Shown here in pieces: positions 1 to 64,000 of a stretch of DNA of 64,000 nucleotides. The DNA is taken from assembly GCF_963921235.1 (NCBI RefSeq), contig NC_086097.1:112842001-112906000 (forward strand), in the 5' to 3' direction. How positions within the stretch are numbered: position 1 is the stretch's first letter; each line of letters opens with the position of its first letter. The notes beneath the pieces are model-generated. The model was given only the letters and a program-made list of their open reading frames with translations. It was not told where the DNA came from and did not search any database. The DNA is from Mobula hypostoma. Lineage: Eukaryota. A program made the position numbers and the translations under genes.

Positions 1-499
1 AGCATTAAGACTACCCTTTAAGAGAGTGCTGTATTTTCTATGTCACATGCCAAGGCCATACTATGTTACAGTTTGCAAACAATGAAATTAATCCTCTTTT
101 TAAGAAAAGTTATACACTGTCTTCGCTTGCAATCATACCCTCAATACTGTAAGATCGAATTCTCACAGGAAAACAATAGTACTTCTGCAGATAAAATGCC
201 AGCATAATTCAAACATCATCTGGTAGTTAAGATTGAACATTAAAATGGTAATGAGATCAAGACCTTTAAAATTTGTAATGAGCTCAATACAGATTTTAAA
301 TTTATTGTTTTCAATTCCTACAGAGCCTTAGAGTATAATCTGATTAGTTCCTTTTATTTGTGTAAACGGTATTCTAACTTTTTAAATTTCTATCAATGCC
401 ATTTTAATACATCAAATAAGGGTTTATTTTTCAGGGATGGGAAATTTGAAACGAGACTTATACTGTCTTCTGCAATTACATGAGAAGTGATTTACTCAC

Positions 500-624
500 C
501 CAAGGTTGCTTAGTGCTCGTTCAAAGAACTCATTTTGGAGAAGGATGTCATGTTGGTTTGAGAAAACATTATTTAAACTGGTTAAAACAGAACTGCAGAA
601 CTGACGCAGTGCTTCAAACTGCAT
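500..624 (-). CDS. RIMS2: Alternative first coding exon of RIMS2 (RIM2-beta-type N-terminus), 41 codons + 2 nt
   Basis: The minus strand reads ATG(624) MQFEALRQFCSSVLTSLNNVFSNQHDILLQNEFFERALSNL-GG|GTGAGT. This closely resembles the mammalian RIM2-beta leader as I recall it (MQFETLRQVCNSVLSHFHGVFSSPPNILQNELFGQTLNNAR). The donor is phase 2, the same as the upstream RIMS2 exon. Confidence 0.88.
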
Positions 625-1089
625 TTTCAGCCTTTACCCCCATGTACTGTGAGGCCGTCTATCTCACTTGTAACATCAAATGCCAAAATGCCAATCACAT
701 GCCTAAATCATCCTGACCTGTGTAAAAACTACGATCTGATGAACACCAGTCAATGGTTAATTGTTCAGACGCCACCCGCTAATTCATCCAGAGAGGCTAA
801 GAATTTTTAACACCATTACTGACTGTAGCAATAGTGCTTTGCAGCAGTGAGGGCTCCCCATTCCCAGCTGCAGCGTCGAGCACTCACAGATTTCTACTAT
901 CTGAATGCTTATTAAACAAACACAGGCAAGATGCTTTCATCAGGAATTCAAGCACATCTGACTTCCAACAACCAGGCTTCGCACGGAATCAGACCAAGGG
1001 AGGAGGCAAATGCAATGGAAAAGGAAAAGAACAGCCCGTACGTCTATACGTCTTTAAGGTACATCTCAAATGAAAAATAGGCAAATAAC
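625..1089 (-). promoter_or_regulatory. Putative 5' UTR / internal promoter of RIM2-beta
   Basis: Repeat-free unique sequence directly upstream of the alternative first exon. Position-based inference only; the TSS is not visible. Confidence 0.45.
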
Positions 1090-1107
1090 GGAGAGGGAGA
1101 GGGAGAG

Positions 1108-1142
<35 letters not shown>

Positions 1143-1495
1143 AAGAGAGAGAGACAGAGATAGAGAGAGAGAGAGAGGAGGGAGTGAGAGAGAGAGAGAG
1201 GAGAGAGAGGAGGAAGAGGGAGTGAGAGAGAGAGAGAGAAAGAGAGAGCAAGTGTGGGCATATATGTGTGTGAGAGAATGAGAGAGCAAGTGCGTATGTG
1301 AGACGGAGAGAGAGAGTGTGTGTGTGAGAGAATATGAGGGTGAGTGTCTGCGTGAAAGAGAGAGAAAGAGAGCATGTGTGTGAGACAGAGAGAGAGAATG
1401 TGTGCGAGAGAGAATGAGAGAGTGTGTGCTTGAGAGAGAATGTGTGTGTGCAAGAGAACGTGTGTGCGAGAGAATGTGTGTGAGAGAATGAAAGA

Positions 1496-1526
<31 letters not shown>

Positions 1527-2345
1527 GGAGAATGAAAGAGTGTGTGTGTGAGAGACAGAGATAGTGTGTGTGTGAGACAGAGAGAGAGTGTGTGTGTGTG
1601 TGAGAGGGAGAAAATGTGTGTGTGAGAAAGTGAGTGTGTATGTGAGAGAAAGAATGAGAGTGAGTGCGTGTGTGTGCATCTGAGAGAGTGAGTGTGTGTA
1701 TGTGAGACAGAGAGTGAGAATGTGTGTGTGAGAGAATGAGAGAGTGAGAGTGTGTGCGAGAGAATGTGTGTGTGAGAGAAAGAAAGAGAAAGTGTGTGTG
1801 TGTGTGAGAGAGGGAGAAAGTGTGTGTGAGAGAGTGTGTGTATGAGAGAGAGAATGTGTGTGTGAGAGAGTGAGTGGGTATGTGAGAGAAATAATGAGAG
1901 TGAGTGCTTGTGTGTGCATGTGAGAGAGTGAGAGTGTGTATATGAGACAGAGAGTGAGAATGTGTGTATGAGAAAATGAGAGAGTGAGTGTGTATGGGAG
2001 AGAGAGAGAACAAGAGAGTGAGTGTGTGAGAGAGAAGGAGAATGTCTGAGAGAGAATGAGAGTGAGTGTGTGAGAGACGGAATGAGACTGTGTGTGTGAG
2101 AGAGAGAATGAGAGTGAGTGTGTATGTGAGACAGACAGAGAGAGAATGAGAATGTGAGTGTGTGTGTAAGAAAGACACAGAGAGAATGTGTGTAGGAGAG
2201 AGGATGAGAGAGCGAATGTGTGTGTGAGACAGACAGAGAATGTGTGTGTGAAAAAGACTGTGTCAGTGTATGAGTGAGTATGAGTGCGAATGTAAGTGAG
2301 TGTATGAGCAAGTGTGAGTAGAAGTAGAAGTGTGAGTGTACACAC
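1090..2345. repeat. Compound (GA)n/(GT)n microsatellite array with internal higher-order duplication
   Basis: About 1.25 kb of interleaved GA and GT dinucleotide runs. The long H/T/L/S ORFs here are artefacts of the repeat. Confidence 0.97.
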
Positions 2346-2539
2346 AAATGTCCAAGCAATTGGAGAATGGTGCTACATATTTTTAACCTATGATAATATT
2401 TTCATGATAGTTAATACCTGTAATCATTATATAAATAATATTGAAGATAACAAAATGATGTATCAGATTTCAGTGAGTTCATTTTGAAACAACATATTTA
2501 TGTTAGAATTTCTGTAAAAAAGTCAGAGGGACAGAACGT

Positions 2540-2832
2540 GGAAGAAGGCCCTTCAAGCCATTGAAGCCAAGCCAACCATTAACAGCTCAATTACACTTAT
2601 CCCATCATTTTTTACTCTTCCCACTTTCATATCAGCTCCCATCAGATCACATCTACTACACACTTCAGGGAGTTTACAGCAGACAATTAACCTACCGACT
2701 CACACATCATTGGGATGTGGGAGGAAAGCAGAGAATCTGCAAGAAGCAAACTCCACCCAGACAACACTTGGTCAGGACTGAACCCAGGTCTCTAACATCA
2801 TGAGACAGCAGTTCTACTAGCTGGACTACTGC
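2540..2832 (-). mobile_element. Degenerate tRNA-derived SINE
   Basis: The reverse complement resembles the SINE copies at 44060, 30020, 50778 and 62310 (B-box-like GGGTTCAGTCC, TTTCCTCCCACATCCCAA core). Confidence 0.55.
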
Positions 2833-3799
2833 TCAGTAATTTTCCACTATCACTAAGCCCTCCGCTATCCTGATGATCTGCTCACCTGTACAATGTATCA
2901 TCGGCAGATATTTTCCACAGCAAGGGAAGGAGACAAATTCTTTGCATGTAATACGCAAAACAAAGGTGCGACAGGAACTTTCTGAAGTGCTAACATCCCT
3001 TGAGGGATGGTTTCTATTTTGGACACTCCTAGCTTGCCATTTGGGACAGCGCGTGCGCGCGCACATACATCTATAATTCATTCCTGTTGAGGTATTGTTC
3101 CATAATGAACATATTTGTTGATTAAGTTCAAAGTCTATCACAAAAACACACCGTTTAGCTAATGTCTCATGTATTTATTTAAACAGTCAGTGCAAGAATA
3201 TGATGACTTACTGCAAGCTGCCCCCTTCACATCCACGCATTACTCTGTCATAAACATTCTACTCCATCTATGTCTTGAAGATGACTTTGCACCTTATTGT
3301 CTACCTGCACTGCATTTCCTCTGTAACTGTAACACTCTATTCTGCAATCTGTTATTGTTTTCCCTCGTGCCACCTCAGTGCACTGTTGTATTGAATGGAT
3401 CTGTATGAGCAGTATGAAAGTTCATCGCTGTACCTCGGTACAAATGATAACAATTTACAAATTCTGACAATATGTTTACTCTGAGTACATTGAATATAGA
3501 TACCCTCGAGTGACAAACAGTCAAACAGTTAATAAATCAGAACTCTAAGGCACGGTTAATATATTAACTTGAGAGCAAGGCTGAGGGTTCATGACAATAG
3601 CAGGAAGACAAAAGAGACTGCTGATCGAAAACACTTACTCCACAAATGCTGCTTGAACCATTGAATCTTTCTAGTGTTCTTTTACTGTGTTGAAGATTCA
3701 TATTTTTATTACATAGGAGGAGGCCATTTGGCCTATCAATGGCAGATATCCATACAATCCCATTGAACCCATTCCATTACATATTTCACTGCAACCATC

Positions 3800-6700
3800 A
3801 TGTTCCATAAGACGTAGAAGCAGAGTTAGGCCCATTTAGCCCATTGCCTCTGCTCTGCTAATCCTTTTTGGCTGATCCATTCTCCTGGCATCTTCCTGCA
3901 ACCTTTGTCGCCCTGACTTATCAAGAACCTATCAAACCTCTGCTTTAAGGATGCAGAGGAGATTTACAAGGATGTTGCCTGGATTGGGGAGCATGCCTTT
4001 TGAGAATAGGTTGAGTGAACTCGGCTTTTTCTCCTTGGAGTGACAGAGGATGAGAGGTGACCTGATAGAGGTGTATAAGATGATTAGAGGCATTGATCGT
4101 GTGGATAGTCAGAGGTTTTTTCCCCAGGGCTGAAATGGTTGCCACAAGAGGACACAGGTTTAAGGTGCTGGGGACTAGGTACAGAGGAGATGTCAGGGGC
4201 AAGTTTTTACTTGGAGAGTGGTGATTGCGTGGAATGGGCTGCTGGCAACGGTGGTGGAGGCGGATACGATAGGGTCTTTTAAGAGACTTTTGGATAGGTA
4301 CATGGAGCTTAGAAAAATAGACGGCTATAGGTAAGCCTAGTAATTTCTAAGGTAGGGACATGTTCGGCACAACTTTGTGGGCCGAAGGGCTTGTACTGTG
4401 CTGTAGCTTTTTTATGTTTCTATGTTTCTATTTAAATATACTCAATGACTTGGCCTCCACAGCCACCTGTGGCAATGAATTCCACAGATACACTACCCTC
4501 TGGCTAAAGAAATTCCTCCTCATCTCTGTTCTAAATGGACATTACTCTATTCTGAAGCTGTGCCCTCTGGTCCTAGACTTACCCACTATAGGAAACATCC
4601 TGTCCACATCCACGCTATCTAGGCCTTACAATATTTTATTGGTTTCAATGAGATCCCCTCTCATTCTTCTACACTTCAGCGAGTATAGGCCCAGAGCCAT
4701 CAAACGCTCCTCGTATATTAACCCTTTCATTCCTGCAATTATTCTCCTCTGGACCCTCTCCAAAGCCAGAGCATCTTTTCCTCAATAAGGGTTTCAAACT
4801 GCTCACAATGCTCCAAGTGTGGTCTGACCAATGTCTTATAAAGTCTCAGCATCATATCCTTACTCCTATATTCTAGTCCTCTCAAAATGAATGCTAAACT
4901 TGCATTTGCCTTACTTACCACCAACTCAAACTACAAGACAACCTTTAGGGAATCCTGCACGAGTCCCTTTGCACCTCTGATTTTTGATTTATCTCCCTGT
5001 TTAGAAAATAGTCTATGCTTTTATTCCTTTTTCCACAGTGCATGACCACTCACTTCCCGACAGTGTATTCCATCTGCTACTCCTCTGCTCATTCTCCAAA
5101 TCTGGCTAAGTTCTTATTTCCTCAACACTGCCTACCCCTCCAGTTATCTTTGTATCATCTGTAAACTTGGCCGTTAATTTCATCATCCAAATCATTGACA
5201 CATAATATGAAAAGTAGTGGTCCCGATACTGAACCCTACAGAGCATCACGAATCACCAGCAGCCAATCAGATTAGGGCCCTTTATTCCCACTCTTTGCCT
5301 CCTGCCAGTCAGCCAACCCTCTATGCATGCTAGTTAGTATCTTTCCTTTAATACTATGGGCTCTTGTCTTGTTAAGCAACCTCATGTGCGATACCTTGAC
5401 AAAGGCTTTCTGAAACCCAAGTAAACAACATTCACTGTCTATCCTGTCCATTATTTCTTCAAAGAATTCCAACAGATTTGTCAAGCAAGATTTCTCCTTA
5501 AATAAACCGTGCTGGGATCCTGTACCAACCTGATTTTGCCAATATGCCTGCAGATTAAAATCCGCCAGGACTATCATATCATTGCCATTATTACATGCCT
5601 TTCTATCTCTGCTTGTAAATTGAAGCACACATCCTGGCTACTGTTCAGAAACCTGTATATAACTCCCATCAGGGTCTTTTTACCCTTGCAGTTCCTTAAC
5701 TCTACCCACAAGGATTCTATATCTTCCAATCCTATGTCACCTCCTTCTAAGGATTTGATTTCATTATTTACCAACAGAGTATCCCACCTCCCTCTGCCTA
5801 CCTGCCTGTTCTTTCAATACAATGTGTATCCTTGGATGTTAAGCTCCCAGTTATGATCTTCTTTTACCCATGACTCAGTGATGCCCACAACATCAAATCT
5901 CTAATTGTGCTACAAAATGATCTACTCTATACACTGCATGCATTCAAAACATAGCACCTTCCGTCCTGTATTCATCAACCTTTTTAATTTAGCCCTGATG
6001 TTACACTCCAACTCATCTCACTGACTATCATTTGCCTGTCCTTCCTCACAGTCTCAACTATGCAATGCATCAACTTGTACACTAACTGCCCTATCGTCAG
6101 CACTATCACTCTGGTTCCCATCCCCCTGCAAATAAGTTTAAACCTTCCCCAACAGATATGAAAAACTTGCCCACAAGGATATTGGTCCCCCTCCATTTAG
6201 GTGTAACCCGTACTTTTTGTACGGGTCATACCTTCCCCAGAAGAGATCCCATTGATCCAGAAATCTGAAACCCTTCCCCCTGCACCACTTCCTCAGCCGC
6301 TCCATCTGTCTATCATTCTATTCCTGCCCTGACTAGCACATGGTACAGGGTGTAATCCAGAGATTACTACCTTGGAGATCCTGCTCCTCATCCTCTCTCC
6401 TAACTCCCTATATTCACTACGCAGGACCTCCTCCCCCTTTCTACTGATGTTATTGGTGTTAATGTGCACCATGACCTCTGGCTGCTCACCCTCCCGTCTG
6501 AAAACTTTCTGCAACCATCTTGGCCCTAACACCTGGTAAGCAATACATGATTCTGGTCTCTCTTTTGCAGCCACAGAATCCCCTAACTATTAAATCTCCT
6601 ATCACTATCCCTCTGCCCGAATTTACTCTTCCCTGCTGAGCGTCAGAGCCGGACAAAGAACCACTGACCTGGATGCAGCTGGTGTACCCTGGGAGGTCAT

Positions 6701-7200
6701 CTCCTGCAGCAGTATCCAAAGGGGAATCCAAAGTTGCAGAGGGGAATGGCCTCAGTGACTACCTACTCTCCTTACCTCTCCTGGTGGTTACCCATCTACT
6801 ATCTACGCCTGCACTGTGGGTGTGACCATATCAGCACATGTCTCATCTATGAGGTTTTCAGTCTCCGGATAATCCTGAGAGCATCCAGCTCCAGTTCCAT
6901 TTTCTTGGCAATGTCAGTCAAGAGCTAAAGTTAGCTGCACTTCCTACAGGTGTAGTCATCAGGAACACTGCTATGTACCCTGAAATCACACATCTCACAG
7001 AGAGAGCTTTCTACTGCCTGAACTACCAACCTGCCTGCACTTGTTATACCTCTAACTTCCCAAGCTTAACTTCTAGCCTGTACCTGTTCTTGCCAAAGCC
7101 TGTTGAGCCAAAGTCTAGTCACTCCAACAATGTCCACTCCACTTTCATCCTACTTCATTTTATTGGCCTCTGCCGAGTGCCCAAGAGACCCTGAGCTCTT
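3800..7200 (-). mobile_element. Decayed CR1 LINE (ORF1 esterase-like plus ORF2 EN/RT remnants), interrupted by a younger CR1
   Basis: Fragments GIVIGDLIVRG..YCLPGVRA (ORF1 SGNH-like), ESLWVELRNCKGKKTLMGVIYR (EN), KSCLTNLLEFFEE (RT) and RLYKTLVRPHLEHC. Many stops and deletions. Confidence 0.85.
3949..4430 (+). mobile_element. 5'-truncated CR1 LINE 3' end
   Basis: [29 protein letters not shown] coding remnant and (TATGTTTC)n tail. Near-identical to 18120-18600. Confidence 0.92.
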
Positions 7201-7784
7201 TTTAAACCTTGTGCTGCCTGACCAACAAATGACCTCTCACAATGGTTGCAGCCCACCAAACAAAAATGCCCATTGCACCAATCGCCAGGACCCACTCTCC
7301 CCAATTCTCCTGTCATCTACCTACACAGACACTGAGGCTGGGAGATATCTACACTAACTGCAGCAGCATTGTGATGCCTGGCTTGTACCTTTTTCTTTCA
7401 AGTCAGTGAAAACCTAACTAAATAAGGGTCATATGTGGAAGTAACAAAGAAACTGGTGACATTGCAAATTGCCCTTTGTGTATAAGTGAGTGGTAGCATC
7501 TATGAGGAGTTGATGAGCCTGTGGCTAAATTAAAATGGAATTATGGTGCAGACTCAATGGACCATAGGATGTTTCTGTACCAAATAACTCAATGGCATTA
7601 AATACTAGCTTTGCAACAAAAAAAGCTTATAAAACTGGCATTTTTCCACCAAATTAGTAAGTTCGATAATTATTTTACTTTAATAACTCCTGTGATTATT
7701 TTCTTCCTCAAAGTATCATTGTCTTTTTTACTGAAGAAAGATCAAAAACCATTCTGATTTCACTTAAGATGGAACAATTCTGTG

Positions 7785-8280
7785 TTGTAGAACATAGAAC
7801 AGCACAGCACAGCACAGGCCCTTCAGCCCTTGGTGTTGTGCAGATCTGATTTAAAAAAGTAATTAAATACAGAACTGAATTAACCCCTCTGCCTAATAAT
7901 GTCAATATTCCCTCCTTTCCTCACACATTCATGTGCGTATATTCTGCCCACTAGGCATCTGTTGTATTTGCCTCCACTACCAACCCCACAGAACATTCCA
8001 GCCAATCACCACTCTCTGTGTAAAAAGAAACTTGCCCCTCTTAACTTTGAACTTCTCCACTCTCACCTTAAATGCATCTCTCCAGTATTAGATATTTCAA
8101 CCCTGAGAAAAAAATGAGATATCAACTGTCTGTCTATATCTCTTATAATCTCCCCTCAGACTCCACCAGTGAAAGCAACTCAAGTTTGTCCAATCTCTTT
8201 GTCGAGCACAAGCCCTCTAATCAAGGTAAAATCCTGGTAAACCTCTCCTGCGTCCTCTCCAAAGCCTCCACATCCTTCCC
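7785..8280 (-). mobile_element. Degenerate CR1 3' fragment
   Basis: AGAACATAGAAC tail complement, GGCCCTTCAGCCC hairpin and remnant of the CR1 ORF2 C-terminus. Confidence 0.65.
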
Positions 8281-9443
8281 ATTGCAGGCAGAGAAGATAC
8301 ACTGAAAGCTTTTGCCCCTCTTTCAAATAACTGGCAGCTATCACTATGGGGTAATTGAACCTGACAGTTCTAACACCGTCAACAGCCCGCCTACTCAAAC
8401 TTCTAACCAATCCCTGTCGCTCTCCCTGAACCGAGCACTGCCACTCATCTAACAACTGAGAGATCTGCTCCGCCCACATCTCGTACGCCTCCGCCCCTTT
8501 AGGGGTGGACAATATCACAAAAGCCAGTGGAGCCTGCCATAGCTGGAACATTTATTCGCAGACACTATCTCCGAATCAGACCGCTCTTTCCTCTCTCTCC
8601 TAACAGTATGGACAGGCCCTGGTCCCACCACCAACACGCATGCAATAATAACCAGCAATCCCACAGAGACACACATTACTGATTTAAATATGGCAATCAC
8701 GCAGCATACCACTGAATTCAATCCCGGTCGAGCCCCCAAATGTAGCCCGCCCCCCCAGTAAACCTCAGGCTCACCCAACTTGCTTTCGTCTAGGGGAAGC
8801 AGCTTTCGGCCCTACCAAACTGAGTAATCAAGTTTGTTTAGATGCTGTGTGTTGTACCCCACTCCGCCAAATAACAGACAATACACCAAATACGAGTAAA
8901 TGATTACAATTTATAGATATTACCTGAAATATATAATTAATAGAGATAAAATATAAAAGGAAAGTAAAAGGCGCCAAACTTATCAAAGTTCAACCTTTTC
9001 GTGCACAAACAGTTGGAGCTCTAGTAATGATCCTCTTTTCACCATTCGATCCCCTCTGACCACCTTGACCACCAGCTGGGACCAACCACGGTGGTCGACC
9101 AGACGCTCCACACGAGTCTGTCTTTGTCTCCTCTCCTTGCCGAAGACCCTGGACCTTGGACTCCGGCTCGGGGTCCGCCCCATTGGCCAGCTCACAGCAT
9201 CGCATCCAGTCTCGCTCTCTCTCTCTCCCCCCCCATCGCGCCTTCTGCCCAAAAACCCGCGCATCACAATAGCTTACAGACACACAAGAAAGAATAACAT
9301 CTATCCCAATTGGTTAGCAACCGAACACAACTCCTCTATAACCCAAACAAGCTGCTAGCGAGAGAACTTTCTCAGCAGTTAACATAACAAAGAAGCCATT
9401 TTGATTAGCCTATGCAGTAACATAAAAGAAGAAACTCCTTACA
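8281..9443 (-). mobile_element. Truncated Gypsy/Ty3 LTR retrotransposon: 5' LTR (9443-8741), tRNA-Pro PBS (8738-8721), PNMA-like gag fragment
   Basis: The LTR is bounded by TGTA..TACA. After 2 nt comes TGGGGGCTCGACCGGGAT (one mismatch to the tRNA-Pro PBS). The gag-like peptide is [46 protein letters not shown]. Confidence 0.88.
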
Positions 9444-9574
9444 CCATAATGAGCCAACCAGAATTAAGTGCAGTAGTACATTACTAAAGGTGTATGCCAA
9501 CTGATCTGACAAAAACTGAAGAGACTAGCACCACGTTGTATTTAAACAAGTTATGTACAAGGGATGTAATGAAG

Positions 9575-10836
9575 TACACTCAGTGGCCACCTTATTAGTC
9601 ATAGTCATTATCATACTTTATTGATCCCAAGGGAAATTGGGTTTCGTTACAGTTGCATCAACCAAGAATAGAGTATAAATATAGCAATATAAAACCATAA
9701 ATAATTAAATAATAATATGTAAATTATGCCAGATGGAAATAAGTCCAGGACCAGCCTACTGGCTCAGGGTGTCTGACCCTCCAAGAGTGGAGTTGTAAAG
9801 TTTGATGGCCACAGGCTGGAATGACTTCCTATGACGCTCAGTGTTGCATCTCAGTGGAATGAGTCTCTGGCTGAATGTACTCCTGTGCCCAACCAGTACG
9901 TTATGTAGTGGATGGGAGACATTGTCCAAGATGGCATGCAACTTGGACAGCATCCTCTTTTCACCACCGTCAGAGAGTCCAATTCCATCCCTACAACATC
10001 ACTGGCCTTACGAATGAATTTGTTGATTCTGTTGGTGTCTGCCACCCTCAGCCTGCTGCCCCAGCACACAACAGCAAACATGATAGCACTGGCCACCACA
10101 GACTCGTTGAACATCCTAAGCATCGTCCGACAGATGTTAAAGGACCTCAGTTTCCTCAGGAAATAGAGACAGCTCTGACCCTTCTTGTCGACAGCCTCAG
10201 TGTTCTTTGACCAGTCCAGTTTATTGTCAATTCGCATCCCCAGGTATTTGTAATCCTCCACCATGTCCACACTGACCCCCTGGATGGAAACAGGGGTCAC
10301 TGGTGCCTTAGCTCTCCTCAGGTCTACCACCAGCTCCTTAGTCTTTTTCACATTAAGCTGTACATTAGGCACACCTGTACACCCGCTCATTAATGCAAAC
10401 ATCTAATCAACAAATCAGGTGACACCAACTCAGTGTATAAAAGCATGCAGACATGGTCAAGAGGTTCAGTTGTTGCTCAGACCAAATATCAGAATGGGGA
10501 AGAAATGCGATCTAAGTGACTTTGACAGTGGAATGATTATGGTGACAGATGGTGTGGTTTGAGTATCTCAGAAGCTGCTGATCTCTGGGGACGCTCACAC
10601 CTCTAGAGTTTACAGAGAATGACTCAAAAAACAAAAACATCCAGTGAGCAGCAGTTCTGTGGGTGAAAATGCCCTGTTAATGAGAGAGGTCAGAGGAGAA
10701 TGGCCAGACTGGTTCAAGCTGACAGGAAGGGGGCAGTAACTCAAATAACCACACATTATAACAGTGGTGTACAGAAGAGCTCTCTGAATGCACAGAATGT
10801 TGAACCTTGAAGTGGATGGGCTACAGTAGCAGAAGA
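9575..10836 (+). mobile_element. Tc1/mariner transposon remnant (left end plus HTH-region transposase), interrupted by a Rex/Babar LINE
   Basis: TA-CACTCAGTGGCCAC(C)TTATTAG terminus and a decayed MGKKCDLSDFD..GLSISEAADL..RMARLVQADRK..MGYSSRR transposase N-terminus. Confidence 0.82.
9599..10363 (-). mobile_element. 5'-truncated Rex/Babar-type LINE
   Basis: QLNVKKTKELVVDLRR..VEDYKYLG..LYFLRKLRSF peptide, AATAAAG-(ATGACT)n tail and ATTAG target duplication (9594-9598 / 10364-10368). Confidence 0.9.
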
Positions 10837-11684
10837 TTGCATTGCCTAGAAATTGCAACCCAATTTCTTAGAAACTCTAGCTCATTCAAAGGATGCAATA
10901 GATGAACAAAGATACTGCAGTGGGTGGCAATGATGATTTCAGCCATTGGCCTTCTGCTAAAAATTCGAGAATCTAAAGTATGCTTTAGTTACCCCTTTTT
11001 AGAGGCCAAGTTCAAGGAGACTATTGATGAGGGGAACAATCAACCCACAGGGGGCAGGAGGCAGTGAAACTTAGCGATGGAAGGAAGGGGAGGCACAGAT
11101 CAGGAAGGTACAACAGCTGGGAAGTTATGAGGGAGAAACTGGGAGACTGGCAGTCAGAAGTGCAACCCTCTGAGAATACGGCTCCGTTTCTCCTTCAGTA
11201 CGCCAAAAAAGAAATCTTAGAAGACAAGGAATCTGTCTCCTCATGCAGGCTGATGCAAAAATCCCATTGAGGTACACAGATGACACACTCATCGGTGCTC
11301 GGTTGATACGAAATTATCCAGAAATTCACTGCAGGGAAAAAAAATCCTGACACAGCAATAAAAAGAACAGCGTTATGCAACTGAACTTCTAGACGTGTCC
11401 TGTTTCAAGGTAAAGTGAAATTGCCTTGTTGTAACTCAGTACGCTACAAAACTAAGTTGATTCGTACATTTCTGTCTTATTAGACCACACTGCATCATGC
11501 ACTTTCTCACTATGACCAGTTAACCGCTTGGGCACGAGAGACCGCCACAGCTTCTCCTCTCAACAATGCTCCACTAGTAAGCTAACTAAAGTAACACAAA
11601 CCTAGCACTAACAATATGTAGGTCGACACTGCAGTGCCAGTGATTCTGGGAGTCAAGTCCACAAAAACTCCATGGACTGCAATA

Positions 11685-11890
11685 AAAACAGAGAGCTGGA
11701 AATATTTAGCAGGCAAGGCAGCACCTTTCGAGAGTGAAGCAAAGTTCACATTTCAGGTCAATGACCCTTCATCAGATTTCACTGTTTTAAATTATTAACC
11801 CTGTTCCTCTTTCCACCGACGCTGTCTGCTGCTGATTGCAGTAGCTCCCTCTCTCTTCTTTTTTAATTCAGATTTCCCACACCTGCATTT
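11685..11890. mobile_element. Penelope-like terminal-repeat fragments in inverted orientation
   Basis: The minus strand carries CTGATGAAGGGTCATTGACCTGAAA (11775-11751). A degenerate opposite-orientation arm follows. Confidence 0.6.
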
Positions 11891-11994
11891 TGTTTGTTCT
11901 TCACTTCATCTACGGTTACATATGTCACGTGTAAGTCTTTCATAAAATTAACAAACGCAGAAAAAGAAGAAAGGACAAAACCAGAATTTATAAA

Positions 11995-12435
11995 TACAAG
12001 AGATTCTGCAGGTGCTGGAAATCCAGAGTAACACACACACACACAAAATGCTGGAGGAACTCAGCAGGCCAGGCAACGTCTGTGGAGAATGAAGAGAGTT
12101 GATGCTTTGGGCTGAGTCCCTTCATTGGGACTGGAAGGGGAGGGGAGAAGAAGCCAGAATAAGAAGGTGGGGGAGGGGAAGGAGTACAGGCTGGAAGGTG
12201 CCAGGTGAAGTCAGATGGGTGGGGGTGGAGCAGATGAAGTGAGAAGCTGGGAGGTGATAGGTGGGAAAGGTAAAGGGCTGAAGAAGGAATCCAAAAAGAA
12301 GAGGAGAGTAGACCATGGGCGAAAGCGAAGGAGGAGAGGCACCAAGGGGGGGAGATGATATGCAGGTGAGGAGAAGAGAACAAGTAAGACTGGGGCCAGA
12401 GTGAGGAACATAAGAAGAGAGAAGGGGGAGGGTGA
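11995..12435 (-). mobile_element. Penelope-like (Neptune-type) 3' region / terminal repeat
   Basis: Same sequence family as 34020-34395, 35760-36150 and 30205-30455 (pyrimidine-rich tract, degenerate hammerhead, CTGCTGAGTTCCTCCAGCATTTTGTGTG). Confidence 0.8.
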
Positions 12436-12566
12436 AAACAGAATTTATTCAGTTTCATTCTAAAAAAAACAACACAAAAACTCAATAAATGCACAGGAAC
12501 ATTTTCCTCTTCTCTGGGAATGGCACTGAAATTAAACTTCTAACCAATAATTATTTTCTTTTTTTA

Positions 12567-13100
12567 ATGAAAGACATCTTTGCCATAGAGGGAGTACAAA
12601 GAAGGTTCACCAGATTGATTCCTGGGACGGCAGGACTTTCATATGAAGAAGGACTGGATGAACTGGGCTTATACTCGTTGGAATTTAGAAGATTGAGGGG
12701 GGATCTGATTGAAACGTATAAAATCCTAAAGGGATTGGACAGGCTAGATGCAGGAAGATTGTTCCCGATGTCGGGGAAGTCCAGAACAAGGGGCCACAGT
12801 TTGAGGATAAAGGGGAAGCCTTTTAGGACCGAGATTAGGAAAAACTTCTTCACACAGAGAGTGGCGAATCTGTGGAATTCTCTGCCACAGGAAACAGTTG
12901 AGGCCAGTTCATTGGCTATATTTAAGAGGGAGTTAGATATGGCCCTTGTGGCTACGGGGATCAGGGGGTATGGAGGGAAGGCTGGGGCGGGGTTCTTAAT
13001 TGGATGATCAGCCATGATCATAATAAATGGCGGTGCAGGCTCGAAGGGCCGAATGGCCTACTCCTGCACCTATTTTCTATGTTTCTATGTTTCTATGTTT
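12567..13100 (+). mobile_element. Young 5'-truncated CR1 LINE
   Basis: Open ORF2 C-terminus KDIFAIEGVQRRFTRLIPG..RGDLIETYKIL..RTRGHSLRI and (TATGTTTC)n tail. Nearly identical to 45115-45590. Confidence 0.93.
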
Positions 13101-13732
13101 AGTCTTCACACTTCTGCACTTTATTTCAGCTAAGGTTTCTATCAGCATCAGCCATTACTGAACTTAAGAGGAAGAACATAAGGGAGACAGATTTCTTAAT
13201 GACTGGAATACAATGGGTGGCAGCTGGCTGGATAAAATGTTCTCTTAGGTATGCCAGCACAGACAATTAATTATTACTGGCATTCCTTTAAGGTCTTGCC
13301 TGCACCAGCAGTGACATTCAAAACACATCAGCAGAACCTTCTCACAGGGGAATTCTAGTGGGCATAAAGTCAATTTTGCTACATTTGCAACTTACTTTCT
13401 TAATTTACTTCTATGAAATTACACAGAAAACAAAATTTCATGCATGTTTTATACTAAAATAAGCAACTGTTTTCCTTTATTTTACATGGGAGGTAAAGTC
13501 AAAGAAATAAAACCTTGGCCTGGTATTTGTGGAGCTTCAAAATTCACCTATTTGCCTTTTTCCTCCACCTAAAACAGAAATGGCTCTCTGGATGCCAGCT
13601 TAGCAGTTGATTTAAAATCAGTTTAATGACTTACCATGTTTAATGAAGATGACAGGAAAGTGTAACTTTTGCCTACCAATACTAATGCAAAACAAAAGAA
13701 AAATTGCACAATTTTGCATAGACATCAACATT

Positions 13733-13933
13733 ATTCTGCACATGCTGTAAATCCAGAGCAAAACACCAACGACTGGAGGACCTCAGTTGGTCAGACAGCA
13801 TCAATGGAGAGAATGAACAATCAATGTTTTGGGCCAAGCCACTTGGGTCATGACCTAAAATGTCAACAGTTTATTCCCCTCCATTGATGCTGCCTGATCT
13901 CCTGAGTTCCTCCAGCAAGTTGTGTGTTGCATA
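13733..13933. mobile_element. Inverted pair of Penelope-like terminal-repeat fragments next to the RIMS2 donor
   Basis: CAGCATCAATGGAG (~13796) and CTCCATTGATGCTG (~13879) are complementary, and the arms extend on both sides. Confidence 0.75.
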
Positions 13934-13970
13934 GACAAGAGTTCCGTTCATTTTTATGCAAGTGCCATAC

Positions 13971-14305
13971 CTGTCCGTGGGTATCTCACTGGCAGTCTGC
14001 ATTGAATGCTGCTTCACCCCTGAACCATTTTTGATTGTATCTTGTCGCGTGAGCCCTTGAGGTCTGTTTTTGTCTGACGCTGGTGTAGAAATGTCCCCTG
14101 AGGGTAAAGGACCTTGGAATTGGGAATGCTCCTGTAGTTTTGCTTTCTTTTCCTGTGGTGCTTCTTCATTCGTGTGGGCCAGTCCCATCGTGGACTCTGT
14201 CAGGCTGGTCTCCTGCGCTGTGTTTGGTCCACTGCTGTAGAACCAGGCCCCTGATTTTGTGAGGATTTCCTGTTGTTTTCGGCACAAGTTACACACCCAC
14301 ATCAC
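13971..14305 (-). CDS. RIMS2: RIMS2 internal coding exon (end of zinc finger plus linker), 335 nt
   Basis: VMWVCNLCRKQQEILTKSGAWFYSSG..NEEAPQEKKAKLQE..GLTRQDTIKNGSGVK..DR, with RIMS2-type rather than RIMS1-type linker motifs. Acceptor ttttcttgtctcag|GTG (phase 0); donor GACAG|gtatgg (phase 2). Confidence 0.96.
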
Positions 14306-15164
14306 CTGAGACAAGAAAATTAGGTTATTCCGGGTACCGTAACTGAAGTAATTCCAAAAACAAGATATTAACCCTTCTGAATAAAAATAAGTTAAGTTTA
14401 ACCTGCTGTCAAATAAGCTATTAATCTAGCAGATATATATCACAATTAAAGGTGAATTTATGCACATAATAAATATACATGATGTAAATATATTAACATT
14501 TATATTTAAACAGCAGTGGTTAGGATTTTCTTTCTTTCTACTCTACTGCCTTTCCTTCTACAGCCAGGAATAAGCTAGAGCACTGTGAATTGCTATCAAT
14601 GCCTTGTTATACGGATTTGTCTATAAATCAATCCAAACATGACAAATCCATCTACTGTAAATAGACAAGATGGGATGTCAGCTAAAATTGCAATTCAAGC
14701 CTAATTTCAAACCCAATCTACTATGCTTAACTTTTCTGATCAAAAGTAATGCAATACTTGAGAACACTACCTCGAGTATTAAAAAATGCTTGTATATTGC
14801 ATATCAAATTTTGCCATGTACTTATATTTTGTTCAGCAGATATGTAATATGCTATTCTCTTGGCCACAAGCTAAAGGTTATACCATTACAGAAGGTCAGA
14901 GAAGGAGGTGTGTGCTCAATTTTCAAAGTTCAAAGTTCAAGATTCAGTCAAACTCAAACAAAACAAAACTGTGGTGCCCAATAAGAATATATTCGAGAAA
15001 CTGAAAAAAAATACTACAGTACAGGAAAACTTTAAATCTGGTTACATTTTTCTTCTCATTAGTTTCTCACTGTTGCTTTATTCAGTCTCCCTCTCAAGTA
15101 ATATGCAGAAATACAGTGCTTTTCAACAGGAACATTAATTTGTGTCTCAGGATGGGTGTATAAT

Positions 15165-15690
15165 ATGAAAAGATGATCTGGCACTGGAGAGGGTCCAGAG
15201 GAGATTCACAAGGATGATTCCAGGAATGAAAGGGTTATTAAACAAAGAATATTTGATGGCTCTGGGTCTGTGCTTGCTGGAATTTAGAAGGATGATGGGG
15301 GAATCTCATTGAAACATTTCCAATGTTAAAAGGCCTAGACGGAGTAGATGTGGAAAAAAATGTTTCCCATGGTGGGGGAGTCTAGGACAAGAGTACATAT
15401 TCTCAGGGTAGAGGGTCATCCAGAGATGTGGAGAAATTTCTTTAGCCAGAGGTGGAGAATTTGTGGAATTTGTTACTACATGCAGCTGTGGAGGCCAGGT
15501 TGTTGGGTGTATTTAAGGCAGAGTTTGATAGGTTCTTGATTGGACACGGCATCAAAGGTTACAGGGTGAAGGCCAAGAAGTGGGACTGAGGAGGGGAAGA
15601 AAAAGATCAGCCATAATTGATGGTGGAGCAGACTTGATGGGCCAAATGGCCTAATTCTGCTCCTATGTCTCTTGATCTTATGGTCTTATA
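15165..15690 (+). mobile_element. Degenerate CR1 3' end
   Basis: [21 protein letters not shown].. remnant and ATGGCCTAATTCTGCTCCTAT 3' UTR with TCTTATGG-like tail. Confidence 0.85.
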
Positions 15691-16088
15691 ATAGATTGGG
15701 CTCAGATGATCAGAAGGACAGGAACTCTGTTAGTAGAACCAGGAGTGGTCTTGGTGCCTGGCAATTTTGGAATCAGTACCTTGCCATTAGGAAATAAGTT
15801 ACTTCCCGATTTATCATGTTTTGTGAAGATCAGTCACATCGGAGAGGAAATTGACGAATGACAAGATGGCTCAGGTAGTCATCGGTGATGTTCTATGAGC
15901 TGCCCGATGTGGTCGTTCTATCAAACTCATGTTGAATTTGTCCTAGTTGGGCGGTCTTTCATTGATTCTGTTATCGTTAATATTTTATAGAGTTTTTGTA
16001 TATGCCCACAAGAAAATAAATCTCAGGGTTGTATCTGGATACATATATGTACCCTACTTTGATAATAAAATTTACTTTGTACTTTAAC

Positions 16089-18604
16089 GGGGATATCGAG
16101 GAGCAGATAGGGAAACAGATCCTGGAAAGGTGTAATAATAACAGAGTTGTCGTGATGGGAGATCTTAATTTCCCAAATATTGATTGGCATCTCCCTAGAG
16201 CAAGGCGTTAAGATGGGGTGGAGTTTGTTAGGTGTGTTCAGCAAGGTTTCTTGACACAATACGAAAGGTAAGCCTACAAGAGGAGAGGCTGCACTTGATT
16301 TGGTATTGGGAAATGAACCTGGTCAGATGTCAGATCTCTCAGTGCGGGAGCATTTTGGAGATAGTGACTTTAATTCTATCTCCTTTACAATAGCATTGGA
16401 GAGAGATAGGGACAGACAAGTTAGAAAAGCGTTTATTTGATGTAAAGGGAATTATGAGGCTCTCAGGCAGGAAATTGGAAGCTTAAACTGGAAATAGATG
16501 TTCTCAGAGAGAAGTACGGAAGAAATGTGGCAAATATTCAGGGGATATTTGTATGGAGTTCTGCATAGGTATGTTCCAATGAGACAGGGAAGTTATGGTA
16601 GGGTACAGGAACCGTGGTGTACAAAGGCTGTAATAAACCTAGTCAAGAAGAAAAGAAAAGCTTACAAAAGGTTCAAAGAGGTAGGTAATGGTAGAGATCT
16701 AGAAGATTATAAGGCTAAGAAGGAAATTAGGAGAGCCAGAAGGGGCCACAAGATGGCCTTGGCATGCAGGATTAAAGAAAACCCCAAGGCATTCTACAGG
16801 TTTATGAAGGGCAAGAGGATAAGATGTTAAAGGATAGGACCTATCAAGTGTGACAGTGGGAAAGTGTGTATGGAACCAGAGGAAATAACAGAGGTATTTA
16901 ATGAATACTTTACTTCAGTATTCTCTGTGGGAAAGGATCTTGGTGATTGTAGAGATGACTTGCAGCAGACTGAAAAGCTTGAGCATGTAGATATTAAGAA
17001 AGAGAATGTGCTGGAGCTTTTGGAAAGCATCAAGTTGGATAAACCACTGGGACCGGATGAGATGTACCCCAGGCTACTGTGGGAGGCGAGGGAGGAGATT
17101 GCTGACGCTCTGGTGATGATCTTTGCATCATCAATGGGGACGGGAGAGTTTCTAGAGGATTGGAGGGTTGCGGATATTGTTCCTTTATTCAAGAAAGGGA
17201 GTAGAGATAGCCCAGGAAATTATAGTCCAGTGAGTCTTACCTCAGTGGTTGGTAAGTTGATGGAGAAGATCTTGACAGGCATGATTTATGAACATTTAGA
17301 GAGGTATAATATGATTAGGAATAGTCAGCATGGCTTTGTCAAGGGCAGGACGTGCCTTACGAGCCTGATAGAATTTTTTGAGGATGTGACTAAGCACATT
17401 GATGAAGGAAGAGCAGTAGATGTAGTGCATATGGATTTCAGCAAGGCATTTGATAAGGTACCCCATGCAAGGCTTATTGAGAAAGTAAGGACGCATGGGA
17501 TCCAAGGGGACATTGCTTTGTGGATCCAGCACTGGCCTGCCCACAGAAGGGAAAGAGTGGTTGTAGATGGATCATATTCTGCATGGAGGTCGGTCACCAG
17601 TGGAGTGCCTCAGGGATCTGTTCTGGGACCCTTACTCTTTGTGACTTTTATAAATGAGCTGGATGAGGAAGTGGAGGGATGGGTTAGTAAGTTTGCTGAT
17701 GACACAAAGGTTGGAGGTGTTGTGAATAGTGTGGAGAGCTGTCGGAGATTACAGCGGGACATTGATAGGATGCAAAACTGGGCTGAGAAGTAGCAGATGG
17801 AGTTCAACTCAGGTAAGTGTGAAGTGTTTCATTTTGGTAGGTCAAATATGATGGCAGAATATAGTATTAATGGTAAGGCTCTTATTAATGGAGGATCAGA
17901 GGGATCTTGGGGTCCGAGTCCATAGGATGCTCAAAGCAGCTACGCAGGTTGACTAAGGTAAGAAGGCGTACGATGTACTGGCCTTCATCAATCGTAGAAT
18001 TGAAATTAGGAGCTGAGAGGTAATGTTGCAGCTATATAGGGCCCTGGTCAGACCCCACTTGGAGTACTGTGCTCAGTTCTGGTCACCTCACTACAGGTAA
18101 GATGTGGAAACCATAGAAAGGGTGCAGGGGAGATTTACAAGTATGTTCCCTGGATTAGGGAGCGTGTCTTATGAGAATAGGTTGAGAGAACTTAGCCTTT
18201 TCTCCTTGGAGCGATGGAGGACAAGAGTTGACCTGATAGAGGTGTATAAGGTGATGAGAGGCATTGATCGTGTGGATAGTCAGAGGCTTTTTCCCAGGGC
18301 TGAAATGGTTGCCACAAGAGGACACAGGTTTAAGGTGCTGGGGAGTAGGTACAGAGGTGATGTCAGGGGTAAATTTTTTACTCAGAGAGTGGTGAGTGCA
18401 TGGAATGGGCTGCCAGCAGCGGTGGTGGAGACAGATACGATAGGGTCTTTTAAGAGGCTTTTGGATAGGTCCATGGAGCTTAGAAAAATAGAGGGCTATA
18501 GGTAAGCCTAGTAATTTCTAGGGTAGGAATATGTTCGGCACCACTTTGTGGGCTGAATGGCCTTATTGTACTGTAGGGTTTCTATATTTCTATGTTTCTA
18601 TGTT
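16089..18604 (+). mobile_element. CR1 LINE, 5'-truncated, ORF2 EN (partial) plus RT, with stops and frameshifts
   Basis: VVMGDLNFPNIDW, PGNYSPVSLTSVVGKLMEKI, QHGFVKGRTCLTSLIEFF, GVPQGSVLGPLLF and SKFADDTK motifs; (TATGTTTC)n tail. Confidence 0.96.
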
Positions 18605-19419
18605 TGTATTTAAGCTTTGAGAAGGCTTCTTAGCGTTGAGGCAATAAGGTAAAAAATGGTCTTGTCCCTGGGTTGAGGTCACGTTCCATTTGATGGATAA
18701 ACCAGACAAATATTACTCAAGTACTATAAGCTGAAACACGAGACACTTCTAAGTTATTAAAAGAATCATACTCAAAGAAATTTAATGCTGCACATATTTA
18801 GAATCTAACTTTTAAAACTCAGAGTTGTCATCAATAACTTTTGATAGTTTGAAAAAAGGAAGAGTACAGAATTTTCAAAAGTTGAAGCCGTAGTATAAAT
18901 ATATTAAAGAAGGTACTCAAACAATTCATTTTTTAATACACATGGTTAGTCTCTTGTAAAATTTTTAATCACTGAATTTTCAGAGCTGTTTTCCCATTCA
19001 TCAAGTAGTTCCTGAAACTCCAAAAGTAATACTTAATTATGTTTGCAAGACCTTCCCAGAACTTCCATCTTTCTTCTGGTCAAGCAACATGCCTTTATTG
19101 TTACATACTTTCTTATTGACTTTTCAAAGATCTCTACAGTCAGAAAAGATATAAATTATGTATGATTTGAGTGGTTTAAATTCTGTTTTTACTATTTTTT
19201 TACTGTTAATTTTTTGCTGTTAGCTTAAACTTACTGATAATACCATTTTGTAACTGATCAGATGCATGAATAGACAAATTTTGTGTCAGACAGGAACTGT
19301 TGCGGTATCTCAACTGGCAGTCAGTTGAAAAGTAGAGTCATAGAGTCATTGAGTACCGCAGCACAGAAATAGACCCTGTGGCCGATTTAGTCTGTGCTGA
19401 ATAGTCTGTTTGGTCAGCG

Positions 19420-20185
19420 TTACATCATATATCTGCAAACTGATTACCCTTTGCACTCAATGTCAGTATGATGAAGCAATTGATTGTGGATTTCAGGAAG
19501 AGTAGGTCGAGGCAACACAGACCAGTCTTCATCGAGGGATCAGCAGTGGAAAAGGGTGAGCATTTTCAGGTTCCTGGGTGTTAATAACTCTGAAGATCTA
19601 ATCTGGGCCCAACATATCAATGCAATTACAAGAAGGCACAACAGCAACTATATTTCATAGATGTTTGAAGAAACTATGTCACCAAAGATACTTGTAAATT
19701 TCTACAGATGCACCGTGGAGACCATTTGCCAACTGGTACGGAGGGCCCAGTGCACAGGATTGGGAAATAGCTGCAGAAAGTTGTAAACTCAGCCAGCTCC
19801 ACCGTGGGTAATGGTCTCACTTTCAAAAGGCAATGCCTCAAAAATGCAGCAAACATGATTAAGGACCCACATCATCCAGTACAGCCCTCTTCTCATTGCT
19901 ACCATCAGGGAGGAGGTACAGGAACCTAAAGATACACACTCAATGTTTCAGAAACAGCTTCTTTTCCTCCGCCAACACTTTTCTGAATGGACAATGGACC
20001 CATGAGCACTCAGTATTCCCCCCCCCCACTCCTTTTGCACAACTTACTTAATTTCAATATATATTTCTATTTTAATTTAATTTTCTGGTTTTATTATTAT
20101 GTTTTGCAATGTACTGCTACTGCAAAACAACAGATCTCACCACATATGCCGATGATATTAAAGTGGACCGGATTCTGATTCTGAT
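19420..20185 (+). mobile_element. Decayed Rex/Babar-type LINE 3' part
   Basis: LIVDFRK.., FRFLGV and KDPHHP..PSGRRYR remnants; (GATTCT)n tail. Confidence 0.75.
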
Positions 20186-20489
20186 TTATGTTCTTCAATG
20201 GTATTTTGGAGTAGAAGGATCCAATAGTGGCAAATAGTCGACAGGACTAATATGGCAGTGAGCAGAAGGGCAAAACATTTAGCATGGCTGTGTGGAGCCG
20301 AAGGGTTTATTTTGATGCTGTATAACCTAGAGACTTTGGCATTATTGAAGGAAGCAATAATGGCAGGGATATTCTGCCCAAACTCAGAACTCCCATTAAT
20401 CTTTCCTAGTATACGAAATGTACTTTAGTCTTAGCATGTGTGTTTTTGCAGTTTTTGCCATGGTTAGTGGTGGAAATCACACTCAATGC

Positions 20490-21418
20490 AGAGACTTTAG
20501 ATTTCCGCTCCTGACAATCCTGTTGGTGAATGTACAGTCTCTGGAAAATACAACTAAAGACATCAGAGCAAGATTGCTGTACCAGAGGGATATCAGTGAC
20601 TGTTGTTATTTTACTTCATGGAAACAGGGCTACCCCCTGCCATTTTGGATGCTTCACCATTCTCCACCAAAAGCAGACAGCTCAGGCTTTTAAAGGTTTA
20701 GGAAGTGGAGTAAGCTTTATGATTAATTCTTCGTGGTCTACAGACAAGGTAGTACTATGTCCTGCTCAATTGACCTGGAACATCTAGCTGTCAAATGTTG
20801 TCTATTTTATCTGTTGAGAGAGTTTTTTGCCATCTTCCTGGTAGTGGTTTGCATATTCAGGGATTCATCTTTGAATCTGAATAAACATTTGTTACCAACT
20901 TCATCACAATCTGTGTGGATGTGTGTGTGTCTTCGAGAACATACAGACATACCCAAATCAAAAGCTGTGATGAGCCAAGAGATTTGTGGTCTGCTGAGAG
21001 GGAGATCTGTGGCATTCAAGGCCAGTGATCCAGAATTATGCAAGAGGTCCAAGTATGGCCTATGGAAGGCTATGGAAGGTGAGAAAAGCAATTCTAATGC
21101 CATTATTAAGGACCCTCATCACCCAGGACATGCCCTCTTCTCATCGCTACCATCAAGGAGGAGGTATGGGAAACTGAAGACACATATTCAACATTTCAGG
21201 CACCGCTTCTTCCCCTCTGCCATCAGATTTCTGAATGGACAATGAACCCATGAACTCTATCTCAGTACTTTTCCCTCTCATTTTGCACTACTTACTTAAT
21301 TTTTATATATATACTTTTTATTATAATTTATAGATTTTATTACTATGTATGGCAATATACTGCTGTTGCAAAACAACACATTTCATGACATCGGCCAGTG
21401 ATATTAAACCTGATTCTG
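20490..21418 (+). mobile_element. Highly deleted Rex/Babar-type LINE
   Basis: LLVNVQSLEN (EN start), LEHLAVKC and IIKDPHHPGHALFSSLPSRRRY..FFPSAIRFLN; CCTGATTCTG tail. Confidence 0.7.
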
Positions 21419-22011
21419 TGTGTGTTGACTCAGACTCCCAAACATGTCCTCCCCGGCCATTGTCCAGTTCCAGGACATCTCCAGTGTTTTTAAGTCTGTC
21501 AAGGTAGACCATCCTTAATTTTCAGCTGTACGTTTTCCCTCTCTGTCCTCCAGCTCGTAGATTTGCAGACTTCTGAGCTTTATTTAAAATCTGTCCTGTT
21601 TACCCAGGAGGACACTAATACCCTATATACTAAGTTTACTAGGACTCCAAGAGTAATCGGGTCAACCCCATGTCAACTCCAAAAGTAAATCTTATTATGC
21701 GAAGTATCAGAAAGACTATTAGGGAGCAGCAGCGTAAAATATGTACTTTTACACTGTGCATAAACATGAACTGTCTAACTTCAGGTGCTTGCAGGATCTG
21801 TGGTCCCAATTTCACTCAGTGGCTTTCAGTTCGACATTTATATTATCCAAGGTGATGAATGGGTTCTGTTTCTACAGAAGTCATAAATCACTTTTGTCCA
21901 TCAGTCATAAAATACACATGAATCTCTCAATATTCCTGGTGTCATAATATCTCCACAACTTTGTAATGATTAGCAACAAGATCAGTAAGACTGGTAAGAA
22001 ACAACTTTAAT

Positions 22012-22043
22012 AGAGACAGATAGAGATACGTAGATGTGGAGAT

Positions 22044-22080
<37 letters not shown>

Positions 22081-22098
22081 AAGAAAGAGAGAGAGAAA
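22012..22098. repeat. (GA)n microsatellite
   Basis: Direct inspection. Confidence 0.9.
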
Positions 22099-24251
22099 TG
22101 AATGACTGTATATGACTGTATATACATATGCTGAATTTAACAAATGCTCCTTAATATGTAGGGGTGTCCAGAAGTCAGGCGATTGTAACTCAGAGATAGC
22201 CTACAGTATAGAACTTTGGCACCCTCTAGTGGTCAATCATTATCATTTTTTTTATGAGCAAAAGAAATTAAAAATTATGCAAATGAACAGGGATGGGTGG
22301 CAGTAGCGGGGGGTGGGGGAAGAAGTCAATTTCTAAAGGTGCTTCTTGTTTTTGTAAGCACATAAATTAATGAGTAAATACAGCACTAGTATCAAATAGT
22401 ATATTTATTTCCAGATTGCGAAATGCTGATGGTTCTTGGACCAGAGTGCAGAAATTAAGCAAATGGACCCACAAGGGCAATGAAGGAATCTGAGATGACA
22501 CAGCTACAAACTTGCATAAGTAAACTAAATCATTCATTTACTAAAGTTCCACCTTTAATGTTTTTTGTAAGCTAATACTGGACATTAGGTCTGGGAACAG
22601 TTGATCCCATGCTGTCAATCGTCTGAAGCTAACTCTGGTGGAACAAGTTAACAGAGAGATGGAATCAATGTGGTAGCATTTTGTATGTACAATTAAGTTC
22701 CTTCATTTACCTCCTGATAATGTGATTACATTTCAAACATTACAACAGGTAGCAAATGTGGGTAGCAGCAGGTACCAAGGTGTACTGCAGACACTATAAG
22801 AGGCCCTGCAATTGTGAAAAGAAAACAAACACTAAATTAAAAATGAAAAGGAATGTATTCCTTACTTGGAAATTATTTCACAAATGCTCATCTTCTGTGT
22901 GAAGTAATGCAGAAAATGAGAAAATACAGAGATAATGCACCATAAAATCAACCTGATCAGAACTTCATTGAAGCAATTATGAACTTCAGAGTAAACAACG
23001 GGCTGGGTGAAAGTGCTGTTCTTAAATCAGAAGCTTGCTCAAGTCAAGTGCTAGTACAGCAGCAAACGGTGGCCTCAGATGAGTCCAGACACAAAGTATA
23101 AAGGTCCTGAGCCAAGGGTCCTGATTCTATTCACCTCCGTCTCCACAGCTTAACGTGATCTAAATGTGAAATGAATGCAGTTGCTGACCTCAATGGAAAA
23201 TTAAAGTCTTTTTGTTAGTCATTGTTTATTAATTTTACATAACTTTCAAATTTTTAATTATTTTCAGGAACTTGGGATTTTATAAGTAAATTATTTTGCT
23301 AGTTTTTAAAAAATATTTAAATAGCTTTGAACTGTTTTTAAAAAACAGTTCAGTCAGAGACACGTGAACAGTTTAAAGAGATAACAATTTAAAAAACCAG
23401 TAAGGTGTCTGTCAGCCGGGAAACAGGATCCACTTCCTGGGACCAGAACACACTACTCTGATTGGGAAACTTGCATTGACTTCAAGGTTTCCCTATTGTA
23501 GGAGCCATGTATCTGTTTTTTATCTGTATTATATTTTGTGTTGCACACTTATTATGGGTTGTTAGTCACGTGGGTTGGGGCTTGATAGAAGCAAAGAGTT
23601 TAGTTACCTTTTCATGCTTTGTCTTTCGTTCAGTCTAGCTTGGGTAGAGCCAGAGAGTTGGCTGGGAGTGATATCTTTTTGTTGACTGCTTAAGCATGCT
23701 TAAGACTGCTTAAATTCTCTGGAATGTGCTTGAATATTCTTGAATGTATTTAAGATTTACTTATTTATTTATTATTATTTATTTTTCTCTTCTATATTAT
23801 GTATTGCATTGAACTGCTGCTGCTAATTTCATGACCCATGTCAGCAATAATAAACCTGATTCTGATTCTGAAAAAAAAAATGCTTGGCTTAAATACATTT
23901 AATACAATAAGACTGTTTAGCTTCATTAGGTTTATCATTTCAAGACTGTTTGCTTTGTTAGTTTCTTTAAAAAAATATCAGATTTATTCTTTGACATTGG
24001 AACTTCATTTTTGGATGGATGGTGCATTAAACAAAGTGGTTTTGGTTTGTTTGATAGTAACTGCTACACCTATATTCTTAGTTTGAGTGATTAAGTATTT
24101 TAAAATATAACAGATTTTGAAAGAAAACTTTTTCAAAAACATATTTCAGCTTCTTTAATTGTGTGTATACATTTTAATTTTTATTTTGCATTCAGTAAAA
24201 TTTTATATCCTGAGCTAAAATATACACACTTTCCATTTAATTTTCTGGGAA

Positions 24252-26280
24252 TTAGAACCATAGAAGATTACAGCACAGAAACAGGCCTTTTGGCCCTTCT
24301 TGGCTGTACCGAACCATTTTTCTGCCTAGTCCCACTGACCTGCACCTGGACCATATCCCTCCATACACCTCTCATCCATGTACCTGCCCAAGTTTTTCTT
24401 AAATGTTAAAAGTGAGCCCGTATTTACCACTTCATCTGGCAGCCCATTCCACACTCCCACCATCTCTGTGTGAAGAAGCCCCCCCTGCAATGTTCCCCTT
24501 AAACTTTTCCCCCTTCACCCTTAACCCATGACCTCTGGTTTTTTTCTCCCCTAGCCTCAGTGGAAAAAGCCTGCTTGCATTCACTCTATCTATACCCATC
24601 ATAATTTTATATACTTCTATCAAATCTCCGCTCATTCTTCTACGCTCCAGGGAATAAAGTCCTAACCTATTCAACCTTTCTCTGTAACTCAGTTTCTCAA
24701 GTCCTAGCAACATCCTTGTAAACCTTCTCTGCACTCTTTCAACCTTATTAATATCCTTCCTGTAATTTGGTGACCAAAACTGTACATAATACTCCAAATT
24801 CGGCCTCACCAATGCCTTATACAACCTCACAAAAACATTCCAACTCTTATACTCAATACTTTGATTTATAAAGGCCAATGTACCAAAAGCTCTCTTTATG
24901 ACCCTATCTACCTGTGATGCCACTTTTAGGGAATTTTGTATCTGTATTCCCAGTTCTAGCTCTGTTCTACTACACTCCTCAGTGCCCTACCATTTACCTT
25001 GTATGTTCTACCTTGGTTTGTCCTTCCAAAGTGCAATACCTCACACTTGTCTGTATTAAACTCCACCTACCATTTTTCAACTCATTTTTCCAGCTGGTCC
25101 AAATCCCTCTGCAAGCTTTGAAAGCCTTCCTCACTGTCCACTACACTTCCAATCTTTGTATCATCAGCAAATTTGCTGATCCAATTTACCACATTATCAT
25201 CCAGATCATTGATATAGATGACAAATAACAATGGACCCAGCACTGATCCTTGTGGCACACCACTAGTCACAGGCCTCAACTCAGAGAAGCAATCCTTCAC
25301 TACCACTCTCTAGCTTCTTCCATTGAGCCAATGTCTAATCCAACTTACTACCTCTCCATGTCTATCTAGCGATTAAATTTTCCTAACTAACCTCCCATGC
25401 GGGACCTTGTCAAAGGCCTTATTGAAGTCCATGTAGACAACATCCACTGCCTTCCCTTCATCAACCTTCCTGGTAACCTCCTCGAAAAACTCTAATAGAT
25501 CGGTTAAACATGACCTACCACGCACAAAGCCATGTTGACTCTCCCTAATAAGTCCCTGTCTATCCAAATACTTGCAGATCCTATCTCTCAGTACTCCTTC
25601 CAATAATTTACCTACTACCAACATCAAGCTTACCGGCCTATAATTTCCCGGAATACTTTTAGAGCCTTTTTAAAGTAATGGAACAACATGAACTATCCTC
25701 CAATCCTCCGGCACCTCACCCGTAGATACCGACATTTAAAATATATCTGCCAGGGCCCCTGTAATTTCAACACTAGTCTCCTTCAAGGTCTGAGGGAATA
25801 CCCTGACAGGTCCTGGGGATTTATCTACTCTGATTTGCCTCAAGATAGCAAGTACCTCCTCCTCCTCAATCTGTATAGGTTCCATGACCTCACTACTTGT
25901 TTGCCTTATTTCCTTTAACTCCATGCCAGTTTCCTTAGTAAATACAGACGCAAGAAACCCATTTAAGATCTCCCCCATTTCTTTTGGTTTCATACATAGC
26001 CGACCACTCTGATCTTCAAGAGGACCAATTTTATCCCTTACTATCCTTTTGCTCTTAATATACCTGTATAAGCTCTTTAGATTATCCTTCACCTTGACTG
26101 CCAAACCAACCTCATGTCTTCTTTTAGCCCTCCTCATTTCTTTCTTAAGTTTTTTTTGCACTTTTTATACTCCTCAAGCACCTAATTTGCTCCCTGTTTC
26201 CTATACATGTCATACATCTCTCTCTTCTTCTTTATCAGAGTTCCAATATCCCTTGAGAACCAAGGTTCCTCATTTCTTCA
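24252..26280 (-). mobile_element. CR1 LINE, 5'-truncated RT region
   Basis: QHGFVRGRSCLTDLLEFF, YMDFNKAFDKVPH, GVPQGSVLGPLLFVIYINDLD..SKFADDTK and RLYKALVRPNLEY motifs. Confidence 0.95.
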
Positions 26281-26716
26281 AATTTGGCCTTTTTCCAATT
26301 CTTTGGTGAACAAGCCTAACAGCCTCATGATGGTTGGATTCCAGAGATCCTGTTGATTTGATGCCTAATGAAAGTTGATGTTAGCCCAGAGATCACAAGA
26401 TCTGTGTTTTCAGCTTTCTCTGTAGTCAATGGTGAGTGTCGTCACCTTACTATTTATTGCAAAGTACAGGGTAATGTGTACTCTTCAAAAATCAAAGCAG
26501 GAAGAAACTGAGTCACTCAAACCACTCAGATTGCATCACAGCAATTATATTTTTAGTGTAGTGATTACCTTGCTGGTAAGAATAACGCAAATATTAGTTC
26601 AAATCACGCTATAGAAATCAGCATTTATGCTTCAGTAAGGTATAACCTAGAAATAAAAAAAGTATCTATTAGGTGGAAAAATCTTCACAAAGCTGCTAAT
26701 ACACCATTAGCTCATT

Positions 26717-26855
26717 CTGATGAGGGGTCTCAGTTTGAAACGTTGACTATTTATTCCTCTCCATTGATGCTGCCTGACCTGCTGAGTTCCTCCAGCATTT
26801 TGTATGCGTTACGCTGGATTTCCAGCATCCATACAATTTCTTGAGTTTATGACTG
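26717..26855 (+). mobile_element. Solo Penelope-like terminal repeat beginning at a hammerhead core
   Basis: Starts CTGATGAGGGGTCTCAGTTTGAAACGTTGAC. Flanked by GCTCATTCTG at 26710-26719 and 26856-26865. Confidence 0.75.
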
Positions 26856-27872
26856 GCTCATTCTGCAAGGAAGCCTTTCATCCTTACTTATCTCCTTCCC
26901 CACATCAATACACGTGACCTTAACTAGCCCTTTGGTGTGGCCAGTCAAGTTAAAGGACAAACAATATCTTTCAGGTCATCCAGGAAGGATGGTCCAGTCA
27001 TCAAAGTTCCCATTCCCAGCAGAAGGTTCGAAAAAAAGTATGTTCATTTTTAACTGTATATTTTCCATCTGGGAATTGGCAAATTTTAGTAATTCCCGGT
27101 CAATATTCCAATTCAATGGCTGCTATCCATTGCAAAGTTTCGTTAAAATATTGTTTCAAATAAAATAAATTATCTGAGCAAGAACAGCTAACAGAAATTA
27201 CAATTTGGAGTTTACTTTAAAGAGTCTGAAATTCTTTCTAATCTACAAAAGAGAAGAACAAAGTAATTTCCTGAAAGTACAACTTAAGGAAATACTGTAT
27301 GTCAAGATATTAAGCAACTTTAAATTGCCATCCTCTTTAACTTCACATCACTCAAGAGTGTTAAAATCCCAAATGATCATAACTTAATTAAAGATAAAAT
27401 TGAGTACTTCAGGTAACATATTCCCATAGAGGAGAAAAAATTAAGGCATTAAACCTGGACTTCACATACATAAATTGTTCTAATAATATTACCAATATAA
27501 TTTAGACTGCAGATCAAGTGATTTCTCTGATTTACAGAGCACAAAGATTCTCAATCTCTGAATGGAGTGCAAAGTAATGAATATTGTTATTTAGTTGGAT
27601 AATCTATAAATCCAGTGTCCAATGTCATAACATTTCTGCATGAATGGTTTGATTAGATTGTCCTTATTCAAAGATGTTTATTTATTTTGAATATTGTATG
27701 CTGAGAAAGGTTAGATTATCTTATTTTTAAATCCAAATCAGCTGGGGTTTAATGCTTTCATTTGAGTATGAAATTCAGATTGCTAATTTATCTTAATATT
27801 GTTTCCAGTTTTGATTGATTAGCAGAACAAAACAAACTAAGAACAGAAAAATCTGGGTATTGTTCATAAGAA

Positions 27873-28490
27873 CATGGCAGGCGGAGAAGATGGCGGCACG
27901 CCTGTGTGTGCGCAGCTCTCCGGTGAAAAATTATATTGTATCTGTTAAATAGGGGCTGTGGACAATCCTGATTTGATGGAAAATGGATGTGAAAGCACAG
28001 AGGAACATCTGGAGAAATTTCTGAAACGCCCGTTCACTGCTGTTGTTACTGTGTGGTCGGGAATCTTTCGGAGGGAAGGCCTCAAAATCCCTGGCCTTGC
28101 CTGCTTTTGGTGACCGAGAAGGAGGTCGAATCGCTCGGACCGAGATGGCGCTCAGTACTCGGTGTCGGAGAGCTGATCAGAGCTCGAAGTTTTCAGATGA
28201 CTCAGAGTCAGATTGTGGTCAGCATGGCAGGGAGAGTTTTTCTTCCTTCTCCCGTCTGCGTGAGATGTGGGACATTTGAGAAACTTTGAACTTTACTGTG
28301 CTCATGGACTTCTTCATCAAGTTATAGTATTGTTGCACTGTTGTAACTATATGTTATAATTATGTGGTTTTGTCAGTTTTTTCAGTCTTGGTCTGTCCTG
28401 TGTTTTGTGATATCATACCGGAGGAAATAATGTAACATTTCTTAATGCATGCATTACTAAATGACAATAAAAGAGGACTACGTGTCTTCA
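27873..28490 (+). mobile_element. Non-autonomous retroposon (~620 bp; AAGATGGCGGC head, LINE-like 3' hairpin and tail), copy 1
   Basis: Homologous to 36200-36889 and 49575-50130. TTCATAAGAA direct repeat at 27863-27872 / 28487-28496. Confidence 0.8.
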
Positions 28491-28634
28491 TAAGAATGCC
28501 TCTTATATTAGTATCCGTTCTTTTCTCTTCACTTTGTCTGTTCTGGAGTCTATTCATCAATAGGTTTGAAGGGCCATTTTTGATGTTGAGTGCTGGCTCA
28601 ACCTTTAAAGCAAAGATTATTACACTAAAGGCAT

Positions 28635-30012
28635 CTTCAGTGGCCACTTTATAAGATGCAGGAGATATCTCTTAAAGGGGCCAATGAGTGCATGTTTGTG
28701 ATCTTTGCTGCTACAGCCCATCCTCTTCAAGGTTCAATGTGTTATGCATTCAGAGCTGCTCTTCTGAACACCATTGTTGTGACATGTTTGAGTTAGGCTA
28801 CGTCCACACTAGACCAGATAAATCCGTAACCAAAGCTTTTTCTCTTCATTTTGACCCTCCGTCCACACTGAAACGGCATTTTCCTCCCCCGAAAATGGAG
28901 ATTTTCTAAAACACCCTCCAGAGTGTGTAAATTTGAAAACGCCGATTGTGCAGAGCAGTGTGGACGGGGTAAACGGATATTTTTTAAAATGCTGCCATGA
29001 CGTGCCGGAACAGATGGCGGCAGTGCGACATTTCGTTATTTTCTGTACTCACCAAATACTTTCACTCATAGCTTACTGAATAAATAAGTATACTCACTTT
29101 GCCCTGTTTTCTGTCCTTGCTTGTTTGAAGGTGGTTTACCTATTTACGCAAGTACTTCTCTGACAATAGATGCGTAACAGCCTAATGTAACATTGTGTGG
29201 AAATACAAGATAACACTGATACAGACATGTTTTATACATTTAACAAGGTGCTTTATTAATGCAACAGAGTTAGTCAGTTTTTCAATGTTCGTCGACAGCC
29301 GGGTCATACTGTCCGTGAACTCCGTCGATTACCTCCATACGCTCCAGTATTTGTTTTTTTTTAAGTTTTAAGTCCTCCTGCGTGAGAGCCAAAAGCAATT
29401 CCTTTTAAGTTTTTCTAGTCTGTAACTGGACAAACGCACAACAAGTAAACCATTTCCTCTTCGCTTGTTTTCTGTGTGTCCTGCGCGTGCCCAGTAGGAG
29501 GAGATACACCCAAATATTGGTTCTAATGTGGACGGAGATATTTTGAAAAATGCCTGGTGTGGACGCCTATCGTTTTTACGTGATCCGGCGTTTTCAAAAT
29601 TATCTGGTCTAGTGTGGACGTAGCTTTCCTATCAGCTTGAACCAATCTGGCCATTCTCCTCTGACCTTTGTCATTAACAAGACACTTTCACCTATTGAAT
29701 TGCCACTTCCTGAATTTTTGTTTTGTTTCTTGCACCATTCTCTGTAAACTCGAGAGACTGCTGTGCATTGAAATTCCAGGAGATCAGCAGTTTCTGAAAT
29801 ATTTAAACCACCCCATCTGATACTAACAATCTTTCCACAGTCAGTCAATAGATCAAATTTCTTCGCCATTATGATGTTTGGTCTGAACAAATACTAAACC
29901 TCTTCACCACGTCTGCATGCTATTATGTATATTGAGTTGCTGCCACATGACTGGCTGATTAGAAACTTGCTTTAATGAACAGGTATACAGCTAAAGTGGT
30001 GTTCGAGTGCAC
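28635..30012 (-). mobile_element. Tc1/mariner internally deleted element, host of a Harbinger-like insertion
   Basis: CAGTGGCCACTTTAT terminus, degenerate TAAAGTGG..GAGTG at the other end, and transposase remnant GGLNISETADLLEF..VSRVYREWCKKQ. Confidence 0.82.
28796..29625. mobile_element. Non-autonomous PIF/Harbinger-like DNA transposon
   Basis: Perfect 25-bp TIR: GCTACGTCCACACTAGACCAGATAA (28797-28821) / TTATCTGGTCTAGTGTGGACGTAGC (29600-29624). Subterminal GTCCACAC/GTGTGGAC repeats; TTA on the left flank. Confidence 0.85.
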
Positions 30013-30019
30013 GTTGGGC

Positions 30020-30200
30020 TCTCACGGCAGTGCAGTGGTTAACAGAATCACTCTACAGCATCAGCAATCACCGTATGCTGTTCAATCCTTGCCACTGCCT
30101 GGAACAAATCTGTATGTTCTCCACGTGATGATGTGGGTTTCCTCCAAGTGTTTTGATTTCCTCCCACATTCCAAAGATGCACAATTAGGATTAGTGAGTC
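30020..30200 (+). mobile_element. tRNA-derived SINE
   Basis: A-box-like GGCAGTGCAGTGGTTAAC, B-box-like GTTCAATCC and TGGGTTTCCTCC..TTTCCTCCCACATTCCAAAGA core. Confidence 0.7.
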
Positions 30201-30204
30201 ACGG

Positions 30205-30455
30205 GTGACATCTACAGAGAGGAACAAAAATCCGATGTTTCAGGCTGCGACCCTTCATTAGGACTAGAAAGAAAGTGGGAAGAAGCCAGAATAAGAATAT
30301 AGCAAGAGAGGAAGGAGCACAGGCTGGAAGGTTATAAGTGAAGCAGGTGAGAGAGAAGGTAGATAGGTGGAGGAGGGGTGATGAACTAAAAAGCTGGGAG
30401 GTGATAGGTCAAAAAGGTAGAGGGCCAAAGAGGAAGGAATCCACTGGGAGACAGG
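30205..30455 (-). mobile_element. Penelope-like terminal-repeat fragment
   Basis: Minus strand AGTCCTAATGAAGGGTCGCAGCCTGAAACATC; same family as 11995-12435. Confidence 0.75.
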
Positions 30456-31187
30456 CAAGATCTGTAGAACGTTACTAACATTATCCTTGACAGCACACTA
30501 GTGCACCTTCTGATCTGTGAGATGGGCTATCAGATTTGTTAACTGAGAAGTGTTAGCACCTATAAATTTACTAACTTCCCAGAAACTTTACTATCAAATA
30601 TTATGTTATTTAAATAATACCCTGTGGTTCCACAGCAGAAAAATACACTCCCCAGTAACTCTCACTATAACAAGTTCATGTAATGAGGACATAATTCTCC
30701 GACATAACCACCACTTAATAGCACGTCAACCGTTTACTGGCTCCAGTGGTGGAGAGAGGAACAAATATATCAAGCCACGTCTGATTTCCCTGCATGGTGG
30801 AGGCGCCCTGATTCTTTAGTACAATGGTAGAATCATACAATAAAATCATGTTTAATTTACAAGATATCCTGTGAGATCTTTCTGGATCGCATCACATCTA
30901 TCTCGTGTTTGATTTTATTCCATCGAGATCCAGCTCAGTAGTTTCAGTCCGGGAGCTAAACCAGGAAATAATGTATCCCATCTCACAATAAGGAGTAAAA
31001 TGAGAGGCTTTGATGAACCTGTTGTGAGAATTATTCTACTGGTCGTGAACTTATTGACAGGCCAGTGTTGGCTGCAGTCCTCCCTACTTGCAGAAGATTT
31101 TCTTGTTATATTCATCATTTCAATATTGCCTTCTGTATTTTTCACTTGAGCTGGTGGCAGTGTTTCCATTGTCTACTCATCCACCAT

Positions 31188-31343
31188 GCCGGCTGGTGGT
31201 ATAGAGGCATCTGCACCGGGTTCCGAGGAGAGCGGTTCCAGGTTCAAATCCGGTTGGCTCCTTAGACGCTTTCCATCTTTGCTAAGGAAGTGGCAAAGAT
31301 TGCCACCCGATGTGCCACAAGGCACAGAGGAACAACAACAACA
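31188..31343 (+). mobile_element. Short tRNA-headed SINE with (AAC)n tail
   Basis: TGGTATAGAGG A-box-like and GGTTCAAATCC B-box; ends AACAACAACAACAA. Confidence 0.65.
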
Positions 31344-32239
31344 ATTCATAAACCATCAGCCTGAGACTTGTCCCTCCTGATGATGGAGGAGACCATTCAA
31401 TGTGACTTTCAATATTTAAAAAATGTTGGTAGTTGCTCCATTCTACTTACAAGTGAGTTAAATTGTGTGAAAACTCTTCAATCGTATCTAAATTCGCATA
31501 CAGGACTGAATTAAAGATGTGGTAAGCTAATCCCTTGCTTACAGTATCTTCATGAGGGTCACATGGGCATTAAGCAAAAAGGCTGATTAAAATTTAATGG
31601 GAATAATTTAAGCAGCATCCCTTGAATCTTCTTGCATTTTGATTAAACAAACTGAGTTACAAAGGTATGTTTTTAATTTGCTTACTCTGCATTCACTCAG
31701 CACATCAGAGATTCAAATTAAAAACACAACAAACAAGTCATACAAGCAGTTCCCTGTAAGTTTCTGGAATCACTATTGTCCTCCTTCTTGCAGCTGGGAA
31801 ACACAACTGCACTCTGGGACATTGGGATGATTTCGTTATCAAACAGAATTATACTGTGCTCTTAGGCATTCAATTTACTATAGCATACACTGAAACATTC
31901 GGATGACTGAATCAGTAACAAAAAATATATCATTACTGCCAACCATTCCCTCAAGCTAAAAACAGTAAGAATGCAAGCAATGGCAAATCGGTAGCCAGAG
32001 AACAGAAACTTCAATAGTCTCCAACTTTTCAATGATTCAAAGTCAGTATTATGCGCAGGATAATACTGTGAGAATTGAGTGGATCTGTGAAGGAAAGTAG
32101 GGTTAAGAAACTGATAGGTCACCTTCATTCAAAGCTCATAACCTGTTGAAATCAGTCGTATGCAGTAGCAAAGAAAAGAAGTATTTTTTACAGAGGTTTA
32201 GCGATTATGAAGGAAACATGATCTCAAAAGCAAATACGA

Positions 32240-32415
32240 CACCCAGAAGAACTCAGCAACTATGGAGAGGAATAAATAGTCGACCCTACGGGCTAAGGCC
32301 CTTCATCAAGGTTCTACATTATTCCTCTTCATAGAAGCTGCCTGACCAGTTGAGTTCCTCCAACATTTTGTTGTGTTATTCTGGATTTCCAGCATCTGCA
32401 GGATCTCCTGTGTTT
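32240..32415. mobile_element. Inverted pair of Penelope-like terminal-repeat fragments
   Basis: CTATGGAGAGGAATAA / TTATTCCTCTTCATAG arms with a degenerate hammerhead between them. Confidence 0.7.
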
Positions 32416-33024
32416 GTGCACATAATCTCTGATTTACTTTGGCTACATATATCCATGAACACAGGAATCAAACTGTGATACTGGTAGTATTTGACTAAGT
32501 CCCGCATGGCAGACTGGAACAGGAAGGTAGAACACATGGAATTCAAGGTCAGCAAACCAATCGGATACAAAATTGGCTTGTGATGGTTCTTCCAGATTGG
32601 AGGCCTTGACCAGTGGTGTGCTGTCGGCCTTTCATATATATGAACAATTTGGATGAGCATACAAATCACATAAGCAGCAAATTTGTGGATGATACTAGAA
32701 TTACTGGTAAACGCACAGTCAAGAGGGTTGTTTAAGGTTACAACGGGATTTTAGATCAGCTGGAAAAGTGGGTGAGATGGCAGATAGAATTTAACTCAAA
32801 CAAGCAACCAGTAGTATTTCTTGGGAAATGAAGCAGGACAGTACATAAAATGAATAGCAGGACCCTGGGGAATATTGATGAAAAGAGAATCAGTGTAAGA
32901 ATCAGATTTATTTTGACTGACGTACAGTATGTCATGAAATTTGTTTGTTTTGCAGCAACAGCACATCGTAATACAGAAATATAATACAAATTATAATAAG
33001 AAATATACCTATCTATCTATATAA

Positions 33025-33055
<31 letters not shown>

Positions 33056-33399
33056 AAACAATAATATATATATATAAATAAATTATTGTAAAAAGAGAAA
33101 AAATTGTGGGGTACTATTCATGGGATCATTGTCCATTCAGAAATTTGATGGCAGAAGGGAAGAAGCTGTTCCTAAAATGTTAAGTGTGTGTCTTCAGGCT
33201 CTTGTACCTCCTCTCTGATTGTAGCAATGAGAAGAGGGCCTGTCCTGGGTGGGAGGGGTTCTTGGGGTACATGTACATGGTCCCCTGAAGTGGCAACACT
33301 GGTGGGTAGGTTGCTGTTGATTGTATATGGTATGCTAACTTTCATCAGCTAAGACATTGTGTCTGAGAGTTGCGATATCATGTTCCAGTTGCACAAATA

Positions 33400-34395
33400 G
33401 CCTCTGTAGCGAGCACATCAACCTTTGCAACTTCCACCATCTCAAAATCCCACCACCAGTTACATATTTCATCTCTCTTCGCCTCTCCTCTCCAATTGCC
33501 ATACGTGGACTCCTCTATGTGACTCATCCCGTCCCTGTCATCTGCTTCTCGGCGCTTATCTCTGCAAATGTGACAGGTGCTACACCTGTTCCTTCATGTC
33601 AGGGTCATTCTCTGTATTCAGTGCCCCGGTGCAGCCTCCTCTACACTGGTGAAGCCAGACTCAGGTTGGGGGACCACTTCATCACGTGCCTTCACATTGT
33701 CTGCGAGAGCCAGGATCTCCTGATGGCGACCCGTTTCAATTTGACTTCCCACTCCCATTCTGACATGGTAAGGCCAACTCCGGTTGGAGGAGCAACATCT
33801 CATAGTGCACCTGGATAGCCTCTAACCTGATGGCATGAACATCGATTTCTGTAATTTCCAGTAATATCTCCCCCCCACAATAGAGTCATAGTCATAGAAA
33901 AGTACAGCACAGAAACAGGCCTTTTGGCCCATCTAGTCCTTTCTAAACCATTTAAACTGTCTACTCCCATCGACCTGCACTGGAATCTCAGCCCTCCATA
34001 CCCCTCTTACCTTTTTCCATTACTTATTCTGATTACTCTCTCAACTCTTTTCATCAGCCTTTCATCTCCTCCTTCCCCTTCTTCCATGGTCCACTATTGC
34101 CTTCCATTAAATTCCTTCTTTTTGAACCCTTTGCCTCTTCCCCTATCCCCTCTCAGCTTGTTACTTCATCTCATCTCCCTCCCCCACCACTCCGTGCCAC
34201 CACCCCCCCCCACCCGGTCTCAACTATCACCTGCCAGCTTGTTCTCCTTACCCTACCCCTCCTTTCTTATTTTGGCTTCTGCCCTTCCTTTCCGGTCCTG
34301 AGGAAAGGCCTCGGCCTGAAATGTCGACTCTTTATTCCCTCCATAGGTGCTGCCTGACCTCCCGTAGTTCCTCTAGCATATTGTGTGTGTTGCAC
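33400..34395 (+). mobile_element. Penelope-like element (Neptune-type) GIY-YIG remnant plus terminal repeat
   Basis: RCSLLYTGEARLRLGDHF..ATRFNLTSHSHSDM, ..EEQHL..PDGMNIDF. Ends in the hammerhead-containing repeat. A small CR1 tail is inserted at ~33880-33990. Confidence 0.82.
34294..34329 (+). ncRNA. Minimal type-I hammerhead ribozyme-like motif (PLE family 1)
   Basis: GGTC-CTGAGGA-A-AGGC(CTCG)GCCT-GAAA-TGTC-GACT: stem I GGTC/GACT, core CUGANGA, 4-bp stem II, GAAA and GUC cleavage triplet. Confidence 0.65.
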
Positions 34396-35574
34396 AGGAA
34401 AGTAACCAGAATCCGTTTATCACGATAGTGTTTCTAAAACTAAAGGATTGAAGGTGAGAGGGAGAAAGTTGAAAGGGGATCTGAGGTGGTGGAGGCAGGA
34501 ACAGTAACAATATTTATGGGATTTCTGGACAGGTCCCAGAACAAATAGGGCACAGAGAGATTTGGAAGTAATACAGGAAAGTGAGATTAGTTTAGGTCAG
34601 CACGATGGTTGACATAGATGGAGTGGGTCAAAGAGTCTGCTTCTATGCTGTGCAATTACTTAGGAATGGGGTACTGGAGGACTGCAAATGTAACTCACCT
34701 GATCTTTAAAAAATGTTATGGATGCGGCTTTTTCTCCTGAGATAAGCCAGCATACCAACCTCTTGCAGCTTCCCAGCAATTACGCTGCAAATCTTACCAA
34801 GCTTAAAACAGGCTCGGCAACTCCATTTCAATTGAGAGCAAAACGAAAGGCTTTAACTTTTTCACAGCAAGTCGTTGTGATCTAGTATGTATGCCACAAA
34901 AGGTGGATGCTCAAAGCAGAACTATTGATATTTCCTTCAAGGTCTTTGGAAAAGGAGCATGTCTTGAGTTATGATGGAAGAGCGATTTTTGTGGGACAAC
35001 ATTGAGAACTCTTTCAAAGAGCCAGTGCAAACAGAATAAATTTGCTGTAAGATCCCATTATTTGAGTCATGATTTCCAAAATGAGGGGGTTGTATTCTGG
35101 TAGGGCCAGCGAGTCTTTGTTTTTTTTTCACAATAGCTCAAAGTGGTCTCTTTTTTGAGCTTACATCCAATTTCCAAAAGGAACTGAATCGAGGGTTCTT
35201 TCAGATTACCACCTTCCCACATCCTCTATCACAACTACTTCCCATCTATCCATCGTAAGTTTGGAAAAAGAATAAGTAGCTTGCTTCTCATCACACAATT
35301 TCATTCGTGCCACAGCCTGTGCAAAACACCAAATGTTTAAACGATCTCTTTAAAGAATGTCACGCTCAGCAAGTTTTCAACCTTGCCTTGCACGACACAG
35401 AGATTTTGGATCACCTGGCAAGATTTTAGCCAGAGCATTGTAGCCAAATTTTGCTACAACTGTGTGTAGGTAGAACAAACACACAGTTGATGGGTTATGC
35501 ATGCAGTCCATGTACTGGTAGAATGCAGGCTTACTGTGAGATCATCTAACTCTTAACTATGATAGATAAAACCA

Positions 35575-36150
35575 GCAGAAATGGTTCGTCAAGCACCTCT
35601 GCACTACTCACTACAAGCGGGATCTTCTGAGATTCAAACATTTTAATTCCCATTCCTATTGCTGTTCTGGTGTGTCAGTCCGTGGCTCCTCTTATGCCGA
35701 GCTGAGGCCACTATCAGGTGGAGGAGCACCACCTGATATTCTGTCTGTATAACCTCCAATCTGATGGCATGAACGTACACAAAATACACTCCCCTCCCCT
35801 GCCCACTTTCTCTATTCCCCACTCTGACATTTTACTACTTCTCACCTATTACTTCCCCCTGTGTCCCCTCCCCCTTCCCTTTCTCCTATTGTCCACTCTC
35901 CTCTCCTATCAGATTCCTTCTTCTCCAGACCTTGACCTTTCCCTCCCACCTGGTTTCACCTATCACCTTTGAATTACCTAGCCTCCTTCCTCTCCCCCAA
36001 CCTCTTTAATTCTGGCATCCTCCTCTTTCCTTCTCAGTACTGAAGAAGGGTTTCTGTCCAAAATGTTCCATAGGTGCTGCCTGACCTGCTGAGTTCCTCC
36101 ATTTTCTGAGTGTTGCTCTGGATTTCCAGAATCTGTAGACTTTCTCATGT
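35575..36150 (+). mobile_element. Penelope-like GIY-YIG C-terminal remnant plus terminal repeat
   Basis: EEHHLIFCLYNLQSDGMNV and a degenerate CTGAAGAAGGG..AAAATGTT hammerhead. Confidence 0.75.
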
Positions 36151-36199
36151 CTAGGCAGAACTATAGTTTGTATTTCAAAGAGGTATTGCCAGAATTATT

Positions 36200-36889
36200 A
36201 GATTAGATTTTTATTTTAGATTATGAGGACATGCAGTCCACTTTTATTGTCATTTAGTAATGCATGCATTAAGAAATGATACAATGTTCCTCCAGAAAGA
36301 TATCACAGAAACACAAGACAAACCAAGACTAAAAAAACTGACAAAAACCACATAATTATAACATATAGTTACAACAGTGCAAAGCAATACTGTAATTTGA
36401 TGAAGAACAGACCATGGGCACGGTAAAAAAAAGTCTCAAAGTCTCTCAGAAGTCCCATCATCTCATGCAGATGGTAGAAGGAAGAGAAACTCTCTTCCTG
36501 CCATGAGCTTCCAGCGCCGCAAACTTGCCGATGCAGCGCCCTGGAAGCACCCGACCACAGCCGACTCTTGAGTCCGTTCGAAAACTTCGAGCTCTGCCCA
36601 GCCCTCCGACACCGAGCACTGAGCACCATCTCTGTCGAGCTCTTCGACCCCAGCCCTGGCAACAGGCAAAAGGCAAAGCTGAGGATTTGGGGCCTTCCCC
36701 TCCAGAGATTCTTGATCGCGCAGTAGCAGCGGCAGCGAAGCTGGCTTTTCAGAAGTTTCTGCAGATGTTCCTCCGTGCTTCTCAAGTCCGTCTCCATCAA
36801 ATCAGGATTGTGCACGGCCCCTATTTGACAAATATGATATCAATTCGGAGCGGCCGTGCGCGCTGCATCGCGCCACCATCTTCTCCTCC
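36200..36889 (-). mobile_element. Non-autonomous retroposon, copy 2
   Basis: GGAGGAGAAGATGGTGGCG head; tail AATAAAAG..GTCCTCATAATCTA. Homologous to 27873-28490. Confidence 0.8.
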
Positions 36890-37192
36890 CCTTACTACAC
36901 TTGTGCCTACATTGTACCAAAAACAGATTATGAACAAATGAATGCTGGGTCTTCCATTAGCACCTCAGACTTACTTCCTTGTAACTTTACAGTAATGTAT
37001 CCTACCTGAACAGATATAGGAGTTCTGCACGAGCCTTATTTCAGATTTGAGGAAATTGTCAGTTTTTAACCAGTGGGTATCCAATATCTAGATTTACAAA
37101 AGCCTTTGACATTACTGAGGTGTGACCTACCACAGTAAATGCAACATCAAATAAAACATGTAATGGATCTCACTGGAATGGACTGTGAAGTA

Positions 37193-38048
37193 CAGTGGAT
37201 TCCATTTAATTGGGCCATTGATTAATCGGGACAGCCACTTATGTAGGACAACTCTTAAAGAACAAAAACTAATTGAGAACAATTAACTGTTGCCAAACAT
37301 TTTCTAATTCGCGTCAGTCGTGTGCATGTGTGTGGTCATTAGATATTACACCGTGTTAGTGCAAACACCTTTTCAATAGTGTCAGCTGCGTGTTCAAAAA
37401 GCAGTGACATTTTGTTACCGATAGGCAGTTCAGAACTGTTTTGCTCACTGTGGTTTCAAGCAATCAGGCTTGGAGATGCCAGAAATGGAAGATGGGGAGT
37501 GAAAATCAAATGATTTCACTACTTCACAAACATAAGAGACCTTGGAGATGCTTGAAATCCAGAGCAACACACAAAAAATGCTGGAGGAACTCAGAAGGTC
37601 AGGCAGCATCTATGGAAATGAATTAACAGTCACGTTTTGGGCCAAGACCCTTCTTCAAGACTGATTTTGTTACTTCAGTAAGTTAGAACAAAAGAATTTG
37701 AAGACATCAACAATCATGTTGAATGTTACAACGAAAAAGAAGATTTTGAGGAATTGTATGAAGGCAGTCCATGAACTGCATTAGGTGTTTGCACCGATTT
37801 TGTTCATTTACAGTCCGTCGATAACCATTAGGAACTAATACACAGTTTCATAGTACTGTAGTGGTACTGGTAGTGCTCTAATTTGTTTTGTATTTCATTT
37901 CAATACATAATTTGTTACTCATTTAGACAGTAGTTTATCTTTTTATACCTTTTTAACTACATCCATGCAACTTCAGCTAATTGGGCAGCTGCTTAATTGA
38001 GCCAAAATGTACTGGTCCCAATGTGTCCCAATTAACTGGAATCCACTG
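37193..38048. mobile_element. Tigger/pogo-like non-autonomous DNA transposon (TA TSD), with a nested PLE repeat at ~37530-37663
   Basis: TA|CAGTGGATTCCATTTAATTGGG ... CCCAATTAACTGGAATCCACTG|TA (22-bp TIR, one mismatch). Confidence 0.88.
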
Positions 38049-38164
38049 TACAGGTATTTACATTCCCATATTCTGCATGCACTAAGTGAAGTACATTTAA
38101 TTTGAATGTGGCAGAAGATAAACCTCTAGTATTTCAAAGTGAAAATATTGGACCTACCCTCTGA

Positions 38165-38340
38165 TAATCATCACTTTGTCATGGTGGATAGGATTATGAG
38201 ATCGTGAGATCCGAGAATGATGTCGTTTGGAGTTAAGCTCCTTGTAGGGTCACCGATGGTGGTAAGGTCAATGGGGAAGTTCTAGATAAGGAACAATCCA
38301 ACCAAGCCCTGGTGGATGATGATGGGAAATCACAGTGGTG
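38165..38340 (+). mobile_element. Possible RTE/Expander-type LINE 5' UTR relic
   Basis: CACTTTGTCATGGTGGA..GTAGGGTCACCGATGG..AGGTC resembles RTE 5' ends as I recall them. Heavily degenerate. Confidence 0.35.
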
Positions 38341-39344
38341 GTGAAAGTAGAGGAAGGCTGTAGCAATGTAGGATCCCCAATTATCTCGTATTTCGTGCCC
38401 CAGGACCCAGACTGTGTAGTGGCTGGCCGTGCATGAGCTTTCCTGTGTTAAACAAAGTCACGCACAGGCATTCTCCATTAAGGGAATGCACCACTGGCCT
38501 CCCACAGCCACCTGAGGAGCCATCAATAGACAACCCCTGAGGAGAACATTATTCTCAACTCGACTGACTGCACTACCACCACTATCGGACCCAACATTCT
38601 AGGATACAGTAATCAGCATTTCCCTCAGTGTTTCTTTACTCTGCACCATTTTCATACTTGGTGCTATCTTTCTGGCTACCCTATGGAAAGTAGAAGGCTA
38701 CTGACCTTCAATAAGTTTTGAAGGACAACTATGGGAAGCTCTGAACAGTTCCAGTGGAAGTGATGACATCATAATTACCTTCATCTTGAATGAGATTGGG
38801 GAATTTGTTCCTGATGTTCACCGTCACCTCAATAAGACAGCACCCCATCAATCCTATTCTGAGATTCAGATGGCTGGACTTCTGGAAAGTTCTACAGCCA
38901 TTTTGTTCATGGCATCCAAAGCCATGATGGCAGCAACTAACTGGCAGTAAATAGTTTGTCTGTGAAAGTTATAATATTTATCTTAGTACTGAAGGTGATT
39001 CATAGTCAGAATCAGAATCAGGCTGCTCCATGATGTTTATTCGGCTCTTTATTGCACTGAGGCTGACGCTGTGGCCTGCTCCAGCATCTCTGGGCTTCAT
39101 GTCTGAGGATTCACAACTTTTACTCCACTATGTGCTGAACTGACGCTGTGGCCAGCTCCAGCATTTCCTGCCTTTGTGTCTGCAGATTCACTTTCATTCA
39201 AAATGCTATTTACTTACTTTCATTGCTTGACAGTTTGTTTTTTTTCTCTCTGCATATTGGGTGTTTGACAGTTTTTTTTTATGGGTTCTTTTGGTTTCTT
39301 GATTTGTGGCTGTCTGTAAGACAAATCTCCAAATTGTATCCTTA

Positions 39345-40545
39345 TGCATACATAAGGCTTCTTTTCATTGACTACAGCTCTGCCTTTAATACCATCATTC
39401 CAAATAAACTGATTCCTAAGCTCTGGAACCTGGGCCTTAGCATTCAGATCTGCAGCTGGATCTTCAACTTCCTCACAGACAGGATCCAGCCTGTAAAAGT
39501 AGGGGACAAGCTCTCCTCTACAATCACTCTGAACACCGGTGCCCCACAAGGCTGTGTACTCAGCTCCCTGCTGTACTCACTGTACACCCATGATTGTGTA
39601 GCCAAGTTTCCATCAAACTCAATATATAAGTTTGCTGATGACACAACAATTGTAGGCCGTATCTTGGGTAATGATGAGTTTGAATACAGAGAGGAAATTA
39701 AGAACCTGGTGGCATGGTGTGAAGACAATAACCTATCCCTCAACGTCAGCAAGACGAAGAAATTGGTTGTTGACTTCAGAAGGAGTAGCGGACCGCACGA
39801 CCCAGTTTACATCGGTGGTGCGCAAGTGGAACAGGTCAAAAGCTTTAAGTTCCACAGGGTCGATACCACAAATGACCTGACTTGGTCCTACCAAGCGGAG
39901 TTCACTGCCAAGAAGGCCCACCAGTGCCTTTACTTCCTGAGAAAACTAAAGAAATTCAGCCTTTCCCCTAAAACCCTCACTAATTTTTATAGATGCACCA
40001 TAGAAAGCATTCTTCTAGGGTGCATCACAACCTGGTATGGAAGTTGTCCTTTCCAAGACCAAAAGAAGCTGCAGAAGATTGTGAACACGGCGCAGCACAT
40101 CACACAAACCAATCCTCCATCCTTGGACTCACTTTACACCGCACGCTGTCGGAGCAGTGCTGCCAGGATAATCAAGGACGCGACCCACCCAGCCAACACA
40201 CTTTTCATCCCTCTTCCCTTCAGGAGAAGGCTCAGGAGCTTAAAGACTCATACGGCCAGATTTGGGAACAGCTTCTTTCCAACTGTGACTGCTGAACGGA
40301 TCCTGACCCGGGTCTGGGCCGTACCTTCCAAATATCCGGGCCTGCCTCTCGGTTTTTTTGCACTACCTTACTTTCCATTTTTCTATTTTCTATTTATGAT
40401 TTATAATTTAATTTTTAATATTTACTAATTTTTAATATTTTTAATATTTAATATTTGTAATCCAGTGAGTGGGAAGAGCAGAATCAAATATCGCTGTGAT
40501 GATTGTACGTTCTAGTATCAATTGTTTGGCAACAATAAAGTATAA
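39345..40545 (+). mobile_element. Young 5'-truncated Rex/Babar-type LINE (RT)
   Basis: Open frame [43 protein letters not shown]. Near-identical to 51069-52260. Confidence 0.94.
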
Positions 40546-40549
40546 TGTA

Positions 40550-41455
40550 TTCATACTTTGGTAGAGTAGAGCTACTAGGACTTGATGTTTCAATCCCTAT
40601 GGTAAGTTGGCACTCTCGATGTTGGCAATGGGCTTGGAGTGGTGACAAAGAGGGAGGGTAGGTACGTCATCGGGGTCATCAGGTGGGCACCCTCCTTCTT
40701 TGATGTTTCATTGATAACCCACGACGTCTCCAGAGGGCTCAACGCTGTTACCTGGTGTCCCAGATGCATCCCCCTCAGTTCCATATCCTCCTGTCTTCAT
40801 CTTGCAGCCCAGTTGTTGTCTTTCCTTTTAATCCAAATCCAATTGCTGCTTTCTTCTGCTGCGTTTGACAAGGACTTGATTGCTTGTTGGAGGGAGTGAC
40901 CCCTCACCCCCATCTTCTTCAATAGACTGGTCGTAGATGTAGCAATGAATCCCCTGCATCCCACTTCTACAGGGAAAATCTTGGTCTTCCAGCCATTCTG
41001 GGCAGCTTCAATTGCCAGTTCAGAGTACTTGGTCTTTTTCCTCTCATAAGCTTCTTCGACACCATCTTCCCATGGTACTGTCAATTCCACAACATATGCC
41101 AGCTTGGCTGTTGTGGACCACAGGACCATGTCTGGCCGGAGTGTTGTAGCCGCAATGTCTGGGGGAAACACAAGCTTTTTTTTCCCAAGTCCACGTCCAT
41201 TTTCCAATCCCGAGCAACCTGCAGAATGCTTACATCTTTTGATGTTATATGGTGCTCTGGAGGTTGGCCTGCTGGTACAAATCGTGTGATGTGGACATTT
41301 CCTGCCGATGTTTGTGGGAGAGCATTTGTGGTGATTCACCTCTGTTCCAAGATTGATGCCAGCTGTCTGAGAACTTGGTTATGCCGCCAAGTGTACCACC
41401 CCTGGGTGAGGCTCGTGGTGCATCCTGTTAAAATGTGCCTTAGTGATCCAGGTGT
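40550..41455 (-). mobile_element. HERO-clade (R2 superfamily, RLE) non-LTR retrotransposon 3' end, copy A
   Basis: HILTGC..QGWYTWRHNQVL (CCHC tail) and TTLRPDMVLWS..VELTVPWE..ERKKTKY..GW..FPVEVGCRGF (PD-(D/E)xK restriction-like endonuclease). Stop at 40797. Confidence 0.88.
40668..40738 (-). ncRNA. Permuted (pseudoknotted) hammerhead-like motif in the HERO 3' UTR, copy A
   Basis: GCCCTCT-GGA-GACGTC^-GTGGGT-TATCAAT-GAAACATC-AAAGAA-GGAGGGT-GCCCAC-CTGATGA-CCCCGATG. Confidence 0.7.
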
Positions 41456-41857
41456 AATAATAAATGCACTTTGAACTTTAATATCACAGGCAAATATTGT
41501 GAAATATCTTGTTTTGTAGCAGGATTACATTGCAATACATAACTTAAAAAACTATGACTTAAAATAAATAAGATTTAATAAGTAGAGTAAAAAGAGAAAA
41601 AGAAAGACAAGTAGTGAGGAGGTGTGCATGGGTTCATTGTCCATTCAGAAATCTGATGGCAGTGGGGAAGAAGCTGTTCCTTAAAGGTTTAGACTGTGTA
41701 TTCCGCCTCCTCTACCTCATTGACTTTTTGATTAATTATTATTTCTCCTTACATGCCCCTTGTATCTTTTTACATTCAACCTCCACCAGACCACTGACCA
41801 CAGGAAACAGACTGTTGGGAGCAAAGGGAAATCACATGGTCAGGCACAGGTACCATC

Positions 41858-41980
41858 ACAAACAAGAGAAAATCCAAACAACACACACACAAAATGCTGG
41901 GAGGAACTCAGCAGGTCTGGCAGCATCAATGGTAAAGAGTAAACAGTCGACATTTCGGGCTGAGACCTTCAACAGGACCA
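41858..41980 (-). mobile_element. Solo Penelope-like terminal repeat
   Basis: Minus strand GTCCTGTTGAAGGTCTCAGCCCGAAATGTCGACTG followed by the family body. Confidence 0.75.
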
Positions 41981-42744
41981 TGAGATAGACAGGAGAAGAT
42001 GTACCCATGGTTTCTACCCACTGAAAACAACATGACTCTTCTGGTCTGTAGATTAATTCTGTAGAAAACTGAAGCTTTAACTCTGCTGTCATGCCTGCTG
42101 AACCAATGGTACAGTAGTAGGAAAGGAATTGATAAGGGACAATCAGCATGCTTTATGCGGGGCAGGTCAAATCTTACAAACTTGATTGAGCTTTTTTTTT
42201 GAGGATGTTGGATTCATGAGCATACAGCAGTACATGCTACCTATATAGATTTGACAAGGTATGTGTTAGAAGATTAAGATACATTAAGATCTATTCATAT
42301 TTCCAGAAACTTCTACTGCATATCCAAGGTGGTCTGAAGAGTGAAGAAAGAAATTCAGCTAATTCCTTTACTTTCATTTTGATTGGGATCATGAATGTCA
42401 GCTGCTGCATTTTCAAAGCAGTCACCAAAGGTATTTTGAAATTTCCACCTGCGGTTACATTTGTCACTGTGGATCAACACATTTCCCCTGTTCCTTGGAG
42501 GGTGCTCTGATCTTCCCGTTGGCCACAGGGTTTGTTGACAAACTTGGCTGCAACTTATCTTTAATAAGGTGGTATGCAGACATTTTCTTCCTTGTGGAAT
42601 GGTGTAGGGTGATATGAGAAGCCCTTTTGGTAGGTTAGGGAAGTTATATGCAAGATTAGAAAGGGGAAACAGACTGGCTTTTCTCCAGAGATATTGTTGT
42701 TTCAAGATAATAAAGCTAATGAGATAAAAAAGGGTTTATGCAGG

Positions 42745-42972
42745 TGTTAGAGGAACTCAGCAGGTCAGGCAGCATCCATGGATAGGAATAAGCTATCAAT
42801 ATTTCAAGCTGAAACCCTTCATCAGGAGCCCCCAAACCACAGATAAAGGGTCTTGGCCCAAAATGTTGACTGTTTATTACTTTCCATTGATGTTGCCTGA
42901 CCTGCCGAGTTCCTCCAGCATTTTGTGTGTTGCCTTGGATTTTCAGCATCTGCAGATTTTCTCTTGTTTGTT
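42745..42972. mobile_element. Inverted pair of Penelope-like terminal repeats
   Basis: GAGGAACTCAGCAGGTCAGGCAGCATC arm is complementary to GATGTTGCCTGACCTGCCGAGTTCCTC. Each arm has a degenerate hammerhead at the centre. Confidence 0.8.
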
Positions 42973-44059
42973 ACATAGGTAACTACAGGTCAGTATGATA
43001 GGGGAAACAACATGATGCCAAAATCATCTAAGTACAAAAACATAAAGGGACAATGTTCTTGAATATCCCCTTGGAGGATGCTTGGATATCAGCGTCAGAG
43101 CTGAAATTACAGGCCAACCCAGAGACGCAAGAGCTCGTTTGAGTATGTCATCCAATTCTCTATCCAAGCATGCATAAAAAGCATCAACTCCTCTGGGAGC
43201 AATGGGTCATTGCCACTTATACTATCCAATCTTGCCTTGTAGGAAGTTACACTGAACAAGCCCTGCCACACCAGTAAATCATGATTCCATTTTTGTCTGA
43301 AGTTGTCTCTCTGTGTGCTTAATGGCATTTTAGAAGTCGGACTGGATTTCTTTAATAATTCAGGGCCTACAGCCCTAAACATGACAGATCTAACCTTCAG
43401 ATGCTTACAAAACTCTTTGTTCATCCAGAGCTTCTGTTTGATAAAGATTCAGGATGTTTTGTGAGTACACACTCATAATATAGAGGATATGTACATAGAT
43501 ATTCAAAAAGTCTTTGATGATTTCATGACTGAAGCTGAAGTCAACCCAGTGTAGATAGTTATATAGTGGAGAAGTATGTTCAGTGCCTCAGGACACTCAT
43601 AGACCCACGAGGATTACTTCTATCACACCTAACCCTCCAAGCACACTCACCATTCTTGCTGCTCTGGCCACTTGGCAGGGTTTCCTGTTGGTGCACAACT
43701 CATGAGCTCCTCACGTCCATGATGTTAAAGTTCCATCGAAGAATGGGTTTTCATGTGGATGATCCTCATCCGAAGGAGGCTTCATTTTCTTACATTTATG
43801 AAGGATGAGGTCATCACAAGCCACAGCAGTGGACAAGTGGAAAGTGAAGTAGTGAAGAAGCAATGAACAAGCAGCAAAGAGATGGGGCAAAGAACCAAGG
43901 GTTGCCTGTACAATGAAAGAAAATACCAGAGAAGCAGCGGACTGGCTCTGAGAAACCAACAAGGAGAGTGTGAGAATTATAGTATCTGCAATTTCAATGG
44001 AGACTGGGAAAAAGTGCTATCTGGTAATGAACAGTTAAAAATAAAACAATTTTTCATGA

Positions 44060-44335
44060 GTGGCACAGTAGTATAGTGGTTAGCACAATGCTTTACAGTA
44101 CAGGTGACCCAGGTTCAGTTCCCAGTACTTCCTTTAAGGAATTTGTATGTTCTTCCCGTGACTACGTGGGTTTCCTCTGGGTGCTCCAGTTACCTCTCAT
44201 AGTCCAAAGACATAATGGTCGGTAGGTTCATTGGTCATTAGGCTAGGGTTAGATCAGGAGTTGCTGGGTAGTGTGGCTTGAAGATCCAGAAGGGCCTATT
44301 CTGCTCTGTATCTCAATGAATAAAAAAATAATAAA
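44060..44335 (+). mobile_element. tRNA-derived SINE
   Basis: TGGCACAGTAGTATAGTGGTTAGCAC, GGTTCAGTTCCC, GTGGGTTTCCTCTGGGTGCTCC core and A-rich tail. Confidence 0.8.
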
Positions 44336-45114
44336 ACCTATTCAGTTTGATCACACCACAAAAAAGGTTGTGTACTGCTAAGTAAGTAAAATAATGGATA
44401 ACAAGCTGTCAATAATATCTGACATTGTTTAAAGGTAATCTTTAGACAGGAGGAAGAGAGATGTATGGTTAGCTCCACAAGGATAATTACAGTGACCCCT
44501 ATGGCTCAAGATTTACATAAGCAAATGGCATTTAGGAAATGGTAGTTTTATTCCAAAAAAAAACAAGGTGTGAAGAAGGAAAAACTGCCGTTGAGTGGCT
44601 GGTACCAACCCTGAAATTTATCATCTTTTGTTTTCAACGGAGTCACGGTCACGACCTTGAGAAACTGACAGAATGGGTGTTAACTTGCAGAATAAATACA
44701 CAAGCGGCAAATAAATTCCTACTATAAAAATGTACACAGTGATACGTTTTGGTGAATGTAATATGGGGCTACCTATTCTAACTGAAGTCGAGGAACAAAA
44801 CAAATCACCAATGAAGTTCAAATGAGGACATACAAATTCAAAAACAAATTTACAGACACACAGAACTGAAAAACAACCATGTTAGTATACTTAACTTAGT
44901 TACACTGAACTTAGATTTTTGTGGATTATTTAGGTTCATATTACAAAGAAGATATAGAAGCAGAGGTGCAAAAAAGAAAATTTAAGAAAAGGATAAAAGC
45001 AGAGAAAGTTATGACAATTCTAAAAGATTGAATGGGCTGAGGTAACCTTTTCCTCTTCAAAAAAAAGGTAGGTAGGAGGATCCAACAAATTATAAACACA
45101 TGAAAGTCTGCAGA

Positions 45115-45590
45115 TGATTGATTCCTGGGATGGCAGGACTTTCATATGATGAAAGACTGGATGAACTAAGCTTATACTCGTTGGAATTTAGAAGGTTGAG
45201 GGGGGATCTGATTGAAACATATAAAATCCTAAAGGGATTGGACAGGCTAGATGCAGGATGATTGTTCCCGATGTTGGGGAAGTCCAGAACGAGGGGTCAC
45301 AGTTTGAGGATAAAGGGGAAGCCTTTTAGGACCGAGATTAGGAAAAACTTCTTCACACAGAGAGTGGTGAATCTGTGGAATTCTCTGCCATAGGAAACAG
45401 TTGAGGCCAGTTCATTGGCTATATTTAAGAGGGAGTTAGATATGGCCCTTGTGGCTAAAGGGATCAGGGGGTATGGAGGGAAGGCTGGTACAGGGTTCTG
45501 AGTTGGATGATCAGCCATGATCATATGAATGGCGGTGCAGGCTCGAAGGGCCGAATGGCCTACTCCTGCACCTATTTTCTATGTTTCTAT
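45115..45590 (+). mobile_element. Young CR1 3' end inserted into a PLE repeat
   Basis: Near-identical to 12610-13090. It splits GTCTGCAGATG|CTGGAAATCC of the PLE repeat. Confidence 0.9.
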
Positions 45591-45762
45591 GCTGGAAATC
45601 CAAAGCAACATACAGAAAATTCTGGAGGAACTCAGCAGACCAGGCAGCATCTATGGACTCAGTCCTGAAGAAGGGTCTCAGCCTGAAACAGCAAATGTTC
45701 ATTAATTTCCACAGATACTGCCTGACCTACTGAGTTCCTCCTGACTTTTGTGTGTGTTGCTG
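45590..45762. mobile_element. Inverted Penelope-like terminal repeats
   Basis: CAGTCCTGAAGAAGGGTCTCAGCCTGAAAC at 45660-45689, flanked by complementary arms. Confidence 0.75.
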
Positions 45763-46689
45763 AAAGTGGATGATAACCTGATGGGGCTTTCAAACTCTGA
45801 AAGGGCTTGGCAAGGCAGACATATGAAAGACGTTTCTGAGGCAAAGACCAAAGTAATAAACACAAGATGGTCATTAATAACTCCAATAAGCAAGTAAATA
45901 GAAACATCTTTGGATTTTGAAGTTGCCATGTGAAACTGGCCTTCTCTCTAAGTGGGTAAGGTAAAGACATGGATAGGGCCAATAATACGACATTTTACTC
46001 CATAACAGAAATGTATAAACCAGAGGACAAACTGTAGGTTTTAGGTAAGGGACAGGAGGAGAGGGTTAAGTGGATTTGAAGGAAGATTTTCTTTTCACAA
46101 GGAGATTGTTATAATTTGAGACATGCTGCCTGAGAGGACGGTGGAGGTAGAGACTCTCACAACATTCAATATTTGAATTAGCAAGCAAAGAAGACCTTGG
46201 ACTGAGAGCTGATAAATGGCAGTAGTACACAGCAGGCTGTACTCAATGTTTGACACAGATACTGTATAGTGGGCTAAAGAGTCTTTCTCTGTTTGTAGGA
46301 AATTATGTATGACTAGAATAAACATGTTGAAAATGAAGCCAGGCTAACCCATTATTTTAAAAAGTAACAGAAGAACGTGCTGAAGAATTAGATGGGAATT
46401 AGTGGAAAGAAATTCCTGTGAAATGTAAGCACCAATACAGACTGGCTATCTTAATTCTACCTGGCACAGCCCCTTTCTCAGATTCTCTTGAGTCAGGACG
46501 TCTTGCCATACTCACTAGCATTCCCTTCCACTCCAAACGTTCTTGCCCTGGGTCCAAAAGTCCAATGCTAGATGACGGGACCTTCTCAAAGCTAAGCAGC
46601 AAAGCCCCGGATGGTGGAAGGGCACCAAACGTTTCAATCTTGCAATGCAGGCAGAGCAGAACAAGCCGCAACCAACTAAATCCCCCGGA

Positions 46690-47133
46690 AAAATCTTTAC
46701 CACATGCTGCATCCGCAAAGCAAACAGCATTATGAAGGACACCATGTACCTCTCATACAAACTCTTCTCCCTCCTGCCATCTGGCAAAAGGCACTGAAAC
46801 ATTCGGGCTCTCACAACCAGACTATATAACAGTTTCTTTCCCCAAGTCATCAGGCTCCTCCATACCCAGAGCCTGGACTGACTGACAGCAACCTACTGGC
46901 CTCTACTGTGCCAATTGTCTTGTTTATTTATTTATTGTAATGCCTGCACTGTTTTGTGCACTTTATGTAGTCCTGGGTAGTCTAGTGTAGCTTTTGTGTT
47001 GTTTTACATAGCTCAGTGTGGTTCTTGTATTGTTTCATGTAACACCATGGTCCTGAAAAACATTGTCTCATTTTTACTGTGTACTGTACCAGCAGTTATG
47101 GTCAAAAGTACAACAAAACGTGACTTGACTTGA
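46690..47133 (+). mobile_element. Rex/Babar-type LINE 3' end
   Basis: KANSIMKD..SLLPSGKR..NSFFPQVIRLL and (TGACT)n tail. Confidence 0.7.
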
Positions 47134-47379
47134 AACCTAGTTCCTTGATTTGCTATCATTCATACATCATTTATTCCCAATACACTTGATAAACACTAAA
47201 TCATTAAACTATATTTCTATGTTATATTGACTATCCTGTTGTACATAATACATAATATTTACTGTAAATTACTATAATTGCACATTGCACATTTAGACAG
47301 AGACGTAATGTAAAGATTTTTACTCCTCATGTATATGAAGGATGTAAGTAATAAAGTCAACTCAATTCAATTCAATATG

Positions 47380-48929
47380 ATCATCCCTCAGAAACTGTTG
47401 GAGAAACTGTCCTCAATGGGTCTTAACACTTCTCTCTGTAACCGGATTCTGGACTTCTTGTCAGAAAGGCCATAGTCAGTCCTTGCTGGCAGAAGAGTCT
47501 CTAGCTCCATCACACTGAGCACTGGTGCACCCCGGGGCTGAGGGCTGACACAGGACTGCACTGCTAGATCCAGTTCAAACTCAATTATCAAGAGAGCTGA
47601 TGACAAAACAGTGGTTGGCCTCATCAACAATGATGGCGAGACAGCGTACAGAGAGGACGTAGAGCAGCTGGTATGAAGTGGAAAAGATCAATAACTGTGG
47701 ACTTTAGGAAGCTGCAGGCTGACCACTCCTCTCTACACATACACGGCTCCTCTGTGAAGAGATTTAGGAGCACCAAATCTCTGGGAGTGCACAGAGCAGA
47801 TGATCTCACCTGGTTTCTCAACATCACCTCTTTGGTCAAGAAAGCAGAGCAGCATCTCCACATCCTGAGTAGATTGAGACGAGTGAGGCTGCCTCCACTC
47901 TCTCCATCCCCCCCATCTTAACCAATTTTTACAGGAGCACCATCAGGAGTGTCCTGACCAGCTGTATCACTGTCTGATGTGGGAATTGCAAGGCATCTGA
48001 TTCCAAGTCCCTACGAGGATTGCAAGGACTGTTGAGAAGATCACTGGGGTCTCCCTTCCATCCATTCGAGATAGTTATCTGAATGCTGTATGCACAGGGT
48101 AACTAGCATTATCAATTATTCCTCCCATCCATCAAACAATCTCTTTGATTTGCCCCCCCCCAACCACCATCAGGCAGAAGGTACCATAACAGTAGGACAA
48201 GAACCATTAGGATATGAAACAGCTTCTTTGTCCAAGCCATATAAATACTGAACTTCCTGCCACCACCCCAGTCTCATCACGTATGAAGTTCCAGTGGTGC
48301 TACACTTGTGAGGGGATCCAGGAGTGCCCCTATTAACTCTTTGAAGAGAGACAGAGAGACATTTATCATTGATGGTTTGTTTGGAAAGGAGAGAGAGAGA
48401 CAAAGATTGACTGTTGGACTGTCACTCTAAGGCACTGGAAGTAACTTTGGATTTCTACTGAGTTGGGTTTGGAGACAGCACCGAGCAGCTCGAAAGTTGC
48501 TATGGTGACCAAAGGCAAGTTGTTGATGTTACTTTCAAGGACTTGTTGCCTGCTTGCATTTCTTTACAGACAAAGGAAGGAGGGACGCTTTGAATGACAG
48601 GTGATGCTCAGCACAGAGAAATAAATAGGAGGTCAGATGATACAGACCTCAGACACATGATCTGGACACTGAATGAGCATTGTTGTGCCCGCAGAGAAAG
48701 TGGGTTTTGGAGGATCGATCAGGTGGATCGATCCAAATTGCTATTCCAGTGAAGGAGTAGGGGTTGACTGGTGGGGAGTTGTCTATGTGTCCACCCTCGC
48801 CTGGGTGATAGCTCCACCACAGGAAAACCGGTCCCCCGGTTAAAGTCATAGTCAGTGACTTGTAAAGGATTTCGGAGGACGATGAGAAGATCGACGGCAA
48901 CAGCTCACCTGAAGACTCAACTCACTCTC

Positions 48930-48985
<56 letters not shown>

Positions 48986-49448
48986 CATCGCTATTCAACT
49001 AAATACCACGAACTGAACTGAACTGAACTTTACTCAACACTGTAAGACTGTATCTTTTTACCCCTAAACTTAAAGAAGCTTGGTTTTCATACATATATTT
49101 CCACATTTACTGAATTATGTACTTATATATATAATCATTGCTAACCTGTGTGATTTATCTTCATTTATATTACTGTATTGCGTAGTTACTAATAAATATC
49201 GCTAGTTTATAGCAATACGAGACTCCAAAGTGTTTTCCATCTCTGCTGGTTCTTTATCCCCGTCACGGGGTAGGTGACACACTCTTTACTTTTTTACTCA
49301 TTTTCTATATGCACCTTATTATTTGTAAAATTTATTTGTGGTTTTACTTTGTGTGTTACTGTATATGTGTGAGTTATATGTACTGCGTTGTGCAACTTGG
49401 CAGTATATTTTTGTACAGTTGAATGACAATAAACTGAACTTGAACTTG
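47380..49448 (+). mobile_element. Decayed Rex/Babar-type LINE, interrupted by a solo LTR
   Basis: LSTGAPRG, ADDKTVVGLI and ITVDFRK remnants. The 3' UTR resumes after 49283 and ends AATAAACTGAACTTGAACTTGA. Confidence 0.75.
48307..49279 (+). mobile_element. Solo LTR (973 bp), Gypsy-like
   Basis: TGTGA..TGACA termini, 4-bp TSD CACT (48303-48306 / 49280-49283), AATAAA at 49191 and an internal (CTGT)n(CT)n tract. Confidence 0.88.
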
Positions 49449-49574
49449 ATATTCAAAGCCAATTTAAAACAACTGAAAAAGAAATACACAGTTAAAATAC
49501 TGTTTAAAAGCTAAGGTAAAGTCAAATCCATTGAAATAATTAAAATTCATTAAACAAGCACATACTTAGAAGAA

Positions 49575-50130
49575 GGAGGAGAAGATGGTGGTGACAGCCG
49601 TGAGAAGCATGGAGGAACACCTGGAGTAACCTCTGAAATGACGGCTTCGCTGCCGCTGCTACTGTGCGATCGAGAATCTCCAGAGGGGAAGTCTCCAAGT
49701 CCTTGGCTTTGCCTATTGTCTGTTGCCGGGGCCAGGCTCGAAGTGCTCGACAGAGATGGTGCTCGGTGCTCGGTGTTGGAGAGTTGGTCGGAGGCTCAGA
49801 GTTTTCAGACGGACTCAGAGTCGGACTGTGGTCGGATGCTTCCGGGATGCTGCATCGGCAAGTTGGCGGCGCTGGAGGTTTACCGTCTGTGTGAGATGAT
49901 GGGACTTTCGAAAGACTTTGAGACTTTTACCGTGCCATGGTCTGTTCATATCAAATTACAGTATTGCTTTGCACTGTTGTAACTATATGTTATAATTATG
50001 TGGGTTTTGTTAGTTTTTCAGTCGGTTTGTCATGTGTTTCTGTGATACCATTCTGGAAAAATATTGTATCATTTCTTAATGCATGCATTACTAAATGACA
50101 ATAAAACAGGACTGTGTGTCCTCATAATCT
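49575..50130 (+). mobile_element. Non-autonomous retroposon, copy 3 (internally deleted)
   Basis: GGAGGAGAAGATGGTGGTG head with the same body and GTCCTCATAATCTAA tail. Confidence 0.8.
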
Positions 50131-50777
50131 AATTAAAAATAAGCTATTAAGCTTCTTGCTCTTCCACCTGCAACCCCACCTCCTGGAGTCCTTAAATTCA
50201 TGTTCAACTGAATGGGAATTTCTGGATCTACAGACAGATAACTCAACAACTCCACAAAGCATCCAGCAACTGAGTACAGCAGAGAACCAGCTGGCAGAGC
50301 CCAGCTGGCAAATGTGATTTCCACACCTAGGCTTTGATCCAGCCCCTCGGTGGGGAAATGCCAGCCATTTCATTTGTAAACAATGCCATTTACCAATTAA
50401 AACTCCATGGTAATCTTTATTTGATGTTTATCTGCTGCTGATTCTTTTCTCTTGAATTGTTCATCTTTCTATGTGTTTACCTTAACTGCTCCCTTTCTCT
50501 AAAGGACACGGAAATGCCATGGCTGCATTCAGTTGAATCCCATCAGTGGGCAGACCGTCTTCAGTTAGTATGCCTATCCTACAGATCAGTTTCTGTTCTC
50601 AGAATTACAAAGTAAATGGAATCGTTTCTCAGCAGGAGAAACAATGCACTAAGATCACCCAGTTACTTTAAATTGGGAAAAATAAATCTTGAAATAATTC
50701 CCCATAAATACATTGTAATCCACAAAACTGCCATTGTTTAAACTGGTTCATTGTTCTAGCATATATTTTCCCATGCA

Positions 50778-50932
50778 GGGTTGCACAGTAGTGTAGCAGT
50801 TAGCACAATGCCTTACAGCATCATCTGTAAGATCGGGGTTCGATTCTGTAAGGAATCTGTACATTTCCTCCCTCATCGAGTGGTTTTTCTCCAGGTGCTC
50901 TGGTTTCCTCCCACATTCCAAAGACATACCGT
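50778..50932 (+). mobile_element. tRNA-derived SINE
   Basis: GTAGTGTAGCAGTTAGCAC, GGGTTCGATTC and TTTCCTCCCACATTCCAAAGAC. Confidence 0.75.
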
Positions 50933-51068
50933 GACAATAGACATAGACAATGCAGAGAAACCTGTGGCCATTCCTCTCAAAGACAGGCATTCAGATTTGG
51001 ATGCTGTTGGGTGAGCGGGGACCTTACCAGGGGAAAGCCACAACGACCGGGTCTCTGGCACTGAATCT

Positions 51069-52895
51069 TTACTTCACTTTACTTTACTTTATAGTCGCCA
51101 AACAATTGATACTAGAGCGTACAATCATCACAGCGATATTTGAATCTGCGCTTCGTGCTCCCTGGAGTACAAATCGATAGTAAAAAGTAAAAATTTAAAT
51201 TATAAATCATAAATAGAAAATAGAAAAGGGAAAGTAAGGTAGTGCAAAAAACCGAGAGGCAGGTCCGGATATTTGGAGGGTATGGCCCAGACCCGGGTCA
51301 GGATCTGTTCAGCAGTCTTATCACAGTTCGAAAGAAGCTGTTCCCAGATCTGGCCGTACAAGTCTTCAAGCTCCTGAGCCTTCTGCTGGAGGGAAGAGAG
51401 ATGAAAAGTGTGTTGGCTGGGTGGGTCGTGTCCTTGATTATCCTGGCAGCACCGCTCCGACAGCGTACGGTGTAAAGTGAGTCCAAGGACGGAAGATTGG
51501 TTTGTGTGATGTGCTGGGCTGTGTTCACGATCTTCTGCAGCTTCTTCCGGACTTGGACAGAACAACTTCCATACCAGATTGTGATGCACCCTAGAAGAAT
51601 GCTTTCTATGGTGCATCTATAAAAATTAGTGAGGGTTTTAGGGGTCATGCCAAATTTCTTTAGCTTTCTCAGGAAGTAAAGGCACTGGTGAGCCTTCTTG
51701 GCAGTGAACTCTGCTTGTTGGACCAAATCAGGTTATTTCTGAAATTGACGCCGAGGAACTTAAAGCCTTTGACCTGTTCCACTTGCGCACCACTGATATA
51801 AATGGGGTCGTGCGGTCCGCTACTCCTTCTGAAGGCAACAACAAATTCCTTTGACTTGCTGACGTTGAGGAATAGGTTATTGTTTTCGCACCATGCCACC
51901 TGTTCTTAATTTCCTCTCTGTACTCAAACTCATCATTACCCAAGATATGGCCTACAATTGTGTCATCAGCAAACTTATATATTGAGTTCGATAGAAACTT
52001 GGCTACACAATCATGGGTGTACAGTGAGTACAACAGGGGGCTGAGTACACAGCCTTGTGGGGCACCAGTGCTCAGAGTGATTGTAGAGGAGAGCTTGTCC
52101 CCTATTTTTACAGCCTGGGTCCTGTTTGTGAGGAAGTTGAAGATCCAGCTGCAGATCTGAGCGCTAAGGACCAGGTCCCGGAGCTTAGGAATCAGTTTAT
52201 TTGGAATGCTGGTATTAAAGGCAGAGCTGTAGTCAATGAAAATGAGCCTTACGTATGTGTCTTTATTCTCCAGGTGTTCTAAGGAGGAATGTAGGGCCAG
52301 AGAGATGGCATCTGCCATTGACCTGTTGCTCCAGTAGGCGAATTGCAAAGTGTCAAGGTTGACCGGTAGGCTGTGGTTGATGTGTGCCATAACCAATCGC
52401 TCGAAGCACTTCATAGAAATTGATGTCAGAGCCACAGGTCGATAGTCATTCAGGCATGCCACCGTGCTCTTCTTCGGCACCAGGATTATCGTTGCCTTCT
52501 TAAAGCACGAGGGGATCTTAGACTGAAGCAAGGAGCAGTTGAAGATGTCGGCAAACACTCCAGCTAGCTCGCTTGCACAGGCCCGGAGAACCCGTCCCAG
52601 GACGCCATCTGGGCTCGTCGTCTTCCCTGGATTTATCTTCAAGAAAGCCCTTCTAACGTCCTCCTCAGTGCCGATGAATCTCGATGCCACCAGGTCTGGT
52701 TCATCCAGAGGAGCGGGACACTCCTCTTCTGTTCGACTCTTGCGTAGAATATGTTAAGTTCGTCAGGAAGAGAAGTGCCACAGTTATTGATAGTCCCAGC
52801 CTTTTCTTTGCGCCCAGTGATCTCATTTAGACCCTGCCATAGTCTACCGGCATCCCTCTGGTTATCCTGGGCTTCCAACTTGCTCGATATTTGAA
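51069..52895 (-). mobile_element. Young Rex/Babar-type LINE (RT, 5'-truncated)
   Basis: [50 protein letters not shown] and KFADD motifs. (TAAAG)n tail; TSD GAATCT (51063-51068 / 52896-52901). Confidence 0.95.
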
Positions 52896-55589
52896 GAATC
52901 TGGCTCTGTGGCTCAAAAGGGAGGTTGGCAGAAAAGGAGTGTAGTGGTGATAGGGCAGACAGGAGTTTCTGTGGGTGTGAAAGAGACAACCAGATGATAT
53001 GTTGGTGCCCAGGTGCCAAGGTCAGGGATGTCTCAGATCAGCTTAACAGTACTCTAAAAGGTGAGAGTGAAGAGTCAGAAGTTGTGGTATGCATTGTTAC
53101 CGGTCACATAGTAGTGAAAGCAGTAGGGTCCAGAAGTGAGAATATAGGGAGCGAGGTAGAAAGCTGAAAAACAGGACCTTCAGGGTAGTAATCTCTGCAT
53201 TTATGACTGCACCATGTGCCAGTGAAGGTAAGAATAAGATGATTTGGCAGAAGAACTTGTGGCTGAGTAACTGTGTGGGGGCACGGTTTTAGAATTCCGG
53301 ATTATTGGGATCTCTTCTGTAGAAGGTATGACCTGGTGAAGAAAGACAGGTTACTCCTGAATACAGGGGACCAATATTCTTGCTACACCTGGTGGAGTGG
53401 GTTTGAACTAAGTTGGTATACAAGTAGATGCTGTGTGTAGTGAGACAGTGAGCAAGAACAGGTAGATAATAGGGCAAAATTGCAGTCAGTGGGGTTGGTT
53501 GAAGTGGATCTTTAAACTGCATAATAGGAGAGGGATTCAACAGTATGGAAATGTGAAGATGAAGTAAAAGGGAAGGAGAATGGAAAAGAGGTTATGAAAT
53601 CCCCAGAATAAATAAACTAAGAAGTTTAAAAAAGGTTAAGAATTTAACTTCCAGTAACATGGAGGCAAGATTGAAAAGAGTTACAGTACTGAGGTGTTAT
53701 ATTTGAATGCACACAGTATACAGAATACGGTAGATGATCTTGTAGCGCAGTTAGAATTTGTCAGGTACGAGTTGTGGACATCACTGAAAGAAAATCACAG
53801 TTGTAAGCTGAACATCCAAAGATACTCATTGTATTGAAATGACAGGCAGGTAGGCAGCGAGGGAAGCATGGCTATGTTGGTCAATATGAAATCAAATCCT
53901 CAGAAGAGGTGACATCGGATTGGAAGATGTAGAATCCTTGTGGATAGAGTAAAGAAACTGCAAGGGTAAGAAGACCCTGATGTAAGTTATATACAGAACT
54001 CCGAACAGTATCCAGGATGTGGGATACAAATTACAGTGGGAGATAGAAAAGGGCAATGTTATGATAGTCATGGGGATTTCAAATTGCAGGGAGATTGGTA
54101 AAATCAATGTGGTGCTGGATTGAAGAAAAGGAATTTATAGAATGTCCATGAGATGGCTTTTTAGAGCTACTTGTGGGGTTGACTCCATTGGGGAAAAGGC
54201 ATTTCTGATTTGATTAGGGAGCTTAAAGTACAGGAATCCTTCGGAGTCAGTGATCATATGTTAGAATTCTCCTTGCAATTTGAGAAGGAGAAGCTAAAAT
54301 TAGATGTATCAGTGTTACAGTGGAGTAAAGGAAATGACAGAGGCATGAGTGAGGAGCTGGCCAAAGTTGATAGTAGCAGCAAAAGTGACAGAACAGCAAT
54401 GCTTGAGTTTCTGGAATCAAATAAGAAGGTGCAGGATAAGCTCATTCCAAAGAAGTATTCTGAAGAGAGGATGAGACAACCTTGGCTGACAAGGGAAGTC
54501 AAAGACAACATGACAGCAAAAGAATAAAATGAAGCATGATAAACAATGGGAAGTTACAGGATTGGGAACCTTTTAAAAACAAACATAGGCAAATGACAAA
54601 AACGATATGAAGAGAAAACAAGAAATATGAAGGTAGACTAGCCAATAATATAAAAAACGGTACCAGAAGTTTCTTTAGATATACTGTATAAAGAGTAAAA
54701 AACAGGTGAGAGTGGATATTGGATGACTGGAAAATGACGCTTGAGAGATAGTAATGGGGGAACAAAGAAATGGTGGATAAACTTAATAATTATTTTGCAT
54801 CAGTCTTCACTGTGGAAGACACCAACATCATGGCAGATATTCAAGAGCGTCAGGGGAAGATGTGAGTGTAGTTGATATTATTACGGAGAAGGTGTTTGGG
54901 AGGCTGGAATGCCTGAAGATAGATAAACCTTCTGGACCAGATGGACTACACTCCAGGGTTATAAAGGAAGTAGCTGAAGAGATTGTGGAGGTATTATTAA
55001 TGATCTTTCATGAATCAACTAGACTCTGGAATGGTTTCAGAGGTTTGGAAAATCATAAATGTCACTCCATCCTTTAAGAAGAGAGGGAGGCAGAAGAAAA
55101 TAAATTATAGGCCAGTTAGCCTTACCTCAGAATTTGGGAAGATGTTGGAGTCCATTATTAAAGATGAAGTTTCAGGGTACTCAAGGGACATATTAAAATA
55201 GGCCAAAGTCACCATAGTTTCCTATGTGGAAATCTTGCCTGGCAAATCTGAGGGAATTCTTTGAGGAAATAACAGGCAAGATAGACAAAGGGGAGTCAGT
55301 GGAGGTCATTTATTTGGATTTTCAGACAGTCTTCGACAAGGTGCTGCACTTGAGGCTGCTAAAAAAGGCAAGATCCCATGGTATTACAGGAAAGATACTA
55401 GCATGGATAGAAGATTAGCCGACCAGAGGCAAACTGGAAGAATATAGGGGCCTTTTCAGATTGGCAGCCAGTGACTGGTGGTGTTCCACGGGGGTTGGTG
55501 TTTCGACTGCTTCTTTTCACATAGATATCAATGATTTGAATGATGGAATTGATGGTTTTACGTTAAGTTTGATGGATGATTCAAAGATT

Positions 55590-55900
55590 TAATTGCTCTC
55601 CTGTTATTACTACCATCAGATAGGAGGTTCAGGAGTCTGAAGACAGACTCGCAACAATTTAGAAACAGCTTCTTCCTATCTGCCATCAGATTTCTGAATG
55701 GACAGCAAACCAGCCCATGAACACTACCTCACTATCTTTGCTCCTTTTGTAGTACTTATTTAAATTAAGTTTTTTATATGTACAGTATTGTTTCTTGTAA
55801 ATTATAGTATCTTTACGTACTGCACTGCCACTGTAAAACAACAATTTTCATGACATTTCTCAGAGATAATAAACCTGTTTCTGACTTTAATTCTAATTCT
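55590..55900 (+). mobile_element. Rex/Babar-type LINE 3' end nested in CR1
   Basis: LLPSDRRFRSLKT..FRNSFFLSAIRFLN and AATAAACCTG-(ATTCT)n-like tail. Confidence 0.7.
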
Positions 55901-56362
55901 GATAGGTGGCAGGGTAGGTCTTGTTGAGGAAGCAGGGTGTCTGCAGAAGGGCTCAGATAGATTGGGAGAATGGGCAAAGACATGGCAGCTGGAATACAGT
56001 GTAGGCATGGGTATGGTCATGCATTTGGTAGAAGGAATAAAGGTGTAGACTATTTTCTAAATGGAAAGCAAATTCAGAAATCAGAGGTAAAAAGGGACCT
56101 GGGAATCCTTGTGCAAGGCTCCCTAAAGGTTAAGTTGCAGGTTGAGTTGGTGGTGAGGTGATCAAATGCAAAATTGACAATTATTTCAAGAGTACTAGAA
56201 TGTAAAAGCAAGAATGTAATATTAAGGCTTTAGAAGGATGGTCAGACTGCACTTGGAGCATTGCAAGCAGATTTGAGCCCTTTATCTAAGGGATGTGCTG
56301 GCATTGGAAAGGGTACAGAGGAGGTTCATGACAATGATTCTGGGAATCAAAGAGTTAACATA

Positions 56363-56866
56363 TTAACATTAAGATTGGAGTGCAGAGACAGAGGGTGGGA
56401 GGTCTCAAGCTATCCATTCGAAGTAGGCTGCCGTGGGTTTATTGCGTTCACTTTCCAGAAGTGGCTGCGTGACCTTGGCTTCACTAGAAGAGAGATCAGT
56501 CATCCAGCAGGGCTTTAGCTGAGGCAGCAGAGAAAGGATCAGCACAGGTGTGGACCAAGTATGTCCAGAGGGGCAGATAGTCAGACAGTGTATACATATC
56601 TCGCAAGCCCTTCAGTAGCTGCATAGACACCTGAAGAGCAGGCTATCTGTTGGATGGAAGTGACCAACAACTCTGATAGAGGCAGATGCCAAGTTTTTAA
56701 GCTCACCAGTGGGAGGTGGTGCTTTAGCACTGCTGGTCCACCACCTCGAGGGAGTCTTGATCATAAGCGGGCCGAAACTCCTGAAGACAGGTGGCAGATC
56801 AACTGATGATCCCATTGGTGATAGCACAGAACAGTTAACATCTTAGTCCGTGTATTTTTTAACTCT
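56363..56866 (+). mobile_element. HERO-clade retrotransposon extreme 3' end, copy B (divergent family), nested in CR1
   Basis: LRLECRDRGWEVSSYPFEVGCRGFIAFTFQKWLRDLG..AEAAEKGSAQVW matches the RLE C-terminus of copy A. CR1 resumes at TATGAGGAA. Confidence 0.8.
56741..56813 (+). ncRNA. Permuted (pseudoknotted) hammerhead-like motif in the HERO 3' UTR, copy B
   Basis: CCACCT-CGAG-GGAGTC^-TTGATC-ATAAGCGGGCC-GAAACTCC-TGAAGAC-AGGTGG-CA-GATCAA-CTGATGA-TCCC. Confidence 0.75.
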
Positions 56867-59856
56867 ATGAGGAATGGTTGATTGCTCTGTCTCTATAATC
56901 ACTGGAGTTTAGAAGAATGAGAGGGGATCTCATTAAAACCTATTGGAAATTGAAAGGGCTAGATAAACTGGACATGGAAGAGTATGTTTCCTATGGTTTG
57001 GGACTCTAGGACCAAAGGGCACAGCCTCAGGATAGGAGATGTCCCTTTAGAACAGAGATGAGGACTTTCTTTAGCTAGAGGGTAGTGAATCTGTGTAATT
57101 TGTTGCCACAGACAGTTGTGGAGGAAAAGTTATTGGGTATATTTAAAGCAGAGGTTGATATGTTCTTGATTAGTTAAAGGTTTCAGAGAGAAGGCAGGAG
57201 ACTGGAGAGGAGGGATTGAGAGGGATAATAAATCGGTCATGGTGGAATAATGGAGTATTCTCAGTGGGCTTTATGGACTAATTCTGTTTCTATGTCTTCT
57301 GATCTAATCGACAAAAAACACCGCTGTTACTCCTCAGGAAAGATACTCCAAAAGTAGCATCTAAACCTGCTACCTCTGCTGCCAAGCAACATGAGGTCCT
57401 TTTGCCGGGCCTAAATTCCCAAATTCCCTCTCCATCGACACTCTGGGAGTATGTTCATGGAAAAACAGCAGCAGATGAAGAAGGTGACTCCCAAGCTTCA
57501 CATCGCCAAGGATGATGAAGGATGGATAGTAAATGCCAAGCTTGCCACTGGCACCAGCAATTCAATTAAAAAAAATAACTTACACAAAAATTCCTTATTA
57601 CAATAGTGGACAGGTTTCTAAAATGCTTTGATTATAAAGCACTTCAGGATTTCTTGAAGGTGATGTGGTTAATAAATTGGGATCTTATTGGTCTTTACTT
57701 TTAAATTTGTCTTAAGATCTGCTAGGCACTGTGAAAACTGAAGAATTAGTCAGATGCAAGTGTCTTGTATTCAGGTGGTATGAACAATCTATTGGAATTC
57801 TACAAAGTCCATTCACATCTGTGATTCACCCTCCCTCTCATGCACTAAATATGCAAGAATATAATCTAACTACTGAAATGAGTTCAGCTTGCATATTGTT
57901 GCAAGTCTAGTGCATGCAGCTGAGCATGATGTATTAAATGGCAAAATATTAAATCGCAAATCAGAAGTAATGCCTTTGACATTTTATTTTTCTGTACAGC
58001 TATCGTATTCAAATAAGACCAATGAAAAAGAATCAGATAGCCATTCTACTGTCTCCCTGTAATGATTTCTGTATCTGTTTATCTGCAGTACCAAGGATTA
58101 ACATGCTCAAAATACAAGCGGACAAATGTCCTTCAAACATAATAAGGTAATTCAATAACCTAGCACATTTCCATTCATTAAGGATACGATTTTTATTTTA
58201 TTTGCATGCAAGTTTTGGTTGCTCTTTTAATTCAACATCACTTCTATTTATCATGTCTGAGGGCTGATTATTCTGTGATAAGTATTTTTTGTCCACGTGC
58301 AAGTTTTCTGATGCCAGCTGACAGACCTTAGAGTGCAACTGGACTAATATAAATCTAGCATGACAAATTTAAATTTAAAACAATTGAAAGATTATGGTTC
58401 CTTTTATGTTATTGCTGAACTGGGTTAGATTAATGTCGGCTAACACATAACATGAATATTTTAAGCAGTGCGCTTAAGATTGCAAGCAATGAAAAAATAT
58501 CCTGTAGCAGTCACAAGGTCAGACATTGCTTTTCCATCCATTCACTTACCACGTAACACTAAAGAATCATTTGGTATCTCTTTTCCTGCATAACCTGCAC
58601 AACCCTAGCACTTCTGGCAGCAGATCTTGTAACAGTTTACTGTTCTCCCTGTAAGCAAGGAGCTGGTTCAATGCTCCACCATGAAGATTTTATGGTGTGA
58701 TGTCCAAAAGCAGTTTGTATGAGCAAAGAGATTGTTGTGCCTCTCATCCTACAGATAATGACATGGTTAAAACAACTCATTAAAAATTACACATCTCTGC
58801 ACAGCAGTGTATCAATAATTACAGCGCGTAGCTTTGTCAGCTCTGTGCTGCAAAAGAAACTTAAACACTTCTTGCTATTAATGAAAGATTCATTCAAGAC
58901 ACAAAAGGTTGAAAACTACAACGAATCACACAACAGGAAATGAAAACCAAAACACAAAATATTTGCCAGAGACAGAAAACTAAATCATGTTTTCTGTTTC
59001 AGTCTTTTGCTGGTTATGTCTTCATTATTTATAGATACAAGCACTGGTTTCCAGCCAATGAGGTTGAATCCAAATGATTAAATATGTATGACATTCCTTG
59101 CTGTGATATAAAGAGCCTATTGTGCTTTAAGAATCATAAGTGTTTTGTTATACTCCTGTTCTCGTAGGAGTCTAGTGTACTAAATCTGACTCTGGGAATC
59201 AATAGGACTATCAGATGCTGAATCCACCATATTCCCAGCACTAAAGGCGCTAAACAAAATTAAATCCATCCATCCAATTACAAGAGTTGCATTCCAACTT
59301 CGACTTCCATCTTCCAAATTATATCGAAGAATATAGATTTATTAACCCTAAAGAAATGAATATACTAATTTGGTTACATACTTAATAAATCCACTACCTA
59401 AATTTGACTATTTAAACAAAAATTCTATGTGAAAGTATGCTTTCAATCTCTACTTTCTTGCTTTGGTGTAAATTATTTAAAAAAACACTTTCACGTGGCA
59501 TTGTGACAAGGTTTACATGAAGTTAAACAATGCCATGTAATCTCAGAAAGAGAGAGCTCCTGGAGATGTTCCTATGTGGTTCTTGCATAATGCAAATGAT
59601 ACTTGTCATAGCAGGCCAAAACTGAAGGTCTTTTTAAATCAGCTGCCAGCACTGGCACACCCATTGGTCCATATGGCAGGCAAGTATTTAGTCAAGTCAA
59701 GTCAAGTTTATTGTCATTTATCCATATACATGTATACCTTCAAATGAGATGGTGTAAACCACAGTAGTACACATAACACACATATAACACAATAATGCAT
59801 AGATAAACAAAATAGAGTGTATAAACTAAATATTATATGATACAGCACAAATTATC

Positions 59857-60725
59857 TAGTGGCAAACTCTTCTCGGGCTCCCAGCTGGGTACAGGTGTCA
59901 ATTACAACGTGTTCATTACAAACTCTGCCATCTTCATCAGGGATGTTATACCTAGGTATGTCTAGTCCGGTGGTATTCATAACCCCGTCATCCGTCCCTC
60001 CCGATTGGTTAGTCCTCATCCAATCAGGTTTCTGCTTTCTCACCTTGGATCAAATTCCAGTTCTTACTTAGAGCGAGACCTTCGTCTTTGTTAAAAGTAT
60101 TTTCCTCCAGTTTTATTTCAATAGTTTCCTTCACCAGGCAGCCCCAAAAGCCATTGGCACAGAATAGTAGTTTTGTGCCATCAAAGACAATCCTATAGCC
60201 ATGGCGAATGCAGTGTTCTGCTGACGCCGATTTCTCCAGGTAACCCAAACTGATACACCTCCTGTAATCCTTGATGCGGGTTTCCACCGTGCATTCCGTC
60301 TGGGTGACGTATGCTGCTTCACCTTCACAGGGAGTCCTGTAAGCGCCAGCCAGCGTAGCTTACCCGGAGGAATCGGCAGTAGCAGAGCACTGCATTCACA
60401 ATGGCTATAGGATTAACTACAGTGGCACAAAACTACTGTGCTGCACTAACGGCTTTGGGACCTCCTGGTAAAGGAAGCCATTGAAATAAAACTAGAGAAA
60501 AAGAATTTTAACAAATTCGAAGGTCTTGCTCTATGTAAGAACTGGAATTCGATTGTAACCAAGGTGGGACAGTGGAACCCTGATTAGATGAGGACTAACC
60601 AATCAGGAGGGACAAACTATGGGAGTATACATACCACTGGACTAGAAATGCCCAGGCATCATCTCTGATGAAGATGGCAGAGTTTGTCATCGAAACGTCA
60701 GTTATAATCAATGCCTTTACTCAGA
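59857..60725. mobile_element. Penelope/Poseidon-type element as a divergent inverted duplication (GIY-YIG C-terminus plus terminal repeat on both strands)
   Basis: Minus arm: GAYRTPCEGEAAYVTQT..VETRIKDYRR..KSASAEHC..KETIEIK..FNKDEG. The plus arm (60360-60725) repeats the same region in the opposite orientation. Confidence 0.88.
60661..60703 (+). ncRNA. Minimal type-I hammerhead ribozyme (PLE family 2), core intact
   Basis: CTGATGA(60665-60671)-A-GATGGCA[GAGTT]TGTCATC-GAAA(60692-60695)-CGTC^. 7-bp stem II closed by G-C; palindromic ACGT helix III; stem I is weak. Confidence 0.75.
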
Positions 60726-61364
60726 AAAGTTTATGCATCACATACATTGGGAAAGCACTAGATCCTCTATCTGCTGGCACTTCAAATGCGACCCCTTGCA
60801 GATCCCATTTGCTGGTCAACTGGATGCCAAACATAGAAATGATTATGTCCCATACAATGTCACCATTTAATGGGCCAGAGCAATGCCCACCCATGAAACA
60901 GATGTAAAGAGCTCTAACACCCAAGTAAGTGACACCTTCTCTGCTGTTGTCCATCCCTTCAACAGCTTTTGTTCACAATGCCCATTACCTTTCAGAAAAC
61001 TTCAATAACTGTTAAAAACAATGAAAGAAATCAAAGTTAAAAAATTGCAACTTGAAACAAGTACCTGTTGTTATTCTCTAATTGTTATTCCAGTAAAATC
61101 AGTAATTTTTAAAAAATTATCCTGACGTCCTAAAGCAGCTCCTCTTATGGGGATGAATGGACATATGGTTCAACTGAGATTCATGACAAGTTTGGTCTCT
61201 TCTATCTGAGGAGTCCAGTGGCAAAGCTTCATTTGCGAACTACTCCTCACCAAGTTCAAGGCTTAAATATTCACACAGAAGTCCCAACTTTGATGGCACA
61301 TGCGCAATTACTAGCTAACAGCATGTTACTGTTAAATGCTTCATCGTCAGAAGATTTAGGAATG

Positions 61365-61850
61365 GAAAATAGAAACATAGAAAACCTACAGCACAATACA
61401 GGCCCTTCGGCCCACAAAGCTGTACCGAACATGTCCTTACCTTAGAAATTACCTAGGGTTACCCACAGCCCTCTATTTTTCTAAGTTCCATGTACCTATC
61501 CAGGAGTCTCTTAAAAGACCCTATCATATCCACCTCCATTACCATAGCCAGCAACCCATTCCACGCACTCGCAACTCTCTGCATAAAAAACTTACCCCTG
61601 ACATCTCCTCTGTACCTAGTTTCAAGCTTCTTAAAACTGTGCCCTCTTATGCTAGCCATTTCAGCCCCGGGAAAAAGCCTCTGACTATCCAAACGATCAA
61701 TGCCTCTCATCATCTTGTACACCTCTATCAGGTCACCTCTCATCCTCCGTAGCTCCAAGGAGAAAAGGCCACGTTCACTCAACCTATTCTCTTAAGGCCT
61801 GCTCCCCAATCCAGGCAACATCCTTGTAAATCTCCTCTGCACCACTTCTG
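61365..61850 (-). mobile_element. CR1 3' end
   Basis: [28 protein letters not shown]. Same family as 3949-4430 and 18120-18600. Confidence 0.92.
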
Positions 61851-62309
61851 ACCTGTAGAGGAAGAGAAGATTATCTACGATATAACAGAAAATAATTCAG
61901 TTTAGACACTATCTTGAAAGATCCCTTTAGCCTGGAGATCATTTTTTGTTCTAATTGTTCTCGTTTGTAAAGGTTGCGCGTAAATGACGCTTAATTTATG
62001 CTTTTCAAACTTCTCTGATGCTATGTGCTCGTGATGCCACTGTAAGTAAATTTTCCATTGCACCTGTGTGTATAGTACAATAAACTTGATTTTGAATTGT
62101 AATTCCTGAAATAAAATTCAGAGGTATTTACTTCCATGTCAAACCTCTGGAATTCTGATGTGGTTTGTGTTGGCTATGACTCTGTGTACACTCTTTACTC
62201 TGTCGGAAGGTTATAAGTTCAAATCCAGAAATACAAACACAGAAGTTGAGTCAAACACTTAAGAATAGAACAGTATGTGCTGTACTGTCTTTTGGAACTG
62301 AGGATTTAT

Positions 62310-62580
62310 TTTTTATTTTATTTAGATCTACGATGTGAAGCAGGGCCTTCTAGCCCACAAGCCGTGCTGCCTAGCATCCCACCAATTTAACCCTCGCCTA
62401 ATCACAGGGCAATTTACAATGACCAATTAATGTACTAACTGGAATGTCTTCAGACAGTGGGAGAAAACCGGAGCACCCCGAGGAAGCACACGCACACAAC
62501 AAAGAACATACTTTTTCACAGAGGGCGCTGGAATTGAACTCTGAACTCTGACACCCTGACCTGTAAAAGCATTCCGCTAT
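62310..62580 (-). mobile_element. tRNA-derived SINE
   Basis: The reverse complement has GAGTTCAATTCC, GTGCTCCGGTTTTCTCCCAC, ATTGGTCATTGTAAATTGCCC and an A-rich tail. Confidence 0.75.
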
Positions 62581-62883
62581 CGTGGGCCCAAAGCCTTGAA
62601 TGCTCACTCAGAAAAATCTGTGGAACCATCTCTAAGAACAGCATGCAAGTTATCTCCTTTGAAATGCTGAACAACCATTCATCAATCAACAACATCCAAA
62701 TATACGCATGATGACTTAGAATTTGCCATGTACAATTTGCTAGCTACATTTATTACCTTATAAAGGACTACACCTGAAAAGATCAATGACGAGAGAGTGT
62801 TTTCACTTGAGGGGAAGCACAGAGCCGTAAGCTATCTATAAGACATGAAGTGTCGGAGTTGAATAATATAGATATACTTTAGA

Positions 62884-62963
62884 GAAGGGTTCCCAACCTG
62901 GAGTCCTTGGATTCCTTGGTTAATGATAAGGGTTCATGGCATATAAAAGGTTGAAAACCCCTG
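62884..62963. mobile_element. Small hAT-like MITE
   Basis: Imperfect TIR AGGGTTCCCAACCT / AGGTTGAAAACCCCTG, about 80 bp. Confidence 0.5.
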
Positions 62964-63402
62964 ACTTAAGTGAAGGCAAATGAAGAATTATGTGTAACCA
63001 GGTGACGGTTGAATATTATTTTTATTGTTAAAAGTGCACATATGTATTCACAACAGTAATGATACAATAGCTGCCTGTGCCTTTAAGAAAAAATGGTAAC
63101 ATCATTGTGCACGTGTGGAGTAGAAAATAAGGGTTACAGTGTTCTAGAAAGCATGGGAGTGCTGGGAGCAGCTTTTCCCCAATGTGCTGGTCGTATGGTA
63201 AGGAAAGATTTTCACATGTAAGGTATCGGCACTGGAGATCATGGTCGAACGAGTTCCTTATCGGCCTAGTAGCGTAAGCAAGAAGAACTGGTTTCAAGGT
63301 CTAGCCCAGGCTACAAAATATGGAAAAGAGGTTTACACTGACAGTCTAACGTGAGGAAGAATCTTCAAATGAACCATAAATGCCTATATTGCATGGTCGG
63401 TT

Positions 63403-63705
63403 TCATAGAGTCATAGAACATTATAGCACAGAAACAGGCCCTTCAGCCCTTCTACTCCATGCCAAACTGTTATTCTACTTAATTCCATCAATCCACACCA
63501 GGCCCATAGCCCTCCATGCCCTTCTCATCCAAATACCTATCCAAACTTCTCTTAAAAGTCGCAATTGAACCCACTTCCACCACTTCTGCTGGCAGCTCGT
63601 TCCACACTTCCACCACTCTCCGAGTGAAAAAGTCCGCCCCCACCCCTGCAGGTTCCTCTTAAACATCTCACCTTTCACCCTTAACCTTTGACCTCTGTTT
63701 TCAGT
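63403..63705 (-). mobile_element. CR1 3' end
   Basis: RGQRLRVKGEMFK remnant and CATAGAGTCATAGAA tail complement. Related to 24252-24560. Confidence 0.75.
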
Positions 63706-63734
63706 GCCATACATTCAATCATGGTTGTGACACT

Positions 63735-63838
63735 GAAGCAACACACACAGAATGCTGGAGGAACTCAGCAGGCCTGGCAGTATCCATGGAAAGGAGTAAA
63801 CAGTCAACGTTTCTGGCTGAGACCCTTCATCAGGACTT
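63735..63838 (-). mobile_element. Solo Penelope-like terminal repeat with hammerhead core (63837-63802)
   Basis: Minus strand AGTC-CTGATGA-AGGGTCTCAGCCA-GAAA-CGTT-GACT. Confidence 0.8.
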
Positions 63839-64000
63839 CATCTTGAATATAATACTCAGACTCTTTAGACAACAACTCACTCACTCTTCACAGTCAGGTG
63901 CAGGATACAAAGACAATGGCACACGGGATCCCTAATCTCAACACGTCATGGCACTTTCAAGATTTATGCACATATGGTATTCTTAGCTCTTCCAGCCCTG

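Follow-up and report, generated by a model that had tools for sequence, protein, structure and literature searches.

Six permutations of the hammerhead ribozyme were considered by Eckert et al. (2023; PMC10085705), with CUGAnGA and its neighbouring paired bases assumed to run uninterrupted. In the part of that paper available to us, type-SGC hammerheads (HRIMA-1 and variants) carry the cleavage block, the GAAA block and CUGANGA in that order, pseudoknot helices I and III, place an extra helix outside the core, and are assumed to run straight from CUGANGA into helix II. Cleavage was shown for type SGC, and, one GCS candidate excepted, the paper reports none from the genome of a known organism. 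Variants of the hammerhead that carry extra helices are also on record (one of PMC13725137, PMC10162972, PMC4640811, PMC5678591, PMC7650587, PMC3088659). Among mobile elements, LTR and non-LTR retrozymes were described, in the available part of Cervera and de la Pena (2020; PMC7229834), as non-autonomous elements of 170-1000 nt with classical type I or III hammerheads in tandem; the monomers so released become circles, from which reverse transcription is proposed to make tandem copies. The available part of PMC6765202 covers two further systems. Penelope-like elements are autonomous and partially tandem, have a proposed circular intermediate, belong to a different reverse transcriptase (RT) lineage, and carry minimal type I hammerheads, acting as dimers, in their repeated part (pseudo-LTRs). 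R2, an RLE-type LINE, carries a 5' HDV-like ribozyme able to free the element from a host transcript; this ribozyme sets a fixed 5' end, the template is linear, and insertion is at a specific target (PMC6765202).

The window (the whole stretch of DNA that was analysed, 64,000 nt) contains the 3' part of a HERO-like LINE, with a hammerhead-type motif in its 3' UTR (Table 1). In the boldest reading it would belong to a whole lineage of autonomous animal LINEs that replicate via a viroid-like circular RNA, with a hammerhead core split by a four-way junction and bent by a kink-turn, an RT that rolls from internal priming, and no true ends; a rough probability of 55% is given to this reading. As in type SGC, the same core bases come in the order cleavage block, GAAA block, CUGANGA, helices I and III are pseudoknotted, and an extra helix (D) lies outside the core. 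Unlike in type SGC, helix II is upstream and helices X and Y follow A9, D joins helix III through a kink-turn signature, the motif is found in animal LINEs, and cleavage is predicted from sequence. The motif is, as a candidate, a new variant of the hammerhead class, with a wiring unlike the published SGC type. Retrozymes are non-autonomous and without an ORF, whereas this element of ~3.9 kb is autonomous and encodes an RT and a restriction-like endonuclease. Autonomy, a partial tandem layout, a hammerhead in the repeated part and a proposed circular intermediate are shared with Penelope-like elements, while RT lineage and hammerhead type differ; the endonuclease of Penelope-like elements is of the GIY-YIG type, also differing from the one here. 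With R2 it shares the RLE-type machinery and a (predicted) self-cleaving RNA that could free an element carried in a host transcript; unlike in R2, the ribozyme is in the 3' UTR, there is no fixed 5' end, and flanks are unrelated. A literature search, excluding Repbase, most subscription papers and the supplements to PMC10085705, returned no report of a hammerhead or a circular template in HERO elements. If true, the wiring would be one that the 2023 permutation scheme assumed away, and non-circular permutations would move from unassigned metatranscriptomes to vertebrate genomes, in hundreds to thousands of copies missed by Rfam. A LINE with an R2-like protein would prime internally on a circle, as against the standard free RNA 3' end, with consequences for how LINE evolution is seen and for gene insertion tools of the R2 type.

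Table 1. Features located in the window, with partner strands and the condition of each.
Feature	Position	Strand	Remarks
RIM2-beta-type first coding exon, RIMS2	499..624	-	93% identical to a skate RIMS2 isoform (residues 1-42)
HERO-like RLE LINE copy, family A, 5'-truncated	40561..41454	-	Short CTACT-type slippage tail
ORF C-terminus remnant (partial CCHC knuckle and restriction-like endonuclease)	40797..41454	-	Stop 40799-40797
Helix X, 5' strand	40771..40774	-	Partner 40675-40672, directly after A9
Hairpin Y	40744..40770	-	Separates X from II; two mismatches from decay
Helix II, 5' strand (10.1-10.5)	40739..40743	-	Partner 40714-40710; upstream of cleavage block
Distal helix D, 5' strand	40732..40738	-	Partner 40695-40689
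Kink-turn signature, non-bulged strand	40729..40731	-	GA adjoining helix III; partner 3-nt bulge and GA, 40701-40697
Helix III, 5' strand, with U16.1 and C17	40723..40728	-	Predicted cut 3' of C40723
Helix I, 5' strand	40717..40722	-	Partner 40688-40683; one base lost relative to family majority
Block G: helix II 3' strand, G12-A13-A14, helix III 3' strand	40702..40714	-	Two CpG-type changes
3' strands of helix D and helix I, CUGAUGA core (40682-40676), helix X 3' strand	40672..40695	-
Copy B, second family (B), 5'-truncated	56369..56865	+	Motif 56703-56821

The family A copy corresponds to the last ~890 nt of a ~3.87 kb unit; it aligned with positions 2976-3865 of a near-full-length copy at 94.7% identity, and the 3' ends of 60 loci aligned to it. 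Its ORF remnant changes frame near 41180, as judged by eye. Copy B has the same wiring, with a predicted cut 3' of C56756 and the core at 56803-56809. A DNA search of the 3.5 Gb genome returned, at first look, 1546 candidate copies of family A and 1577 of family B, and exact matches numbered 535 (family A, 19-mer) and 727 (family B, 17-mer). Long copies were about 3.85 kb and encoded an RT, a CCHC knuckle and a C-terminal restriction-like endonuclease. Pfam RVT_1 scored above the cut-off in both families and zf-RVT below it; the C-terminal piece had no match in Pfam, and the endonuclease motif and C-terminal reading were assigned by eye. A single ORF with these three parts, 5' truncations and a simple tail are the traits of RLE-type non-LTR elements. 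The element is called HERO-like, a provisional label that follows the initial annotation and the C-terminal motif. Among aligned copies the flanks were unrelated, in keeping with the mostly non-specific insertion of HERO elements noted in the available part of PMC4640811.

Relatives of the element were present in teleosts and lancelet, and none was found in the viral contigs searched. A third, older family (L276-L280) in the same genome has a decayed motif. One HERO-like fragment that carries the motif (L175) comes from a bacterial MAG; it is probably host DNA, as are, probably, the proteins labelled Vibrio among the relatives. Two diverged elements (L117 and L119, 68% identical) lie head to tail on one contig, 3.7 kb apart. 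A 3817-nt contig (L141) ends in a 34-nt exact repeat of a near-start stretch, as a circular or tandem unit would assemble. In the window itself, a long CA/CT simple-repeat tract (989-2401) gives three spurious open frames.

The full motif spans 40672-40774. The initial annotation had proposed a permuted hammerhead at 40668..40738, about 60 nt past the stop codon; the distance was confirmed, and helix D, helix III with its one mismatch, C17 at 40723, helix I and CUGAUGA were all found on the minus strand where it had put them. The proposed extent was too short, since helix II, hairpin Y, helix X and the kink-turn signature had been missed. The permutation stood as regards the S-G-C order of the blocks; the partner of helix II is upstream, so the published SGC wiring was not borne out. 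What holds is a non-circularly permuted hammerhead-type fold that covaries from one element family to another and is predicted to cut 3' of C40723. The helix III pairing (40728-40724/40706-40702) contains one C.A mismatch, which had been ascribed to CpG decay, rightly so, as family-majority copies pair perfectly there.

The wiring obtained by covariation was X5'-Y-II5'-D5'-III-cut-I-II3'-GAAA-III'-D3'-I'-CUGANGA-X3', with the block order S-G-C. The helix II strand before GAAA pairs mostly 20-22 nt upstream of the cut, beginning with G10.1-C11.1; the bases after A9 pair farther upstream (X), and hairpin Y lies between X and II. A9 and 10.1 are not chain neighbours, helices X and Y being inserted between them, and the literature search found no tested precedent for a core split at this point. 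In most families no linker base separates X, Y and II, and a four-way junction may form in which X would stack on Y and helix II on the core. Helix X has only 4 bp in family A, including this copy, and at least 10 bp in many other families; in family A and close relatives, with an X of only 3-4 bp, the junction of X and Y is less well defined.

Scans with the Rfam hammerhead families (types I-III, HH9 and HH10) gave no match in the 64-kb window (E up to 10) or in 18 loci (E up to 0.5). A loose GAAAC..CTGATGA pattern matched the window twice against 0.35 expected, and 5/100 shuffles reached two matches; by itself this pattern is weak, near chance. A descriptor with helices I, II and III, written after the two copies were known, picked out exactly these two in the window, against an average of 0.01 in resampled windows (1 match in 100). 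Pairing was analysed in related loci, 80 from metagenome contigs (the best 80 of 164) and one from genome contigs. Full parses were obtained for 43 of the 81; 10 had <330 nt downstream, 15 were judged decayed by eye, and 13 were motif-less despite sufficient sequence, so some lineages do without the motif. With 38 sequences aligned blind to structure, pairing reached 95.5% across helix I, helix III and C3-G8. The covariation score of this alignment was 0.69 against 0.17 for shuffled alignments (0/500) and at most 0.14 for slid ones. Both sides had changed in 9/10 pairs (6/6 in helix I), counts which relatedness inflates.

Partner swaps (10000) among 23 non-redundant sequences of <75% identity gave the same picture for each helix, no swap reaching the observed pairing: 5.65 vs 1.46 bp for helix I (0/10000), 4.87 vs 2.95 bp for helix III (0/10000), 4.78 vs 2.95 bp for helix II with its upstream partner (0/10000), and 7.30 vs 3.73 bp for helix X (0/10000). 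The partners of helices II and X were located by best-match search, for which the swaps are the sole control. An SGC-type helix II, between the bases after CUGANGA and the strand before GAAA, was rejected, since it averaged 0.13 bp and swapped partners gave 0.14. A standard hammerhead of type SGC, in which helix II follows CUGANGA, would share the S-G-C block order (PMC10085705, available part), and the loose pattern would suit a chance arrangement; given the absent SGC-type helix II and the rarity of the full descriptor, both are assigned a negligible probability. A conserved hammerhead-type fold is held with high confidence. The initial annotation had also pointed to covariation within the window and to copy B in the same arrangement; copy B was found as described and the helices do covary. 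Each copy is a member of its own high-copy family (about 1,500 candidates at first look in either case), so what the covariation records is selection acting on the retrotransposon, not on these loci.

Two clusters of relatives (L153, L155, L166, L167, L171, L172; and L122, L126, L138, L143) are motif-less, and no Rfam ribozyme was found in those of their members that were scanned. In a quick tree of 116 columns, which shows nothing further, the motif-less rows clustered. These clusters are natural controls for the circle model.

The bases of the hammerhead core were present (CUGANGA, GAAA, and UH with H not G), as were helices I, II and III with R10.1-Y11.1, and G-C or G.U was found at 10.1-11.1 in 37/38 rows. 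Position 17 was C in 19, U in 17, A in 10 and G in none of 46 parsed sequences, and N7 was free. The 3-8 pair was C3-G8 in 35 of 38 sequences, U3-A8 in two, which are related to each other, and U3.G8 in one; the swap from C3-G8 to U3-A8 is known from active natural hammerheads (PMC3088659, available part). We infer catalysis from H17, the free N7 and the 3-8 swap because these are active-site constraints, and intact copies probably self-cleave.

The kink-turn consensus runs from a canonical helix through a 3-nt bulge and tandem G.A and A.G to a second helix. A signature of this kind, recognised at sequence level, joins III to D in 32/38 aligned and 18/23 non-redundant sequences; it had no Rfam match. 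Four loci (L130, L140, L142, L149) have the split-core wiring without the kink-turn signature, and L142 is very compact.

In the family A copy every core base is intact; damage is seen as a G.U at 10.1-11.1, the C.A of helix III, a pair of mismatches in hairpin Y and the loss of one base, and its motif differs from the family majority at 8 positions (mean of copies, 5.6). Core and helices were intact in only 7/30 family A copies chosen by their ORF. The minimum-energy (best nested) fold of this copy is a rival hairpin, in which the cleavage block pairs with the 3' tail; this hairpin is strong (-14.4 kcal/mol) in family A and its close relatives alone. A conserved off-switch was rejected as the meaning of this hairpin (-6.73 vs -6.76 kcal/mol in swaps, p=0.53). 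The mutation rate of the motif among copies was not lowered (2.4%, vs 1.6% before and 3.1% after it). This copy is a truncated, neutrally decaying product, probably without function, and with its single, damaged ribozyme it cannot give a circle.

No RIMS2 coding exon other than that at 499..624 turned up in the window; the RIMS2 matches suggest a cartilaginous fish as the host. The RIM2a zinc-finger exon lies ~31 kb past the window end, also on the minus strand. If both exons are one gene, the copy is placed in sense within an intron of the alpha form of RIMS2, in agreement with its first reading as part of the pre-mRNA intron (exons at 624-499 and ~31 kb past the window, both minus). A protein atlas search with the RIMS2 exon gave no match, and no FYVE_2 was found near the window. 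Retention of this copy by the host, to cut the RIMS2 intron, would fit the sense orientation and the intact core bases. It is most improbable given the excess of differences from the family majority, the damage in II, III and Y, a competing hairpin that is favoured, and hundreds of equivalent copies on both strands. A role of the copy in RIMS2 or in pre-mRNA cleavage appears unlikely because of the CpG damage and the competing hairpin.

Cleavage within the 3' UTR would remove the end used for priming, but the copies run unbroken across the site, which poses a puzzle as to the template. A search with the unit start gave 30 loci per family. In family A, 27 copies reached the unit start and 25 of them ran on into their own 3' end, for 30 to >1500 nt, 22/25 junctions being without an indel; in family B, 18/20 start-reaching copies did so (43/47 for both families). 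The same continuation was seen in 7/64 loci of other organisms that have at least 400 nt downstream. A repeat long enough to hold a second ribozyme was present in about half of the long copies. Alleles were compared between paired repeats at 18 loci: they were shared at 12/12 for a 30:30 site (2 further loci gapped), and derived changes were shared 36 times vs 21.9 (p=0.0004), or 19 vs 9.9 without CpG sites; allele sharing depends partly on loci L198 and L200. After the apparent 3' end, the next base was the unit-start base (G) in 24/52 copies (p about 1e-4). Targeted insertion ahead of older copies was rejected, as flanks of ordinary copies are unrelated and paired repeats share alleles.

Nearly all copies crossed the cut site without gained or lost bases, and no pile-up of copies was found at the predicted cut (0/535 in family A, 1/727 in family B). 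Patterns for truncation at the cut, with a sensitivity of roughly half of such cases, gave 4 matches in family A, all intact upstream, and 1 true case in family B; the control position gave 1. A fixed 5' end was rejected both at the cut and at the conserved start motif, with no pile-up at either. Repeats began 5' of the cut in 14/25 copies of family A and 11/18 of family B. A ribozyme that merely frees a linear RNA from a host co-transcript, making its 5' end in the HDV-like manner of R2 and with no circle, would follow the role known for ribozymes in R2 and other elements (PMC6765202, available part), and many copies do stand in tandem with an upstream ribozyme. Such release predicts repeats that stop at the cut, whereas 25/43 pass it and 0/43 begin there, and the downstream ribozyme would also remove the priming end; we consider it very unlikely.

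An endless template explains the layout, the allele sharing, the absence of a stop at the cut and the run-on from the 3' end. The fold is predicted to self-cleave and may well let the element be reverse-transcribed from circular RNA, and a covalent circle is the template that we somewhat favour. For the circular template, a genomic copy preceded by its own tail repeat would be transcribed from a host or internal promoter, giving an RNA with two ribozymes. Both would cut, and the ends of the resulting unit-length RNA would be joined at the cut site, either by the ribozyme itself or by a ligase of the host. Reverse transcription, primed from the target, would begin internally, at the apparent 3' end, and then cross the sealed site; the RT may go more than once round the circle and so rebuild the tail repeat ahead of the new copy. 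Since roughly one long copy in two has a repeat of second-ribozyme size, the cycle might sustain itself. Comparable cycles have been described for retrozymes and put forward for Penelope-like elements (PMC7229834, PMC6765202).

The head-to-tail copies are also compatible with read-through of a tandem master or with precise template jumping. Jumping between templates is a property of R2-type enzymes, and a ribozyme that cuts without sealing could leave a nicked circle, held by helices X, II, D and III, which all bridge the cut after cleavage, with the RT jumping the nick. A deletion of 9 nt spans the predicted cut site in one copy out of 30 (L071), which would fit such a jump; nearly all others show no added or lost base there, the cut is not a stop point, and a nicked circle is judged unlikely. 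About equally doubtful is a hammerhead-like fold that cleaves rarely or not at all and binds the element protein, the tail repeats then coming from tandem-master read-through or from a jump in which the RT leaves the 5' end of the RNA and resumes at the 3' end of that RNA. In R2, structures of the 3' UTR act in template selection; each inserted copy here is continuous across the site, and the split core is without precedent in the literature consulted. That fold would leave unexplained the exclusion of G17, the free N7 and the 3-8 swap as active-site constraints, and also the lack of a fixed 5' end, the precise junctions and the private changes common to repeats in different subfamilies.

Four contig sets were aligned to a full-length copy and cover was seen, of a kind (contigs) that cannot show ends or circles. 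The first ~110 nt past the junction show DNA conservation of 72-88% between distant families (L092:3219-3330; and, downstream of the motif, L098, L101, L104, L119, L120, L137 and L141); on a circle this stretch would come immediately on the 3' side of the priming site, where it might serve as an internal promoter or as a signal bound by protein. The upstream repeats of two loci (L177, L187) end in a 5' inversion.

Follow-up and report, generated by a model that had tools for sequence, protein, structure and literature searches.

A hammerhead-type ribozyme candidate with an opened core in HERO-like retrotransposons, and a proposed circular-template cycle

The hammerhead ribozyme has been treated as a combination of three blocks, C, G and S, each assumed to be uninterruptible, from which six orders were derived (Eckert et al. 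2023, PMC10085705; published sources are cited here and below for the accessible parts of their text). One of these orders, type SGC, is described there from metatranscriptomes only, with no examples from the genomes of known organisms besides one bacterial GCS candidate, and our literature search on type SGC found only this original description. The published RNAMotif pattern for this type (PMC10085705) requires CUGAUGA(U)G followed by a strand of stem II, and its optional U after A9 suggests that the backbone tolerates an insertion at that point. A helix at A9/G10.1 does not appear in the accessible text of Perreault 2011 or Forgia 2023, and a 2026 paper mentions hammerhead variants with additional helices, giving no detail in its accessible portion (further sources: PMC3088659, PMC13725137, PMC4640811, PMC3636483, PMC10162972, PMC2684134). 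This literature gave no precedent for a hammerhead that is active with a helix inserted between A9 and G10.1.

Penelope-like elements (Frangieh et al. 2024, PMC11167929; PMC6765202) are autonomous and target-primed, have a hammerhead near the unit junction, occur as partial-tandem copies and start reverse transcription internally; they encode a GIY-YIG protein, and their hammerheads have minimal or atypical motifs and lie in pseudo-LTRs. Retrozymes (Cervera et al. 2016, PMC4918200; Cervera and de la Pena 2020, PMC7229834) have hammerhead direct repeats, a circular RNA intermediate and cDNA of variable length, and are non-coding, non-autonomous elements of ~170-750 nt with type I or III hammerheads. 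R2 elements bear a ribozyme at the unit boundary, insert site-specifically and have their 5′ end set by an HDV-like ribozyme (PMC13580325, PMC7650587).

The window analysed here is a stretch of 64,000 nt from Mobula hypostoma, and it holds copies of two HERO-like element families (A and B), each with a candidate ribozyme (Table 1). As in type SGC and HRIMA-1, the cyclic order is cleavage block, GAAA block, CUGANGA, the link from stem I to stem II is short, and a helix joins the other sides of both stems (PMC10085705). Unlike in type SGC, block C is in two parts, with the stem II strand upstream and a P0/P0a junction inserted between A9 and G10.1. The elements differ from Penelope-like ones in having a reverse transcriptase (RT) of the R2 group, with a restriction-like endonuclease at the C-terminus, and a pseudoknotted hammerhead that is large and fully paired, and from retrozymes in that the unit measures 3.85 kb and encodes its own enzyme. 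With R2 they share the superfamily and the placement of a ribozyme at the unit boundary, but they have no 5′ ends at the cut site, unrelated flanks and a ribozyme of another class. A literature search, with most subscription journals, Repbase and Dfam outside its reach, returned no report linking HERO and the hammerhead, and the ribozyme, its connectivity and the mechanism proposed below appear to be new.

Structure and conservation of the candidate ribozyme

The initial annotation described a rearranged, pseudoknotted hammerhead core ~160 nt after the RLE ORF, in the 3′ UTR of a HERO retrotransposon. All the motifs it named sit at the positions given for them, the stop codon TAG (56578-80) lies 161 nt before 56741, and the core proved to be conserved and covarying across families. 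In the window the core is intact (C3 U4 G5 A6 N7 G8 A9, G12 A13 A14 A15.1, U16.1 and H17), two G-U substitutions are present, and RNAfold folds both P0 and P0a unaided. A descriptor made of the core order, a 4-bp helix I and helix III has one match in the window, with 0.02 expected per 64 kb (100 Markov resamples), and once the upstream helix II is added 0 of 100 Markov resamples match. Searched with Rfam 15, window positions 50000-60000 match no hammerhead at E<=5; the opening of the core at A9/G10.1 would explain why both Rfam and the published patterns miss the ribozyme. Since the true helix II strand lies upstream and P0 pairs around the core, the ribozyme spans 56703-56821 and thus runs past the extent first assigned to it (56741..56813), and the transcript proposed at that stage for cleavage assays, 56735-56830, is without the P0 5′ strand and hairpin P0a.

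Table 1. Features of the two HERO-like copies in the window (window coordinates)
Feature	Position	Strand	Evidence
Family A RLE-type LINE copy, 5′-truncated, ~500 bp	56369..56865	+	94% identity to full-length copy
C-terminal end of RLE ORF, frameshifted in window copy; stop TAG 56578-80	56369..56580	+	
P0, 5′ strand; partner 56810-56821, 12 bp	56703..56714	+	RNAfold
Hairpin P0a, abuts G10.1; fourth junction arm	56715..56734	+	
Helix II, 5′ strand GGTCC; G10.1 = 56735	56735..56739	+	covariation
Stem I-stem II interaction helix, 5′ strand CCACCT	56741..56746	+	covariation
Helix III, 3′ strand, with NUH triplet GUC (GGAGT-C); predicted cut after C56756	56751..56756	+	
Helix I, 3′ strand TTGATC	56757..56762	+	covariation
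Helix II, 3′ strand GGGCC (56769-73); GAAA (56774-77); helix III, 5′ strand (to 56781)	56769..56781	+	
Interaction helix, 3′ strand AGGTGG	56789..56794	+	covariation
Helix I, 5′ strand GATCAA (56797-802); CUGAUGA (56803-09)	56797..56809	+	
P0, 3′ strand; begins right after A9	56810..56821	+	
Fixed element 3′ end, no poly(A); presumed internal RT start	56855..56866	+	
Family B HERO-like copy, 5′-truncated, with RLE C-terminus	40565..41449	-	
Family B candidate ribozyme, same architecture	40672..40774	-	model match, E 1.7e-9 (training set contained the 81% relative L064)

Relatives were collected with a profile of the C-terminal region, which retrieved 383 from metagenome contigs (the best 80, at 34-48% identity, were used), and genome contigs added seven more, five of which were examined, for a total of 85 loci. 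The ribozyme motif was parsed in 54/85 loci overall, and in 43 of the 55 whose sequence runs for at least 300 nt past the ORF match. Two further loci have an intact but unparsed core (L054, L119) and four carry a single core change (L046, L082, L092, L099), the core being intact in 45 of the 49 loci with a recognisable motif among the 55 examined. No motif was found in six of these 55 (L050, L069, L104, L113, L120, L127); L050 breaks off within the motif, and L127 is a distant relative (26% identity).

After reduction to <85% identity, 46 distinct cores remained, the window's included (mean identity 54%), and were aligned with MAFFT from sequence alone. In this cross-family comparison the helices are conserved: the upstream helix II, the interaction helix and helices III and I are paired in 92.7% of 885 cells, both-side (compensatory) changes are found in 18 of the 20 pairs, and several pair types recur at most positions. 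Slid pairing registers reach 38-45%. The covariation value is 0.744 vs 0.18 after shuffling, and 0/500 shuffles reach it; these shuffles do not control relatedness, and the structure was drawn from the same 46 sequences. Helices I and III, both proposed at the outset, are paired in 97.3% and 98.3% of cells, with compensatory changes in each (5/5 pairs in helix I). The upstream register of helix II is paired in 92.2%, with both-side changes in four of its five pairs, and its upstream strand reads GGCCC in 57/60 family A loci (three places fetched twice). The interaction helix is paired in 85.3%, with both-side changes in all six pairs and a length of 6.5 bp vs 4.3 bp in the shuffle control.

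Other parts of the first reading had to be revised. Its helix II (GGG/CCC, after CUGAUGA) pairs in 42.3% of cells, a level that 180 of 500 shuffles reach, and this downstream helix was rejected as being at chance level; a 3-bp downstream stem is present in 2/46 cores vs an upstream one in 37/46. The canonical G10.1-C11.1 pair, said to be missing, is there once helix II is taken as GGTCC (56735-39) with GGGCC (56769-73). CCACCT/AGGTGG, initially seen as an extension of helix III, more plausibly forms the stem I-stem II interaction helix and would be the equivalent of the SGC 'I' helix. Where the SGC pattern calls for its CUGAUGA(U)G and downstream strand, the window reads CUGAUGAUC; the required letters occur in 10/46 cores and the 3-bp downstream stem in 2/46. 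Plain membership of type SGC was rejected on block C.

Identity of the core letters across the 46 parsed cores is by construction, N7 and H17 excepted. H17 is C in 16 cores, A in 16, U in 13 and G in 1, an avoidance of G (1/46; P ~3e-5 at 25%) obtained with a parser that has no H17 filter, and N7 is U in 29, C in 9, A in 5 and G in 3.

The core, P0, P0a and helix II form a gap-free four-way junction. A hairpin ends right before G10.1 in 42 of the 46 cores; with the position fixed by this hairpin alone, the first P0 pair forms in 38/42, and the first four P0 pairs are paired in 87.5% of cells vs 49% after shuffling. Among the 34 cores whose P0 has at least 6 bp, the three junction links are without an unpaired base in 31, 32 and 29, respectively. 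A9 therefore enters P0 and G10.1 lies ~67 nt upstream, where a hammerhead usually joins the two directly or by 1-2 nt. The hammerhead crystal structure has A9 paired with G12 and resting on the G10.1-C11.1 pair, an arrangement that could survive the opening here if the helices stack coaxially across the junction.

Judged from the alignments, the motif is real, clade-wide and strongly covarying, a hammerhead-type RNA of animal R2-group retrotransposons with a connectivity that we found described nowhere, and the RNA very probably cleaves itself. Two of the loci with a core change, L046 and L082, are one family from two samples, in which U replaces C3 and all helices are kept. By eye, a tRNA-like stretch can be seen between the stop codon and the ribozyme in L073, L084, L087, L097, L103, L108, L118 and L121.

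Host families and the shape of their copies

Family A has 1682 first-look candidates in the 3.48-Gb genome, 40 of which were scored, and its unit measures 3.80-3.87 kb where this could be determined. Long copies have one ORF, which encodes a zinc finger at the N-terminus and then the RT, a CCHC knuckle and a restriction-like endonuclease, in agreement with the HERO clade, where a single ORF has the RT followed by a CCHC knuckle and a PD-(D/E)xK-like endonuclease. Its closest relatives of solved structure are R2 proteins (E 4e-39). A Tetraodon protein, AAN12398.1 (which clusters with BAC82599.1), is 41% identical to the family A protein over 1080 aa and 69% identical to that of a ribozyme-bearing locus (L056). 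We take AAN12398.1 / BAC82599.1 to be Zebulon / HEROTn of Tetraodon nigroviridis, which by this identity belongs to the HERO-like family; the name HERO is used on this assumption and on 41-44% protein identity to the Tetraodon element. Zebulon reportedly retrotransposes as a partial tandem array (Bouneau and colleagues are said to have described this in 2003); if so, knowledge of the partial-tandem layout dates back to that year.

The 3′ flanks are unrelated in 30/30 family A loci, as in a clade with no fixed target site, and a target duplication is absent from 15 of 16 full-length insertions, the lone exception sitting in a tandem repeat. The window copy itself interrupts a decayed endonuclease/RT LINE (53600-56366 and 56866-56950), presumably CR1-like, which is in turn split by another repeat near 55620-55900.

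The second family, B, has 1628 first-look candidates in the genome, and its protein is 34-48% identical to that of family A. Within its ribozyme in the window, G10.1 is at 40743, C17 at 40723, GAAA at 40709-06 and CUGAUGA at 40682-76. A genome search with the 5′ part of the related locus L064 gave no matches, because that part is not element.

The 3′ ends of the copies are fixed. In family A, 30/30 loci end within ~2 nt of one point, with no poly(A), 110-111 nt downstream of the predicted cut; in family B the fixed end is 159 nt past it. Simple 3′-end processing, as initially suggested for the ribozyme, does not fit these ends (110-159 nt past the predicted cut) or the copies, which read through the cut site: a query starting at the cut site matched 30 loci, every one of which extends upstream of it as well.

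At the other end, the 3′-end sequence of long copies continues directly into the 5′ UTR. The junction was first seen in one of the first 30 loci, which runs from the 3′ end into the element's 5′ UTR and ORF, and a junction query returned 30 loci in which the join is likewise seamless and the 5′ repeat measures from 22 to >1500 nt (a sample biased by the query). The 5′ ends were mapped with queries that begin 90 nt inside the 5′ region, in samples that include the query's own locus. Among the best 30 of 224 family A loci, 23 pass the 3′-to-5′ junction, two start within 4 nt of it and five before reaching it; 15 pass the cut site, the nearest 5′ ends lying at +17, +18 and -30. Among the best 30 of 78 family B loci, 21 pass the junction and 11 the cut site, to which the closest 5′ ends lie at +15 and +23. 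No 5′ end falls within 14 nt of the cut site in these 30 family A and 30 family B loci, and 5′ ends set by the ribozyme as in R2 were rejected for both families. A direct repeat with two ribozymes is thus present in 15/30 (A) and 11/30 (B) long copies, the shortest of which lack P0. Both ends are present in 18 of 20 fetched family A insertions, and these 18 include no full tandem dimer; the longest measured 5′ repeat is ~1.69 kb.

Similar junctions occur elsewhere: of the 46 metagenome loci that have 90 nt or more of downstream sequence, 15 continue into a 5′ UTR motif or the N-terminal ORF, a count that short-read assembly could inflate by favouring such joins. The element is also present in contigs from RNA-type runs (four runs), one low-depth contig of which bridges the junction; contigs of this kind cannot show ends. 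In head-to-tail junctions the next ORF follows the ribozyme, which is thereby placed to serve as a 5′ or circularising ribozyme. The form of the copies suggests that the elements are copied from circular or end-to-end repeated RNA.

Two further features of the junction region were noted. In six of the 30 junction-query loci (L136, L137, L138, L152, L155, L157) the 5′ ends bunch 37-48 nt past the cut site, as if the RT paused on entering the knotted core. A conserved 5′ UTR motif, CCAGTGAC, is followed by short repeated hairpins with GAAAG/AATAG-like loops after the junction in many families (L015:1810-1900; metagenome loci L070, L073, L074, L075, L083, L088, L093, L094, L095, L100, L105, L109, L118), and may be a protein-binding or translation signal.

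The two repeats of an insertion resemble each other more than chance would have it. Non-consensus variants common to a 5′ repeat and its own 3′ end number 5.2 per kb vs 1.1 in mismatched pairs; counted as events with clusters collapsed, there are 25 vs 6.5 in derangements (0/3000 derangements; 16 insertions, a count that leaves out L232, with one cluster of 14 changes, and L225, with 51 nt of overlap). Ten variants private to one insertion occur in both its repeats. At 16 common markers, 30 comparisons of a 5′ repeat with its own 3′ end are informative, and the two agree in 12 of these (0.40) vs 116/699 (0.17) between insertions; 0.40 is reached in 1/5000 derangements. The other 18 of the 30 comparisons are discordant, and a pure single-circle model with identical repeats was rejected on this count.

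The common variants in the 3′ 1.5 kb of family A (L002-L030, L190-L239), at frequencies of 12-47%, are near linkage equilibrium, unlike clean LINE subfamilies; four-gamete failures amount to 131/231, a figure that includes the alignment-artefact columns 941-959 left out of the common-marker comparison. Such near-equilibrium implies frequent template switching or conversion, and taken with the marker discordance it requires that template switching, gene conversion or non-circular templates be added to any circle. From these sequence patterns, the RT probably switches templates often, or copies convert each other. Internally deleted copies with differing breakpoints keep the ribozyme end (L161, L164, L165, L167, L168, L175, L225). 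In 7/7 examined, the deletions have 0-4 nt of microhomology and no GT-AG ends; they are likely RT skips, and splicing was rejected as the source of the short derivatives.

A proposed circular-template cycle and its rivals

The best model, to which we give an even chance, is that the element is replicated through a circular RNA cut by the ribozyme and reverse-transcribed from an internal start with template switching. The ribozyme at its centre has its core opened between A9 and G10.1 by the P0/P0a four-way junction, a structure taken from covariation and presumed to be catalytic. A copy whose 5′ repeat passes the ribozyme carries two ribozymes one unit apart. Its transcript would be cut at both, releasing an RNA of ~3.85 kb with 5′-OH and cyclic-phosphate ends, which either the ribozyme or a host ligase would close into a circle. 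The element protein would nick the target DNA, with the RT presumably starting inside the unit, at the fixed point that lies 110-159 nt 3′ of the cut. It would then circle the template, displace its own cDNA and halt at random, often jumping to other templates (a step that recombination and the microhomology deletions support). The outcome would be seamless 5′ repeats of any length, which restore the two-ribozyme master. The junction might also be a switch that keeps the circle uncut during translation or copying. The window copy has one ribozyme only and so cannot itself found a circle.

The lack of a 5′ boundary, the sharing of private variants and the marker discordance would all be explained, because a circle plus switching accounts for all three. 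The same cycle has been described for retrozymes and proposed for Penelope-like elements, in the accessible accounts. For the Penelope-like element PAc, the accessible text has uncleaved RNA as the dominant in vitro substrate and hammerhead mutants that left insertion unimpaired, which counts against the circle model. Leaning slightly against it, we also entertain a wider reading, in which a whole LINE clade would replicate through a 3.85-kb circle by means of a hammerhead of a seventh connectivity, its A9/G10.1 junction serving as an on/off switch, with rolling reverse transcription from an internal start.

The results on PAc also bear on a serious, if less likely, alternative, that an active ribozyme frees a messenger for cap-independent translation, while insertion proceeds from uncleaved linear partial-tandem or multimeric RNA by internal initiation and switching renews the repeats. 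PAc behaves in this way in vitro, hammerhead cleavage boosts cap-independent translation in viral UTRs (both from the accessible parts of the sources), and the 5′ HDV-like ribozyme of R2 is cited as a parallel; in junction copies the cut falls a few hundred nt before the ORF. Pervasive recombination, with 18/30 marker comparisons discordant between repeats, and the 7/7 internal deletions with 0-4 nt of microhomology and no GT-AG would suit it too. Yet a linear template, having a 5′ boundary (a start site or cut site), should make 5′ ends pile up, which they do in neither family; full tandem dimers are absent from the 18 family A insertions with both ends, measured repeats reach at most ~1.69 kb, and ten private variants are common to both repeats.

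The two remaining alternatives concern what the fold does. It is improbable that a hammerhead-like fold which cleaves little or not at all is a platform that seats the RT on its internal start, like the R2 3′ UTR. Such a platform would go with the fixed 3′ end at a set distance downstream, with a backbone broken at A9/G10.1, uninterruptible in the block model as far as its accessible text goes, and with core substitutions in 4/49 recognisable motifs, among them C3U in two samples of one family; but G is avoided at H17 and N7 is free, which is the pattern expected from catalysis, and both G10.1-C11.1 and the stem I-stem II interaction helix are kept. We consider it very improbable that the cut yields a nicked, base-paired, non-covalent circle whose nick the RT jumps. 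Five helices would hold the cut products together and the R2 RT is reported, in the accessible text, to synthesise across non-continuous templates, but each failed jump would be expected to give a copy that starts at the cut site, and such copies number 0/30, 0/30 and 0/30 in three samples.

If the preferred reading of a ribozyme-cut circle copied from an internal start is true, non-circularly permuted hammerheads would (i) extend from uncharacterised environmental RNAs to animal genomes (in that of Mobula hypostoma, families A and B have >1,600 candidate sites each), and (ii) have a catalytic core that can be opened at a point thought uninterruptible. Partial-tandem LINE insertions would gain a mechanism that can be put to the test, and the elements provide a clean system for asking whether the hammerheads of autonomous retroelements make circular templates. 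For engineering, an RT that starts internally on a circle would be of interest for R2-type gene insertion, and a junction-bearing ribozyme for allosteric ribozymes.

Distribution of the elements

Viral contigs gave no relatives of the element protein, and the ribozyme architecture was found in 0 of 120 pattern loci among the matches listed in the viral contig scan. HERO-like or related RLE sequences occur in bacterial genome and MAG contigs (L123-L129), two of which carry the ribozyme (L128, L129); these are probably eukaryotic contamination. The family A protein is 64-68% identical to proteins from lancelet, sea-urchin and other assemblies (P0002-P0004, P0007, P0008, P0270, P0271) and only 40-50% identical to most fish elements, and horizontal transfer of family A is possible.
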